A stretch of DNA of 62,966 bases, the filler included, from Corallochytrium limacisporum Hawaii (Eukaryota; Protista; Pluriformea): the NCBI GenBank assembly GCA_002811645.1. It is 5 parts of 5 records of this genome, joined end to end, with 100 filler letters (N's around TTAATTAATTAA, not from the genome) between each part and the next. Parts side by side here need not be neighbours in the genome. Positions count along the whole stretch, not along the records: positions 24,388 to 38,739 come from PDIP01000111.1; 4 more parts are not named here. One strand, 5' to 3'. Position numbers and translations under genes: made by a program. Every line of letters starts with the position of its first letter. Position 1 is the first letter of the stretch. Below, in pieces: positions 1 to 62,966 of the stretch. Under the pieces are notes generated by a model. It worked only from the letters and a program-made list of their open reading frames with translations. It had not been told where the DNA came from and ran no database searches.

Positions 1-62
1 ATATATTTTCGAACGAAAATTTTGGTTGGATACGGAGTATACATTCAACTCAGAGGATAGTA
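1..62 (-). mobile_element. Terminus of a TA-flanked Tc1/mariner-like DNA transposon or MITE (truncated at window start)
   Basis: nt 1-62 are identical to 61077-61138. Identity stops right after ...CAGAGGATAG-TA. Read inward on the minus strand it is TA-CTATCCTCTG, matching the terminal consensus at the other contig ends. Confidence 0.7.
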
Positions 63-675
63 TGGTCTTCGCTTGCACTCTTTCCCGTTAGAATTTCCCG
101 GTTCCGGAGTCCCCGCCCGCGCCCCGGGGGGGGGGGCGGGCCGGCCAGCGGCGAGCTCGTGGGGTGGGGAGGGGGGACGGCGAAGCCGGCTAATGCGAGC
201 CGGGGAACCCTCCCGAGCGAGGGGGTGGGCCGAGCAAAACCCGAGCGACCCAGAACTCGCCAACGCAGAGGCCGAGAAAGTCAGAAGTGATCCAAGCGAG
301 GGGCTAGCGCGAGTGGTGGTGGGGGGGGGTTTGATCCGCAGCAACAGAGCGCAAGAGAAAGGACAGCCTGCGGGTCTCTCAATGCGACCAAGCTGTGGTC
401 CTGCTACTGTGTCATAGGATCCGCGGTCTCTTCGTACAGCTGTTTGAAAGTTGTAATTTTGGATGGTAGTGATAAACAGCTAGTCGGTCGCATAAGCGAT
501 AAAGGAAAGATAACAGGATAATTACCGCTCAAGCTGGGGCACGAAGACACACACACATAAATACATTCCAGGATGGGTCATGGTCGGCTTTGCCCAGAGT
601 AAGAAACCATGAAGCCATAGAGCGTCCATTTCAGTGAATAGTCTGGGTAGAGGCAGCAGTCAAGAACAGTTGAAA

Positions 676-2979
676 ATGGCAGCTTACGGTGCAGGAGCAG
701 CAGGGACGCGAATCTCTGGCAACCAGGATCTAGTGTCACCAAAGACGCGCATCCGCGTATCCATTGTAAAGCCTGTGATGGAGGGCGCATTGATGAAATG
801 GACAAACTATCTCAGCGGATGGCAGAGCCGGCTCTTTGTGGTAGATGGACATTCGGGACAAGTTTCTTACTTTATGAATAGGAAGGATCGATTTGCAGGA
901 CAGGCTCGCGGATGTATTGAGGCCATGGACATGCGCATTACGAATGGCCAGGAGCGCACGTCGTTCAACATCGTTACTCCAGATCAAACCTGGCATGTCA
1001 AGGCAGACAGTGTCAAAGAACGCGATGCATGGCTTCAGACATTGATCCAATTGAAACAGACATTCAGCGGGGATGGCCCGCTACCATCCGGTGAGAAACT
1101 CAGTAGTGTAGAGAGGAAGAGCCGTGAAAGCTTGCAAGGAACCACGCCCGCCACATCCATTATGGGCGTAGGTAATGGACTCAAGGTTGGACACAAGAGA
1201 GGGATGTCTATTGATGATCAGGGAAATCCATTGCCGGCGCTGCAGAGCGTGAAAAAGTTGCACCGACAGACACTAGACAAGCTCTTTACTGCAGAGGCCT
1301 ATGCCAATGTGGTTGAGCAGCAGATGGAACTTCTGATTAAGCGTGCTGAAGAAGGGGAACCATTCAATGAGGAACAAGGTCAGGTTTTCCGTAGCAATAT
1401 GAACTCAGTATTCCGTAGCATCCGGGAGGCAATAAACACAATTCAAAGGGAGGTGGAACCGGGTCAGAAAGGACACCAGAGGCAGCCATCAGAGGGATCC
1501 CTTTATTCTGATGCACGATCTGCTGGTGTGAATGATATCCGCAGCCCCCTCAGTGCGTCAGGCGAGCCTGAGGTGGCGTCTGATATTCCTACCACTTGGA
1601 TGGAGTCATTGAATGCGATGAGCGTTGGGGACGAGGCCCTGTTCTTTGATGCATTAGACACTGCAGATTTTGATATGGGAGACGAAGCCAGAAAGGAAGA
1701 AAGTGACATGAGCAGTGAAGAGGGTGAGCAGCAAAAATCAAAAGCAGCCGTCCGTCGCAGTCACAGCGAACGGTTGCTCCAGGGACATCATGAGCTGATG
1801 GAGGACATGGACGACGAGGAAGATGATGAGGAGGGTGCATCTGAACAACGCAGCGTAATCATGGAGCTTCTAAGTCAGCTGCGTATCGGCATGGACCTTA
1901 GTCGAGTGACTTTGCCAATTTTCATCCTAGAGCGGCGATCGCTTCTGGAAATGTACGCTGACTTCATGGCCCATCCCGACTTCTTTAGCCAGATTCCCAT
2001 GTTTCAAACTCCAGAGGCTCGTTTCATGGGTGCAGCTCGTTGGTTCCTGACCATGTTCCACGCGGGCAAGAAAGACATTGCAAAGAAACCCTACAACCCT
2101 ATTCTGGGAGAGGTGCTCCGATGCGCCTACGACCTGCGCGACAAAGACCTCGGTTTCATAACTTACATTGGTGAGCAAGTGAGTCATCACCCGCCAATAA
2201 CAGCCTTCTACTTTGAGAACCAGCAGCAACGGATGCACTTGGAGGCACATATCTGGACCAAGAGCAAATTCTACGGCACCAGTGTCGGCGTGATGAACGT
2301 TGGTAGTGGTCGATTGTGGCTCGACGAATTCAGTGAAATGTATCAGTTCAATTTTCCGGCGGCGTACGCTCGGTCGATCCTGACGGTACCGTGGATTGAA
2401 CTCGGTGGACAGGCGACGATTCAGTGTCCGCAATCGAACATGAAGCTGGAACTGAACTTCCACACAAAGCCAGTCTTTGGAGGCTCAAAACATAAGATGA
2501 CGGGCTCGATCACGCGGGATGGTATTGAGCTCTTCGAGGTGAATGGCAACTGGAACGGAAAGATCACGCTCGCTCCAGCCTCGAAACGTCCGGTCGACCC
2601 TGCCATGATGAAGCCATTTTCCTTGGACATTGGAGCTCCCGGACGGGAGAGTGACGGTGACGGCACGGAATACTTTCACACCAAACAGCTACCTGTGTAT
2701 CGCAAGCTTGTGCGACCCTTAGACGAGCAGGAGCCGCACGAAAGTCGAGTTGTGTGGGATAAAGTCACTCGAGCCCTGCGCCAACGAAACATTGATGTGG
2801 CAAGTGAATGCAAGTTTCAACTTGAGCAGCACCAGCGTGAACTCAAGGCAGAACGTATTGAGAAGGGTATAGAATGGAAGCAGCGGCACTTCTACTGGGA
2901 CAAGATTAGAGAGATCTGGCGCTTTGCCGAGAACACCGTGCCACCACCACCGGAGTCATTACTGATGGTCTCTGAGTAA
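676..2979 (+). CDS. Oxysterol-binding protein-related lipid transfer protein (ORP9/10/11 type: PH + FFAT-like motif + ORD)
   Basis: PH domain MEGALMKWTNYLSGWQSRLFV, FFAT-like EALFFDALD, ORD motifs GMDLSRVTLPIFILERRSLLEMYAD, KKPYNPILGE and EQVSHHPP. First in-frame ATG is 676 (track starts at GTG 634). Confidence 0.95.
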   Translation: MAAYGAGAAGTRISGNQDLVSPKTRIRVSIVKPVMEGALMKWTNYLSGWQSRLFVVDGHSGQVSYFMNRKDRFAGQARGCIEAMDMRITNGQERTSFNIVTPDQTWHVKADSVKERDAWLQTLIQLKQTFSGDGPLPSGEKLSSVERKSRESLQGTTPATSIMGVGNGLKVGHKRGMSIDDQGNPLPALQSVKKLHRQTLDKLFTAEAYANVVEQQMELLIKRAEEGEPFNEEQGQVFRSNMNSVFRSIREAINTIQREVEPGQKGHQRQPSEGSLYSDARSAGVNDIRSPLSASGEPEVASDIPTTWMESLNAMSVGDEALFFDALDTADFDMGDEARKEESDMSSEEGEQQKSKAAVRRSHSERLLQGHHELMEDMDDEEDDEEGASEQRSVIMELLSQLRIGMDLSRVTLPIFILERRSLLEMYADFMAHPDFFSQIPMFQTPEARFMGAARWFLTMFHAGKKDIAKKPYNPILGEVLRCAYDLRDKDLGFITYIGEQVSHHPPITAFYFENQQQRMHLEAHIWTKSKFYGTSVGVMNVGSGRLWLDEFSEMYQFNFPAAYARSILTVPWIELGGQATIQCPQSNMKLELNFHTKPVFGGSKHKMTGSITRDGIELFEVNGNWNGKITLAPASKRPVDPAMMKPFSLDIGAPGRESDGDGTEYFHTKQLPVYRKLVRPLDEQEPHESRVVWDKVTRALRQRNIDVASECKFQLEQHQRELKAERIEKGIEWKQRHFYWDKIREIWRFAENTVPPPPESLLMVSE

Positions 2980-3174
2980 GCACGCTTGAAAAGTTTGTGT
3001 AAAAAAATATAAACTTAAGTGTATTCAAAGTATTATGCTCCAGGACGGCAATATTCAAACGATGTCGTTGAAATCAAAGTTGACTGCGATGGTACATACC
3101 ATTTGTACAGATGGCAAGTCACGCGAATCGATGATGTCTGTGATCAGAGGACATTGTTTGGATGTCTATGAACG

Positions 3175-6100
3175 TCATTCCGCATACAGCCGCTCAAGTT
3201 CCTTCCACTCTGCCACCGGCACAGGCATGCGCTGTGGCAGATTGTAGAATTCCCTCGGCAATTCCGGCCACGGTGAGCCATTGTCGCCTGTGCCGTCGTT
3301 CTTGAGATGCATCGCTATGGTGTCGCAATCCGGGTCGCTATAAAGCGCGATCTGCTTGGCTACGTATTCTGCGAGGGTCCTCGAACTGATTGTTTGGCTG
3401 ACGATGCGCAAATTGTCATCATTGAAGTAGGTCGCGCTTAATAAAGTGGGGAACAGCAGCGTCATTCCGCAGTAGTCGGTGAAGTACTCGACCGGTAGTT
3501 CGGCGAGGAGTGAGGCCAGCGGACGTTTGCTGCAGAAGCGGCGCGTGAGCTGCTGGCGGTGGTCTTGCATATTGGCAAAGATGCCCAGTAGGTACACAGT
3601 GCAGTGCAGAATTGGGCGCACGCTAGCATCCAAAAGGTGCTTTGCATGGTCCAGGATGAAGCTCGTCATGTGGCAGATCTGGTATGCCACGGTTGGCTCC
3701 GTGAAGACCGAGGTCATTGTGTCTGGCACATAGTGCCTTAACTGTACCATAGTGCGCAACCCTGCGTTGACTAGCGGCATGGTTTCCCTTGCAAACGGAG
3801 TATCAGCGTTAGTAACCCTCAGGCTGGTACCCGTGCTGCTGAGCTGACCACTGAAGAGTAAACTGCAGACCATAGGCACAATGCCCAAGCCTGCAGACTG
3901 ATCGACGACTTCCCTAAATTTCGTAATGTCCTCTTCGTCGTTTTGTGGAAGGTAGCGCTGAATGGATGCTAGGCGACGTGCTGTGCAACCAATACAGGCC
4001 AGAGTTCTAGCCACCAAGGCACGCATGGCCTTTCGCTCAGCAGATCTCTGACTGTTCTTGTCCTCGTCCTTGTCGTTGCTTGTCTTTCCTTTCAAAATAC
4101 TATCAGCCTGAACCATGATGTGATGAACCTGGTGGAACAAACCCATGGCTACCGAGTAGCCAATCAGATCCGCGTCCATTTGCGCAAGCATATTGTCGTC
4201 GTTCTTTCCAGCCTTTGCAGGGCTTACCCTGTTCTTGTTCTGTTCACCATCAACCACATCGTATGAGCGGCGGGCACCCAGAAGAGCCGAAAGTACGTCC
4301 AAATATCCAGCAGCTGTCTTGATCAACTCCGGACTCACCGGAAGAAAAGCTTCAGAGTTGATCGATCCCAATAAGCTGTTTATGGAACCGAGAGTAGACA
4401 CAGTGAGGTTCACCACACGAAGACCGAATTCATTGCCTGCAAGCACCGAGGCTGCAACTCGTTTGGTCTGATTCTGGGTTGCACCGGACGGTTGATCAAG
4501 CTTAAGGCCCAACTGTTCCGCCATCTGACGGGCAGCCTCCTGACCACGAGCCTTCGCTTGAGCATCGAATGGCTGGATTGTTGCGTTCAATAAGAATTCA
4601 AGCAGCCAATGGGAAGTGAATAATCTGGCCTCCAAGGGCAAAGATTCCCATTGCTCCTCTACAATCTCCGCAAGCTCCAAACAGTGTGCCTTTTCAAGGT
4701 CCATTCCATTGATGCCTTGCACAGCCTTCACCGCATCACGTAATTTTGCAAGAATCACATCGGTAGGCAATTCAGTCCTGTTCTTTCCAGTTCCCGCATT
4801 GTTGACACGCTTAAGAGAAGCTCGTACGGTTTGAATGGTCTGTTGTGCCCTTTCCTGTTCGATTGTTGTAGATTTACAGGTCTCAGCTGCTTGCTGTCGG
4901 CCCCGGATCCGTTGCCGCAATCGTCGAATGCGCTTTTGATTCTGCTTGACCCATATGCCTGTGTCCATGAAGGTGGCAATGGATAAATCGCTCACCTTGT
5001 CGAAAACAAAGGGACTGACCACACTGCTGCGGGGACTCATGGGCGCTGCGGAACCCACACGCTTCGGAGTGTGCGGTCTCGAAGAAGAGCGGCCAGCAGC
5101 GGGTGAACCGCTGCGAGATCGACGACTAATGGAAGGCGATGACTTCCCAGTCGCAATTGAAGTCGAATTCTGTCCACTAGATCCTCTTGTGCCAAATGCA
5201 GAGCCACGGAGCACACGTCGCACTTCTCGGTCTTCGTCGACGCTGCTGCATTCGCTCCAATGGGTTCGTGCAGGACCGCGTGGTCCAAAGCAGGAAACAA
5301 TTGGTGGTTTGAAGGAACCATCAAACGTGACACTCGTGTTGGAAGCCGATGGAGTACCAACACTGCTTTCAATATCGGTACCATCGCCTTCAGTGATGGA
5401 CATAGAAGACCGTTTGATGAGAGCGCGATTATGTTTCTTACCGAACACATGTGCAGCCATCTGTTCCGCCGATATGATCATCGTGCACACATGGCACATA
5501 TACTCCTGCTGTGTGATTGGGGACAGATCATGTTCCGTCAGAAATGCTTCTTCATCGGCAGTCAGGTTTGACACTGGGGTGTTAATCATGCTTCGGTTTC
5601 CAAACGTTATGCTCTTCGCTCTCCGAAGTTCCATCTGTAGCCTATGGCGCTCGGAACCTGCGCGCATCTTCTCGTTGAGCTCTCGCTGCAGTCGTTCCGC
5701 TTTCTCCATTTCCATTGTCAGCTTACGTTTGAGGATTTCTTCCACCTTGGACCGACTATTTTGTTCCCGCAGAGCCCGTTCGCTCTCACGAATACTTTCT
5801 GCCTGCTGCTGACGGTCATGGCGCTTCTGCTGAATATTTTCAAGCCATTCATTGAGTTCACAGTCTGTAGTCTTCCTCCTTTCAGCGACCGCTTCATCTC
5901 GAGCCCTCCGTGCCTGCATCTTTGCACGCCGATTTTCTTCGAGCTCTTGCACTCGTTCCTGAGCCATAGCTTCACGTTGTTCGATCTCTGCCGTTTTGAC
6001 TCGCTGCTCCATGTTATTGATAAAGCGAATTTCTGAAATCTTCAAGTCCTCATCATGTGCCTTTCGAATGCGCTCTTGGATAACGGCTTCACGATTACGA

Positions 6101-7575
6101 TCAGCCTTTTCCTGCTTGCTCTCAAGCTCGGCGAGCTTTGCTTGACGCATTCGTTCACGCTCGTTCACAACGTCTTGTACTTTTTGCGAATCTTGACGGA
6201 GGCGCTGGAGCCTTTCCGCAGTCCGCTGCGCACGGAGAAGAGCAGCTTTCTCTTGCTTCCGCTGTTGCTGTGCTTTGCGCTGTTCAGCGACCCTTTCATC
6301 ATCCTCCCGAGGACTGTGGGTCAGTGGGAGCACGTTGTTCACACGAGCTGGGCTACCGTCACGATTGTCTGTGGTGGCCTTGGGGTTCAACTGAATTTCC
6401 CATGCATTGGCCTTGGGCACGCTCTGCCTTGCAGCAACTTCTTCAGTTGCAGCCTGGTGGGCCTGTTGATCCAATTCAACAGCATCTGCCCAAGACAATC
6501 GCATGTCTGGTTGTAAGGCAGGTCGAGATACCTCATCCTCAACCACGATTTTCCGTTCGGTTCGTGTCGCATCGGTCTGACCATGGTCTCGTCTTGATTC
6601 AATGGGATCCTCCTCTAGGTGCGGAGGACATCCTTCCGTTTGAGTATCTCTGTCCAAAGTTCTCCCCACTTCGTCACCAGTAACTTCACAAGATTTTGAC
6701 ATCTCCTGGGCAGTATCGCTAAAGTGGTCACTGAACGTGCCCAGCAGTTCACCCATTTCCTCTCCAAGTTTTACGTTGGCCTCTTCTTCAATGACGCGAT
6801 TGATGTCATAGATGACTTTGTGCAATGTCTGAATCAAGTTCTTGAGGTCATTCGCTTTTTTCTCCGACAGATTTGCCACGTTTGCGAGCTTATCTACCGA
6901 AGAAGGAGAACCGGACGGAAGGGATTTGATCGTGTCAGCATCCGTACCGTCACCTTCGACCGATTTTTTACCAGTTTGCATCTCCTCTTGCACAGACTTC
7001 AAGTTTGAGCAAGGCGTGGCGGCTTGTAAAGGATCCAGTCCTCTGCGTTTGGCCACTGGACTCGGATCCTCGCTCCTCCAGCCAGTCTGAATGTGCATGA
7101 CCCTTGCAGGCTTCGGGATGCCTGACGCGGGTCTCGGTTTCGCTGCTGCACTTGCATACGTACTGCCTTTCGACTGTGGGACAGCCTGGACAGGTGACCC
7201 GCCAGCGGGTGGTGACCCGCCAACGGGTGGTGACGCTACTTGCGTCTGGTGTACAGGACGTTCTTGCTGCTGTTGTTGACACTGCTCCTGTTGCGTTTCT
7301 TTAAATTTTGTCAGAATCTGCTGTTGTTGCTGTTGTGCAGCTGCCCTCTTCTGTGCCGCCCTTGCTCCTGCAGATGGCCTACGCCTCTTTGCTTTTCTGG
7401 GGACCTCCTGATTCTGTAGGGTGTCATTTGATCCACTACCAGACCGACGGCTAGACCTGTTCACCTTCTGCCAGTCGCTCTCGCCGTCGTGCACCAGCGG
7501 CTCAAGAGGCACTGTCCATGCGGACAAGACCCGATCATGTGGGTTGCTATCCGCAGGAATTGACATAACAGCCAT
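3175..7575 (-). CDS. SCAPER: SCAPER-like protein (S-phase cyclin A-associated protein in the ER)
   Basis: Long coiled coil with KAHDEDLKISEIRFINNMEQ (SCAPER EIAFIN motif), matrin-type finger CHVC...HVFGKKH, and C-terminal LPVEYFTD...LLFPTLLSATYFNDDN resembling SCAPER LPFQYFSD...LFPSLIAACY. Confidence 0.85.
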   Translation of the reverse strand: MAVMSIPADSNPHDRVLSAWTVPLEPLVHDGESDWQKVNRSSRRSGSGSNDTLQNQEVPRKAKRRRPSAGARAAQKRAAAQQQQQQILTKFKETQQEQCQQQQQERPVHQTQVASPPVGGSPPAGGSPVQAVPQSKGSTYASAAAKPRPASGIPKPARVMHIQTGWRSEDPSPVAKRRGLDPLQAATPCSNLKSVQEEMQTGKKSVEGDGTDADTIKSLPSGSPSSVDKLANVANLSEKKANDLKNLIQTLHKVIYDINRVIEEEANVKLGEEMGELLGTFSDHFSDTAQEMSKSCEVTGDEVGRTLDRDTQTEGCPPHLEEDPIESRRDHGQTDATRTERKIVVEDEVSRPALQPDMRLSWADAVELDQQAHQAATEEVAARQSVPKANAWEIQLNPKATTDNRDGSPARVNNVLPLTHSPREDDERVAEQRKAQQQRKQEKAALLRAQRTAERLQRLRQDSQKVQDVVNERERMRQAKLAELESKQEKADRNREAVIQERIRKAHDEDLKISEIRFINNMEQRVKTAEIEQREAMAQERVQELEENRRAKMQARRARDEAVAERRKTTDCELNEWLENIQQKRHDRQQQAESIRESERALREQNSRSKVEEILKRKLTMEMEKAERLQRELNEKMRAGSERHRLQMELRRAKSITFGNRSMINTPVSNLTADEEAFLTEHDLSPITQQEYMCHVCTMIISAEQMAAHVFGKKHNRALIKRSSMSITEGDGTDIESSVGTPSASNTSVTFDGSFKPPIVSCFGPRGPARTHWSECSSVDEDREVRRVLRGSAFGTRGSSGQNSTSIATGKSSPSISRRSRSGSPAAGRSSSRPHTPKRVGSAAPMSPRSSVVSPFVFDKVSDLSIATFMDTGIWVKQNQKRIRRLRQRIRGRQQAAETCKSTTIEQERAQQTIQTVRASLKRVNNAGTGKNRTELPTDVILAKLRDAVKAVQGINGMDLEKAHCLELAEIVEEQWESLPLEARLFTSHWLLEFLLNATIQPFDAQAKARGQEAARQMAEQLGLKLDQPSGATQNQTKRVAASVLAGNEFGLRVVNLTVSTLGSINSLLGSINSEAFLPVSPELIKTAAGYLDVLSALLGARRSYDVVDGEQNKNRVSPAKAGKNDDNMLAQMDADLIGYSVAMGLFHQVHHIMVQADSILKGKTSNDKDEDKNSQRSAERKAMRALVARTLACIGCTARRLASIQRYLPQNDEEDITKFREVVDQSAGLGIVPMVCSLLFSGQLSSTGTSLRVTNADTPFARETMPLVNAGLRTMVQLRHYVPDTMTSVFTEPTVAYQICHMTSFILDHAKHLLDASVRPILHCTVYLLGIFANMQDHRQQLTRRFCSKRPLASLLAELPVEYFTDYCGMTLLFPTLLSATYFNDDNLRIVSQTISSRTLAEYVAKQIALYSDPDCDTIAMHLKNDGTGDNGSPWPELPREFYNLPQRMPVPVAEWKELERLYAE

Positions 7576-8700
7576 TGGTAAATATTTAGTGGCTACAAAT
7601 CAAGTTATGTGCACATAATTTCCATTGCGTCTCTCATAGTAATTCACACTATGCTGTCGTCGAGCACCGGGCATCAGACGATAACCGTGTATAAAACTCA
7701 CAATCCATTTATTGAGACGTGATTGACGGCATGCGATTGAAGTACCCATAGTTTGTGTTTCACATTCAAGAGACAGGAGCTAGAAAGATCGTCAATAACA
7801 ACTTAAGAAGTCAAAGAAGAAGCGGAATGTACTAGAATCTTGGCAATTTTCTGTTTCAGGAAAGGAACCTCTTGATTCCGAGTGGGGGTGCGGACACCGA
7901 ACTGCGCTTGGCTCCCGATCTCTGTGCGGAGTCCCTCTCTTAAAGAGTCCAAGCACAGCGATTCAACCGTCACTATGCCATACGTTTTCTATGGCAATTT
8001 CAAGTTTCCATTGATTTTTCCAAAATGCACCCCTCTGGTCCGTCGGGTTCCCACCGTTGGCTTTTCTCAAAGTCCCGCTCGGGTCCCCACCCCCCCCCCT
8101 TCCTTACGAGTCGCAGCCAAGCTCCACTCGATCTCCCGCTTTTCCGTACACTGCTTGTTCCTTACGGGCCTGTGTGCCCGCTCTCAGGTTTTCGGCGCGT
8201 AAAATTCCGCCAAGGCCAACTCCCCCCGTGGTGTTCCCCTGCTCGGAGAACTAAATAGGACCATCAACAAAAACCCAGTTAATTATTAGGCCCCGAAATC
8301 GCGTTCGAACGCAGAAAGCGAGGGCGGGCGGACGGGCAGGATCGCAAAATTCGAAGGGCCCTGAACCGACGATTCCCGGCAGTCAAAGTACCGAGGGCTC
8401 CGTAGCAACCGGACCCCCCTTTCTCCCCCTTACCTCCCCTCCCGCCCTTTTCTTTGCGTGCCCTCCATTTGGAGTCCATTTCTCCGGACCCTCTCAGTGT
8501 CCGAACGGCCTGCCTCATTTTACCACCGCCGCCCCCGCCCCCCGGGGGGGGGGGAGGGACAGTATGCTTTGGGCCGTGCAGTTGATTGCAGAACTGATGG
8601 TTGGTACATCTACTGATGGCGGCCGTGCACCAAAGACGACAAACTAAGCCCAACGACATGAAAATTTGCTTTCTTTATCTTTTTGACTCAATAGGAGAAT

Positions 8701-10818
8701 TCATTTGGGGATTTCTGTGGTGGTACGTGGTGTGGTTTCATCGAAGCGCTCATCGGTGAAGCCTTGGACCTCATGGCGACGGTCACGATAGTGCGTATGC
8801 AAGATCTTTTCTGCTCGTTCGGTACCAGGCTCATCCTTAATAATATCGGTGTAGACATGCTTTACCACCTCGTTCTCGTGGCTGCGACGCTTTGCTTTGC
8901 TTCGATCAACCCCGTATACAGCTTGAACACGTTTGAAGATGGTATCGGCATTCAAGCCAGGCTTTGGTTCACCTCCACCACCAATGCAACCCCCCGGGCA
9001 TGCCATAACCTCAATGAGATGATGCTTACTTTCGCCAGCATCGATCTCATCCAGCATCTGACGAACATTGGCAGTTCCATGGGCGACAGCAACGCTGATG
9101 GTCGGTGCATCTGGGGCAGACCCGAGCGTTATCTCCTTGGTGCGGATCCCCGCGAGACCTTCAGGTCGGACCATTTCCACGTTGGGTAGCTCAGTTTTGG
9201 TGTACATCCAGTAGGCCGTGCGCAGGGCTGCCTCAAGCACACCACCCGTAGCTGCAAACATGGCACCAGCACCTGTTGAGATTCCCAGGTACGGATCATA
9301 GTCGCTCTCTTCAAGACTGCCGTAGTGGATACCGACCTCATGAATCAGTCGGCCCAGCTCCCGCGTGGTAAGAACATAGTCCGTGTCTCGCACCACTCCT
9401 TCCTCCCCATCAGTGTTCTTGACGGTGCTGATCAGTTGAGACCGTGTCATTTCATCTTTCTTGGCCACACATGGCATAATAGAGACGTTGACAATGCGAT
9501 CGGCACTCACACCAATTCTCTCCGGCAAGGCTCGTTTAATAAGCGTGCCCATCATACCCTGGGGGCTCTTACAGGTCGATAGATGCTTCATCAGGTGTGG
9601 ATAGCTCTTCTCGACGAGATTGATCCAGGCTGGACAGCAGCTTGTGAACATTGGGAAGGGTCCCCCTTCCTTGACTCTGCGCAGAAATTCGGTAGCCTCC
9701 TCAATGATGGTCAGATCGGCGGTGGTCTGAGTATCGAATACATAGTCGAAACCGAGTTTGCGAAGCGCTGTCACCAACTTCCCTGTCGTCACTGTTCCTG
9801 GATCCATGCCAAATTCCTCACTGATCGCCACTCGAACAGCTGGGGCAGTGTGAGCAACTAAAATCTTATCGTCCTTGTAATCCAGCAGCCTCTGCACTTT
9901 GTGAATATGCAGATTCTCAGTAATGGCACCGACGGGGCACACCGCACTGCACTGGCCACAATTTATGCATCGTGTCTGATCAATGGGAAGATCTCCAAAT
10001 GTTCCTACAATCTCATTCCCACCACGGTTCACCATGCCCAAAATATTCATTCCCTGAACTTCGGAACAGGCACGAATGCAACGGCTACACAAAACACATT
10101 TGTTCATATCCCTGACGATGCTGGGACTGCTTCTGTCCACATTTCTGGTGGACCGGGGAATCTTTTGAGGCAAGATGTCTTCCACTTCGTAGTGAAAGCA
10201 GAGCTTCTGGAATTCGCAGTTTCCATTTGCTTCGCAAGTAATGCAAGCATCTGGGTGTCGACAGCGCAGCATAGATAGATTAAACTTTACCGTTTTCTCA
10301 ACATCCGGTGTATGGGTCATGTACTCCATACCTTCCTCCACCTTTGTTGTGCACGATGGAACAAGCCTTTGCCAACCATTTTTCTTCGCTTCTACTAGAC
10401 ATAACCGACACTGAGCATGGTTTGTAAGCATAGGGTGGTAGCATAATGTGGGTATGTATGTTTTCCGTTCTTGTAGAACTTGTAGGATTGTCTGATTCTT
10501 GTGTGCGGTGACTTCTTTTCCGTCAACCATGATCTTTATTTCCTTTCCAAACTCGTCTGCTTTCTTCCGGAAACCTAAGATCCTGGGATCATAACGCATT
10601 TTCGGGGGCGTGGTGGCCACACTTCCAGACCAGCGGCCCAATGCGAACCCATTTCTACGCAAGCGTGACCGAAGGCCACCCGAAATGAACCGAGAGGAGA
10701 TCGGCATCTCGCTGACGCTCCTCAAGCTACTTTCTGTTCCAACGTGATGGTTACCGACACGGTACAATGCTTTAATGTCACTCAAAAACCTGACTCTACT
10801 CCAGTTTGTGTAAGCCAT
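8701..10818 (-). CDS. hydA: [FeFe]-hydrogenase, group A, long (M3-type) form with N-terminal extension
   Basis: 2Fe-2S domain (IPTLCYH..CRLCLVE..SC), His-ligated cluster HPDACITCEANGNC, two CxxCxxCxxxC motifs, H-cluster motifs FTSCCPAW, MPCVAKKDE and EVMACPGGCIGGGG, small-subunit tail RRSHEN..LHTHY. First ATG is 10818 (track starts at TTG 10944). Confidence 0.95.
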   Translation of the reverse strand: MAYTNWSRVRFLSDIKALYRVGNHHVGTESSLRSVSEMPISSRFISGGLRSRLRRNGFALGRWSGSVATTPPKMRYDPRILGFRKKADEFGKEIKIMVDGKEVTAHKNQTILQVLQERKTYIPTLCYHPMLTNHAQCRLCLVEAKKNGWQRLVPSCTTKVEEGMEYMTHTPDVEKTVKFNLSMLRCRHPDACITCEANGNCEFQKLCFHYEVEDILPQKIPRSTRNVDRSSPSIVRDMNKCVLCSRCIRACSEVQGMNILGMVNRGGNEIVGTFGDLPIDQTRCINCGQCSAVCPVGAITENLHIHKVQRLLDYKDDKILVAHTAPAVRVAISEEFGMDPGTVTTGKLVTALRKLGFDYVFDTQTTADLTIIEEATEFLRRVKEGGPFPMFTSCCPAWINLVEKSYPHLMKHLSTCKSPQGMMGTLIKRALPERIGVSADRIVNVSIMPCVAKKDEMTRSQLISTVKNTDGEEGVVRDTDYVLTTRELGRLIHEVGIHYGSLEESDYDPYLGISTGAGAMFAATGGVLEAALRTAYWMYTKTELPNVEMVRPEGLAGIRTKEITLGSAPDAPTISVAVAHGTANVRQMLDEIDAGESKHHLIEVMACPGGCIGGGGEPKPGLNADTIFKRVQAVYGVDRSKAKRRSHENEVVKHVYTDIIKDEPGTERAEKILHTHYRDRRHEVQGFTDERFDETTPRTTTEIPK

Positions 10819-11623
10819 GATGCGAAGTACATGGGAACACTGGTGGCCGCGCCGTGCACCGATTCGTGGCTGTTTTGCAATTTTCCGGACCTTGGCACTG
10901 AGTCGGCAATCATACCAAAACAGTGTCAGCTCCTGACTGCCCAAATTAAGTGCATTCTATTGCCCAGAAAGGCAGATTTTTCATCCTCGAACAGAAGACC
11001 GAAGGAATTGTTCTATTTGCCCTGGACAAATTCAATGCAAGATAATTGGTGGTACATTCAATACCGCAGACCCAGGGTCAACGCTATTCCAATTTCTTCA
11101 AATTTTGGCTGCTTGTGTGGTTCGTAGGCGGAGAGTTTCGCCGCGGTCAGTTGATCTCCAAAAGGGAACGGTCGAGTAATGAAAAATGGGGCGTGCGTGC
11201 GGGGAATTTACAACCGCCTGCATTCGAGGAGGCCTTCGGAAGCGGGCGTCGGTCGTGTTGGAGGCCCGGGGGGGGGGGGTTGGTTGGTTGAACGAGTGAG
11301 AGAACCACCCGGTACGGGTTTCAACATATTACAGTTTGGCGGTCTTAGGTGCAAATCGAGCAATGATGGGCGTGTGTGATGTGTTCCGTGCGCGGTGCAA
11401 ATTAAGGCGCGGCGGTCTGACCATTTTGCTGCCGAGCGGTGTACAAATGCTACCGTTTGCGCAGTTCGGAATGTGGAGGTTACGAATTGGGATGAGGCAC
11501 GGGATACACTCGCAGGGGTGTACAGGTATGAAAATTGTTAGTGATCACCAGCTCAACTGTTTGATGAGTTTCGTTAGTTAATGGAACACAACGACAATAT
11601 GTCATGACATACAATACAACAGA

Positions 11624-12793
11624 ATGGGGAACGAGTACGTAGAACTCGTGGAGACATGCGGGAGCATGTTGATCGTCGCAGCCACTGGCTTCATTGCTGC
11701 GTGGGTGGGACTGATCCCTAAGAAACATATCGGTATAATCAATAGCTATGTATTTCATGTAGCTCTCCCGTGCCTTGTATTTCGGGCTCTTGCTGTACAG
11801 GATCTTTCGAGTCTCAATTGGGAATTTGTGCTAGTGTTTCTGTACGTGCGAATAGCAATGGCTGTGCTTAGCGCCGGGTTCACTTGGATCCTCAAAGGAG
11901 ACATCGGAGACTTCTTGACCCACTACATTGCATCGACTTGGATGAGTACAATCATTTACGGGGTGCCAATCTTGCAAGCCCTATACCCGGATCAAAATCC
12001 GGTCATTTTGCCTTTGTTGGCATCTCTATCATCACTCTTTGCCCAGTTACCCTTCATGCTAGCAATGTACGATATCCACCACTACAGCAAGCTCGAGAAA
12101 GGAGGAGAGTTCCAAGAGCACCATGTCAGAGGTCAGCCTCTACCGACAATAGACCCAATTGCGGAGGCCCATCACAAAACTCACGAAGAGGAAGCTATGG
12201 TCTGTGGCACAGACTCAAAGCCCACATCAGAGTCTTCAGACTCACATCAGCACGAGGAGCGAAGTCCCGTATTTCAACTGCCCGAACAGAAGCCCAGTAT
12301 CTGGATCCGGGCGTGGACAGTGTTAAAGCACACAGCCATGAACATGCCCCTCTGGGGCATCGTGCTTGGTCTGATTTGGAGCGGCATTGGCTGGGACATT
12401 CCTGATGTGCTAGACGATTCCCTAGAGATGCTCGGACAGACAGTAACGCCTGTAGCTCTGTTCAGCGTTGGTACCTTCTGCTATCACAATCCTGTTGTAG
12501 AGCAGCACAAGCCGAAGAGCATTGGTTTGATCTCAGGTTACCTGATTTCAAAGTTCTTCATTGTGCCCCTTCTTGCCTGGGGCTTCCTCGAGGCCCAGAA
12601 CATCACAGGCGAAGATGCTGAGAGCGGCGTTATCATTGCTGCCCTGCCGATCAGTGCGGCAGCCTTCGCCCTGGCGAAGCGCTATGATGTTCGTGAGAAC
12701 GAAATTAGCGCCACAATAGTGCTTGGTATCATTCTCATGACCCCCGCTCTGTTCTGGATTCAGGGTCTTATCGATACAGGAGCAGTGGGCTAG
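11624..12793 (+). CDS. AEC (auxin efflux carrier / PIN-like, Mem_trans) family transporter
   Basis: About 10 TM helices in two halves around a hydrophilic loop. Motifs INSYVFHVALPCLVF, YGVPIL, NMPLWGIVLG, PVALFSVG, KFFIVP, AALP. Confidence 0.9.
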   Translation: MGNEYVELVETCGSMLIVAATGFIAAWVGLIPKKHIGIINSYVFHVALPCLVFRALAVQDLSSLNWEFVLVFLYVRIAMAVLSAGFTWILKGDIGDFLTHYIASTWMSTIIYGVPILQALYPDQNPVILPLLASLSSLFAQLPFMLAMYDIHHYSKLEKGGEFQEHHVRGQPLPTIDPIAEAHHKTHEEEAMVCGTDSKPTSESSDSHQHEERSPVFQLPEQKPSIWIRAWTVLKHTAMNMPLWGIVLGLIWSGIGWDIPDVLDDSLEMLGQTVTPVALFSVGTFCYHNPVVEQHKPKSIGLISGYLISKFFIVPLLAWGFLEAQNITGEDAESGVIIAALPISAAAFALAKRYDVRENEISATIVLGIILMTPALFWIQGLIDTGAVG

Positions 12794-15700
12794 ACTCTGC
12801 TCTACAGAACCAACCAAGCACAGAATCTTGAACATTTCTGATTGATTGGACCCGTTTCTGATAGTTTGAGAACATAATTACATACCATACCTTCTTTGAG
12901 ATTGACACTGTGGTGGTTGGGATGCAGGGGCCGATCCACACCACCCACTCAACCTGGCTTTTGCACACTGCCTCACCATCCTGGGCAACCTCAAATAACG
13001 AACCCCTAAAGTATAATTATTATGGATTATACAGTTTTTTGAGGGAAGGATTTAAAAAATCATCGCTGGGCCGAGCGGCTGGGACCCTCCTGCCCGGATC
13101 GGACTCGGCACCACATCCGCCGGCGCACAGATCAAGACGTGTTGTATGGTGAGAGGATGGGCGTGCCTACGGGATATTCTGCCATACTGAAGGCATCGTG
13201 AAAGGCCGCTGGAACGTTTCTCTCTACTGTGCACGCCTGTTGATGCTGTATTCACAGCTTTGATCCGCCAGCTATCAGACTGCTTCTCACAGCGAAGAAC
13301 TCTCGCTCGCACTCTTTGCTCACTACGTCGATTTTCTGCTGACGGTGCGTGAATTCCGGAAATGGGCAGATTCCCGTATTGAAACTATGACACCCACCCC
13401 GTCACTGCCACTATTTTGTGTATATTTATATTTAGTCGAACGGACCGACCTGCCAGTACCCCCGCTAAACCCCCCCCAACGTCTCCGATACCACAAGGGA
13501 TTTGACTGGGTGCGTCGGAGGCGGGGATTGTCACAGGCGCTGCCGAATTTGGGCCGACGAGGAGAGATCCAATTGGATACTGAATGTAACCCAAAAGTGT
13601 ACTGGTATCATGGGCACGTGGTTGAATATCTCTATAGCGGAATGGTGGTGAAGCTTAAATTCGGAAGCGACGAACACAGCGTTGAGTATTCGAACTCTCA
13701 GGGAGTTTGCATGCGAGAAATGTCAACTACAGCATCCACCACAGCGGGCGATAATAGATGGCGGTACATGTCGGGTACAGTAGCCGCTATGCCGTACATG
13801 AGCAGCTATCGATTGCAGTTTGACGGGTGAGCTCTTTGGGGTTGTACAACAGAAAGATACGGTTCCAGCCGATAGTTACGATTCTTTCTCAACCTCCTCC
13901 TGCCATTTCTGCCATTGGGTTGATTTGAAGGCCGCTGGTGATTGTCCGTTGTTTGTCGAACCCGCATATCCACACTACCATCCTGGCCGCCATGCATAGC
14001 GACTTTCCTACCTGATTGCTGGGCTCCCATCATGAAAGGTTCACGACGCGTCTCCATTTGGCATTCCATCTGGCGGCCTGCCTTACAAAAATACGTCTGA
14101 TGTGTGTGGGACCATCAATCGTACCCGTGTGCCTTCCTAAACGTGCTCCAAACAGATTAGTCCTCTAAACGCAGGTGTCACCATTTACTCCCCCTGGCAT
14201 GACTATACAAGAGATACAGAACCGATAGCAACTGTCCAATGCAATGTTCAATTCAGACTTTTAGTGTCCAGCCAAAACCTCCCTCTTTCCTTCCGGGTCA
14301 AGTCCCCTCCGGCGGGGTTGGGCTGTCCTCCTGCTTTTCCCCCCGCCCGCTGACCATAGACGGCAATGATTGGGGAAGGAGGAGAGAGCGAGAGAGAGAG
14401 AAGGGGGGGGGCCAAGCGCGGTGTGGAGGAAAAGCAATGGGTCAGGTGCTTTTTTCTTTACACCTTTGTTCCCTCGGAGCGGGGGTTTGGGGGAGGTGCG
14501 AAGGGGATTTTTTTTCGAATTCTGCGTGCATTCGCGCTTTTCCCAGTGCTAAACGCCTGTGCGTCGAGCGAACAGCCGAAAAGCCCCAAAGCAAACCAGA
14601 AAAAAAAAGCGATGAACTCGACTGTTCTTGCTCCCAACGGTGCCAGAATGTTCACAATTGAAACAAAGGGGCGTGTAACGCACCAAACGAAGGGGGGTCG
14701 TTGTACGATTCCGAGAGAAGAAGTGGTGTCAGTGTGTTGATGCTCGACTATAATATCCTAGGAGTGATCCGGGCAAGTGCTATCGCTAGTTACACTTTCA
14801 GAATCGGCAGAGAAGACATGCAGTGAAGCGTACATATTCCTCACAACGAAACCGGCGTACCATGCCACACAACAGCAGATGTGCGCATACCAGAGGCACG
14901 TAGGCGCAGTTTCTGTTTTCCTCCTCGATTCCTGTTTGTTTACGCGTGCTTGCCGGCACCCATTCTCTATGGCTGTTTTGTTGTGCGTGCGGGCGAAAAA
15001 TAGTGTCATCCCTGCATCACAAATTTATTCCTTTGGGTATTCTCTTTTCTTCTCTGTTGCAATTCACTTGTTGGTGTCGCGTGCGTGCAGGTGATGGGTA
15101 CTACATAATACTGCTGCCATAAGGGTTTATGATACGAGGGAGTATTGGGGGTATCGTGGACTAAGACTCTACTACAACAATGATAGCTGCGTGTGCACAT
15201 GGTGGTAACAGGAGTGAATCAGAGGAGAGTTGCAGAAGTACGTAGGTCAGAGTGATGTTTGAGGCAATCTTCCCTCCGGGCTGAGTGTGTTCCAGTGTGT
15301 GTGTGTGTGTTGCCCAAGGGGCTGTTCTTCGGTGCTTGCTGGGGGGGGAAAGAACGCACGGAATTTGACCGGTGCGCTTCGCGAGGGAAGCCCCTCAGTG
15401 AGTCGGGTGATACCAATTTGCTGCTGCCGCAATAGATGCAGAGGAAACCACCTAAGTTCTCATCTGTGTGGACGCTCAGGACTCTTTGCCTTGGAGGAGG
15501 TAGCATTGTAATGGGACTCGGTGAAGACTGATGGTAAAATTACGATGGAAGGCTGTACTAAAGTGAGGGAAATGGGACCCGAAGTGCAATCGCTGAAGCA
15601 ATTTCGTCCAATTTTGGTCCGCTTCTGATTTTGTGGGTAAGAACGCATGATCCGCAGAAAACTGTACACATCCGTGTGACTGACGATCACTGCTAGCGAA

Positions 15701-16075
15701 ACACAAGCAGCCTCAGATGTGGATCAACAGACCGGGTGCGTGCGCTGTCTTCTAGTGGAGGATGAGTGCGTTTGGCACCAAAGTTGGGTCACAATGCAGA
15801 GCATCAATCGTAACGAACTTACCTTCGATGTGGTTCCTGGGCCCGATCACCAGCAGGTACTTGAATTCACCAGTTCTGACAACTTTCAATTTACATCTCG
15901 CTGTTCGCCCCCTCTCGCTAAACGGATCCTGCAAGATTCCTGATAGCCAACGCCAACACCAATGTTGAGCAGCAAAATTACTGATCAAGTCGACGGTTCT
16001 TTGCCCCGGTATACCTGGCCCGCTTCTTTCTACGGATACAGTGTTTTCCGCAAGTACTACGAAAGTTCTGCCAGC

Positions 16076-17500
16076 ATGAAGACTGAAACTTCCATTATGA
16101 CTCTGAAGAGTCTCTTCCTGACAGTCCTGGTCCTCCTCTTTGTACAACATGGGTTCACGGTTGTCGAAGCCCAGGCCGATGGAGAAGCCGAACGCTTCGG
16201 TGGTAATCCCTCAGGGTGTGTCGAAAACGTTGACAACGGTGCGGATCTGTTCCCCACCAAGTCCACGGTTACCGACGCTACCCTGTTCACCATTGAATAC
16301 ATGGACACCTACAAGGTGCTAAAAAACCTCGCGACTGGCGAGACCTTGATCCTGTACCAGTGCGGTACCACGGCCCCCACTGATGTGCCCGAGAATGCTA
16401 AGATATTCCCGATCCCCGTAGAAAATGTCACTGTCTCCGAGACAATCGGTTTGACCTTCATCGAGCTAATCGGTGAGCGTCTGTCGATTGCTGCCGGTGG
16501 CATGGGATTCGTGTCAAGCCCGTGCGTCCTGTCTCTCGTCAAGTCTGGTGATATCACAGACCTGGGATTTTTCGATGATAAGGGAGTCACTGAGACCACA
16601 AGCCTCCATCTGGCCTACTCTTCCAACCCAGATGAGTACTCCAATAGCATCGCTTTGTCAGCCACCAATGAGGTGACCGCTTTGGGCCGTTCGGAATGGA
16701 TCAAGTTTATCGCTGCCTTCTACAATCTGGAAAAGCTAGCCAACGAGCACTTTGATGCAGTGGTCGGCCGCTACGACGCCATCGTCGCTGAGGTAGCCAA
16801 AGCTCTGGACGACGGTACCATTACCAAGAAGACCGGAGCCTTTACCACCTACGTGGACCCCGCCTTCAATGGCGGTAAGCCCCCGTACGAGATTGACGAT
16901 GGTCAATACAAGCAGGACCTACTCAATGCAGCGGGCGTGAATGCCTTGCCTCCCAATGCCTTCGAAACCACCGAGGAGTGGAAGCAGGCGGTAAACAGCG
17001 CTGATGCCATCATCGACGAGACATACCTAGGCGGCCCTGGAGCAACCTTTGAGGAATGGGCCCGTGCCTGGGAATTTGATGAGTCGAACCTGGATGATGA
17101 ACGTAACCCCGTATTTGTTCGCAATCGTCAGGTCTATCAGTTAGACGGTACCGTCGGACCCACTGGCGGATTCGCCTGGTTCGAGTTCGCGATCCCCGAA
17201 GCTGATGTCGTGCTAGAGGATCTTGTCAAAGTATTCTATCCAGGGCTTCGCAATCACGTCAATCAATTCATGCGCAACATTGAGACAACCGCGGTGATGG
17301 TTGTCACGGATGAGGACTGTGAAGACCCCTCTGCCCCCCTCGATCCCCTGGCCGGCCGTCCCGAGCTTGAAGACCCCGACTTCGAAGCCCCCGACACTGA
17401 TGAGGATGTTAGCGATGGCGACGATAACGGCAGCGCCGCTGACATGACTGCCAACTTTGTCTCTGTCGTGTCCATGGCACTTGTGGCCGCCCTGGCCTGA
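16076..17500 (+). CDS. CBA1-like periplasmic-binding-fold protein (cobalamin / metal-chelate binding), secreted and probably GPI-anchored
   Basis: Signal peptide MTLKSLFLTVLVLLFVQHG, DLFPTK..FTIEY..YKVLKN..LYQCGT, RSEWIKFIAAFYNLE, WFE.AIPEADVVLEDL, acidic spacer and hydrophobic C-terminal tail. In-frame ATGs at 15962, 16076 and 16097. Confidence 0.75.
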   Translation: MKTETSIMTLKSLFLTVLVLLFVQHGFTVVEAQADGEAERFGGNPSGCVENVDNGADLFPTKSTVTDATLFTIEYMDTYKVLKNLATGETLILYQCGTTAPTDVPENAKIFPIPVENVTVSETIGLTFIELIGERLSIAAGGMGFVSSPCVLSLVKSGDITDLGFFDDKGVTETTSLHLAYSSNPDEYSNSIALSATNEVTALGRSEWIKFIAAFYNLEKLANEHFDAVVGRYDAIVAEVAKALDDGTITKKTGAFTTYVDPAFNGGKPPYEIDDGQYKQDLLNAAGVNALPPNAFETTEEWKQAVNSADAIIDETYLGGPGATFEEWARAWEFDESNLDDERNPVFVRNRQVYQLDGTVGPTGGFAWFEFAIPEADVVLEDLVKVFYPGLRNHVNQFMRNIETTAVMVVTDEDCEDPSAPLDPLAGRPELEDPDFEAPDTDEDVSDGDDNGSAADMTANFVSVVSMALVAALA

Positions 17501-19716
17501 TCTGCCCACACTTCGCAACAACGCCTCAGGGTTTTTTTTCAGGGTCCTTTGGTGGTTCTTGGGACCTGGAACTTATAGTCAAAAAGGGTACGAGAATGAC
17601 AAATTGTAGCTCTTTCTCAAGCATGGCCACTCATGCTCAATACTTGTAGACAATATATTGGTACTACGCCGCCAAGCAGGACCCCTGCTTTTTCCTCTCC
17701 CTGAAAGGAATCCCGGGCCTCCGCCGGTATAGTGAATGACCTGTACTGTGTGCACAACTGCAAGCTGCAAACGCTACTGCGTCCGCATCTCGTCCCTGCT
17801 GTCTCCCACATGAGCTGGCCACTACCAAACCTCCCGTTTTTTTTTTGCACTGTTATGTCTCGTCACATGTAGTACATTTGGTATGCGCAGCGAATAGAGT
17901 GTGACCCATGATTTCTTTCCGATCCCCCTTTTCGATCATCGCAGATATATAGAAAATTATACAATTATATTAAGTATATCTTCACTATACCTCCCACCTG
18001 TTCCCACTGCCCCCGAAACCCCATCATTTTCCGGTTAGAGACGTTTTCTCGGCACACACACGCACGCACACTCCCCGCGCCCCGCCGCCGTCCCTTCTCC
18101 TTCGGCCGGTCTGGAGAGGGAGCGAGGAAAAAGAAAGGGAGGACGGGCCCGGTGGGGTAGGCATGGGTTTTGCCCCGCTAGGGACCGTCCGTGTTGTGTG
18201 TGCGTGTGTGTGTGGTGTGTTTGACACGACCAACGGACCTCCCGCCCCCTCTCCCTCCTGCTCCCTCGCGGCTCTCCTCCCCCTTTTCCCCCTTCCCTCG
18301 CTTCCCTTTTCTTCGGTCACCCTCACAAAAGGGATCCATCCCCACCGCCGCGTTTTTTTCCGGGTTGGTGACCGTGAGACCCCCCCTCCGGGCCCCCCCC
18401 CCCCCCCGGCGGGGAGGGGGGTTCACCCGACTGCCCCCTTTGGGCCCCCCTTTGCTGGGCGCCAGACTTGCACACAAAAAGACATAATAAAAAAAACAAG
18501 AGAGGGAGGAGGAGAGAGAGAGAGAGAGGGGGTCGTGGAGGGAGGGGGCCGAAAGAAGTAGTACTCAAAATACCGAAGGGAAATCTACCTACCAAGGGCA
18601 TGACCACCACGTCAGAGGGTCCTTTGCTTTTTGCTTGTGGTGCCCACGCTTCAGGACATAGACACACACACTCACACTGGACCCAGCGGGTCAGCCAATG
18701 AAAGTCAAAGGAATTTTCTGCCTTGGAGAAAAGATTCTGAAACAAAACGAAGAGAGAGGGCGTGTGTGTGTATACCGTCTCTCTCCCCCCCTCCCCTCCC
18801 GTTCCTTTCTAATTGACTTTGGACTCCCCCGCTCTCCCTTGCTCTCCCCGTTTTTTCCTCTTCTTGCCCCGCGGGGGAGGGGAACAGGAGACCCAACGGA
18901 GAAAGAGAAAGGCGGTGGTGGCAAAAGGCCCAGGGCGCACATGCGGTGCAACACCACACACACACACACGGGGGGCGAGAAACGGGACCTGAGCCCGGTG
19001 ACGGCGGTGAGAGACGGAGTGGGGTGGGGAGAGTGGTGGTGGTGGTGGTTTTGTACTGCGTGCTGGGCTCTGCCTGCTTTTCTGTGGCTGGGGGTGGAGC
19101 GGTTGTTCTTTTGTCGTCTGCACCAAAGGACTTTCTTAGCACCACACACACACACACACACACAGAGCAGTCAGCCACTTCCAAGTTAGAGGTTTGGGCC
19201 CTTGCCGCGGGTTCGGATGCAAAATACTGCTGCAACAGTGGACGGAATGGTCGTCGAACCCTTGTTTTGACCTCAAAATGGTGCAAATCCGCTGCCGCCG
19301 TCCTTGGGCGCTCGTTGTGATGTCTGCAATGCCCCTGGGGCAATCGAATGTCGTGATCCTTTTCTTTATTTCATTACGGACAGACAGTCCAGTGGCCTAC
19401 ACAACTAAATGCACAAATGTAGCATTGGCATTCAGTGCGGTGTGGTCAGGTCAATCTTGAAACTTAGCGATCTGGTACTTGCGAAAGGCAGTTATGCGTA
19501 GGAATATAGTGAGTTGGTCTCGACAGTTAAGCTGTGGAACGAGACATTAGACAGCGGGATAGCTCACACACTCTTCAGTCCTAGATATCAATACATAACC
19601 CATAGGCCATGTCAGACAGTATGTAGAAGCGTGAGACAAGTATGTGGGTCACATGATAGTTAGACGACCAGGCTTAAAGCCCTTGTATGTTTAATTATTG
19701 GTCATAGAATTGCACC

Positions 19717-22194
19717 ATGTTCGATCGCATCCGCAGTGCACTGCTTGGGAAAGGCAGCCCGAAGAGGCAATTACAAGAGCCAGAACAAGTCAGATCACCA
19801 CGGACCACAGTGTATAGCAGGAGAAACAAGAGTTACACGGGACAGATTGACACGTCGAGTGGGGTCCTAGTAGAGTCACGAAGTCCTGCTCGCAGCCCTG
19901 CTAATGCGCCATCTTCGCCAGCAAGGCAGTACTCAACCATTAAAGAAGAACGATCACCAGGACATAGCATAGGTTCTGCCCACAGCAGTGGAGTGAAGCC
20001 GTTGAACCTATCAGCGGCCTCAGGATCCAGAAGCGACGGGAGTGGTCCTCGATATCCGAGGAGCGGCTTGAGACAGTCACCTGTCGGGGTTGCAAAAAGC
20101 TATCCAGGGGTGGCACGCCAGTTGGAATGGAAGGACGGCCAAGAATTTGAACCTGAGATGAAATCTGCAGACCGGGATGCTTTTGAGCGCACCGTAAGCG
20201 AGGCTCCATCTTTCGGCACAGACTCGGACCTCAGAGAAGACCGCGGAAGGGACAGCATTCCTTCTGGATGGCGCAGCGTAATTTTTGCCAACATTATTTT
20301 GACCAATATCTTTGTCAACTACGATGCTGGAGCCATTGCAGCTAGCCTTACAGAGCTGCAGGAGTACTATAGTCTCGGTCTCGCTGCAGCCGGCCTTTTG
20401 GGATCACTAGTGTACTTGGGCTTAGTGCTGGCGTCAGTGTTTGCGGGGTTGACTCTGCAACGCTTCAATCCGAAGCGGGTTATTGCAATCTCCATGGTCC
20501 TCAATTTGCTATCAAATCTACTCTTCGCGGCAGCACCTGATATTTGGACACTGGAGTTGAGTCGGCTCTTTGTGGGAGCCAGTCAGGCACCTGTAGTGAT
20601 CTACACACCGGTATGGGTGGACGAATTTGCTCCTGCTGATCGGTGCACATTGTGGATGTCACTGCTGCAGGCTGGTGTGCCATTGGGTGTCATGCTGGGT
20701 TATGTTGTGGCTGGTCTGGTATCCGCTTACAGTGACGCAAGTGTGCGTTTGCCTTTCTTCTTGCAGGTCGGCTTCTTGTGCGTCCCTGTAGCGATTATCT
20801 TCATCACCCCGGCAAAGTACCTGGACATTAGAGCGGAAATCCCCGGTGACGGTAAAGAAACGGATCCTGAGCGCCAGCCACTGTTAGCACCGGTCTCACC
20901 ACGGTCCCCTGGACGTCAACGTCCCAGCATCACTGTCACCGATACGAGGAGCAAGCGCAACTCGATTGGAGCGCCACAGGAGGTTTCAGGATCTCGACGG
21001 GTTATCCGTGGAGCTCGGTCTAGCTCGAGGGTCAGTGAACCGAACGGGGACATATCTTCGAACCCGGTAATCGGTGATGGCCGCAGGTCTGTTTCGCACG
21101 ACCCCCACGCTGAGATCGCTGGGAGACGCCCTTCCTTTGGTGGCATGCAGTCTGTAGACAACGCAGATTTGGCCAGTCGCTCCGTGGATGGGCCTCGTAT
21201 CGATGTCCTGCCGGATCCGAACCCGACACACATTTGGGCTCAGATGCAGCTCCTTGCGTCTCGGCGAGTGTACTTGTTCATGACCAGTGCACTGTGCTCT
21301 CTGTACTTTGTGGTTACTGGGATCCAACTGTGGATTACCGAGTATCTGGAGAAGTTTATTGGGGTGGAAAAGTCCTTAGTGGTCTACGCGTTTGCCTTTA
21401 CCAGCGCCACGGCGCCAATCATTGGGGTGATCTTTGGTGGCTGGTTCGTGGACTACCTTGGCGGCTACCAGAAGGGATTGATTGTACCTTGCAAGGTGAG
21501 TATGATATTTGGGTTGGCCGCTGTGATTTGTGGCGTGCCTAGTGTTTTCATGAAGGATTTTTGGATCATTATGGTACAAGTCTGGCTGCTGCTGTTCTTT
21601 GGCGGTGCCATCATTCCTCCAGCTACTGGTTGTCTGCTGGCGTGTGTGCCGCGCTCAATGCGCAGTTTCGCCTCCTCGGCATCAATGCTCATGTACAATT
21701 GCTTGGGCTTCTTTGCCGGTCCGTTCCTGTCGGGCATTGCCGCGCAACTGGGTGGTGGCGTGCAGTGGGGCTACCGTTTAATCATGTTCTGGAGCTTTTT
21801 CGGACTCGTAGGTGCCGCAGGAGCCTACTTTAGTGCGAAACGGGAAGAGCGCCGCCAGAAAGCGGCAGCCACTGACCCGGATCGCCCCCAGCATCGCCTC
21901 AGACCGTACATTCTGGACCACGACCAGAGCGCTGCTGGCCAGGTCGAGGTGAATTCCGAAGACCTGGATTACGAATTGGCTCGCAGCGGCGCCAACAAGA
22001 CTGTGCCCGTGTTGCCACGGAAGTACAGCCGACGAATCACAGAGGGTGCCTATGTGGCGTCATCGTCACTGCCGCGCCCCGATTCGCTGACCTCGAGCCA
22101 TTCGTCTACGGAGAACATGCTCGTAAAGAGTAGTCCTCGTCGCAATAAGGATGCCAAGGGGAAGGGTACATCTGCCCGAGGCTCTTTAGAATGA
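19717..22194 (+). CDS. Major facilitator superfamily transporter, Spinster-like
   Basis: About 12 TM helices, NYDAGAI, SRLFVGASQ, PVWVDEFAP, GGWFVDYLGG. Long S/P/R-rich N-terminus and central loop. Confidence 0.9.
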   Translation: MFDRIRSALLGKGSPKRQLQEPEQVRSPRTTVYSRRNKSYTGQIDTSSGVLVESRSPARSPANAPSSPARQYSTIKEERSPGHSIGSAHSSGVKPLNLSAASGSRSDGSGPRYPRSGLRQSPVGVAKSYPGVARQLEWKDGQEFEPEMKSADRDAFERTVSEAPSFGTDSDLREDRGRDSIPSGWRSVIFANIILTNIFVNYDAGAIAASLTELQEYYSLGLAAAGLLGSLVYLGLVLASVFAGLTLQRFNPKRVIAISMVLNLLSNLLFAAAPDIWTLELSRLFVGASQAPVVIYTPVWVDEFAPADRCTLWMSLLQAGVPLGVMLGYVVAGLVSAYSDASVRLPFFLQVGFLCVPVAIIFITPAKYLDIRAEIPGDGKETDPERQPLLAPVSPRSPGRQRPSITVTDTRSKRNSIGAPQEVSGSRRVIRGARSSSRVSEPNGDISSNPVIGDGRRSVSHDPHAEIAGRRPSFGGMQSVDNADLASRSVDGPRIDVLPDPNPTHIWAQMQLLASRRVYLFMTSALCSLYFVVTGIQLWITEYLEKFIGVEKSLVVYAFAFTSATAPIIGVIFGGWFVDYLGGYQKGLIVPCKVSMIFGLAAVICGVPSVFMKDFWIIMVQVWLLLFFGGAIIPPATGCLLACVPRSMRSFASSASMLMYNCLGFFAGPFLSGIAAQLGGGVQWGYRLIMFWSFFGLVGAAGAYFSAKREERRQKAAATDPDRPQHRLRPYILDHDQSAAGQVEVNSEDLDYELARSGANKTVPVLPRKYSRRITEGAYVASSSLPRPDSLTSSHSSTENMLVKSSPRRNKDAKGKGTSARGSLE

Positions 22195-22348
22195 ACACTG
22201 TCCGTGAACAATAGGTATTTAGTTTATCATCCTTCATGTTGATCTCCTACATTGTAACTTTATATGCTATGCTATAATTACACGTGGTCTTTTATCTCGC
22301 AATTGCAAGGACACCTGTGCTATTTTCGAACGACATGGCCTAAATTGG

Positions 22349-23737
22349 TTAACGCCAAGTGTCCAGATCTTCCTCGTACCTTACATCCTTGGTCCGAACA
22401 GCTCCACCGACAGACTCCCAATAGTTGTTGGCGTCTGATTCGCCAAATTCCTCGCTTGTCGACCCTCCCCACATGTTCAGAATGTCGGTGTCGGCACGGG
22501 CGTCTGCAGGAGCCATAGTAGTAATGTCCTCAACCTCGGCAGGGTTCTTAACAAACATGTTCAAGGCTTCATCGCGATTGTTGCCCACAATCATGTCCAG
22601 TTCCAGTTCGCCAAAGTGCTGATTAGGGCTGCGGTCGAACTCAGCGCTGCGTGGACTTCCGTCCTCATCCCGTGGACTGTTGTCAGGATTCAATGCAGAC
22701 ACACTGTTATCATCTGAGTTGGAGTAACCATTCGCGTAGCCCAGCTTCCCACGATTGGCCGCGCTGCGATTCTTGACCATGTCCTGTATCTTCTTCTCAC
22801 TAGACCGCTCATTAGCGTACCGCATGACGATTGTAAACATGAGCACAATCCAGCCAAGGACGACGAGCAGCATCACGAAGCTCACGGGGAAGACAGGGAA
22901 CGGTGTGGGTAGCTGACCATCTAGAGCCCATGAAGCCCATACCACGGCAAAATCGTTCTGATCAGCACTCCACTTTGCGGTGGTGAAGAACAAGGAAAAT
23001 TCCAGACCTTGGATTGCTGCACCCTCGCCGAGCAGTTCATTAGTTTCCCTATCGTAAAATTCCGTGATTACTTCGTAGTTCTCGGGACATTTGGCACGGT
23101 AGTGGAAAACAAATTCCATATCGTAGTCTGCGCCCGGCTTAATATTGTCAACAGGGGAGTTTATGAGGACCATGAGGTCATCGGCTTGTGTACCGCTCTT
23201 ATTATCCTCGTCACTAAAGAAATCGCAACTGTTCTCGAAACCCGGGTATGCCTGGAAATAGACTCGACGAACTTCCTGATACATGATGATATAGTCATTG
23301 AGAGTTTGATAAATCTCATTGGGCACGTAATTGGTCTGGTTTGTCATTGGATCCGTATCAGTGTACAGAGCATGGCGACAGACAGCTGCACCATTGGAGT
23401 CCTTCACGGAGTCACTGCAATAATTCAGGCTCGTGAAAATGAAGCAAGAATATCGAGGAAGACCATCCTGTTCTAATTGGAGTGAAGCTGCAATGTCTGC
23501 TGCAGTCAAAGTCGTCTGGTCGTTAAAGGCCTCGTCGGGGTCATAGGGTAACGTCACATCGAACGTATCGAAATCTGCAAGGTAGCGTTCTAATGTGAAA
23601 GTGACCATACGAGTTTCGTCGGTGTTATCAGTACGCTTTAGTACCAAACAACGACGGGGAATGGATACGACCTGTGCCATTACCGTCGAATAGAGGACCA
23701 CCAGTATGGTGCCCCTTAACCAAGTTCTCCCGAGCAT
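22349..23737 (-). CDS. Type I membrane protein with an extracellular Agd3/CBM87-like domain
   Basis: Signal peptide, ectodomain with LNDYIIMYQEVRRVYFQAYPG, HYRAK..ITEF, AAI..FFTTAKWS..WASWALDG (pattern recalled from the Agd3 N-terminal module), one TM helix (FVMLLVVLGWIVLMFTIVM) and an acidic cytoplasmic tail. The CDS is solid; the domain call is tentative. Confidence 0.6.
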   Translation of the reverse strand: MLGRTWLRGTILVVLYSTVMAQVVSIPRRCLVLKRTDNTDETRMVTFTLERYLADFDTFDVTLPYDPDEAFNDQTTLTAADIAASLQLEQDGLPRYSCFIFTSLNYCSDSVKDSNGAAVCRHALYTDTDPMTNQTNYVPNEIYQTLNDYIIMYQEVRRVYFQAYPGFENSCDFFSDEDNKSGTQADDLMVLINSPVDNIKPGADYDMEFVFHYRAKCPENYEVITEFYDRETNELLGEGAAIQGLEFSLFFTTAKWSADQNDFAVVWASWALDGQLPTPFPVFPVSFVMLLVVLGWIVLMFTIVMRYANERSSEKKIQDMVKNRSAANRGKLGYANGYSNSDDNSVSALNPDNSPRDEDGSPRSAEFDRSPNQHFGELELDMIVGNNRDEALNMFVKNPAEVEDITTMAPADARADTDILNMWGGSTSEEFGESDANNYWESVGGAVRTKDVRYEEDLDTWR

Positions 23738-24287
23738 TGTGATTCTGCGTTGACTGTATATATTACTGGGAATTTGCTGCTATACAAATTTGGTGATTCT
23801 AATTGTTCCCTTTCTTTCTCCAAAATTGGATATTTATTTGTCCGTCTACAACTACTGAACTGGATCTTACAAAAATATTTCTATGTCGCTCAAACTTTTC
23901 GCCTGCAAAAAGTCCGACAGTGTTTTACAAGGACTCCGTCACGGATTTACAAATTGATATGCCACATGTGTATATTGAAATACCTTGCAATATATCAAAT
24001 CCACTGATTGACCAAAAACCATATGTCCAGTGGTTGTTCGTCCCAATTGCAATCTACCCAAGGCGGCGAGACTGTTTGCCACCGAGGGATCCCCGTCAAC
24101 CCGTCGCCTCCCCTGCCCACCATTCCTCCCACCTCGCCCTCCTTCTCCCATTGGAGACCCATCCTTCCCGTCCGCCCATGCCATACATTCACTACTACAC
24201 CTCTCAATCACTTCCCAACGCACGCTCCATTCCCTCCATTCCCCCCCCCCCACGCCACCTCCCGCGTACCGCGGAGGGGGGGGGGGG

Positions 24288-24387
24288 NNNNNNNNNNNNN
24301 NNNNNNNNNNNNNNNNNNNNNNNNNNNNNNNTTAATTAATTAANNNNNNNNNNNNNNNNNNNNNNNNNNNNNNNNNNNNNNNNNNNN
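24288..24387. other. Artificial contig spacer (N44-TTAATTAATTAA-N44)
   Basis: Six-frame stop linker flanked by Ns, repeated identically four times in the window. Confidence 0.97.
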
Positions 24388-25272
24388 GGGGGGGGGTCAG
24401 GCCGGTGTCTGACTTGCGTTTGTTGGTTTTGTGCTCTGGGTGCACGTTACCTACCTTCCCCCCCCCCCTTTTTTTCCGGCCCGGCCGGCCCTCACCCTTT
24501 CTGTGTCATCCTCGAAAATGGGTCGTCGCACAGTCGAAGAAAAAAATGTTCTGGCGGAGGGTTCGCGTTCTGTTTGTATGTGCCCAGTTTTCTTTTGGGG
24601 TTTGAATGTCCTGTAACCACCAAACGTTGGCTGGTCACCCCACCACCTACTATTTTTTTGGCTCTCCCTACCTTCCGCTACCCTCCCGGACAGGGAGAGG
24701 GGGGGAGGGAGGGAGAGACTGCGGAGTGGTCGGTCGACTTGCCCCATTGACCTCAGTTGCTTACTGCAGCGAAACACCCGGAGTTGCCCTTACGCCCAGT
24801 ACTATGCTGAGCGGTGATGATACACAGGGGAGGCGGCACAGGTGGGATGGGAAGTATAGGGGCGGCGGTTGTTGCGAAGGTTGCACCCAAACCAACTGCG
24901 GCGATGGGAGGAAAGAAGAGGAACCGGGCACGAAGTGGGTCAGAAAGATCAGACGTAGTAGCACCGGGTGTGAGGAATCAATCGCACCCTTTTGTGTTGC
25001 TCACTGTCTTCGGGACCGAGCGAGAATGGTGTCGCTTGGTTTGCTGAATTGGCTTGTGAGAGGCCGTTTGCGTTGGCTACTTCAATGAAGCATGGGGTAA
25101 GGGACTGATCCATACGGAGGACTGATCCCTATGTAAAGGCTACACCGCACTCTCAAATCCAAGGTCGTCCACATGACATTTTCGAGCTAGAATCAAGGTT
25201 TTAACGAACCGAGTGGCCTCGGTGAGATCTAGTTCTTTTCTAAAGCTATAGATATATGATCAGCACCCAATC

Positions 25273-26904
25273 ATGAAAGTGGCTGTGGTTGGCGGTGGCA
25301 TGGCTGGCCTTGTGGCCGCATACCATCTGTCACAGTCCGACGACGTAGAAGTGACCATCTTTGAGAGGCAGAGCCGTCTGGGCTTGGGCGCTGCGCGGGT
25401 ACAGGTCCCTCTGACGGACGGTAAGGTCACAGATGTCGATATCCCTGCACGGGTCTTGGTTGTGGGGTACTACAATGAGCTTCTGGCGTTGTTCAAGCAC
25501 ATTGGCGTGGAGCTGCAGCCCTGTGATGTGGCTACATCCTACGGGGTTGGCTCCACGACTGACTTCTGTCACAAGAACATTCGCCTTGGGCGGTTTACCA
25601 TGCCCAATCCAATGGCCCTGAACGTCTTCAGTGCAAAATTCTGGAAGTACGCGAGTTGCTTTGTGCGGTTGAATATTGAAGGGGAGGCAGATCTGGCCAG
25701 CGGGCTATTCGACGAAGTTGAGAGGCCTCCAACTCTACATGAGTACCTGGATGCAGGCAGCTATCCTCAGGATTTCCGTGAGGAGGTGTTGTACCCAATG
25801 TTTGCTACAGTTTGTACATGCCCTCTTTCCTACATGTCCTCCTATCCAGCCAAGAACGTTCTCACGCTACTGACTTCCTTTAGCAGTCTCAAGCCTGACG
25901 CTCTGTACCGAACGAAGAATGGCATGGCGGACGTGATGCAGCGTCTGACTGCTAACGTCGACAGTGTTAACACTGGTGTGAGCATCGCCAAGTTGGAACC
26001 AAAGCAGAACGGTGGCGTGCGGGTCAGCTATTACAGGAACGGGCAGACTGACGATGTACAAATGCAGGAATTTGACCACGTGGTATTGGCCACTCAGGCT
26101 CCCCAGGCAGCTCAGCTGCTGCGCGAGATTGACCCAACCCTTGTGCAGTCCTTGGACGAGATTGAAACAATGACTAGTGAAGTCATTGTGCACCGGGATC
26201 AGAGCGTCATGCCCGTGAACAAGAGTCATTGGTGCCCCATGAACATCCGCAGAACTGTTGACGGGAGCGAGGCTATGATAACGGCCTACATGAATAGCCT
26301 GCAGCCGGAGCTTGCCGGTGAAGATCTCACCCTCGAGACTTGGAACCCTATTATTCAACCTGATCCCTCCAAGGTGCTTGGGCGGTTTCACTTCTGTCGC
26401 CCGCGCATCACCGCCCAACATAGTCGCCTTGCGGATGAGATTGGCCGACACCAGGGCCTGATGGACATCTGGGTCTGTGGTGCCTACAGCGTTGATGGCC
26501 TTGCTCTGCTCGAGGAATGCACTAGAAGCGCCTTGTTGGTGTCGACCGCCATTACCGGACGGGTGCCTGAATGGAAGCAGCACCGCATCGCAACCAAATT
26601 GAACAGCATTCCCATGAAGGCTAATCCCGTTGCCGTCGCCATCACTGACGTCAAGGACGTTGTCTACGGTATGATCGCCGTGGTCATTGGCCTTATGACC
26701 GGCTGGATAGTGCGTCTCATCCAAGTATGTTTCATCGGCAGCAGTGGTCAAACCTGGGCTGACCAGGCGCGCATCCAAGTGGCCGAGAGCGTGGAGCGAC
26801 GTCGCCACATGATTGCAACAACACCACTGAAGGCCGGAGCGTTGTATGAGAACGAGACTGAGGCCGTTGAAATCATAGGTGCCAAGATGATACCCGCTGG
26901 CTAA
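25273..26904 (+). CDS. FAD-dependent oxidoreductase, COG2907 / amine-oxidase-like, with a C-terminal TM segment
   Basis: Dinucleotide-binding KVAVVGGGMAGLVAAYHL..VTIFE..RLG, VDIP.R..GYY, FDHVVLATQA, VIVHRDQSVMP, QG..IWVCGAY..LLEEC. Confidence 0.85.
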   Translation: MKVAVVGGGMAGLVAAYHLSQSDDVEVTIFERQSRLGLGAARVQVPLTDGKVTDVDIPARVLVVGYYNELLALFKHIGVELQPCDVATSYGVGSTTDFCHKNIRLGRFTMPNPMALNVFSAKFWKYASCFVRLNIEGEADLASGLFDEVERPPTLHEYLDAGSYPQDFREEVLYPMFATVCTCPLSYMSSYPAKNVLTLLTSFSSLKPDALYRTKNGMADVMQRLTANVDSVNTGVSIAKLEPKQNGGVRVSYYRNGQTDDVQMQEFDHVVLATQAPQAAQLLREIDPTLVQSLDEIETMTSEVIVHRDQSVMPVNKSHWCPMNIRRTVDGSEAMITAYMNSLQPELAGEDLTLETWNPIIQPDPSKVLGRFHFCRPRITAQHSRLADEIGRHQGLMDIWVCGAYSVDGLALLEECTRSALLVSTAITGRVPEWKQHRIATKLNSIPMKANPVAVAITDVKDVVYGMIAVVIGLMTGWIVRLIQVCFIGSSGQTWADQARIQVAESVERRRHMIATTPLKAGALYENETEAVEIIGAKMIPAG

Positions 26905-27071
26905 ACATCCCACACACACAATAGTATCATACCGCGAACTCCCTCTATGTAGCGGTTCAGAAACAAGAAGTAGTAACATGCTCCTGAGCACTGTCAATCA
27001 AACCAGAAATAGACCAGCTTTACTCTTAGATGACATACAAAAACTTTTACTATGTAGACGACGAGGCTCTT

Positions 27072-28637
27072 CTATCCGCGCCGAGCGGGTGGCCGCTTGG
27101 CTGCCGGGAAGGTCAAGGGAACGCTGAGCTTGAAGACCAACTGACGCTTCGGTGTACCATCCCGCTTCGTGCTCACTGCACGTGGATCTATGCGATAGGA
27201 AATTCTGGCGCTGACGGCCTTAGCGATGGTTCGCACGCGTTGCAAACTAATTTGCAAATCCTTGACCAATGGAGTCGGCTCCACAACATAGTCGTTGACC
27301 ATCATGGATACCACGAAGATATAGCAGAGTAGACGATTGCGTAGAGCATCTGTAACGATGCGCTGGGGCGGTTGCCGACTGGAGTCAAGTATGGTGAACG
27401 TCTCAGTGAGATGATCGGCAAATGACTGAGGAACATTGCCCAAAGTCTGGGCTAGGTTAGCCAGCTTGCTTGGTCCCTTGAGAATGTAGAGCTGCATGAG
27501 GTAGTACAAGTACGCAATCCCAAGAGCCCGCTGGTTCTTGTGCTCACCAACGCGACCTTCCTTCATGATCTGCCCAATGAAGGTCGGCAACTCACCGTTC
27601 TCCATAAGTTTGTTGATATACTTTTCGTCAGTGCTGGTAAAGTCCCGAGTGAGAGGCCTGAGTGCCTCCAGGGCAGCAGTCGGCAGCATGTTGCTGAGTT
27701 TGTATGCCTCACCCATATCCTCGGTCTCTGCGTCGTGCGGTGGCAGATGCGGGTACAGTGGGTTGCCGCCCATTACCGAAGCCAACGATGCGGACTGCGT
27801 GAGCAACGCTCCTGTGTCATCCAGGCTGTCTCCGCCAATTGTGCTATTCAGGGTCTGCTCCAGTTTGACTTGGTGATCCTTGGCAAATTCACGCACAGTG
27901 GAGTGCATCTCCCGCAAACTTCCCTGAGCAACTCCATCGACATCCACACGGGCGCGGGCTCGTGCTTCGTATTGCTGTCGTTTCTTCTTGGCACCAAACT
28001 CGTCCACTAATGCCACACGGGCAGCAATCTGTCGCTCGGCCTCAGCCTGGTCCTTATCATCTACTGCCTCGTCACCCTCCCGCTCGATGCGTCCCTCGGC
28101 TTCAATGTCTGCCGCAGTGGTAACCGATTTCAAATGCTCGGGCAACGGAGTGAGTTGCAGGTTGTGCACATCTACGGGCTTGACACGCAACACAAGCTGT
28201 CCTTTGCCATTCCGTTCCACAGTTGCGATTGCACTCTTTCGCATATCCTCACCCACAGCAGCCCCTGAATAGTTCAGATTTTGTCCACTGTGATACAGAC
28301 GCAGCACGTCTTTGCCATCTCTGTCCCTTTGCTTTTCTGCTGACCAGTTTTCCCGAGAACTCTCATCGGCGATGGCAGAGAACAAACCATCCCCAAACTG
28401 GCATATATGGGAGATCTCACCGGAATTGCCAGATTTGATCACGTCAAACCCATTTTCCTTGGCCTCGATTTCTATCCGCAGGGCAGACTTACTAGTTGTC
28501 TTTGTGTGGCTAGAGCCATTGCTAGTTGTCTTCTCTACTACCTCGTCTGCCTTCCTCTTCCGCGAGGGAGACCTTGTAGTTTCCTTTGCTGAGGACCTGG
28601 AGGACCTTCGTTCCTTCTTGGACTTCTTTTCAGCCAT
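27072..28637 (-). CDS. POLR1E: RNA polymerase I subunit RPA49 / PAF53
   Basis: LVDEFGAKKKRQ, LPPHDAE..AYKLSNMLP, RLLCYIFVVSM..DLQIS, basic C-terminus LSVPLTFPAAKR. Confidence 0.8.
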   Translation of the reverse strand: MAEKKSKKERRSSRSSAKETTRSPSRKRKADEVVEKTTSNGSSHTKTTSKSALRIEIEAKENGFDVIKSGNSGEISHICQFGDGLFSAIADESSRENWSAEKQRDRDGKDVLRLYHSGQNLNYSGAAVGEDMRKSAIATVERNGKGQLVLRVKPVDVHNLQLTPLPEHLKSVTTAADIEAEGRIEREGDEAVDDKDQAEAERQIAARVALVDEFGAKKKRQQYEARARARVDVDGVAQGSLREMHSTVREFAKDHQVKLEQTLNSTIGGDSLDDTGALLTQSASLASVMGGNPLYPHLPPHDAETEDMGEAYKLSNMLPTAALEALRPLTRDFTSTDEKYINKLMENGELPTFIGQIMKEGRVGEHKNQRALGIAYLYYLMQLYILKGPSKLANLAQTLGNVPQSFADHLTETFTILDSSRQPPQRIVTDALRNRLLCYIFVVSMMVNDYVVEPTPLVKDLQISLQRVRTIAKAVSARISYRIDPRAVSTKRDGTPKRQLVFKLSVPLTFPAAKRPPARRG

Positions 28638-29294
28638 GGTGGTATATCACAAGAGCGCTAGTCAAAGCCACCTGCTGACGGGAAAGCCATGTTCTTAAAG
28701 ATCTGTTTCAACACACTGTCCTAAGCACCCTACACCTTTAGGATCCGTCTCATTTACCAGTATCACACCATTTTGACTCGCATGAGTAACTGCACAGGGA
28801 CTTTGAAATACCTGCAATCTCTTCCCAACCAGGTCATCCAAATGGCGAGTCGCGCTGTGCATGCGCGCGAGGGGTTCCTCCGGTGCGCGCAGACCCTCCT
28901 CACCTGCCCCCACCCACCCGCTGCCTTGCCCCCTCTCCCCTCCTCTTTCCACGCGGAAAACGGGAGACAGTCCCCCACTCACACACCTGTGGCCATCCCA
29001 GACATTAAAAAACTAATAATAGTTTTTTAACAGGACCTTCGGGGCGGCGTGCGGGGTTTGGTTCTCCAATGAAAATACGTCCCCCAGCTCTCCCTGGTAA
29101 GCACAGGGGTCCCGGGAAGAGTTTCCGGGAGAGTTGTGCACGTTTCGCTCTTCTTGAACCATGTTCTAGAACATAAGAGTGTGTCCAGTGCAGTTACTTC
29201 AACGCAATAGGATCCGACGTTGTTGTTTGTTTTTCAGGTCCGGACAAGAGTGTGTACGGTGACGTGGACAATCAGCCCAGAGCTTGGAGCAAAG

Positions 29295-30002
29295 ATGGAA
29301 CCACCACGGCAATCCGGGGTTGTGTCGCATCAACCGGGAGCGGCACCCCCACCGATGGGACCAAATCCAGGTAGCGGTACCGCCTCACCGGTGCCTCCAC
29401 CCCCTGTTGGAGGATCCTCCATGAGAGCGCAGCCGAGCGGACCTGCAATAAACGAACCCCCACCTAGCGGCCCCCCAACGTCAATAGGACAATCATTAGC
29501 AAATCGGGAACGCAAGACAAACTTGGCAGAAATTGACCCTACCGACTACGCAAATGTTCAGGCACGGTATACGGCACAGGAAGGACACTTAAATGGTTGG
29601 AATGATGTGCCCGTGGCAGTATTAATGCGGAAGCATGCGGCCACCCCCACCTCCGGCACTGAAAGTGAAGGCGGTGCAGACGACGACGGTGGAGACTTCC
29701 TGCAGGATCTGGACAAGCAAATCAAGGACTTCGAAGAAGCACAGGGAGCGAAAGTGAAAAAGCCATTGGCAGATGCCATTAAACGCCTTCGAGAAACCGT
29801 ACTCAAAGAAGGTGGGAACACCCAGAGTCTAAACCCTCACTTGTCCGGACAACTCCGCGAACTTACCGTAGTACTGCAGAAACGGGACTTTGCAGCTGCG
29901 GAGAAGATGCATTATGTCATGGTCAAGGCTCACGGCGTAGAAGTCAGCAGATGGCAGATGGCTTTGAAGCGGATCATCACGGAGATGAAGACAGCAGCCT
30001 GA
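29295..30002 (+). CDS. SRA1/Sec31 C-terminal-domain protein (steroid receptor RNA activator protein-like)
   Basis: Pro-rich N-terminus, GWNDVP (SRA1 GWNDPP), helical C-terminus DFAAAEKMH..H..EVSRWQMALKRII. First ATG is 29295. Confidence 0.7.
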   Translation: MEPPRQSGVVSHQPGAAPPPMGPNPGSGTASPVPPPPVGGSSMRAQPSGPAINEPPPSGPPTSIGQSLANRERKTNLAEIDPTDYANVQARYTAQEGHLNGWNDVPVAVLMRKHAATPTSGTESEGGADDDGGDFLQDLDKQIKDFEEAQGAKVKKPLADAIKRLRETVLKEGGNTQSLNPHLSGQLRELTVVLQKRDFAAAEKMHYVMVKAHGVEVSRWQMALKRIITEMKTAA

Positions 30003-30065
30003 GAACAGGTTCGTAGAATAGCTATAGTTCATAAAGAATGTTTCGAGTTTTTATTTTGTCATGAC

Positions 30066-32186
30066 TTACCCACCAGCATTTTCATCTATACTACTTTGTA
30101 GCCCACCCTTTGAGTGACCGTTGGCTAGGTCAACCTCACTATCAACCTGGCTCATGTCGCTTTTACCAAAGGTCATGCCGACGTCCTTGAGACTGTTGGC
30201 CGCCGCCTCCCCACGTATCTGTGCGGCCTTCTCACCGCTCTTGCTGATGTCCGCACTTGCGTGACGAAGCATGATGCTTCTACGAACACTCTGCTGTGGT
30301 GGCACTTCCATGTCTTCGGGATTGCCAAAGAAGAAGCCCGAGTATTGGATCAGAGATGTTACGAACTGATTTTGATATTTGATGTTGTAGATTGCAGCCA
30401 TGTTCTCACTGACCGGGCGCAGTAATGATGGACCAAAGACCACACCAAGATTAGACGCCTGCATGCGGTTGGTCTCCTCATGTGCAGCAATCTCATGCAA
30501 ATGTTCGCAAAGCAACTTCAAACCTTCGTACCGTTCGCTTGGGATGTCCTTGATCAACTGCTTGCACTCACGCATTCGATTTTCATAGTTATCAATCTTT
30601 GTGGCCGATAAAATTTGGTCGTAGAGAAAGAACGGTACGATCGGTGTCTCCAGGTCACGCAGATACTTGCGGACGGCAGATGAAGCCAGACGCCAACCTT
30701 CGTCCTCCTCTCCGAATTCCACTTTCTCCTTGGCGTATACCTTTGCCAAAGTCTCCTGCACCTTACCCTGCGCACCACTGACACGATAGATGCCCTCATG
30801 GTGTAATCCACACTCTGTAACGAGATTGATGAGCCGCTCCAGAACCATGGAGTCGAACGGCAGCACAGACTGGTCACCACTGACCGATCCGCGGCACGTT
30901 GTTGTTGAGGACTCTCGCGTGTGGCCGTAAGCCGAAAATCCATCTTTGCTACCACTTTCACCTTGGTTCATCATTTCGACCACCGTGACACTGCCGCTGC
31001 GGGCCGCCTTGGCCAATTTGCCGAGGTTGTTCTTCATCACATTGGTGATCTGGCTGTTATTCTTACTTTGTGGCTGCACAATGTCCGAAGAGATCTCAGA
31101 TTGTGACGTAAACATCTCTGACCAGATGTCATAGTCGACGCTACTCTGTGCCTGTACGACAAATCTCTGATCCTTGCCCGCGACCTCAAAGCAGAAGAGC
31201 CGATCCTTGTAGTCGCCAGAAAAAAAGTTGCATTGAGTCACTGTAAAAGTCTCCTTGCTAAATCCATATGAACCGGAAGTAGTGTAGATTGTGAACAGAC
31301 GGCTCTGTCGATCAAACTGACAGAACTGACGAGGCCAATTGATCAATGGACCCTTCCTGCGTTGAACCAAAAGGTAGCCACGCATTACCTTGTCCGACAG
31401 ACCAGGATGCGGGGTTTTCCGTTTCACGTATTCCCCGAGGGTTTTCTTCCGCAGAGCTGTCATCATCTCATCTTCTGTTTGATTGAGCGTGCGCATATCC
31501 TGCAGCCTTCCGTTAACGTAACCCATGAATGTCTCATATTCTTTAAACCATTCGAAAATTTGGTGGTGCGTGCTGCGTGCAATATAAATGGATGCCAGAA
31601 TCTTCTCAGGCAGCTCAAACTTGTTGACAGCATTGATGTGCATAAGCGACTGCAAGTGTTCAGTAGACTGTTTCACGTACACTAATTCCTCCTGGCCCTG
31701 TTGCCTGTCAGTCTCCTCTGTTCCCCGTTTCTTACTGTCCCGACAGTTCTTTTCCACTGCACTGGCATACCGTTCTGTATTGCTCTTAAATTTGGTGCGT
31801 GCGTCCCGTGCAGGCCTCAAAGATCTTTCCAGCAGATCCTCCAGGCCAGCCACTAAGAGTGTTTGCCTCTGTTCAACCATAAAGAGCTGCTGTGCCTCAA
31901 TGTCCCGGATCAGATTCGCAAGAAGTTGCAGGCTTTCGTCGATCAAGACCTCGTCTTCCGACTTTTCTCCCACAGCAGGGAACTTGATTGCGGCAATCAT
32001 GTCAGCTGCCTCCTCTCCAATCTTGCAGGCTTGTGCCTGGGCTTTATTCAAGTCACTGAATTTACGAGCAAGGCGTTTAACCTGCTGATACGTGTTCTCC
32101 AATGCCTCTTCATGCTCTCCCAAGTGTTCTTTGAAGAACGGACTGTCCAATAGACAGTCTGAAAACTCCAATGGTTGCAAACTCAT
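30066..32186 (-). CDS. BAR-PH-RhoGAP of the GRAF / oligophrenin (ARHGAP26/10/42) family, no SH3
   Basis: N-terminus MSLQPLEFSDCLLDSPFF typical of GRAF, PH domain (DRLFCFEV), RhoGAP GIYRVSG with arginine finger and NRMQASNLGVVFGPSLLRP. Confidence 0.93.
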   Translation of the reverse strand: MSLQPLEFSDCLLDSPFFKEHLGEHEEALENTYQQVKRLARKFSDLNKAQAQACKIGEEAADMIAAIKFPAVGEKSEDEVLIDESLQLLANLIRDIEAQQLFMVEQRQTLLVAGLEDLLERSLRPARDARTKFKSNTERYASAVEKNCRDSKKRGTEETDRQQGQEELVYVKQSTEHLQSLMHINAVNKFELPEKILASIYIARSTHHQIFEWFKEYETFMGYVNGRLQDMRTLNQTEDEMMTALRKKTLGEYVKRKTPHPGLSDKVMRGYLLVQRRKGPLINWPRQFCQFDRQSRLFTIYTTSGSYGFSKETFTVTQCNFFSGDYKDRLFCFEVAGKDQRFVVQAQSSVDYDIWSEMFTSQSEISSDIVQPQSKNNSQITNVMKNNLGKLAKAARSGSVTVVEMMNQGESGSKDGFSAYGHTRESSTTTCRGSVSGDQSVLPFDSMVLERLINLVTECGLHHEGIYRVSGAQGKVQETLAKVYAKEKVEFGEEDEGWRLASSAVRKYLRDLETPIVPFFLYDQILSATKIDNYENRMRECKQLIKDIPSERYEGLKLLCEHLHEIAAHEETNRMQASNLGVVFGPSLLRPVSENMAAIYNIKYQNQFVTSLIQYSGFFFGNPEDMEVPPQQSVRRSIMLRHASADISKSGEKAAQIRGEAAANSLKDVGMTFGKSDMSQVDSEVDLANGHSKGGLQSSIDENAGG

Positions 32187-33755
32187 GTTTTACAACTGTA
32201 TCGTGTGAATTCCAACCTGGTGCTCTCTGTACTTTACATGACTCGCAGGACAAACACTAAATACTTCATCCAATCCACTGGGCTTGCTAAGGCTTCGTTC
32301 CTTCTGTGCTATACGTGATCTACGTCCCACCTTCCAATAGCTAGCCCACTCATGCGCCATGATATCACTCACCAACACCAGGAGACGACACTTTGGACCC
32401 AAACACACAAGGGTCCTTAGGCAATCGTGTCGGTCACACTGCAATCGGGTCCCTGACATATTCATCGCTACCATCACATACTCGGTCGTCGCCCCGCAGC
32501 CCTGCCAATCGGAGGAGGCTCCCTCAATACTCTTTCCCCGCCCTTTTCATTGGTGGCAGGACAGAGAGGGGAGCGGGGGACTTCTTGACCGGTCACTTTG
32601 TGTGCGGCCGGCCCTCCCCGGGGCACAACCCCCTCCCCCGCGGGAGACCACAGCAACAGAAAAGTCTGCGCCGTGTCCGAACACCCCCCCCCCATCCCCG
32701 GTCTCCTCTCCTCGCTGGCTGCAACTTTCCCTTTCGGTCCCCACACTTTCCCTGGGCGGTTCTTTTCTTATTTGTTGCTCCGGGCTTATATTCGTCCATA
32801 CCGGTTCCTTCACCGGGGACACCCCCGCTCTTGTCTGCCTCAGTGTGCCGGTGTCTGCGGGCGCTAAGCGTTAGAAACCGTGTCATTGCGGGGCCACCGC
32901 TGGGTTGCTCTCATGCCCGCTCCCCTAGGAGAGAGCGAGTGCCAGAGAGACCCCAAGGAATTGCATGTGTGTGTCTGTGTGCCTTGGACGAACGATAAAG
33001 GAGGACTTCCCCTTGGCACCACCGTCGTCTGCGTCTGCGTACCCGTGCAAAGTCGTACTACGGCGGCCCGGCTCCCGTGCCTTGCGGTTCAATCTCCCTC
33101 CCTTTCTCATTAAGCAGCGGGTCCCCCGAGAGAGAGTCCGCGGCAGGCCTCCCCTCCGTTTCTTTGCGGTCCGTCAGCCATTCAACAGATCACTCCTCGG
33201 CAGCACCATTGGACCCTCGATAAAATAGACTCCCAAATTTCAAGGGCTGAAGCTTCCCCGCTCTACACACGCGCACTGTTCGGGCAGGTACAAAATGTAC
33301 TGAGCAGATTTCGGAGTCAGCGAGGACAGTTTTTGTTGTATACACTGTGAAACCAGTATATAAAATTCAACGCAACCGTGTTTCCCGTTCCCTTTTTCAA
33401 GTATGGGATGTACAGGTAAACAATTTGGTAGAGGCTAGTCGTGTTGTGGAGGCAGGGAGGCGAGTTACTACCGAAACGGTAGGGCCCATGAGCCGTAAGG
33501 TCCCGTGGTGGCTGCTGGCGCTTTGGTTGTGTCTGCAGCTTGGGTTGTGCAGGCTTTTGGCAGCACTCTAGCCAGGAGCATCAATCCTTCTACTACTTTC
33601 TGGTAGTCTATGAAATGCATATTGTCGCATATTAGAGTTTGTAATTTTAACAGCATATTTTTAGCGGAGGTATTTGATAGTCACGCAGGGTAGACATGGA
33701 CGAATGGGTGTTGGAGATCACGTATAGTTTGTTTGGAGTCACATTAGTTGCAATA

Positions 33756-34089
33756 ATGTCATTGGGAACAATTGCTTGGTTCGCCGCAGGTGGTGTTTTC
33801 ACGTCGATGTACGTGAACGGAATGCGTTACCTGCCTCTTTATGCATGTAAGTGTGTAATGTTGAATGGATAAAGGAAGTCTGGTCTTGATGTTTACTGAA
33901 TGTGATGTACTAACAATGTCAATGTTTGTGAATGTTTTACTCTCTTCCTTTACAGTCCCGGGTCGGACAGCAGTCTGCGGTGTCATTGGAACTGGGCTCG
34001 GTTTGCTCGCCCACAACTATGAAGAAGACGCAAAGGTCCGTATTGCTAAGCGCCGGGAGCGCCTACTTGAAAAGTACGGTGACCAGTAG
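33756..34089 (+). CDS. NDUFC2: Complex I accessory subunit B14.5b/NDUFC2-like, two exons (33756-33846, 33956-34089), 74 aa
   Basis: Splicing gives MSLGTIAWFAAGGVFTSMYVNGMRYLPLYAFPGRTAVCGVIGTGLGLLAHNYEEDAKVRIAKRRERLLEKYGDQ*. It has two TM segments, an N-x-x-R-x-LP motif and a charged tail, like plant/fungal B14.5b. The phase-1 intron restores the frame exactly. Confidence 0.75.
33847..33955 (+). other. Spliceosomal intron (109 nt)
   Basis: GTAAGT donor, perfect TACTAAC branch point at 33908-33914, pyrimidine tract and TACAG acceptor. Confidence 0.9.
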
Positions 34090-34642
34090 ACGGGCTGCAA
34101 AGATATCAAAAGTATTAAATATTGCGATTTCATCAGCTCATAGATCGACAAACTAGTTCAATGAAATAAATTAAAAAAAGATAACATATACAAAGAGATA
34201 TAAACTCACATCATTTCAATGTCCAGCCGATCCCCTTAGCACGAAAACTGGCCTGCACATGCAAAGTTTATTCCGTATGGCTGCCGTAGGTGATCTCTGC
34301 ATCGGACTTGTTGGGGACCCCATCTGAATGAGCCACCTGTTTCTGTGGCGGTCTCAAGGAGGGGCGGGCCCGTGCGAAACATTATTCGTGGCAAGGGGGT
34401 ACTAAAGAACACGGGCTAGCGGAGCTTTGATTCTGGCGTTCAGCATTATTTAGTGTATGCTTTCCCGTATCGTCGTTGAAGTTCGCGGAAGCCCCTTGGA
34501 CGTGTTTTGCTATTGCAATAAAGAATCGAAACCAAGTTGCGTACTTGGATCATACGTCGCTAGGTTGAGGGACATAGCCGATGTCTAGCGATAGAGCCTT
34601 GGAACATAAAGAAAGCCTATAGATAAGCAAGCCTAGCTCACA

Positions 34643-35560
34643 ATGCGTAAGCATCAAATGTCAGAAGAGGAGCGCCTTCAGATCGCGAAAGAACGGGAAG
34701 AGTGGATGAAAGAACATGAGGGTCATGAGTTGATGCATTTTGAGATCTTCTTGGTCATGCTTGGCACATTGGCTGGTGTCCAGATCGCTCTATTTCTGTG
34801 GCGGAAGTACCGGCCAAAAACTTACCAGCTGTTTACAACCTTCTGCATGTGGGCCTTTCCCATCTATTTTGCTTTCCAGCTTGAGCTTTGGCGCATGATT
34901 GAACTCTGGGGTGCGTACACGATTTTGAGTGCCTATGTCTATTATCGGGCACGGGAGAACCCCTTGCAGATGGGCACTCCGCGTCTGATATACAAATGGT
35001 TCTCCATTGCATACAAATTCACATATCTCCTGGCCATGGGGTCTTACTTCGCCTGTTTAATGGGTTTCCTCAGCAATGGAGCAATGGATGGCCCATGGTT
35101 CCAGTTTTTTGCCACCCTGCTCTTCTATGGTCTGTATTTTGGTATGCTTACTAGAGACTTTGCAGAGATAATTACGACAACCATTGCCAGTCGGCTAGGC
35201 TATGGAGGCACGGATCAGATGCCCAAGCGTGTAATGGTAGACGACAAGACCTGTGCCGTGTGTGGCCAAGAATTGGTTGGCGGTGAGGGGGAGGAAGAGC
35301 TGTTCGAACGCAAGATAACACTTGAGTGTGGTCACCGCTTCCACGAGTTTTGCATCCGTGGATGGACTGTTGTGGGCAAGAAGGAAACGTGTCCGTACTG
35401 CAAGGAGAAAGTGCAACTCAAGACCATGTTTCCGAACAACTGGGAGAAGCCAGATCTGTTCTATCTCCAAATGCTCGAGGTCCTTCGGTACTTGGTTGTG
35501 TGGCAACCCCTCATTCTGATCACTATGAATGTCATTGTCAGGTTCCTTGATCTGAAATAG
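34643..35560 (+). CDS. RNF121: RING-H2 membrane E3 ligase RNF121/RNF175
   Basis: HEGHELMHFEI, TPRLIYKWF, FYGLYFGMLTRDFAE, CAVCG..CGHRFHEFCIRGWTVVGKKETCPYCKEKV, LRYLVVWQP. Confidence 0.95.
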   Translation: MRKHQMSEEERLQIAKEREEWMKEHEGHELMHFEIFLVMLGTLAGVQIALFLWRKYRPKTYQLFTTFCMWAFPIYFAFQLELWRMIELWGAYTILSAYVYYRARENPLQMGTPRLIYKWFSIAYKFTYLLAMGSYFACLMGFLSNGAMDGPWFQFFATLLFYGLYFGMLTRDFAEIITTTIASRLGYGGTDQMPKRVMVDDKTCAVCGQELVGGEGEEELFERKITLECGHRFHEFCIRGWTVVGKKETCPYCKEKVQLKTMFPNNWEKPDLFYLQMLEVLRYLVVWQPLILITMNVIVRFLDLK

Positions 35561-35635
35561 AAAACTGTAGAATAGGATAATTACGAATGCTATTTTGTCT
35601 ATTCTTACATTGGAAGCTATGTCGTCCTCGTGACT

Positions 35636-38236
35636 TTAAGTCTTGGCTTTGGTAGCCGAGGAGGATTGACTGTTCTTTGAGGACGAAGCGGCCGCATGAG
35701 CATCACGCTTCGCATGAGCACGCATATGCTTGCGTAGGGACGAAGGATCAGTGTAGCGCTTGTCGCATCCGGGCCGCTCGCAAGGGTATGGCTTTCCACC
35801 GGTGTAGTTGCCATCCGAATCCACGTTTTCGTGTGTCTTCAGATGCTTACGAAGCGACGACGGGTCCGTGTAGGTTTTGTCGCAGCCAGATCTGTGGCAC
35901 TTGTACGGCTGTGCCTCCTGGTGCGTTCGCAGATGCTTTGTCCGATCCGACGAGTTGGAGTAGGTCTTATTACACTTCGGACATTTGTATGGGCGCTCGC
36001 CCTTATGAATTCGCATATGAGTCTTGAACGCCTCTTCCTTAGTAAATGTTTTGGGGCAGCGGTTGCATGCATACACCGTGTCACACGCGTGGCGCAGGAC
36101 ATGATTTAGCAGGCGACGATGGCTCTTGAAGACACTGTTTGCCTTGGAACATCCTTTCCACCGACAGCTGTACTTATTGTCCCTGCCTGGATGGACATGA
36201 CGCTTCTCCAAGTGGAGCGCCAAATCCACCTGAGACTTGATAATGGAGTCACATCCGGTCCATGGGCACTGGTATCCAGTGATGGTCTTTGAAGAGCTTT
36301 TCGTCTTTCGGCTCCCTGATGACGATTTACGGGCATCTTTGACGTTGTCACCCTTTTTGTCCTCTGCTTTCCTCTTCCTCTTATTGGTTGCGTCCTTGTC
36401 AGCAGGCTGTACCACTTGGTCGCTATCCCCAGTCATCATCTGAATGGATGGATCCCCAGGTGTTTGTGCACCACTCTCATTGATGCTTTCCGTCCCTGGC
36501 CTCGCCGAACTGGCTCCTGGTGCAGTGTCATTCTTATTGTTACTGTTGGTAAAGTTGTTAGATTGGAAGCCCGTGCTGGTGATCGCAGTGGTAGGCATGA
36601 CCAGACCAATGTCAGGCTGAGGCAATGGCTGCTGATTGGGTAACGCAGCATTCATGTCCGTACTGTTTATCGGCATGTACATTTTCGTTGCCATCATATT
36701 GTTGTGCGACTGGTTCGGTATGGATATTGTGGTAGTGGTGTTAGCAGTGGCCGCGTCACTATTGTCAACGGCGCCAGATGGGTTTCCTGTGATGCTGGTG
36801 TTGAAGTTCTGCGGACCAGCAATGATTCCGGCGCTCGATGTGCCCGCATTGTAGACCGCTCCTGGTATAGGGTTGAAAGCACTACTCTGATTAAACCCAG
36901 CTGTGGGTTTGCTCATGTCTGTTGTGCTAGTTGGATCTGTCAACGCTTGATTGCCACCAGCCATCTCCATGTTATTGAACTGCAATCGGCCAGTGGGATT
37001 GACTGCAACAACATTTGCACCCGCATGGGTGCTCACAAAGTTGTTCATTGTGCCTCCCATCATACCTGTGCTATTCATAATTTGATTATGTGGTTGTAGC
37101 ATGTAGAATACCAAATTGTTGTTCGCGTTCGGCCCGGCACCCGTCGAAGTGGCCATCACTGCGTTCGTTGCTTTTGCCAGATCAGTGGCTGGGGTTGCTC
37201 CGTACGTGGGCTGGGCCGTCATCATCGAGGAATCATGACTGATCAATGTGGTGGCTGGCACCAGTCCATTGTGGAGACCAGGCACGTAGTATTGCCCCAC
37301 ATTGGACATGTCAATCGCAGTACCATAGCCATAGCCTGGTAAGCCACCTGTGTAAACAGTGCTCAAGTTAGGCATCGTCGCCATGCTGTTCATGGTATTC
37401 CCGGGATTCATGGTATTCATACCAACCATACCGGTCATTGTGTTTGCCCACATTTTGTTCACGTTTGTGTTGGGTATGGTAGCGTTCCCAGCAGGCTTTA
37501 CTGTGGTACTACTTGCGTCCATCGCGTCCGTAACGGTATTCATGCCAGTCGCCGAAGCAGACGCTGACGACGTCGGCTTGTTTTCGAACTTGTCAGTACT
37601 GGTGTTGGTCTGATTGTTGCCATAATCAGGTTCCTTGCCACTCTTCGATCCCTGCTTATCCTGGTCAAGCGTAGAGGGTTCCTGGTTGTTCGCTGACGAA
37701 GTTGACGGCACAGCACTAGAATGTTGGGACGCGTCAGTAGCTGTCAATTGGTTCACACCCATGCCCGTCATGTACATATTGTTCATTGACATATTTTGGC
37801 CACCAGAAGCATCAGCAGTGCCAGTGGCTGGCATTGTGGCCACGCTGGTCATCTGATACGGCACAGAACCAATACCAAAGGTGCTGCCGTATATGCTGCC
37901 GGTAGAGTACGGATTCGCGCCTCCTGTAAAACTATTGGCCGGCCCGACGCCATAGAGTGGGTTAGCCATGTTGGCACCCACAATCTGTGTGCTCGATCCC
38001 GAAGTTGTCCCACCGGCATTGCTCTTGCTATAGTCCACGTACATGTTGTTCATTGCCATAGCATTTGCATAGGGGTTTCCAATTTTGGGGACTGCACTGT
38101 TTGTCGACAGATGAGGGGTATTGTTCATTGTGTTGTTAAGTGTAGTCATATTTGGCCCCGTCGTTCCCGTAGTAGACAAGTCGTAGACGACACCTGTGGT
38201 TTGAGCCGCCAGACCCGTCTTGCTGCTCTGTTGCAT
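35636..38236 (-). CDS. GLI/GLIS-like C2H2 zinc-finger transcription factor (six fingers) with a long N/M/T/G/S-rich low-complexity N-terminus
   Basis: Tandem CxWxxC fingers (CPWTGC, CRWKGC), HKGERPY linker, YSNSSDRTKH, and two YTDPSSLRKH fingers. First ATG is 38236. Confidence 0.88.
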   Translation of the reverse strand: MQQSSKTGLAAQTTGVVYDLSTTGTTGPNMTTLNNTMNNTPHLSTNSAVPKIGNPYANAMAMNNMYVDYSKSNAGGTTSGSSTQIVGANMANPLYGVGPANSFTGGANPYSTGSIYGSTFGIGSVPYQMTSVATMPATGTADASGGQNMSMNNMYMTGMGVNQLTATDASQHSSAVPSTSSANNQEPSTLDQDKQGSKSGKEPDYGNNQTNTSTDKFENKPTSSASASATGMNTVTDAMDASSTTVKPAGNATIPNTNVNKMWANTMTGMVGMNTMNPGNTMNSMATMPNLSTVYTGGLPGYGYGTAIDMSNVGQYYVPGLHNGLVPATTLISHDSSMMTAQPTYGATPATDLAKATNAVMATSTGAGPNANNNLVFYMLQPHNQIMNSTGMMGGTMNNFVSTHAGANVVAVNPTGRLQFNNMEMAGGNQALTDPTSTTDMSKPTAGFNQSSAFNPIPGAVYNAGTSSAGIIAGPQNFNTSITGNPSGAVDNSDAATANTTTTISIPNQSHNNMMATKMYMPINSTDMNAALPNQQPLPQPDIGLVMPTTAITSTGFQSNNFTNSNNKNDTAPGASSARPGTESINESGAQTPGDPSIQMMTGDSDQVVQPADKDATNKRKRKAEDKKGDNVKDARKSSSGSRKTKSSSKTITGYQCPWTGCDSIIKSQVDLALHLEKRHVHPGRDNKYSCRWKGCSKANSVFKSHRRLLNHVLRHACDTVYACNRCPKTFTKEEAFKTHMRIHKGERPYKCPKCNKTYSNSSDRTKHLRTHQEAQPYKCHRSGCDKTYTDPSSLRKHLKTHENVDSDGNYTGGKPYPCERPGCDKRYTDPSSLRKHMRAHAKRDAHAAASSSKNSQSSSATKAKT

Positions 38237-38671
38237 ATCTACAGCACGGTCGGACTGACCCACTACCTCAATTGAATGACCAGTTCCGGTTGATCCTGAA
38301 GACAGGTATCTACTTCGCAGTGTATAGACCCTGGACCCCAAGTCAAGGCCTACTTCTTGAAGCCCGACATGATACGTTTATCTCATTTGACTTTCTATCT
38401 ATAACGCTCTATCAGATACAGAACTGGAATTACTCGGACTCTCACGGCATGTCTCAAATACAGGACTGATCGTCAACTCCAACCGGATATTGTTCGGCAC
38501 CAATTCAGTCGTTCAAACAAGGAAATTCGGACCTAGATATTCACCTCGTACATAACAAAAGGAAACCATTCCAAAACGAACAAAAGGAAACTGAACCAAA
38601 ACGAGACGGAACGCTGGTCCCGAGGGCCACGGTCGGAACCAGTGAGGCCCTGGCCCCGTTTTCTTTCGCAC

Positions 38672-38739
38672 TACCACCCTCTGTCTGAGAATATTGTATC
38701 AAATCTACTCATTTTGATTTAGCTCTGCCGTCGCTTGGG
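38672..38739 (+). mobile_element. Terminus of a TA-flanked Tc1/mariner-like element (runs into contig end)
   Basis: TA-CCACCCTCTGTCTGAGAATATT...; 30 of the first 38 nt are identical to the terminus at 53484. Confidence 0.7.
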
Positions 38740-38839
38740 NNNNNNNNNNNNNNNNNNNNNNNNNNNNNNNNNNNNNNNNNNNNTTAATTAATTAANNNNN
38801 NNNNNNNNNNNNNNNNNNNNNNNNNNNNNNNNNNNNNNN
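38740..38839. other. Artificial contig spacer
   Basis: N44-TTAATTAATTAA-N44. Confidence 0.97.
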
Positions 38840-38845
38840 TCCCTG

Positions 38846-38877
<32 letters not shown>

Positions 38878-38926
38878 GGAGTACGACGAGTCTGGTCCCT
38901 CCATTGTCCACCGCAAGTGCTTCTAA
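38840..38926 (+). CDS. ACT: Actin, 3' terminal fragment (partial, cut by contig start)
   Basis: Translates to [28 protein letters not shown], the canonical cytoplasmic actin C-terminus. Confidence 0.97.
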
Positions 38927-39027
38927 GCGCTTCGACGGATGCACACAACGTAATAGATTCTATAATTTCAGCATCGAACAAAGAACTGGCGTTAAGTCTA
39001 ATCACGTACTGTACAGTTTCTATAAAT

Positions 39028-39984
39028 TTATGTATGATGGCTGAGTCTGCATACGAAGACGTAGTCCGGAAGGATGTACACCGGTGTGGTTGTATCACCC
39101 CTGCACATGTACGGCGCGGTCGCCATCTTGATGGTCGAGAGCCCGATGGTGGCCATGTAGGCGATAAATCTGCTAGCGTCTTCTACTGCTGAGAGACCCG
39201 GGAGATCGAGGAGATCACAGTCACAGGAGGCGCCACCTTTGCATTCAACATAGGGCTTGTAAGGAAGCACCAGTGCGATGAGCAACGTAGAGTTCGAGTG
39301 CATGCGCTTAGAGGCCTCCGCGAGCTGCTGCTTTGGATTGCTGCACCGGTCCAACAAGTTCCACATCAGGATGGTATCGTACATCTTGTCCTGCAACTCT
39401 GGTACCGTCCAGAACGAAGGAGTGAGATGTGCCTGATAGCCTTGCTCGTAAATTAAACGCCAGACCATAATTTGGCTCATCTCTGTACAATAGCTCTGAC
39501 GGTGTTTTCTCGCAATCGGAAGACTTGCGCTGCCGTCTCCAGCACCAATGTCGAGGAGTAGATCTCTCTGTCCCATCTGAACTCCAGATGCTTGGCAGAT
39601 GTTCTCATACTGTGATTCGCTGAGTACTTTCATCTGGCCCCGGAAGAGCAAACCATTGCTCGTCGTTTGGGTGAACATGCTGCGTAGCAGTCGGGCACCC
39701 ACATTGTGATAAATCTGTAGGAACCAGTTGTTGGAAGCTTGTTCGCTGTCCTGAACAAAGGCAACGATTTCCTGATCAATTTCAAGCTGATGCCACAGGC
39801 TCGTCAGCATCTTTGGGAGCCTTTTCCGGTACGCATCTGTCCCATAGTATTGTCCGACTTCCTTACAAATTTGGTCCTCGGACAACCCAAAGGGAAGCTT
39901 GTGAACCGGCATTCTTGTCCTGCTGCAATGATCCTTGCATTCCTCTCCAGCATCTGTCAGGAGCTCCGGCCCATGAACTGACAT
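39028..39984 (-). CDS. METTL9: Protein-histidine N1-methyltransferase METTL9 (DREV family)
   Basis: TTSNGLLFRGQMKVLS, LLDIGAGDG, TEMS..M, NLLDRC, LVLPYKPYVE, PYMCRGD..YILPDYVFV. Confidence 0.92.
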   Translation of the reverse strand: MSVHGPELLTDAGEECKDHCSRTRMPVHKLPFGLSEDQICKEVGQYYGTDAYRKRLPKMLTSLWHQLEIDQEIVAFVQDSEQASNNWFLQIYHNVGARLLRSMFTQTTSNGLLFRGQMKVLSESQYENICQASGVQMGQRDLLLDIGAGDGSASLPIARKHRQSYCTEMSQIMVWRLIYEQGYQAHLTPSFWTVPELQDKMYDTILMWNLLDRCSNPKQQLAEASKRMHSNSTLLIALVLPYKPYVECKGGASCDCDLLDLPGLSAVEDASRFIAYMATIGLSTIKMATAPYMCRGDTTTPVYILPDYVFVCRLSHHT

Positions 39985-40430
39985 TCAACTCTACTTCAAC
40001 CTGTCTTGCTACGTCAATAACGTTCAAAACACCTTTGTAGAATCCATGTCCCAATTCTGTTGATATCACCGGCGCCGCCCGGTACTCCGAGGCTGCAACA
40101 ACCACTCGGACCCTCCTGCCGCTACCGCCCCTCAGTCGGGTATATCGGTACCACAGCAGAAATTCCCCACCGCCAAACCCACCTCACACATTCCCCGCGT
40201 GTAGAGTGGCACGCAAGACAAGGAGAGGAGTTAGGTGTGTGTGCAGTGCATATGATCACCCCCCTCGTTTTCTATGTTTTCCGCTATGAGTTAAGTTTGT
40301 GGTATGTAAGTGTTTATACAATGAATAGTTTAGGAACATGGTGCTATTGTCCTTGCCACTTAGTGTGGTACAACATTGACTTGTTGTGTGTCTTTGCGAG
40401 AACTAGGATGGTCGACTTTTTTTAGGAGTC

Positions 40431-41573
40431 ATGACCTTGCGGTGGATGCACGCTGTACCCACCCTATTGGTGGCGTACTGTATAGTTTTCGGAGAAACTT
40501 GCAGTGGTGTGAAGTTGCGATTCAAGAAGAATGGAACTTTTAAAATTGCCCAGTTCACCGATCTCCAGTACGGAGAAATTGCGTTCCCGGCGCAGGACTC
40601 AGATAGTGACCGCATGCAAAGGGTGATCCTGGAGGAAGAGGACGATGTTGACTTAGTAGTCCTGACTGGTGATGTGGTAAGTGCAAACTATCTTGACCGT
40701 GTACCTGAGGGAGACCCTCTCCGGGACCTTTTTTTCCAGCAAGCGTACACTAACGCTACAAGGGTCATCCGCGACAAGGAGATCACGTACGCACTCGTCC
40801 TAGGCGACAAAGATGACCAGGGGAACCTCGACCGAGAGCAAATTGTCACCTTTGATAAGGAAATAGGACAAGATTTAGCCCTGGCAGAAGGTCGTATGAA
40901 TTACCAACTATCTGTATTGGATGCAGAAACGGAGGAACCCATTGCCTACCTTTGGATGTTCGACTCAGGCAACAAGGACTGCGAGGGTGCTGATGGATGG
41001 GGTTGTATCTCACCTGAGGATGTCCTGTGGTTCCGTCGCAGGGGCTCTCACCTAAAGTGTCATCGTCTGCAGAGACCTGGACTGATGTTTATGCACATAC
41101 CGCCCCAAGAAACTCTTCAAGCCCTTACGAACTTGCCCATTTACGGAAATAGCAACCGGAAAGGTGATGTCTGCTGTCAGTATCTTAACACTGGAATCTT
41201 TGCCGCTGCCGTTGAGGATGGCAGTGTCCTGTCCATACACTACGGTCATGATCACAGTAATGACTTTGCGGTAGACATGGATGGAATATGGTTAATGTAC
41301 GGCCGAAGGACCGGTCACGGGGGCCATGAGTCTGACAAGCAAATAGTCCGCGGTGCGCGCATTCTACAACTGACACTCGAATCTCACAACGATGCACAAG
41401 CCGGTGAGATGCCAAAGGTTAATCTTGAAACATGGATCCGTACCGAGAATGGTGAGAAATTGAATCCCATGCTGGATGAGCCGACGTGCAACGATGGCGG
41501 TGACGAGGAATCGGCACACGCTTGTGTTGCTAGCCCGGTATGCTGTATGCCGACTCAGAAGAGTATGAACTGA
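40431..41573 (+). CDS. Secreted calcineurin-like metallophosphoesterase, DCR2/PAP29 type, with degenerate catalytic motifs
   Basis: Signal peptide, LRFKKNGTFKIAQFTDL, LVVLTGD, LWMFDSG, FMHIP, GHDHSNDF, RGARI. GNHD is replaced by GDKD and DLH by DLQ. Confidence 0.88.
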   Translation: MTLRWMHAVPTLLVAYCIVFGETCSGVKLRFKKNGTFKIAQFTDLQYGEIAFPAQDSDSDRMQRVILEEEDDVDLVVLTGDVVSANYLDRVPEGDPLRDLFFQQAYTNATRVIRDKEITYALVLGDKDDQGNLDREQIVTFDKEIGQDLALAEGRMNYQLSVLDAETEEPIAYLWMFDSGNKDCEGADGWGCISPEDVLWFRRRGSHLKCHRLQRPGLMFMHIPPQETLQALTNLPIYGNSNRKGDVCCQYLNTGIFAAAVEDGSVLSIHYGHDHSNDFAVDMDGIWLMYGRRTGHGGHESDKQIVRGARILQLTLESHNDAQAGEMPKVNLETWIRTENGEKLNPMLDEPTCNDGGDEESAHACVASPVCCMPTQKSMN

Positions 41574-41848
41574 ATGGTAAGTGATCATCTTTTTTTTACT
41601 GATATTCTCCGAAACTGTGCTTATTGAGTGGTGTCCCTAGTGATGGAAGTTCTACATGACCTGAGCAACATCGCCGTTGCATTTGATCGACACATTTTTT
41701 ATGAAGGGACCTTAATTTTCGCCTGTTTCCTTGGAGGACTTCTAACATACTCTCATCTCTTGACTCTCAGAACATGGATCACTAACTGTTATGTAACACA
41801 CCATTCTTTACTTAATGCTTTCTACAGAAATTGAAAATTGAATCTGAA

Positions 41849-42846
41849 TCAGATAACACTCCATAGACGCTCTTGTGAAACAGTACTGGCCATGGAGCCG
41901 CGCATTAAAGCGTCTGAGTCCTTCAGAAAAGCATTTGCGGGCAAGGCGCCTTTGGACCCGCGATCCTTGCGTCGTCGCATCTTCCGCTTCCTTTTTGATA
42001 CATCAGTCACCGGAAGATGCTCGCTGAATACATTGTCATGGCCACTAGTTATGTTCTTAAAGTACCCGTCCTTGTTTGCCGCTTCACTGATTTCGGACGT
42101 GATGTGGATCTGTAGTAGAAAAGGTAAAACAAAGTTGTCGCATGAATCCTCACGTTAGAGTCTGTGCTTGCCATCAAGATCAGTTCTTTTTTTTTTTCCT
42201 CAAAACTTACCTCTAGTGCTTCCTGAAGCAACACTGTGGCCTCTGGATCGACGTCTTTGAGACCATGGTCTCCTGCTGTGTAAAACATCCGATTATGCAA
42301 TGCCCAGAAGCTTGGAAGGGCCCATAGATCGAGGCACGTCATCGGTTCCGGGGCCTGCACTCCGTCCATGCCTGACCGTAACCCTCCTACTGTTCCACTG
42401 TGGCGTTCAGCTTGAATATCAATGGCCAACAGTCCGCGCTCATCGTCGCTCAACAACAATGCAGCTGCGGCATCGGCCTCTGGGTGGTTTTCTATCACAC
42501 CAGTATCCACCATGCGGAGGATCTCTTCCCTGGCTTTCTCAAGTGGTGAGAGTTTCTGCAACAGTGAAGCCACCTGCACAACCTTGAGCAGTGACTCTTC
42601 TTCTACTGCTTGCTGACTCAGATACAACAGTCCCATTATAAAGTCATTGTGTAGTTTCTTCGCATCGTCGTCCAGGAGGGTGGACACCATGTTCTGGAAG
42701 TCATTCTTATTGATCACACCCGTCGCAAACTTGCGGAAAGCATTCCAATAAAATTCGCTGCGTGGGCCCAAGCTTTCAGCTAGAGCCGTCTGACCGGCCT
42801 GAATCTTAGCTTTGAGCCTCTGATAGTCTGCGGAGCTGCCTGCCAT
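41849..42846 (-). CDS. TADA1: SAGA complex subunit TADA1/Hfi1-like, two exons (42846-42211, 42109-41849)
   Basis: LG..SEFYWNAFRKF..INKNDF..KLHNDFIMGLL and TC..LP..RM..GL..V..A..LLQEALE. A phase-0 splice continues IHITSEISEAA...ERLWSVI*. Confidence 0.8.
42110..42210 (-). other. Spliceosomal intron (101 nt)
   Basis: On the minus strand: GTAAGT donor, CTCTAAC branch site, pyrimidine-rich tract and TACAG acceptor. Splicing opens an 87-codon second exon. Confidence 0.85.
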
Positions 42847-43569
42847 GTCAAATTGTTATGTTCGGCAGTCTGTGATCTATGAAGCGCATTAGTGTATTTG
42901 TTACATTTGGTACCGAATTCCATATTCCAAGGCCATGTCACTGTTCTACATTGGCACTGCTTTGTACCCTCATTCGAGGCGCTTTCCAACTTTAGGTAGT
43001 CTTGAAGTAGCCGACACTGTGGCCGAGATTGAGGTTCTTACTTCATTGAGGCTGTGTGACACCCCTTTGTGAAAGGGGGAATTACCCCGCAAACCCCGCG
43101 GAGCACTGAAGTATAATCTAATCGAGCACTTTATTGATTATTAAAGTACTATTGATCCATTTCACCCTGAGGCAACACTGTACACCCCCACAGCCGGGGC
43201 CTGTGTAGAGGAGGATACGGACTAACTGAGCCAATGGGTAAATCGGCGGGAGGGGGTTCTGGCGACTAGTGAAAATACACAAAACAAATTCCTCAGATGT
43301 TTGAGAAATGAACATTGCAACAGCTTGCGGCAACTCCATAACTGGTGGGTTTCGGTGGAGCAATATAACTGTAACCTCCCTGGATCCTTTCTCAATGAAT
43401 CATGGTCGAGGTACATAGGGATCTGAGTCAGCCGGTCGCATATCGACAGTCATGAGTTGCTTAAAGGACTTTTGGAAACAGCATCCTCCATTGGGCAGTA
43501 TCTGTCACACGTGTAACTTAGCATGACAGTGAGGTGTGTGGATCTTCAAGACAGAATATACAATTCACC

Positions 43570-44607
43570 ATGTTAATGTTTCTACCGGTAGTCAGCAACC
43601 TGATAAAGAGTGGGGACCAGTCATCGGAGCGGAATCCACTTATTCGCGGGACCCAGCAAGATGGCGCCAGATCGTCCCCGTCCCCACCTGATCTGAGAGC
43701 TGAGGACTTGATCAGCGGGAACGATAGTAAACAGCAGAGCGACCGACTCATTCAGATATCATTTTACGTCGCAACAGTGCTGCAAGCCCTAACAGCTGCA
43801 ACCTTCACAATAGGGATTGTCGTCGTGCAGGACTACAGCGACAAAGCGGCCTTGGTACGCGACAGTCTGTATGCCAGTCTGGTGATCATCAACTACATGT
43901 TCACGGTATTCTATGGTATCCACGGTGTGATGGTCGAAAACAGGATCGAAATAGGCATATTTGCCTTCGTCACCGTATGCAGCTGTGCCGCATTCATTTT
44001 CAGCGACATTGAGGCGGAGGAACGTGCCAAGGGAACAGTTTTGCAGGTCCTAGCGCTAGTGAGACTGATCGTCATGGCTCTACTGGCCATTGGATCAAAC
44101 ATTCTAGCCTTCCTCTGTACCCGTCGTTTTGGCTGGCTCCAGGCACGGATCATTGGATTAGATACTGACATGGCTCGCATGTACGCCATTCTCAAGAACT
44201 TTGAGGCACTGTCAGTGATTACCACCCATATTTCAGTGAATGTGGTGCTGCTTACAGCCGTGCAGCACTACACGAGTCCGTTTTTCTGGATCCTTGATGG
44301 TATCTTCTTCTTGCTTATCCCAGCATGGATCAGCACGGGATGGGTCGGGGTGCACAGAGAGGATCCAAAGTTCACTATTGCCTTCTATATGTTCTGGACG
44401 GCCATGACTGCTTTTGTGATCTTCACAATTGTGGACAAAAGCGAGTCCAGTCCGATGCCCACAGTAGGTACGATAGTGTACTTTTTGGTTCTGTGCGGTG
44501 GGATCTTGGTCAATGCCAGCTTTTTGTTCTTGACCGTACTTTGCCATGTGAACTACGACAAGGGTCTCAAGGAGGCGCTCGCTGATGACTTCGACGATGA
44601 GTACTAA
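43570..44607 (+). CDS. Multi-pass membrane protein, UPF0658 (Golgi membrane protein)-like
   Basis: About 8 TM helices with ENRIEI, RRFGW..IIGLD..MY, GVHRED and C-terminal NYDKGLKE. First ATG is 43570. Confidence 0.6.
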   Translation: MLMFLPVVSNLIKSGDQSSERNPLIRGTQQDGARSSPSPPDLRAEDLISGNDSKQQSDRLIQISFYVATVLQALTAATFTIGIVVVQDYSDKAALVRDSLYASLVIINYMFTVFYGIHGVMVENRIEIGIFAFVTVCSCAAFIFSDIEAEERAKGTVLQVLALVRLIVMALLAIGSNILAFLCTRRFGWLQARIIGLDTDMARMYAILKNFEALSVITTHISVNVVLLTAVQHYTSPFFWILDGIFFLLIPAWISTGWVGVHREDPKFTIAFYMFWTAMTAFVIFTIVDKSESSPMPTVGTIVYFLVLCGGILVNASFLFLTVLCHVNYDKGLKEALADDFDDEY

Positions 44608-44695
44608 GAGGTGACTATCATACTTCACTACATTGATATGTGTTTTCATTGTTCCTGTCAGTTTCTGTCCTTTAGCAACTTCCCTCTTGATTAAT

Positions 44696-45124
44696 CTACA
44701 CATCGCTCGCCAAAGTAGCCATCACTAGCTTTCCTGTGGTGCTAGTGACTCCTGCTGGTCCGCTGTGTTGTGCTCCCCGCACTGAGTTGTGGTCAAGGCC
44801 AATCTCGGAGACATTTGACCGGGACCCTCTAGCCCCGGCAAGGAGAGGAGAAAGTATCCTTTCCGTGTCGGCCCAAGTGAGCTCACGGAAGTTTGCCTTG
44901 CCCTGCATGACTGTTACCAGCACCGCGACCCGGCGTTCAGGCGTATGCACTCCTTGGCTCGCGTAAATTGCTTTGTGGCTTCTTCAAAGCTGGACTCCAC
45001 GTGCGCAAGTTTACGTTGCAGAGATTTGTAATCTACTTCCATCCTTTCCTGCTTCTGCAGGCCTTGCTGAAGCATTGCCTTGATGATATCGTTCTCCTCC
45101 AGCAGTTTCTGGTTCTTGCGCCCC
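44696..45124 (-). CDS. Partial coiled-coil protein (3' end of a gene lost in the N gap), possibly with a 1-nt frameshift near 44938
   Basis: Heptad-like RKNQKLLEENDIIKAMLQQ...EEATKQFTRAKE open from the gap edge. It stops at 44914, while an overlapping frame continues ERRVAVLVTVMQ... to 44696. Confidence 0.45.
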
Positions 45125-45393
45125 NNNNNNNNNNNNNNNNNNNNNNNNNNNNNNNNNNNNNNNNNNNNNNNNNNNNNNNNNNNNNNNNNNNNNNNNNNNN
45201 NNNNNNNNNNNNNNNNNNNNNNNNNNNNNNNNNNNNNNNNNNNNNNNNNNNNNNNNNNNNNNNNNNNNNNNNNNNNNNNNNNNNNNNNNNNNNNNNNNNN
45301 NNNNNNNNNNNNNNNNNNNNNNNNNNNNNNNNNNNNNNNNNNNNNNNNNNNNNNNNNNNNNNNNNNNNNNNNNNNNNNNNNNNNNNNNNNNNN
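45125..45393. other. Scaffold gap (N run flanked by poly-C)
   Basis: 269 Ns without the TTAATTAATTAA linker. Confidence 0.95.
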
Positions 45394-45834
45394 CCCCCCC
45401 CCAAACCGCCTGCACACTGTGTCCCAAAAGGGGGCGGGACGTGTACGTGTGTGCGGACGGCCTTGGAGACCCCCGATCTTGCGGGTCCCATCCGACAACC
45501 CCGGGCCAGGCAGTGTAAAAAAGCGGACACAGGGCGCTGCCTACCTGTAACAACAAATTTTGACAGCTATAATCCCTTTGCAGTGATTCATTTGGTTGGG
45601 GCTAAGTGTACACCCGGGCAAAATCAAGGTAACACACCTAAATACAGTACAATAAGTACTGTCAGGGAAAAGTTTTTCATCGTTGGCCGCCGGGTGGTGC
45701 GATGGGTCCTGCTGTAGTGTGACTATGTGCTTGAACTATTTCAAATGATGTGTGCATTCTGCACCGTGCTAGAATCTTGAGTGCTCAAACCACATGAATA
45801 TGACCAGACTAGCAACCACTATGGCCTCGCGGAT

Positions 45835-46971
45835 ATGAGCACTCCGTACACACCAGCCAACTTTACTGAGGCAGTGAGTGCACAGCTGGTTAAACATACA
45901 CCTAGTGACCGTACAGTGCGACTATATGCCTTTGGGAATGACTCTGTGACCGATCATGAGTTCGTTCTTACACACCTCTGTCTCCTTCGGGACGTTTCTG
46001 TTTTGGGTTTTACCAGCAGTTACGGGTTCAAAGACGACATTGACAAATGCAGCAAGCTCGCCGACTACGTCCCTGGTGGATGTAGCTTAGGCGGAGTACT
46101 GATCCACTGCTCGAGTCGCCTAAAGGAAGCAGGGCTGCTACCTTCTATCCAAAGACTGCTCTTCGGATTACAGGGCATAGAAGGCTTTGATGTTTTGCCC
46201 TCGGTAATTGTGTACAGTACCAATCAGTGTCTATTGTACTGCCGGACAGGCACAGATGTCAGCAGGGTAGAACTGAAGGTGGCACCGGATCCTGGGCACC
46301 GAACATTCCTGCGTGTTCAGTGCACAATGCTTGCTCTGGTACCACCTACGGCATCGAAGGACAAGGCAATTCAGATTGTCTTTCAGAATGCTCTCGAAAG
46401 TGATATGGAGAAGGTGTTGATCATGCCGGAAAGTTTGGCCAAGGGAAAATGTGGACCAACTGAGATAGAAGACCACTGCCCGCAGCACATTCGAACAGTG
46501 GCCAGGGTGCCTGCGGACTCAATCAAGACCAAGTTCACCAGTCTAGTCCAACTCACATGTACCGTAGTAATCCTCCGCCCAACGCAGATGGACCGCCGTA
46601 CGATGGCTTCTGCTCTCAAGGAGGATCTTCGGCGGCTACTGCGACGGTTTCTTGCTGATTCTGACCCCACAGTGTGGTCAGATCGCCTTTGCACTGTTCC
46701 AATGCCATCGAAAAGGGTCGCCGGTACGTGGGTGTTGTCTACGGGGTCCGGAGATTGCAAGGAGTTCTGTAACTTGATGACCACTGTGTCCTATGCCCAT
46801 CGGATCAATTCATTGATAGATCGCACTGATATTGCCAATACATCATCTGCCAGCATTGCCGGATCAGGCCAGGGGCAGCAGTCCAAATCAGCCGTGACGA
46901 CAGTCTGGGTGGCCGCAGGCCTTGCAATTGTGTTGGTGGGCATCGCCATCTCACTGCTGCTAAGTGGATAA
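45835..46971 (+). CDS. Tail-anchored membrane protein, ODR-4-like
   Basis: VPGGCSLGGVLI (ODR4 LPGG..VLGVF), ALKEDLRRLL..R, single C-terminal TM helix. First ATG is 45835. Confidence 0.55.
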   Translation: MSTPYTPANFTEAVSAQLVKHTPSDRTVRLYAFGNDSVTDHEFVLTHLCLLRDVSVLGFTSSYGFKDDIDKCSKLADYVPGGCSLGGVLIHCSSRLKEAGLLPSIQRLLFGLQGIEGFDVLPSVIVYSTNQCLLYCRTGTDVSRVELKVAPDPGHRTFLRVQCTMLALVPPTASKDKAIQIVFQNALESDMEKVLIMPESLAKGKCGPTEIEDHCPQHIRTVARVPADSIKTKFTSLVQLTCTVVILRPTQMDRRTMASALKEDLRRLLRRFLADSDPTVWSDRLCTVPMPSKRVAGTWVLSTGSGDCKEFCNLMTTVSYAHRINSLIDRTDIANTSSASIAGSGQGQQSKSAVTTVWVAAGLAIVLVGIAISLLLSG

Positions 46972-49900
46972 AGCGAAAGAGACCCACTGGCTGTCATCTG
47001 GGACGCTCTATGATGAATATATGCCATACGGGTTCAGCAAGCAACCTTTTGGAGAGTATGTGGCGCACATCGAACAAGGCCTACGAGGTCAGTGAGATTC
47101 CACGGGATTCGCTGCCACAGTCAACATGGCTAGCATGCGAAATGCACCAGATCTTCTGTATCTGTATCGCATAGTGCTAACAGCATACCTGCAGAACAGA
47201 TCTGGCCACTACTCCGCATGTTTATGTACATACAATTTGACTATCCGAGTAACTATTGACCGCGGCATGCATATCAGGTGTAAGTGTTACATATCATATT
47301 GGCTATCTTTGATAGGAAGCGTTCCTTGTTGACTAACTGACAAAGGGCACTGTGAAATGCATTTCTACCCTTGCGTCCTCCGCAAGTCGGTCTACGTAAG
47401 TGTTTGTCATTTGTTGTAAAGTAATATGGGTCCCATGTATCATCAGGGCAACTGAAGACTAAATTTCAGACCATGACCACACGGAAGCAAGAAACGGGAG
47501 ATGCATGCAGGCGTCAAGCACAAACTGGGTATTGCTGTCCGTACGTAGTCGATCTTTCAAGTGTATAAGATGATGGTGATTGTCTGCGCATTCTTGTGGC
47601 CAATATTTCGTACGACAGACTCATTCTACATCAGCCCACTACCGGCTTTGGGACCTGATGACCTGAAAATGGGGCGCCACAAATCTGATCAACTCGGTAT
47701 GGGCGGGTCGTTGAAGTATATATATGGACGAAAACGGGGTGGTACTATCTATTACTACCGAGGGCATACATCAAGAAAGAGGACGAATATCAATTGCCAT
47801 CAGAGTGCATGCCCTACTGATGTTCCCTTGTGTTCCTGCCACGTTTCCACAACGATCTCTCGAAACAAAGCATGGCAAATGAACCCAGGTGAGCCAAAGG
47901 TGCCGGGGAAAACTCATCCAGTCGTGGAAACACGACGAAACAGTATCGGGTTTACACCGCTTGCTCAGCGAAATAGACAGTAAACCATTAGACCAGGCAG
48001 TACTTCGCCCTCTGTACTCAAGGACTTACATTCGTATGATAGCATGTCTGTTGCCTTGTTTATACAACATAATGGTAGCAAAGGGACGGCAACCGCCGCC
48101 GCCAGAAGCTAAATCTGTTCATTGCGGAAAGTCTTCGTTGTCTTACCAGCGAGAATTGACTACCAACTGGAAGGTGACATTCACCGGCATAGTGAACCGG
48201 GGCCCCGGGTCATCTACTGCTTGCTTTTCAAAGTCGGGTGATAAGGAAGCAATGATATGTCCGCACAATTATGAATGACGGAAGGCAGCTACAATTCGGC
48301 AATGAAGAGATAGTGGTGTACTGTTACTATATTAGTTGAGGTTCAAAAAAATGTTGGGAACTCACTTGTGTGGTACAACCGCCCTGGCAAGAAAAAGAGG
48401 CCTACGCAGCCGAACCCAATGCGGGCCTCGGATCGACCGCAAATGGGAATTTTCAGCCCAGAAAGTAGTAGGTGGAGGAGAGATGGGGGCGATGGGATGA
48501 TAATATGGTGTCGCCCAGGCGGTAGTCCCCACTGATTGAGCCACTATACCGGTCTCCGACTGTCACAAGCATATCGTCGAAACCAGTTGCTACGCCCTTG
48601 TCGACAGAGTCCGGTACGAGAGCAAAAAGAATTTTCTGCGTTCGCTGTGGACGACAAGTGCACACTTTGGTGGCGCATCCTCAAAGGCTTTTGGGGTGCG
48701 GCAAAGTAAACATGCGTGGAAAACCGATCTCGCTCAGAACGGATTTATGACATATACAGAGCGATCAAGAGCGAGCATGTAGCATCGAAGCATGATCGTC
48801 TAGGAAGGTAAAGAATGAGAGGGAATTCTTTTCATCACTATGATGATCATGGCTGCGGATGAATGTAGTCTTCGATCCATGTGATCAAGTGTGTGGTTGG
48901 ACGAACCTGGTGATGTACCATGGTCTTGTGGGTAGTGATAATAGGACAAGCACTCTACAAGGTACTTTTGGAAGACCGTCCAATCCTGTTATCTAGCTCT
49001 TTATATCCTCCTTGGTTGAGTGTTTGCTATATGAGTAGTTCTTTGCAATCCCCTTCAGGTCGTCAGGTGCAAACGGGAACACCCATTTTAGCAATAGTGT
49101 GTTTCATATCCATCATCAACGAAGAATACAAACAGAGATGCACGGAATCTGAAGCAACACTTGTCTATCTCCAAGGTGCAACTCCTTGTAAGTGGCTACG
49201 TCTTCCACTAGAAATCTCAAGAGGTCAACGAACCAATTTCGCCTACGAAGTGTCACTTACAAGTCATAGCCAATGAATGGGGTAATTGTTAGCAGCGCAC
49301 CTGTGTTCATGGGCCTGAGAGGCTGAAAAAGGCGTCAGCTACCTGGGGCGAACCATAATAAAAACAAGGGAATCGAAAGCACGTATTGTACCCAATTGGA
49401 AATCACGTAGCCCTCCGCGTCAATGCACACTCACCTGAGGACACGCGCGGGATGGCGTAGGACAGGCACTGCGGCAGCAATTAAAGTCAGTTCCATCCGC
49501 TATTGATTCTGCATACAGAAAATCACGCACTTCCCTGCCCCATCCGCAATAGGCGCAGAGCCCGGTAACCGGCAACAAAAAATCGTGTCCAAAACCCAAC
49601 ACTGCACATGGCCTCAAGGAAAGAAGAAGATAATCGGATGATTAATACGCACACCAGAGAAAGTATGGAGTACAATGGACACAGAGTTGGGACCGGTGTG
49701 CTGTTGCGTCCAGGTTTGGGTGTTTTCGATCTCCGCTTGATATTTATGATAAATATTGCGTCCTGGGGGCTAATGTGATTAATTGTCTTCAAGTAATGGA
49801 AGGAGGGAATCGAAGGGTCATACATAAAGATCATCAAACAGTTTGGTTGATATGAAGTAAAAGTGACACTTCGCGGGCTAGGCTTCCACTGCCCGCATCA

Positions 49901-51170
49901 TAGTTCCGCGAGTTCCCCAGTGAACTCCGCCTGATGGGAGCTGACATACACACAGACCAACCAGAAAAAAAAGCTGTCCAGCCTCCTCTCCCCAATCCAT
50001 CAATCGACATTCCAAAGCGTACATGTCAGGTGTGAGAGGCCCGACCACTCCCATTTTGGACCTGTAGTTTATGTATTGAAAAGTACACGACCCTTGATGA
50101 ATTCGAGGACTTTTACCAATTGCGATATTCACTAGTTCACATGTGCGGTGAAAAAAGGACATTCTTCCGTGATTTGAGCCATGTAAGGGAACATGAACGT
50201 TGGCGTTTCCTGCCCATATTTTTCCTATCGAAAAATTTCGCAGGGAGTCCGGAGCCGTACCTACAGAAATTCATGAATGATGAACAGTGTGAAGATACTC
50301 AAAAATGTTTAAAACTTTGGATGCAGCCATCAGTTGCATCATTCTTACGAAGGAGTATGTCATAGTACATGTGAGAGATCCCACGTTGGAAATTAGGCCA
50401 GCGATACCCATTACAACCCGAATCTCTCCCACTGATGTGTCTCTTTGTCGTTTTCAGATGGGAGCTTAAACGTATGGGTGGCATATGTGTATCGGTTGGT
50501 TGTGCTGGACAACATAGGCAAGAGGGACGGGCAGAAAACGGACAGGCATCACGGAGCGTCATTTTCGCGACCGTAAACTTTCGCACCACGAACTAATAGA
50601 AGCAGTATGCCTCAAAAGGTGCACTCTATTTTCAAGCGATTATAGGGATATCGATATGGGAGATCAACGACTGAAAAAAGTTCGTTGCACTTTGGGAGGA
50701 AGAGATGATAGAAGCAGTCGTGCGTAGACCGTTCCTTGTTCATGGTAACGTCATCATTGGAGTCCAACCAGATCTTGACGTGAGTAGCGCCATGGTGAAA
50801 GAATAGACATACCCAAGTGGCACCAGATGCTGTTGTAGCCAGTTTGTCCAGTCCAATCCGTCCAGGGATTGACCATTCGCTGATGGTCACCGAGCTCAGT
50901 TGATCCATGGCTCTTGAGCACACTGTGTGACTCAGACCAAGTCAGTAAGCAGGCTCTACGAATGAGCACCAGGGGAGTGTACAACAATGGATGTGGCTGG
51001 GTGTCACGATATATGTATGTATGAAATTTTACGGATATGGATATGATACGATGCATGTTCGAAGTATGGCAAGTATGTGAGTATGGAATATGCGAAGGTT
51101 TGATGCAACACAGCTGAGTTGTTCACAACCATGGACGGAAGGCATTTGTGATCTCATGGTAGGTTTGACA

Positions 51171-52178
51171 TTAAGGGGTGCCGGACGGAGAGTTGGAACA
51201 GATTGTGGATGGTGTGAGAGGACCCAGATCATCGTCATCAGCACGGAACTGCAGCTGAGTAACCCAAGGGTGATCGAGGATGTCTTGCGAGCGCGGGCGA
51301 TCCTTAGGGTCAATCTGCAGCAGCCAGCGAAGAATGTGAGATGCAATATGGCTAAGGCCTGAAGGCATCGAACAGCGACCAGACATGATCTGCTGGAGGT
51401 TGTTCTCCGGAGTCTTGCCCTTGAAAGGCAGATCTCCACACAGCATACCGTATATACAGATTCCCAGGCTCCAGACGTCTGCCTTAATAGCATTGTACGG
51501 GGCACCATCAAAGACCTTGGGCAGCATGACCTCTGGAGCAGCGTAAGCAACGCTGCCACAAGCAGCAGTAAGCAACTCATCATCTCCAAAGCTAGAGCTC
51601 AAACCAAAGTCAATTATCTTCAGGGTCCCATTCTTGGTCATTGTGAAGTTTTCAATCTTCAGGTCACGATGTGCGATCTTCTTGCTGTGTAGATAGGTGA
51701 CAGCTGTCAGGATCTGTGAGAAGAAACGGCATGCTTCCTCTTCACTAAGGCGACCCTTGCTGTAGATGTACTTCAGGAAGGAGTACTCACAGTATTCCAT
51801 GACGATGAAGAAATGATTTTCCGTTTCCTTCAGGTCGTAGATCTGGACAATGTTCGGATGATTGCACATGGCCAGGAGCTCTACCTCTTTACGGACGGCA
51901 TGATATGTTCTGTCCTCATGCTCGTTCTTTTTCTTGCGAATTACCTTAATCGCAACACTGCTCTGGGTGGGCAAGTGTCTTCCCAGGTAGACTGAAGCAT
52001 AAGTTCCCCTTCCGATGCAGACATTCTTTCCGTTTCGTGAAACCATTCTGTAGTCTCCGAGAGGATGCTCTTCATTGCCAGCATTGACATTCTGCAGAGA
52101 CATCGTGGTATCTTTGTCTTGGTATTTTTGAGGTGTTACCCGAGTAACAACACTCTGGAGGCCAGCCCAAGGGGTCAT
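51171..52178 (-). CDS. Ser/Thr protein kinase, CAMK group, AMPK/SNF1/MARK-like catalytic domain only
   Basis: GRGTYASV, VAIKVI, HRDLKIEN, DFG, CGS..YAAPE, DVWSLG. Confidence 0.95.
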   Translation of the reverse strand: MTPWAGLQSVVTRVTPQKYQDKDTTMSLQNVNAGNEEHPLGDYRMVSRNGKNVCIGRGTYASVYLGRHLPTQSSVAIKVIRKKKNEHEDRTYHAVRKEVELLAMCNHPNIVQIYDLKETENHFFIVMEYCEYSFLKYIYSKGRLSEEEACRFFSQILTAVTYLHSKKIAHRDLKIENFTMTKNGTLKIIDFGLSSSFGDDELLTAACGSVAYAAPEVMLPKVFDGAPYNAIKADVWSLGICIYGMLCGDLPFKGKTPENNLQQIMSGRCSMPSGLSHIASHILRWLLQIDPKDRPRSQDILDHPWVTQLQFRADDDDLGPLTPSTICSNSPSGTP

Positions 52179-53481
52179 GATTATATGGAATTATGTATTT
52201 GTACAGGAATACCAGGATCGATGGCTGTTGCAACTGTGGTGATGGCCTTTCTCAAATAGTATGGGTATCGATAGCCAGCCACCGGTCGCTCAACGATGGT
52301 GAGTATTTATCAAAAATCCAAGCCATACGTTGACAAACTTTGACTTGTATTAATCATTGAGCCAGCAACGGTATTGTGGACCATCAACAAAGCACACGGA
52401 CTCTATCTCTTCGGTTTCTTACGGCCTTCCTCTGGTGCATCTATCGTTCCGGCACCTTTCCCCCTTTCCCCGACAACCCCACTTCGTCGCATTTCAGCCT
52501 GTTGGCTAGTCCGCCCCGGGATGGGAAAACGAATTGTGCAAATGGGTTTCATACAATAGTAAGCGTACACTTTCAAACGTTTTCGAGTAGTGAGCTCCCC
52601 AGCCCACGTCCCGTGCGCCGCCGTGCCCTTACCGCCCAAACTGTCTAGGCCACCCCGTGATTGTCCATCCGTCATCAATCCATCCATCAGTTCAATGTTT
52701 CCCTTTTCAAATCCTTCCTGCTACTCACATTTTCATGTTACGTGTCTCGTTATCTCGGTCTGGACATATGGCCGCAGTGCAGAGCACGGAATCAAATTAA
52801 CCGACAGCTTTAGATAGGGAGGGGGAATTATGGAATACCCAGAGGAGTTTAGTACCATCGATCATCTCATTCAGCATCAGTTGCTGCACCTGGCTGCTTG
52901 TCTCCGACACGGGCTGCAAAATTTTGTTCAGCAGTTACCGCTCTTACCATTCGGACGTGCCTTCCGCCCCCAGTTTCTCGTTTCTTTTTTACGGTATTTC
53001 ACGTCTATGTGAAGTGGTGAAGAATGAAGGAGGACGTAGACCGAATGAAAGTGGGGGGGGTCTCGGCCACCACCTCCTCCCCCGTGGTCGTCTCCTATCG
53101 GTCAGGAGCTGCCCCTCCCAGGAAAGGCATTTCCGGCCACTAGGGTCCCTCAAATTGAGGACCTCAAAAAATCGGCACTGTCGGAGTATCGAAATTTGAG
53201 TCTTTCTACCTGGTTGACTCAACGGATTGTTGCAATTCATGTGTGGGCCAAATCTGTTTTCTCCCATGGTATCAGCTCGTAAACCCCCCGCGGTTTTTTC
53301 TCATCTCCTGGTGGGTCTAGAATGCCGCATATTGAAAAGTACAGCGGTGTCGCTTGAGCGGCGGGTCAAGCCACCAAGTGCACCACCAATCTGCGGTTGG
53401 CAGCACTGACGCGCGCCCGCCGCCCCGATTGGGAACTACGAACATAGTTACTTTTTCTCTGAAGAAATGTGCAGTGCCATG

Positions 53482-53564
53482 TACCACCCTCTGTCTCATA
53501 ATATTAGGCCGAATCTATTCAAATCACATTCATTCGAATCCCGACCGCTGTGGCGGGAAACATT
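53482..53564 (+). mobile_element. Terminus of a TA-flanked Tc1/mariner (Stowaway-like) element (runs into contig end)
   Basis: TA-CCACCCTCTGTCTCATAATATT..., resembling Stowaway-type TIRs (TA-CTCCCTCCGT) and the terminus at 38672. Confidence 0.72.
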
Positions 53565-53664
53565 NNNNNNNNNNNNNNNNNNNNNNNNNNNNNNNNNNNN
53601 NNNNNNNNTTAATTAATTAANNNNNNNNNNNNNNNNNNNNNNNNNNNNNNNNNNNNNNNNNNNN
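53565..53664. other. Artificial contig spacer
   Basis: N44-TTAATTAATTAA-N44. Confidence 0.97.
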
Positions 53665-53954
53665 GCACCCGGTCGGAGAACTAAATTCATCCCTCATCTA
53701 CCTACTAAAATCATTTCCATGACTAAAATTAAGCATCGCTAACATAGATCTTACCCTCGAAGATCAAGCGATCGTGATGGTAAATTCATGATTTCCCAAG
53801 TACCAAGTTTGCAAAAGACTCTGAAATTGGCTGAGAGGGTACCGGAATGGGCGGGAAAACGGTATACTCAAAAGAAGCCGATTTTATACGATTCAAACGA
53901 AGCTTTCAAACCATAATGTAAATTGTGCACTTTTTTATTGAACAGAGGTTGGTA
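53665..53954 (-). mobile_element. About 290-nt terminal portion of a TA-flanked Tc1/mariner-like element inserted in the S28 peptidase gene
   Basis: AT-rich block ending ...CAGAGGTTGG-TA (minus strand TA-CCAACCTCTG). Peptidase similarity ends at this TA. Confidence 0.7.
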
Positions 53955-55130
53955 ACATGTTTGCCAGAGCCAGCTACGATCTGCAAGATCGGACGGGTCG
54001 GTGGGATGGCGCAAGGCCTTGACAGTGGAGTCATAGGACGTGTCAATGCAGTCTCCGTCGGCCAAGGGGAAGATTTGGTCATAGGTTTGCGCCAATGCAA
54101 GGAGGTCATCCTTTGGTGCATTCTGGTCATTGAGAGCATTGCAAAAGTCCGCCACCGTGGGTTGTCCGGGAAGCTCTGCATTGTACTGAGTCATGCCCAT
54201 GATATTACCGGCTAAGAAACTAACCGCGGTGGCGTCGTCCATAGCATCGGGGTTCAGGTTGCATAGATGGAAAGTCTTTGCCAGTTTGCGACGGTTGCTT
54301 ATGTCCTGATCATTAAGAATAGCATCGATGGCACTGAATGCGCTGCGCACGCGACTTCTACAAGTGTCACCTCCAAAGATGTGTAGAGCATGTGCAACTA
54401 CCTCTAGATACTGGTAAAAGTCAGTTTCAGCCTCAACTGGTGCACTACTGGCAACGCTACCGATCACCAAATGCGGATACTTTAACCTGTACCACGCACT
54501 CAGATTGCCTGGGTAGCTACCTCCGAACACGATAACTGGTGTGCCCTTTGGAACATTAAATTGTTTCAAGGCCCAAGCTTGGAAACGGGCTAAGTCCTCG
54601 AGAGCCTGGGCGCTGTTTAGATACTCCAAACTACGTACACTCAGGTCAGGCAGTGGCTGTGATTCGCCATAGAAGCGATGCTCAGGGGCCAGTAAAAGTG
54701 CACCGTGTTCTTTAGCCAATTCGACGTAGTACAGCGAGGTAACGTAGCCTATGCTAATGGGACCTTCCCCTCCAATTTGAATGAAGACAGGACCAGTATG
54801 GTTGTAGAAATCGGTTCTCCATGCATATCGCTGGCTCCAAAACTGTTCATCAGAGAGGTCGAAGTGGTCTAGTCGCTGATGGTGGTAGAAGTCCAAGCCC
54901 ATCGTGCCATTGGATTCCTGATTCGAATCCGCCTGCTCCACCGGGCCATCAGCAAGCTGTTGAGCCTCCCAGCGTTCCAACACGTAACTGATGCCACCCC
55001 TATGGGACTTTGCATGAGTAGCTCCAGATTTCATGCGCGGTGTCGTTTCTTCTTTTGTTGGCTGGGCAGTTGATCTGGCAGAAGTCTGGCTAGCTACAAC
55101 CAAAATTAACAGGAAAGCAAAGTAGTGCAT
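53953..55130 (-). pseudogene. Serine peptidase family S28 (PRSS16/PRCP-like), interrupted by a transposon after WQTC(Y)
   Basis: Signal peptide, QRLDHF, GGEGP, EHRFYGES, QALEDLA, GGSYPG nucleophile motif, RSWLWQTC. The C-terminal part carrying the catalytic Asp and His is missing and replaced by about 27 element-derived codons (stop at 53868). Confidence 0.75.
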
Positions 55131-56514
55131 TTTGAACAACGGGTATGTTTACGTGTTTGTAGCAACGAATTTCTTGAGATCGCTATGTACATGGTTAGTT
55201 TTTCTTCTTATATTTGATGGTGTTCTGTAGTTCACTATAAATAGTTCGCCAGGAGATATTGCATGGATCACACGCATACTTTTCCGAAAGCCACAGACGC
55301 TTTGTCTCTCGCTCGCTCGCTCTCTCTCTCTCTCATCCACGGACATGTGCAAAGTACGCACACAAATGAATTCTGCGCATCTTGCTAAGATGTGGGCGAC
55401 GGCGCTCGTGCAAGCTCTTGTTTAATCTGGTGTATGCAGACTTGTGGGTCGATGCACCCGTGCATCCTTTCACATCGTCTAGTTGACTATGACTCCACCA
55501 CGGTCTCCGTAGCCGCAGGAAAGGGTTTAAGGTCAAGGGAACAAAAGAATTGGAAGGTAGACTGCGGCAGGAAGAGTGCGCACAGTGGGGGAGGGAAGGG
55601 GAAATATGGGTGTAATACTGTATTTGAAGTACCTAAGACGTCATAATCCTTCCCGCAAAGCCTCCGCAAACGGACACATGAACGCCAGTACCCGATAACC
55701 CCCGCTTTTCAGTCGTAGGTTTTCAAGGAATTCAGCGTTTGACCCGTACTACATTTCGGAGGGATTGAAGCTCTCGTATCCGTTTTACTATACAATACAC
55801 TGGAGGCTACACAATGCGAGACCTTTTGGACGTTTATCAGTGGTATTAGATCTATCAGCGATTTGCAAGTTCCTGGTTTGTCCACCCGATGGCCGAACGT
55901 ATCTCCCCGATGTTTGTCAATGGTTGTTGCGGTTCCGGGTTCACAGGCATAGGGAGGGCGCAACTCTAAAAACGCCCTCCCTCGTGCGGCCCCCCTCCCC
56001 AAAACGAAAGAAACTTCCTCCCCTCCCCCTCCCCCTCCCCTGGAGGGCGGGAGGAAGTGGAGGGAGCTAATTTGGGCCCCCCCACCTTAGCAGTGCCGAC
56101 AGTGCGGTGCAATTCAGACTCGCGAAAAACCCTCTGCCTGTTCAACCGGTTTGAATCACCAAGGCCTGCCTGAGTAGTCATACTTTAATATACGGTGGAC
56201 ATGCTTTAGTGAACAGGCAACATCATTCGTTTGTGTGCAAAATGCCAGTACTATCAAGTCAAACTATGAGGGTTCCATTTATTTTGAAATCTTGTGAAAC
56301 GTGTGTGACAGAAGTGGTAGTAGCACCCAATATTGATCACTGGATTCAGTTTTGGCCGTTGGTTAACCGAATCATATAAAAAAGTACAGTTGGTACATCA
56401 ATCGGATCCCCACAAGACATCAAGAGGAAACTACACATTATGCCTTCTCTACCAGCAAGAAGTACTATATTGTGTTCATTGTAATAGTCCGGGGGCAAAT
56501 GCAGCAAGTGATAT

Positions 56515-57963
56515 TTAGCATCCTGCAGCAGCTGCTCCACAGGCACCTCCGTCTCCGCACTTGACACAGACCTTACCAGCACTAGGTGTGCTCTTGTTAC
56601 CACACTGGCAACCACCATTTTGGCACTGAGCACAAGCGGTGCTAGTAGTGTCAAACCAACACCTGCCTCCGTTGTTGGATTTGGTGTAGTCGTTGAGACT
56701 GCAGCTGTCAGAGTCATCAGAGTCATCACCACAGCCGTCTTTCCAGTCCTTGTAGGCTCCATCGCAGGAATCGTGGTCTCCACATTTCACGCAAACGTGA
56801 CCCCATTCGGGTTTTCCGGAATCACCACACTGGCACCCCCCGTTCTGGCAACTTGCACAGTCTTTGTTGTTCTTGTCCCACCAGCAGGAATTTCCCGTGT
56901 CCTTTGCCGTGTATGTGTTAAGACACTTTCCTCCATCATCATTGCCACCATCATCATTGCCACCGTCATCATTGCCACCATCATCGGATCCACATTCGTC
57001 AGAGTTGGGATCAATGTTGCGCATGGACGCCCATTTCCATTGCAGGTTTGTGACGTCATCGGAGCGGAAAAAGTTGACATAACCCGTTCCAAGCACGGGC
57101 GTGTTCTTGTCAGTGAGACCAGAAGGAATTGAGAAATCATAGCCGCAGCTAAAGTCTGATACAACAACGGGCCAGTCGCCGTCGTCGACATACTCGAGGT
57201 GCAACTTCCAGTCACCACCATTGCGGCCCTCTGTCTCGTCCAGGTACACTTGAAGCGTGTTTGAGCGATTGTCAGAATTAGTCTTGATGATGAATTTGAT
57301 ACCAATCCAGTTGCGGTAGTTGACATTGGTGTTCACGATCTGACTGTTGGTGTAGCGGGATTTCGAGGAGTCGTGGTAGAACTCTTTTTGGATGCGAAGG
57401 GTGTTGTCGTGGAAGTAGAGACGCGCATGGTATCCCCGGGCATTACAAGGAGTGGCAGCTCTGTCGTTGTGGCGGGATCGAGCAACCATAGTGATGCCTG
57501 AGTAGGTGGTGGAGCCAAAGCTGCCGGCCAACTTCGCATAGGCGGTAAATTCTACATTCCACCAATTCTTTGCCTCGTTGTAGACCTGAAAACGGGGTTG
57601 CCAGCCATCCATGGTGAATATACCGTTAGCAAAGCTCCAGTTGCCGGTGCCTGAGGTGAGACAACGGTCGTCATAGGGATCCCAACGGCCTGGGCGGTCC
57701 ATGGAACGGGAGGCGTCCCAATCGGCATACCAATCCGTACTGTCTACACTAGGGTGAAATTGCTGGATACCAAACTTATCAAGACAAGTGGCAGCTCGTG
57801 TGGAGACAGTGTGTGCCTGGACGGCAGACATATCCACGTGCTCGAATACCTCTTCATGGTCAGGGATAGCAAGCTCGGAGTCCTTGGCTTCCAGATTGGC
57901 CACAGAGCTGGCCTCCACAGAGATGCCAGCAATAAGGGCAACAATTGCAGAAAATTTCCACAT
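56515..57963 (-). CDS. Secreted protein: prokaryote-like putative beta-sandwich/carbohydrate-related domain + DDGGN linker + two 8-Cys repeats
   Basis: Signal peptide MWKFSAIVALIAGISVEA (ATG 57963). Domain DKFGIQQFHP..WWNVEFTAY..QKEFYH..WIGIKF..W..DDGDW..FRSD. Repeats CW[WF]D..CAxCQNGGCQCG..VCVKCGD..C twice. Confidence 0.8.
   Translation of the reverse strand: MWKFSAIVALIAGISVEASSVANLEAKDSELAIPDHEEVFEHVDMSAVQAHTVSTRAATCLDKFGIQQFHPSVDSTDWYADWDASRSMDRPGRWDPYDDRCLTSGTGNWSFANGIFTMDGWQPRFQVYNEAKNWWNVEFTAYAKLAGSFGSTTYSGITMVARSRHNDRAATPCNARGYHARLYFHDNTLRIQKEFYHDSSKSRYTNSQIVNTNVNYRNWIGIKFIIKTNSDNRSNTLQVYLDETEGRNGGDWKLHLEYVDDGDWPVVVSDFSCGYDFSIPSGLTDKNTPVLGTGYVNFFRSDDVTNLQWKWASMRNIDPNSDECGSDDGGNDDGGNDDGGNDDGGKCLNTYTAKDTGNSCWWDKNNKDCASCQNGGCQCGDSGKPEWGHVCVKCGDHDSCDGAYKDWKDGCGDDSDDSDSCSLNDYTKSNNGGRCWFDTTSTACAQCQNGGCQCGNKSTPSAGKVCVKCGDGGACGAAAAGC
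56933..56985 (-). repeat. 15-nt coding tandem repeat (DDGGN, about 3.5 copies)
   Basis: (CCATCATCATTGCCA)n on the plus strand, one mismatch. Confidence 0.9.
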
Positions 57964-60444
57964 GATTGAACGACAGCAAAACCAGAACACACAGATTTCA
58001 CCAAACAATGGAAGTAAACTGTGGAGGGTTTGCGTGTTTGTTTCTCCTACCTTTGGGTTGACGACTTTATATACCTTGCCGATCTCGACTTGACACATTA
58101 TTACCACGAGGAGAAGACCGATTTAATGTACAATAGACTATGTGTAGATTACAGAGTTTTCTGTACTCTCTGTTTCCCCTCAACACCTAATGCAGACCAT
58201 CATAACCCGTGATACCTAGTCAATGGCAGTCTGCGCCCTTGGACGTGGGGTATCTCGGTCATCCAAGGATCTGAATAAACTGCCAAACGCTACTACGCAA
58301 CTCCAGGTTACAGTAGTTATGTGTGACTGTGGGTGTCTTGAAGCAACCTTCGACAGACGCTGCCTGTGTGGTTGCACTTGGCTTTCTACGGCTTTGGCTT
58401 AGTTCCTTTCCCCTCCCTTCCGTCACCCAGTCTGGATCCAGCTCCTTGTTTTCCTTCGTTTCCCCCTCCCTCGTCAGATTATTATCCAAGGTGACACGTC
58501 AATCCACAATTAAACTGGCGACCTTAGTGGTATACTGAAAGAGTTGAAAATCCTCATCATTGTCGTATTGATACGTGCCCGAAACACGAACTGTTGTGTT
58601 TGAAAGGGATCTTCCTTAACCCTCCCCCCTTTTATTCTTCTTTCCCCCCTCCCTTCCCCCCCAGGGGTTTGTTGTCCGTCGGCACTTCCAACTTTCTCGC
58701 TTTGGACATCTATACTACCACCACCTCCATCAGGATGGCGACAATAGAAAGCAAATCTCCAGCTTAATCCCGTCCCACACAGGTACAACCATCCGAACAC
58801 CGGAGGGGGGATCTGTGCTGGGTACGGGGGTGTTGCGTGTGAGATTTTAGCGGGCGTTCGGTCCGGAGCCATATTGCACCGATTTTTGATGTCCGTGGGG
58901 TTTCCCTGATGCCGCTGGCAAGGCATTGGTTGGATCGATTAACATTTCGTCCGACTCGATGCATTGGTGGTGGTGGGCTGTGGATTGTGTGCTTTGAAAC
59001 TTGCGCTCTCTGCCTCTCCGTCTCGTTCGATTGGGTGGGGCCCTCCCGGACGCATGTAGGCTTGAAGGACTGGGAGCAAGCGTCCGCCCCACGAAGTGAA
59101 CAAATCATTCATGCACTTCTTTGCCCTTAAAAGTGCATTTGTAGTAACCTGTAAGACAGCATTACTTTTTTTTGAGATCTTATTTTTTTTTGGTCGTCGC
59201 ATCGTCACCGTCACCTACGGAAGTGGCCGGGTTAATAGGCCGGCTCTGAGGCGTTTCCATCGACGCTGTCCGCACTTTCCCCTTCCCATCTCGTTCGTCC
59301 GCGACGAACATACTTGTTCTCAGGCGGTTCACCCTGCGCTATTGCTATTCGTTGGTAGTCCTTGCTGGTAACAACGTGTTACTGTTTACCAGCTGCTCTT
59401 AGTAGTAGAACAGTGCCTTGGTTATGACATTGTTGTAGGCAACTGAGGGGACCCGATTTGCTTCACCACGTTGAAACGAGCTGGAGTGTGACCGAAGGGA
59501 ACCCCACGAGGAATTGAATCCAACTGCCCCTCCCTTTCCCTCCGACCTCTCTAGTGTGCGCACACTCATACGTGAGTAAAGAGTGACAGGCCAGGGCGAT
59601 GGGTGGGGCAATGGATCGGGCAGCGGTTAGTGGCCGGGTGGGGCGGGAGGCGGTAGATAGCATTCGATTCCGGAGATGAGAAACTCTTTCTTGTTTTGAT
59701 GTTGTATTGCTATGCTCAAATGCCCCTGCCGGTGCGTTCTCTAGGTTTGTCAATTTTGTCTTCTAGGAAGAAGACGCAAAGATTGTATTGAAATCATCAC
59801 CATCAATGTTTATCTGCTCGTTTCCAATTCATGACATCCAATCAACGGCCCTGCACTGATTTAGGGAAGAAAGTGTAAGCTGGCGGACATCAAATCGCTG
59901 CTTGACCTGCACAGCAGTGCAATAATTTTGATGCCTTAACTTTATGAACCTCTATGCATGGTTTGCTCGGCGAATCGCGGTGCTGTGGTCCTGACGGTTG
60001 GAGGTGCAATCGGGTAACATACCATCGGCCACGCGATCCATAGAGGCAGCATCATCTGTCCTCTGCCCACATCCGATAACACCACGGGAACGGTAAGGCA
60101 ACGCAGAAACCTCCGAGGCATTACCATTACCGAAGTAACCTGTCAGAACACTACCATCATTTCTTTCACTGGCAAGTGTGGCCAAATGTTAGTGTCTGTG
60201 ATAACGTGTGTGACAACCATCGCCGGAATGGCGCAAGGTGTTAGAAGCGAGACCATCCCTGAACTTCTGTGCGTTCCGGGGGTAGGAACCTTACACAAGT
60301 TTTCAGTGCTGTTTCCAATCTCCATTGTTCCACAGTGATACGCATTCGCCCTCCCACTCCCAATATGTGATTCGCATGGTGAGCAACCATTCGATGACTC
60401 TACCAAGACGCGATACACAAAGTAAGGAACACAACAATGAAATG

Positions 60445-60467
60445 TGCACACACACACACACACACAC
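60445..60467. repeat. (CA)n microsatellite (similar tracts near 19143-19163; (GA)n near 18512-18528)
   Basis: Direct inspection of the dinucleotide runs. Confidence 0.85.
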
Positions 60468-60967
60468 CATGCAGGATGCTTCTAAATTTCTGGTCTCTGA
60501 GGTGTGCTCCGGCGGATAGTGTACAGTTCGTCATTGGTTACCGAAATAGAACGTTTGATGATCTCCTGCTAGTTGGTGCTATCAATACGTAACTCAGATA
60601 GTCAATGGGCGCTTTCAAAGCTGACTGTGGGGGAGGCTGTTCACCTTGGAGTTTAGATCACTTCGTCCCAACTACGTCTTTCTCGTCACTTGTTACATCT
60701 CGGCCGTGATGTGCAGTTTAGTCACCTTTCTTGTTTAGCACGCATCCACAAACACTGACCGCATAATGGCAACCAATCAGTGTAATTTCATGGGCGTGCT
60801 GAATGAACCAACGGCCCGAGGCACCTGAAGTAATAGGGAATTTCAAACGGTGTGCGACGGGAAAGATGGTTTGCGAGGAAACAAGGAGCGGAAGATAAGC
60901 GGACTTGTTGGTATCGAGAGAGAACGTGAAAACGCAAACACTTTCCCCCCCCCCCCTCCCCCCCCCC

Positions 60968-61067
60968 NNNNNNNNNNNNNNNNNNNNNNNNNNNNNNNNN
61001 NNNNNNNNNNNTTAATTAATTAANNNNNNNNNNNNNNNNNNNNNNNNNNNNNNNNNNNNNNNNNNNN
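60968..61067. other. Artificial contig spacer
   Basis: N44-TTAATTAATTAA-N44. Confidence 0.97.
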
Positions 61068-61138
61068 CGATCCGGTATATATTTTCGAACGAAAATTTTG
61101 GTTGGATACGGAGTATACATTCAACTCAGAGGATAGTA
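61068..61138 (-). mobile_element. Second, identical copy of the element terminus seen at 1-62, at a contig start
   Basis: 62/62 identity with nt 1-62, with unrelated flanks after the TA. Confidence 0.72.
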
Positions 61139-62966
61139 GTAAAGAGGGCAAGAATGGAAAGGCTCTTACCTACCTTCTCCTCCCCGGGCCTCCCTAGGCC
61201 GCTGCTTCTCCTCTTTTAATTCGTGAAGGTTTGTGGACATGTGCAAAGTCATCATCGGCCATCTCCTCCTCGTCCCGATCTCTCTACCCAGAGCAAGCGC
61301 ATCACTACACCGGCCAACGCACCACCGGCACGCAGCACCACATTTGGTCTGTCTGGCTATGAGATCTGTTCACCCTTCTGACCTCGGCTTTCTGTGTTCT
61401 GCCTCTGACTTTCGGAGTTCTGGGATCTCCCATACATTTTAACGCTGTCAGTGACGCGACTTCTGCTTTGCCCTTGGGGAGAGTGCACAATTTTTTTTTT
61501 TGATTTCTTCTTTCTTTTTCTTTTTCTTCTACTTGCCGGCCTGGTTGTTTCCTCTTGCCTTTCCACTGGTCGGTTTCACGGATCTCTGATCTGATCTTCA
61601 TATTTTCGTCCTACCGAGCAACAGTGATCCCCCCGAAGAAGTTCCCCATTCCTTTGTGTTGTACACTGCCGGGTGTCCATATGACGAAGCACGCAACGAA
61701 CACCTGCTAACGTGGCGGTACTTAGAAAACAAAGCCTTGGATAGGGGGAGGTAGAGAGCGCGAGGAAAACAGACAAAGACAGATAGTGCGTACGTGCCAC
61801 GCACAGAGAGAGAGCGTGATAGATAGATAAAATAAATGAAAAACAAAAAGGGGAAGGCCCCCCCCCGGGGGGGGGACAACAGCCAGATCCCAAGAGAATG
61901 TTAGACCCAGCAGCCACACCGAACTGAGGAGGCAATCTCAAAGAACAGCAAGAAAACAAATCGGCAATGGCGGCCAAGAAATATAACCGGAAACGAACGA
62001 GAAGAAGTAAAAAGAAAAAAGGAGACGGAAAGTAGAAGGAAGGCAGCGCGAACGCCGGGGAGGATGAGGGGCGGGCCCCTCGGGGGGAGAAAGGGAGGGA
62101 ATGGGTCGAGAGATTAGGGGACGCGCCGGGGTACCCCGCAAAGATAGTGATCCTGATCGAAGACGAAGGCAAAACACCAAAGAAAGATCAAACGAGAAGG
62201 TATACCAGAGGGAGGAAGGAGAGCCAAGAAAAAGAGAACATTGTACTAGCAGAAGAGCCCGCGACGCAAGACGAAGAAACGCTCGCCATCCTCCATCATC
62301 ATCACACCTGCAGGGATCGGTCGCTTTGGAACCACGCGGAAGCCAAAAAAAAGCAATGAAACCCTTTGGAATTGGGAAGTACCGAAGGGCTAGGCCTGGA
62401 GTGCCACCGCAGTGCCACACCCCCCACCCCCTTCCGGAACCGGAGGAGGGAAGGGAGGGTAGCGAGAGTGAGAGACCCAGAGGAAAGCGGGATCAGAACG
62501 ACCCTTGGGGGGGGGGGATCAGCGGAGAGAACGGCATAAGAAAAAAAACATAGAGAATAAACGGTGAAGAAAAATCCACAAACACACACAAGAGACAAAA
62601 CCGGCAACCAGACCGGAGACAAGGAAGGAGGGAGAAAGTGGGGGGGAGAGAGAGAGAGAGGAAACGCAAGTGCGAGTGGGGATCACCCGTACCGGTAAAA
62701 GTAAAAATAAAGAAAACGAAAATCACCTTTTTCTCTGAGTTCCTTTTCTTTTTAATAATGTTTCCTCTTTCTCCTCGCTGTCTACCCTTCCCCCTGCTCT
62801 TCCTGATCATCCTCTCTATCCCCGTTCTTGTTTTTTTTTCTTTCTTCGCCCCCTTTATTTTCTTTTCTCACTTTTCCTTTCTTTTTGTACCTCTCCGTTA
62901 CTTTTTTGTGTCGCTTTTTTTCCTTCTTTCGTCTTTCTTTGTCTTTGCGGGCTTCCCTTCCCCCCC

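What the first reader, a model, noticed from the sequence alone, without database searches (positions are those of the whole stretch)
35636..36275. GLI/GLIS-type zinc-finger array in an apparently non-animal genome
Seen: two CxWxxC fingers followed by YSNSSDRTKH and YTDPSSLRKH, the recognition helices of GLI/GLIS fingers 4 and 5. Known: the Gli/Glis/Zic family (including Hedgehog effectors) is generally treated as animal-specific, with fungal PacC/Zap1 sharing mainly the tandem CWCH2 motif. Inference: a pre-metazoan origin of the GLI/GLIS DNA-binding domain, or horizontal acquisition.
Basis: partly seen in the sequence, partly recalled or inferred. Interest (0 to 1): 0.8.

Follow-up and report, generated by a model that had tools for sequence, protein, structure and literature searches.

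The report
GLI/GLIS-type zinc-finger gene in protist
A compact, intron-poor genome that looks like a single-celled relative of animals carries an intact gene whose DNA-binding domain matches finger for finger the GLI/GLIS/ZIC factors described so far only in animals, so this domain probably predates animals.

Summary
ORF 35636-38236 (minus strand, 866 aa from its ATG) ends in six C2H2 fingers. Fingers 1-5 align in one unbroken stretch with the human GLI1 five-finger domain (E 1.7e-34). They share the two CxWxxC fingers, the unusual C-x4-C-x15-H spacing of finger 2, and the finger-4 (YSNSSDRxKH) and finger-5 (YTDPSSLRKH) helices. Finger 6 is an old, conserved copy of finger 5.

Every named best database hit is an animal GLIS2, GLIS1/3 or GLI at 43-48% identity. 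The array is 46-47% identical to each animal subfamily compared, while GLIS2 is 58-59% identical to GLIS1/3 and to GLI. In trees it is a long branch outside every subfamily, and no placement tested is rejected.

The host is not an animal. Six neighbouring genes are intronless and tightly packed, and all four proteins looked up occur only in EukProt. The neighbouring RNF121-like gene falls on the holozoan side of a 99/99 split from fungi. The species was not identified.

There are no Hedgehog-regulation motifs and no similarity outside the fingers. The fungal 'Gli-like' families already described lack fingers 4 and 5.

My best reading is a vertically inherited, pre-metazoan member of the superfamily acting as a sequence-specific transcription factor. 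Ancient transfer from an animal is not excluded. Binding, expression and distribution in other protists are untested.

The parts
35636..38236 (-). Whole gene: uninterrupted 866-codon ORF plus stop. An in-frame TTG at 38341 would give 901 aa.
   Evidence: P0001 is the same protein as predicted in EukProt, a singleton cluster.
36389..38236 (-). N-terminal ~616 residues of low complexity (about 13% T, 12% N, 10-11% each S, A and G, 7% M over residues 1-640). No domain found. Inferred to be a disordered activation or interaction region.
   Evidence: Composition and entropy. Pfam finds nothing here. No similarity to any retrieved GLI/GLIS protein, E > 4.
36287..36388 (-). Basic K/R/S-rich stretch (contains KRKRK) just upstream of finger 1. 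Inferred to be a nuclear localisation signal.
   Evidence: Sequence. The function is an inference.
36197..36268 (-). Finger 1, CxWxxC type, C-x4-C-x12-H-x4-H.
   Evidence: Same spacing as GLI1 finger 1.
36089..36166 (-). Finger 2, CxWxxC type, with the family's unusual C-x4-C-x15-H-x3-H spacing. Its helix differs from the animal FNARYK/FKAQYM consensus.
   Evidence: 27-42% identity to the compared groups.
36005..36067 (-). Finger 3, Cx2C, helix TKEEAFKTH instead of the animal SRLENLK(I/T)H. The preceding linker (ACDTVYA) has no identity to the animal TGEKPHK linker.
35921..35983 (-). Finger 4, Cx2C, helix YSNSSDRTKHLRTH. This is the finger most like GLIS2 (79% identity).
35831..35899 (-). Finger 5, helix YTDPSSLRKHLKTH. 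The YTDPSSLR-H positions are invariant in every GLI/GLIS sequence aligned.
35714..35782 (-). Finger 6, a second finger-5-type unit (YTDPSSLRKHMRAH), following a 16-residue non-canonical spacer.
   Evidence: 18 of 25 residues match finger 5 but only 65% of the DNA does. Within the YTDPSSLRKH block there are 6 synonymous and 0 amino-acid differences. The model folds it as a beta-beta-alpha unit, and pLDDT dips to 62-70 around the spacer.

Best explanation
This is a real, intact protein-coding gene of a compact, intron-poor, non-animal opisthokont, most likely a unicellular holozoan. It encodes a member of the Gli/Glis/Zic zinc-finger superfamily that cannot be assigned to any animal subfamily. 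Shown: the fingers align one-to-one with GLI fingers 1-5 and share the family-specific spacings and the finger-4 and finger-5 helices. Inferred: the protein enters the nucleus through the basic stretch upstream of finger 1. Inferred: fingers 4 and 5 read a GLI/GLIS-like G/C-rich core, as in the GLI1-DNA complex. Fingers 2 and 3 have different helices, so the flanking preference should differ from animal GLI/GLIS. Finger 6, on a flexible spacer, would add a second finger-5-type subsite. The long low-complexity N-terminal region would recruit the transcription machinery. It has no SUFU-binding, degron or PKA-type motifs, so it is not expected to be regulated the way Hedgehog effectors are. The simplest history is vertical descent from a five-finger gene that existed before animals.
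For: Gene reality: the ORF runs 2.6 kb without a stop. Its GC3 of 0.58 lies within the neighbours' range of 0.52-0.64. Fingers 5 and 6 keep identical YTDPSSLRKH helices through 6 synonymous and 0 non-synonymous changes. Family: GLI1 (2gli) matches in a single stretch, E 1.7e-34, against ZIC3 1.6e-19 and AEBP2 about 1e-12. All named top hits that match as one five-finger array are animal GLIS2, GLIS1/3 or GLI at 43-48% identity. 41 columns are invariant, including both Trp residues and YTDPSSLR-H. The AF2 model has pLDDT 88 with six beta-beta-alpha units, and its best PDB match is 2gli_A at E 9e-12. Position: it is 46-47% identical to GLIS2, GLIS1/3 and GLI, while GLIS2 is 58-59% identical to GLIS1/3 and GLI. 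All four animal subfamilies stay together without it. Host: six intronless genes lie in 14 kb, with 75 bp between the convergent stop codons of this gene and its neighbour. The four proteins looked up occur only in EukProt. The RNF121-like neighbour's best named hits are vertebrates and choanoflagellates (41-47%), ahead of fungi (35-39%), and it sits on the holozoan side of a 99/99 split. Literature: Zic/Gli/Glis is listed as a metazoan family and no choanoflagellate member was found (PMC2837044, PMC2988786).
Against: The branch is very long (5.7-6.2 substitutions per site under the mixture model) and its attachment point moved between the two trees. AU tests do not reject grouping it with GLIS2 or with ZIC. 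No outgroup family (AEBP2, MIZF, Zap1, PacC, Fungl) was available as sequence, so the tree has no root. Only one non-animal genome is shown to carry the gene. The host species was not identified, and filastereans, ichthyosporeans and corallochytreans could not be labelled in the RNF121 tree. The helices of fingers 2 and 3 and the finger 2-3 linker, almost invariant in animals, are not conserved here.
Confidence: 0.7

Rival explanations
1. The gene was acquired by ancient horizontal transfer from an animal into the protist lineage and then diverged rapidly.
For: Every named relative found is an animal protein. Finger 4 is 79% identical to GLIS2. A clade of this gene with GLIS2 is not rejected, AU p 0.28. 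Only one non-animal genome is shown to have it.
Against: It is not nested in any animal subfamily. It is equally distant from GLIS2, GLIS1/3 and GLI, at 46-47%. Its composition matches its neighbours, GC3 0.58 against 0.52-0.64. Nothing outside the fingers resembles an animal GLI/GLIS protein. Early fungi carry a weaker four-finger Gli-like form, which fits an older opisthokont root.
Confidence: 0.15
2. The contig is animal DNA, either because the host is an animal or because the assembly is contaminated, so the gene is an ordinary divergent GLIS.
For: The closest named hits of both the zinc-finger gene and the RNF121-like neighbour include animals.
Against: Six consecutive genes of 260-866 codons have no introns, and intergenic gaps are as short as 75 bp. 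The four proteins looked up are in EukProt only, not in NCBI or UniRef. The RNF121-like protein is only about 44% identical to animal RNF121 and groups with choanoflagellates at 87/94. The BAR-PH-RhoGAP neighbour has almost no close relative among 5.8 billion proteins.
Confidence: 0.04
3. This is an independently evolved or generic C2H2 array that only resembles GLI/GLIS in two helices.
For: Polydactyl zinc-finger proteins score higher in raw searches because many fingers add up. Fingers 1-3 are only 27-45% identical to the GLI/GLIS sequences compared.
Against: The match to GLI1 is one colinear stretch over all five fingers, whereas the generic zinc-finger hits are several overlapping partial stretches. 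Family-specific traits are shared: the tandem CxWxxC pair, the x15 spacing in finger 2, the H-V/I-H linker after finger 1, and the finger order.
Confidence: 0.03

Closest known systems
Animal GLIS2 (Drosophila homologue: sugarbabe) and GLIS1/3
   Same: Five colinear fingers. Tandem CxWxxC in fingers 1-2. Finger 3 is Cx2C, as in GLIS2. Finger 4 helix YSNSSDR-KH-RTH is 79% identical. Finger 5 carries YTDPSSLRKH. The finger 4-5 linker THQE..PY is similar. These are the best database hits at 43-48% identity.
   Different: The helices of fingers 2 and 3 differ, and the finger 2-3 linker shares no identity. Finger 4 is Cx2C instead of Cx4C. There is an extra sixth finger. The N-terminal region is unrelated. 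The host is not an animal.
GLI1/Ci, the Hedgehog effectors (PDB 2gli)
   Same: The array aligns over GLI residues 3-152 at 44% identity. 2gli is the best structural match. The finger-5 helix is the same.
   Different: No SYGH SUFU-binding motif, no DSGxxS degron and no RRxS/T sites. Finger 4 is of the GLIS type (SNSSDR, and without the extra residue of GLI's KHQNRTH).
Fungl-4ZF and Fungl (Fungus-Gli-like classes of Hatayama and Aruga 2010, PMC2837044)
   Same: Non-animal opisthokont proteins with a tandem CWCH2 pair followed by canonical fingers. The last finger of Fungl-4ZF has SRSLRKH, reminiscent of finger 5.
   Different: In the published alignment Fungl shows one further finger and Fungl-4ZF two. 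None has the SNSSDR finger or the full YTDPSSLRKH helix. The window protein has all five fingers plus a sixth (compared by eye with the published alignment).
ZIC family (PDB 2rpc)
   Same: Same superfamily and finger order, with a related finger 5 (YTHPSSLRKH).
   Different: The match is weaker (E 1.6e-19 against 1.7e-34 for GLI1). ZIC has a long insertion in finger 1 and FANSSDRKKH in finger 4.

Membership tests
Gli/Glis/Zic superfamily zinc-finger domain | Five tandem C2H2 fingers colinear with GLI fingers 1-5 | tested here: met
   Single alignment stretch, query 5-150 against 2gli 3-152, E 1.7e-34. Multiple alignment.
Gli/Glis/Zic superfamily zinc-finger domain | Tandem CWCH2: a Trp between the two Cys in both finger 1 and finger 2 | tested here: met
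   CPWTGC and CRWKGC. Both Trp columns are invariant in the 28-row alignment.
Gli/Glis/Zic superfamily zinc-finger domain | Finger 2 with the extended C-x4-C-x15-H-x3-H spacing | tested here: met
   The spacing is the same as in all aligned GLI/GLIS rows, with no gaps across finger 2.
Gli/Glis/Zic superfamily zinc-finger domain | Finger 4 SN(S/A)SDRxKH helix and finger 5 Y(T)(D/H)PSSLRKH helix | tested here: met
   YSNSSDRTKH and YTDPSSLRKH.
Gli/Glis/Zic superfamily zinc-finger domain | Finger 2 (FNARYK/FKAQYM) and finger 3 (SRLENLK-H) helices and the TGEKP linker between them, nearly invariant in animals | tested here: not met
   Finger 2 is 35-42% and finger 3 is 43-45% identical to the animal subfamilies; the 2-3 linker is 0%.
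Gli/Glis/Zic superfamily zinc-finger domain | Nearest relatives in database searches belong to the family | tested here: met
   Once polydactyl multi-finger hits are set aside, the named hits in both searches are almost all labelled GLIS2, GLIS1/3 or GLI, and all that align across the array carry GLIS- or GLI-type finger-4/5 helices.
Gli/Glis/Zic superfamily zinc-finger domain | Binds the GLI/GLIS G/C-rich core site | not testable with these tools
   Inferred only from the conserved helices of fingers 4 and 5. A scan for GACCACCCA in the piece was at chance level.
A specific animal subfamily (GLIS2, GLIS1/3, GLI or ZIC) | Phylogenetic placement inside the subfamily | tested here: inconclusive
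   The sequence falls outside all four groups in both trees, but on a very long branch. Grouping with GLIS2 (p 0.28) or ZIC (p 0.18) is not rejected. The GLIS1/3 test did not finish.
GLI/Ci Hedgehog effectors | SUFU-binding SYGH motif, beta-TrCP degron DSGxxS, PKA site cluster, and conserved regions outside the fingers | tested here: not met
   None of the motifs is present. No similarity outside the fingers, E > 4.
Fungl / Fungl-4ZF (fungus Gli-like) | CWCH2 pair followed by only one (Fungl) or two (4ZF) fingers, with an SRSDAL-type finger 3 | tested here: not met
   The window protein has four further fingers with GLIS-type helices. Compared by eye with Additional file 7 of PMC2837044; no Fungl sequence could be fetched for a computed comparison.
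PacC / Zap1 | Their own finger number and helices; a Pfam Zap1_zf1 match across the domain | tested here: not met
   Only a 31.6-bit Zap1_zf1 hit on finger 2. No PacC or Zap1 chain appears among the 60 best PDB matches listed.

The most novel reading that the evidence does not exclude
The complete five-finger Gli/Glis/Zic DNA-binding domain, including the base-reading helices of fingers 4 and 5, arose in unicellular holozoans before animals and before Hedgehog signalling. It survives in at least one protist lineage as a Hedgehog-independent transcription factor that has added a sixth, finger-5-type finger.
Probability: 0.5. Interest if true: 0.65.

Novelty: new member of a known kind. Interest (0 to 1): 0.55.

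Why it matters
Gli, Glis and Zic factors are central to animal development, cilium-linked signalling and cell reprogramming. The papers I could read treat them as an animal invention, and a BLAST search of choanoflagellate genomes found none (PMC2837044, PMC2988786). A full five-finger member in a single-celled relative would move the origin of the domain before animals. That would parallel the recent report on Sox and POU factors (PMC11564870, seen only as its abstract). It would also offer a natural test of what this DNA-recognition code did before Hedgehog signalling existed. The claim is modest in scope: it concerns one gene in one genome, and its place in the tree is unresolved.

Tried and rejected
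- An exact look-up of the protein's contig found nothing on record.
- The search with the BAR-PH-RhoGAP neighbour gave two weak hits and no taxonomic signal.
- The ESM Atlas feature search returned only generic C2H2 clusters.
- A scan for the GLI site GACCACCCA (up to 1 mismatch) gave 4 matches against 4.5 expected.
- Rfam and tRNA scans of the piece were empty.
- Pfam found nothing in the small ORFs of the 32.2-34.6 kb gap or at 24606-25088.
- No Fungl, PacC, Zap1, AEBP2 or MIZF sequence could be obtained as a tool reference, so no outgroup-rooted tree was built. The comparison with Fungl rests on reading the published alignment.
- The Logan proteins P0006 and P0010, which carry repeated finger-5 units, were considered as possible protist relatives. 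I rejected this because they group with a spider GLIS2-type protein at 100/99.
- The AU test for a clade with GLIS1/3 did not finish in time.
- Literature searches for Glis or Gli together with Capsaspora, Corallochytrium, ichthyosporeans or filastereans found no report of such a gene. The library holds open-access papers only.
Full report
**Observation**

The piece 24388-38739 carries a minus-strand ORF at 35636..38341. It is 901 codons from a TTG and 866 from the ATG at 38236. The ATG version is identical to protein P0001 in the large protein collection. Its last ~210 residues hold six C2H2 fingers:
- Finger 1, CPWTGC..., 36197-36268.
- Finger 2, CRWKGC..., 36089-36166.
- Finger 3, Cx2C with helix TKEEAFKTH, 36005-36067.
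- Finger 4, Cx2C with YSNSSDRTKHLRTH, 35921-35983.
- Finger 5, YTDPSSLRKHLKTH, 35831-35899.
- Finger 6, YTDPSSLRKHMRAH, 35714-35782, after a 16-residue spacer.

**Is it GLI/GLIS-type?**

Against the PDB, polydactyl zinc-finger proteins score highest, but only as several overlapping partial stretches. GLI1 (2gli) matches in one colinear stretch covering all five fingers: query 5-150 against chain 3-152, E 1.7e-34. ZIC3 follows at 1.6e-19 and AEBP2 at about 1e-12.

I ran two searches of 5.8 billion proteins, one with the full-length protein restricted to the finger region and one with the finger domain alone. Apart from a handful of polydactyl proteins, the named hits are almost all labelled GLIS2, GLIS1/3 or GLI. 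Identity is 43-48% over the five fingers.

In a 28-row alignment, 41 columns are invariant. They include both Trp residues of the tandem CxWxxC pair, N-SDR-KH in finger 4 and YTDPSSLR-H in finger 5. The unusual C-x4-C-x15-H spacing of finger 2 is shared.

An AlphaFold2 model built on that alignment has mean pLDDT 88 and six beta-beta-alpha units. Confidence dips only in the spacer before finger 6. Its best match among solved structures is 2gli_A, at E 9e-12 and 44% identity.

**Differences from the animal proteins**

- The finger 2 helix (FNARYK or FKAQYM in animals) and the finger 3 helix (SRLENLK-H) are almost invariant in animals but are replaced here.
- The finger 2-3 linker shares no residue with TGEKPHK.
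- Finger 4 is Cx2C rather than Cx4C.

| Segment | Identity to the animal subfamilies |
|---|---|
| Fingers 1-3 | 31-45% |
| Finger 4 | 79% to GLIS2 |
| Finger 5 | 69-74% |

Nothing outside the fingers resembles any retrieved GLI/GLIS protein, E > 4. The SUFU-binding SYGH motif, the DSGxxS degron, the PxDLS motif and RRxS/T sites are all absent. So the protein is a member of the finger superfamily. It is not a Hedgehog-type GLI.

**Finger 6**

Fingers 5 and 6 share 18 of 25 residues but only 65% of their DNA. Within the ten codons for YTDPSSLRKH there are six synonymous differences and no amino-acid difference. The duplication is therefore old, and both copies have been kept under selection. 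This also argues that the gene is functional.

A parallel amplification of finger 5 occurs in proteins P0006 and P0010. These group with a spider GLIS2-type protein, so they are animal.

**Position in the family**

Over fingers 1-5 the window protein is 46-47% identical to GLIS2, GLIS1/3 and GLI alike. GLIS2 is 58-59% identical to GLIS1/3 and to GLI.

I built maximum-likelihood trees under LG+C20+F+G4, first with GLIS2, GLIS1/3 and one GLI. I then added true ZIC and GLI sequences translated from metagenome loci L003-L011. All four animal groups stay intact without the window protein:

| Group | Support (UFboot / SH-aLRT) |
|---|---|
| GLIS2 | 76/89 |
| GLIS1/3 | 85/88 |
| GLI | 99/77 |
| ZIC | 100/100 |

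The window protein is a very long branch of 5.7-6.2 substitutions per site. It attaches to the backbone at a different point in each tree. AU tests do not reject a clade with GLIS2 (p 0.28) or with ZIC (p 0.18). The best tree pairs it with GLI at 87/82. The test with GLIS1/3 did not finish. I had no outgroup sequences, so the tree is unrooted. The honest statement is that it is a superfamily member outside the recognised subfamilies, with its position unresolved.

**The host**

Six neighbouring genes are all uninterrupted ORFs:
- FAD amine oxidase, 25273-26904.
- RPA49-like, 27072-28637.
- SRA1-like, 29220-30002.
- BAR-PH-RhoGAP, 30066-32186.
- RNF121-like transmembrane RING protein, 34643-35560.
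- The zinc-finger gene itself.

Only 75 bp separate the convergent stop codons of the last two. The four proteins looked up occur only in EukProt, three of them as singleton clusters.

An exhaustive search with the RNF121-like protein, followed by naming of the top 20 representatives, gave this order:

| Group | Identity |
|---|---|
| Vertebrate RNF121/RNF175, a rotifer, and three choanoflagellates (Didymoeca, Monosiga, Stephanoeca) | 41-47% |
| Glomeromycete and chytrid-type fungi | 35-39% |

In a tree, the protein falls on the holozoan side of a 99/99 split from fungi and sits next to the choanoflagellates at 87/94. The gene's GC3 of 0.58 matches the neighbours' range of 0.52-0.64.

The genome is therefore not an animal's and is most likely that of a unicellular holozoan. 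Published genome descriptions single out Corallochytrium and Chromosphaera as compact and intron-reduced holozoans (PMC5560861). That fits, but the species was not identified here.

**What is already known**

- Hatayama and Aruga 2010 list Zic/Gli/Glis as a metazoan family. They describe Fungl and Fungl-4ZF as the nearest fungal classes.
- In their published alignment, Fungl shows one finger after the CWCH2 pair and Fungl-4ZF shows two. None has the SNSSDR finger or the full YTDPSSLRKH helix. The window protein is much more complete.
- Layden et al. 2010 found no gli/glis/nkl/zic candidate in choanoflagellates.
- Yasuoka et al. 2019 note that glis1/3 is missing from Monosiga.
- My searches of the open-access library found no report of such a gene in filastereans, ichthyosporeans or Corallochytrium.

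**Mechanism**

- Inferred, not shown: nuclear import through the basic stretch at residues 617-650.
- Inferred: sequence-specific DNA binding dominated by fingers 4 and 5, whose helices are conserved. From my own knowledge of the GLI1-DNA complex, these two fingers make most of the base contacts.
- Inferred: altered flanking preference from the changed fingers 2 and 3.
- Inferred: an added finger-5-type subsite read by finger 6 on a flexible spacer.
- Inferred: transcriptional output through the ~616-residue N/T/S/A/G/M-rich low-complexity region.
- A scan of the piece for GLI sites was at chance level.

**Verdict**

This is a real GLI/GLIS/ZIC-superfamily finger array in a non-animal genome, most simply explained by an origin before animals. 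Ancient transfer from an animal remains possible, at about 15%. It is a new member of a known kind with a variant sixth finger, and of moderate interest.

Noticed in passing
window 24388-38739: The piece is very gene-dense. Six ORFs of 260-866 codons have no introns, and the convergent stop codons of the RNF121-like gene and the zinc-finger gene lie 75 bp apart. This is typical of a streamlined protist genome.
   Followed up: partly
window 30066-32186 (-): A 706-aa BAR-PH-RhoGAP protein (GRAF/oligophrenin-like architecture) without a C-terminal SH3 domain. It has almost no close relative: only two hits among 8000 scored candidates, the better one a Logan BAR-PH-RhoGAP-SH3 protein at 25% identity.
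   Followed up: partly
window 34643-35560 (+): An RNF121/RNF175-like multi-pass membrane RING protein of 305 aa. It is 41-47% identical to vertebrate and choanoflagellate RNF121 and was used here as the host marker.
   Followed up: yes
window 27072-28637 (-), 29220-30002 (+) and 25273-26904 (+): Three further genes. An RPA49-like Pol I subunit has a ~180-residue basic/serine-rich N-terminal extension. A 260-aa proline-rich protein has a weak SRA1/Sec31-type C-terminal domain (E 1e-6). A 543-aa FAD amine-oxidase-like protein has a hydrophobic stretch near its C-terminus.
   Followed up: no
window 32200-34640: A 2.4-kb stretch with no long ORF. It has a GC-rich segment (58% at 32388-33387) and short ORFs with hydrophobic stretches at 33696-34089 (+), which may be exons of a small spliced membrane-protein gene. 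Pfam finds nothing.
   Followed up: partly
L001:1084-2001 and L002:1061-1978 (ENA metagenome contigs; protein P0151): A short (305 aa) GLIS-type five-finger protein whose fingers 3 and 4 are both Cx2C, as in the window protein. It lies on a GC 40% contig with three further long uninterrupted ORFs, one with a Trefoil domain. It is 61% identical to Lingula GLIS2 and 44% to the window protein. The organism is unknown and could be another intron-poor eukaryote.
   Followed up: partly
P0006 and P0010 (Logan; sample ERR14875861 for P0006); P0025: These ~505-aa proteins carry GLIS-type fingers 1-5 followed by four or five further YTDPSSLR(K/V)H fingers. They group with a spider GLIS2-type protein (100/99). 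This is a parallel amplification of finger 5 inside animals.
   Followed up: partly
L004:153-3740: A metagenome contig (ERZ1738542) holds an uninterrupted 1196-codon open frame with a true GLI-type finger array (FKAQYMLVVH, FTNASDRAKHQNRTH). A GLI gene with no introns over 3.6 kb is unusual. The organism is unknown.
   Followed up: no
P0014 (Coryphaenoides rupestris, 935 aa): This gene model carries the GLI finger array twice, at residues 185-340 and 638-760, with identical sequences. It is probably an assembly or annotation duplication.
   Followed up: no
window 24388-24396: The piece begins with a run of nine G residues, possibly a contig-end or sequencing artefact.
   Followed up: no
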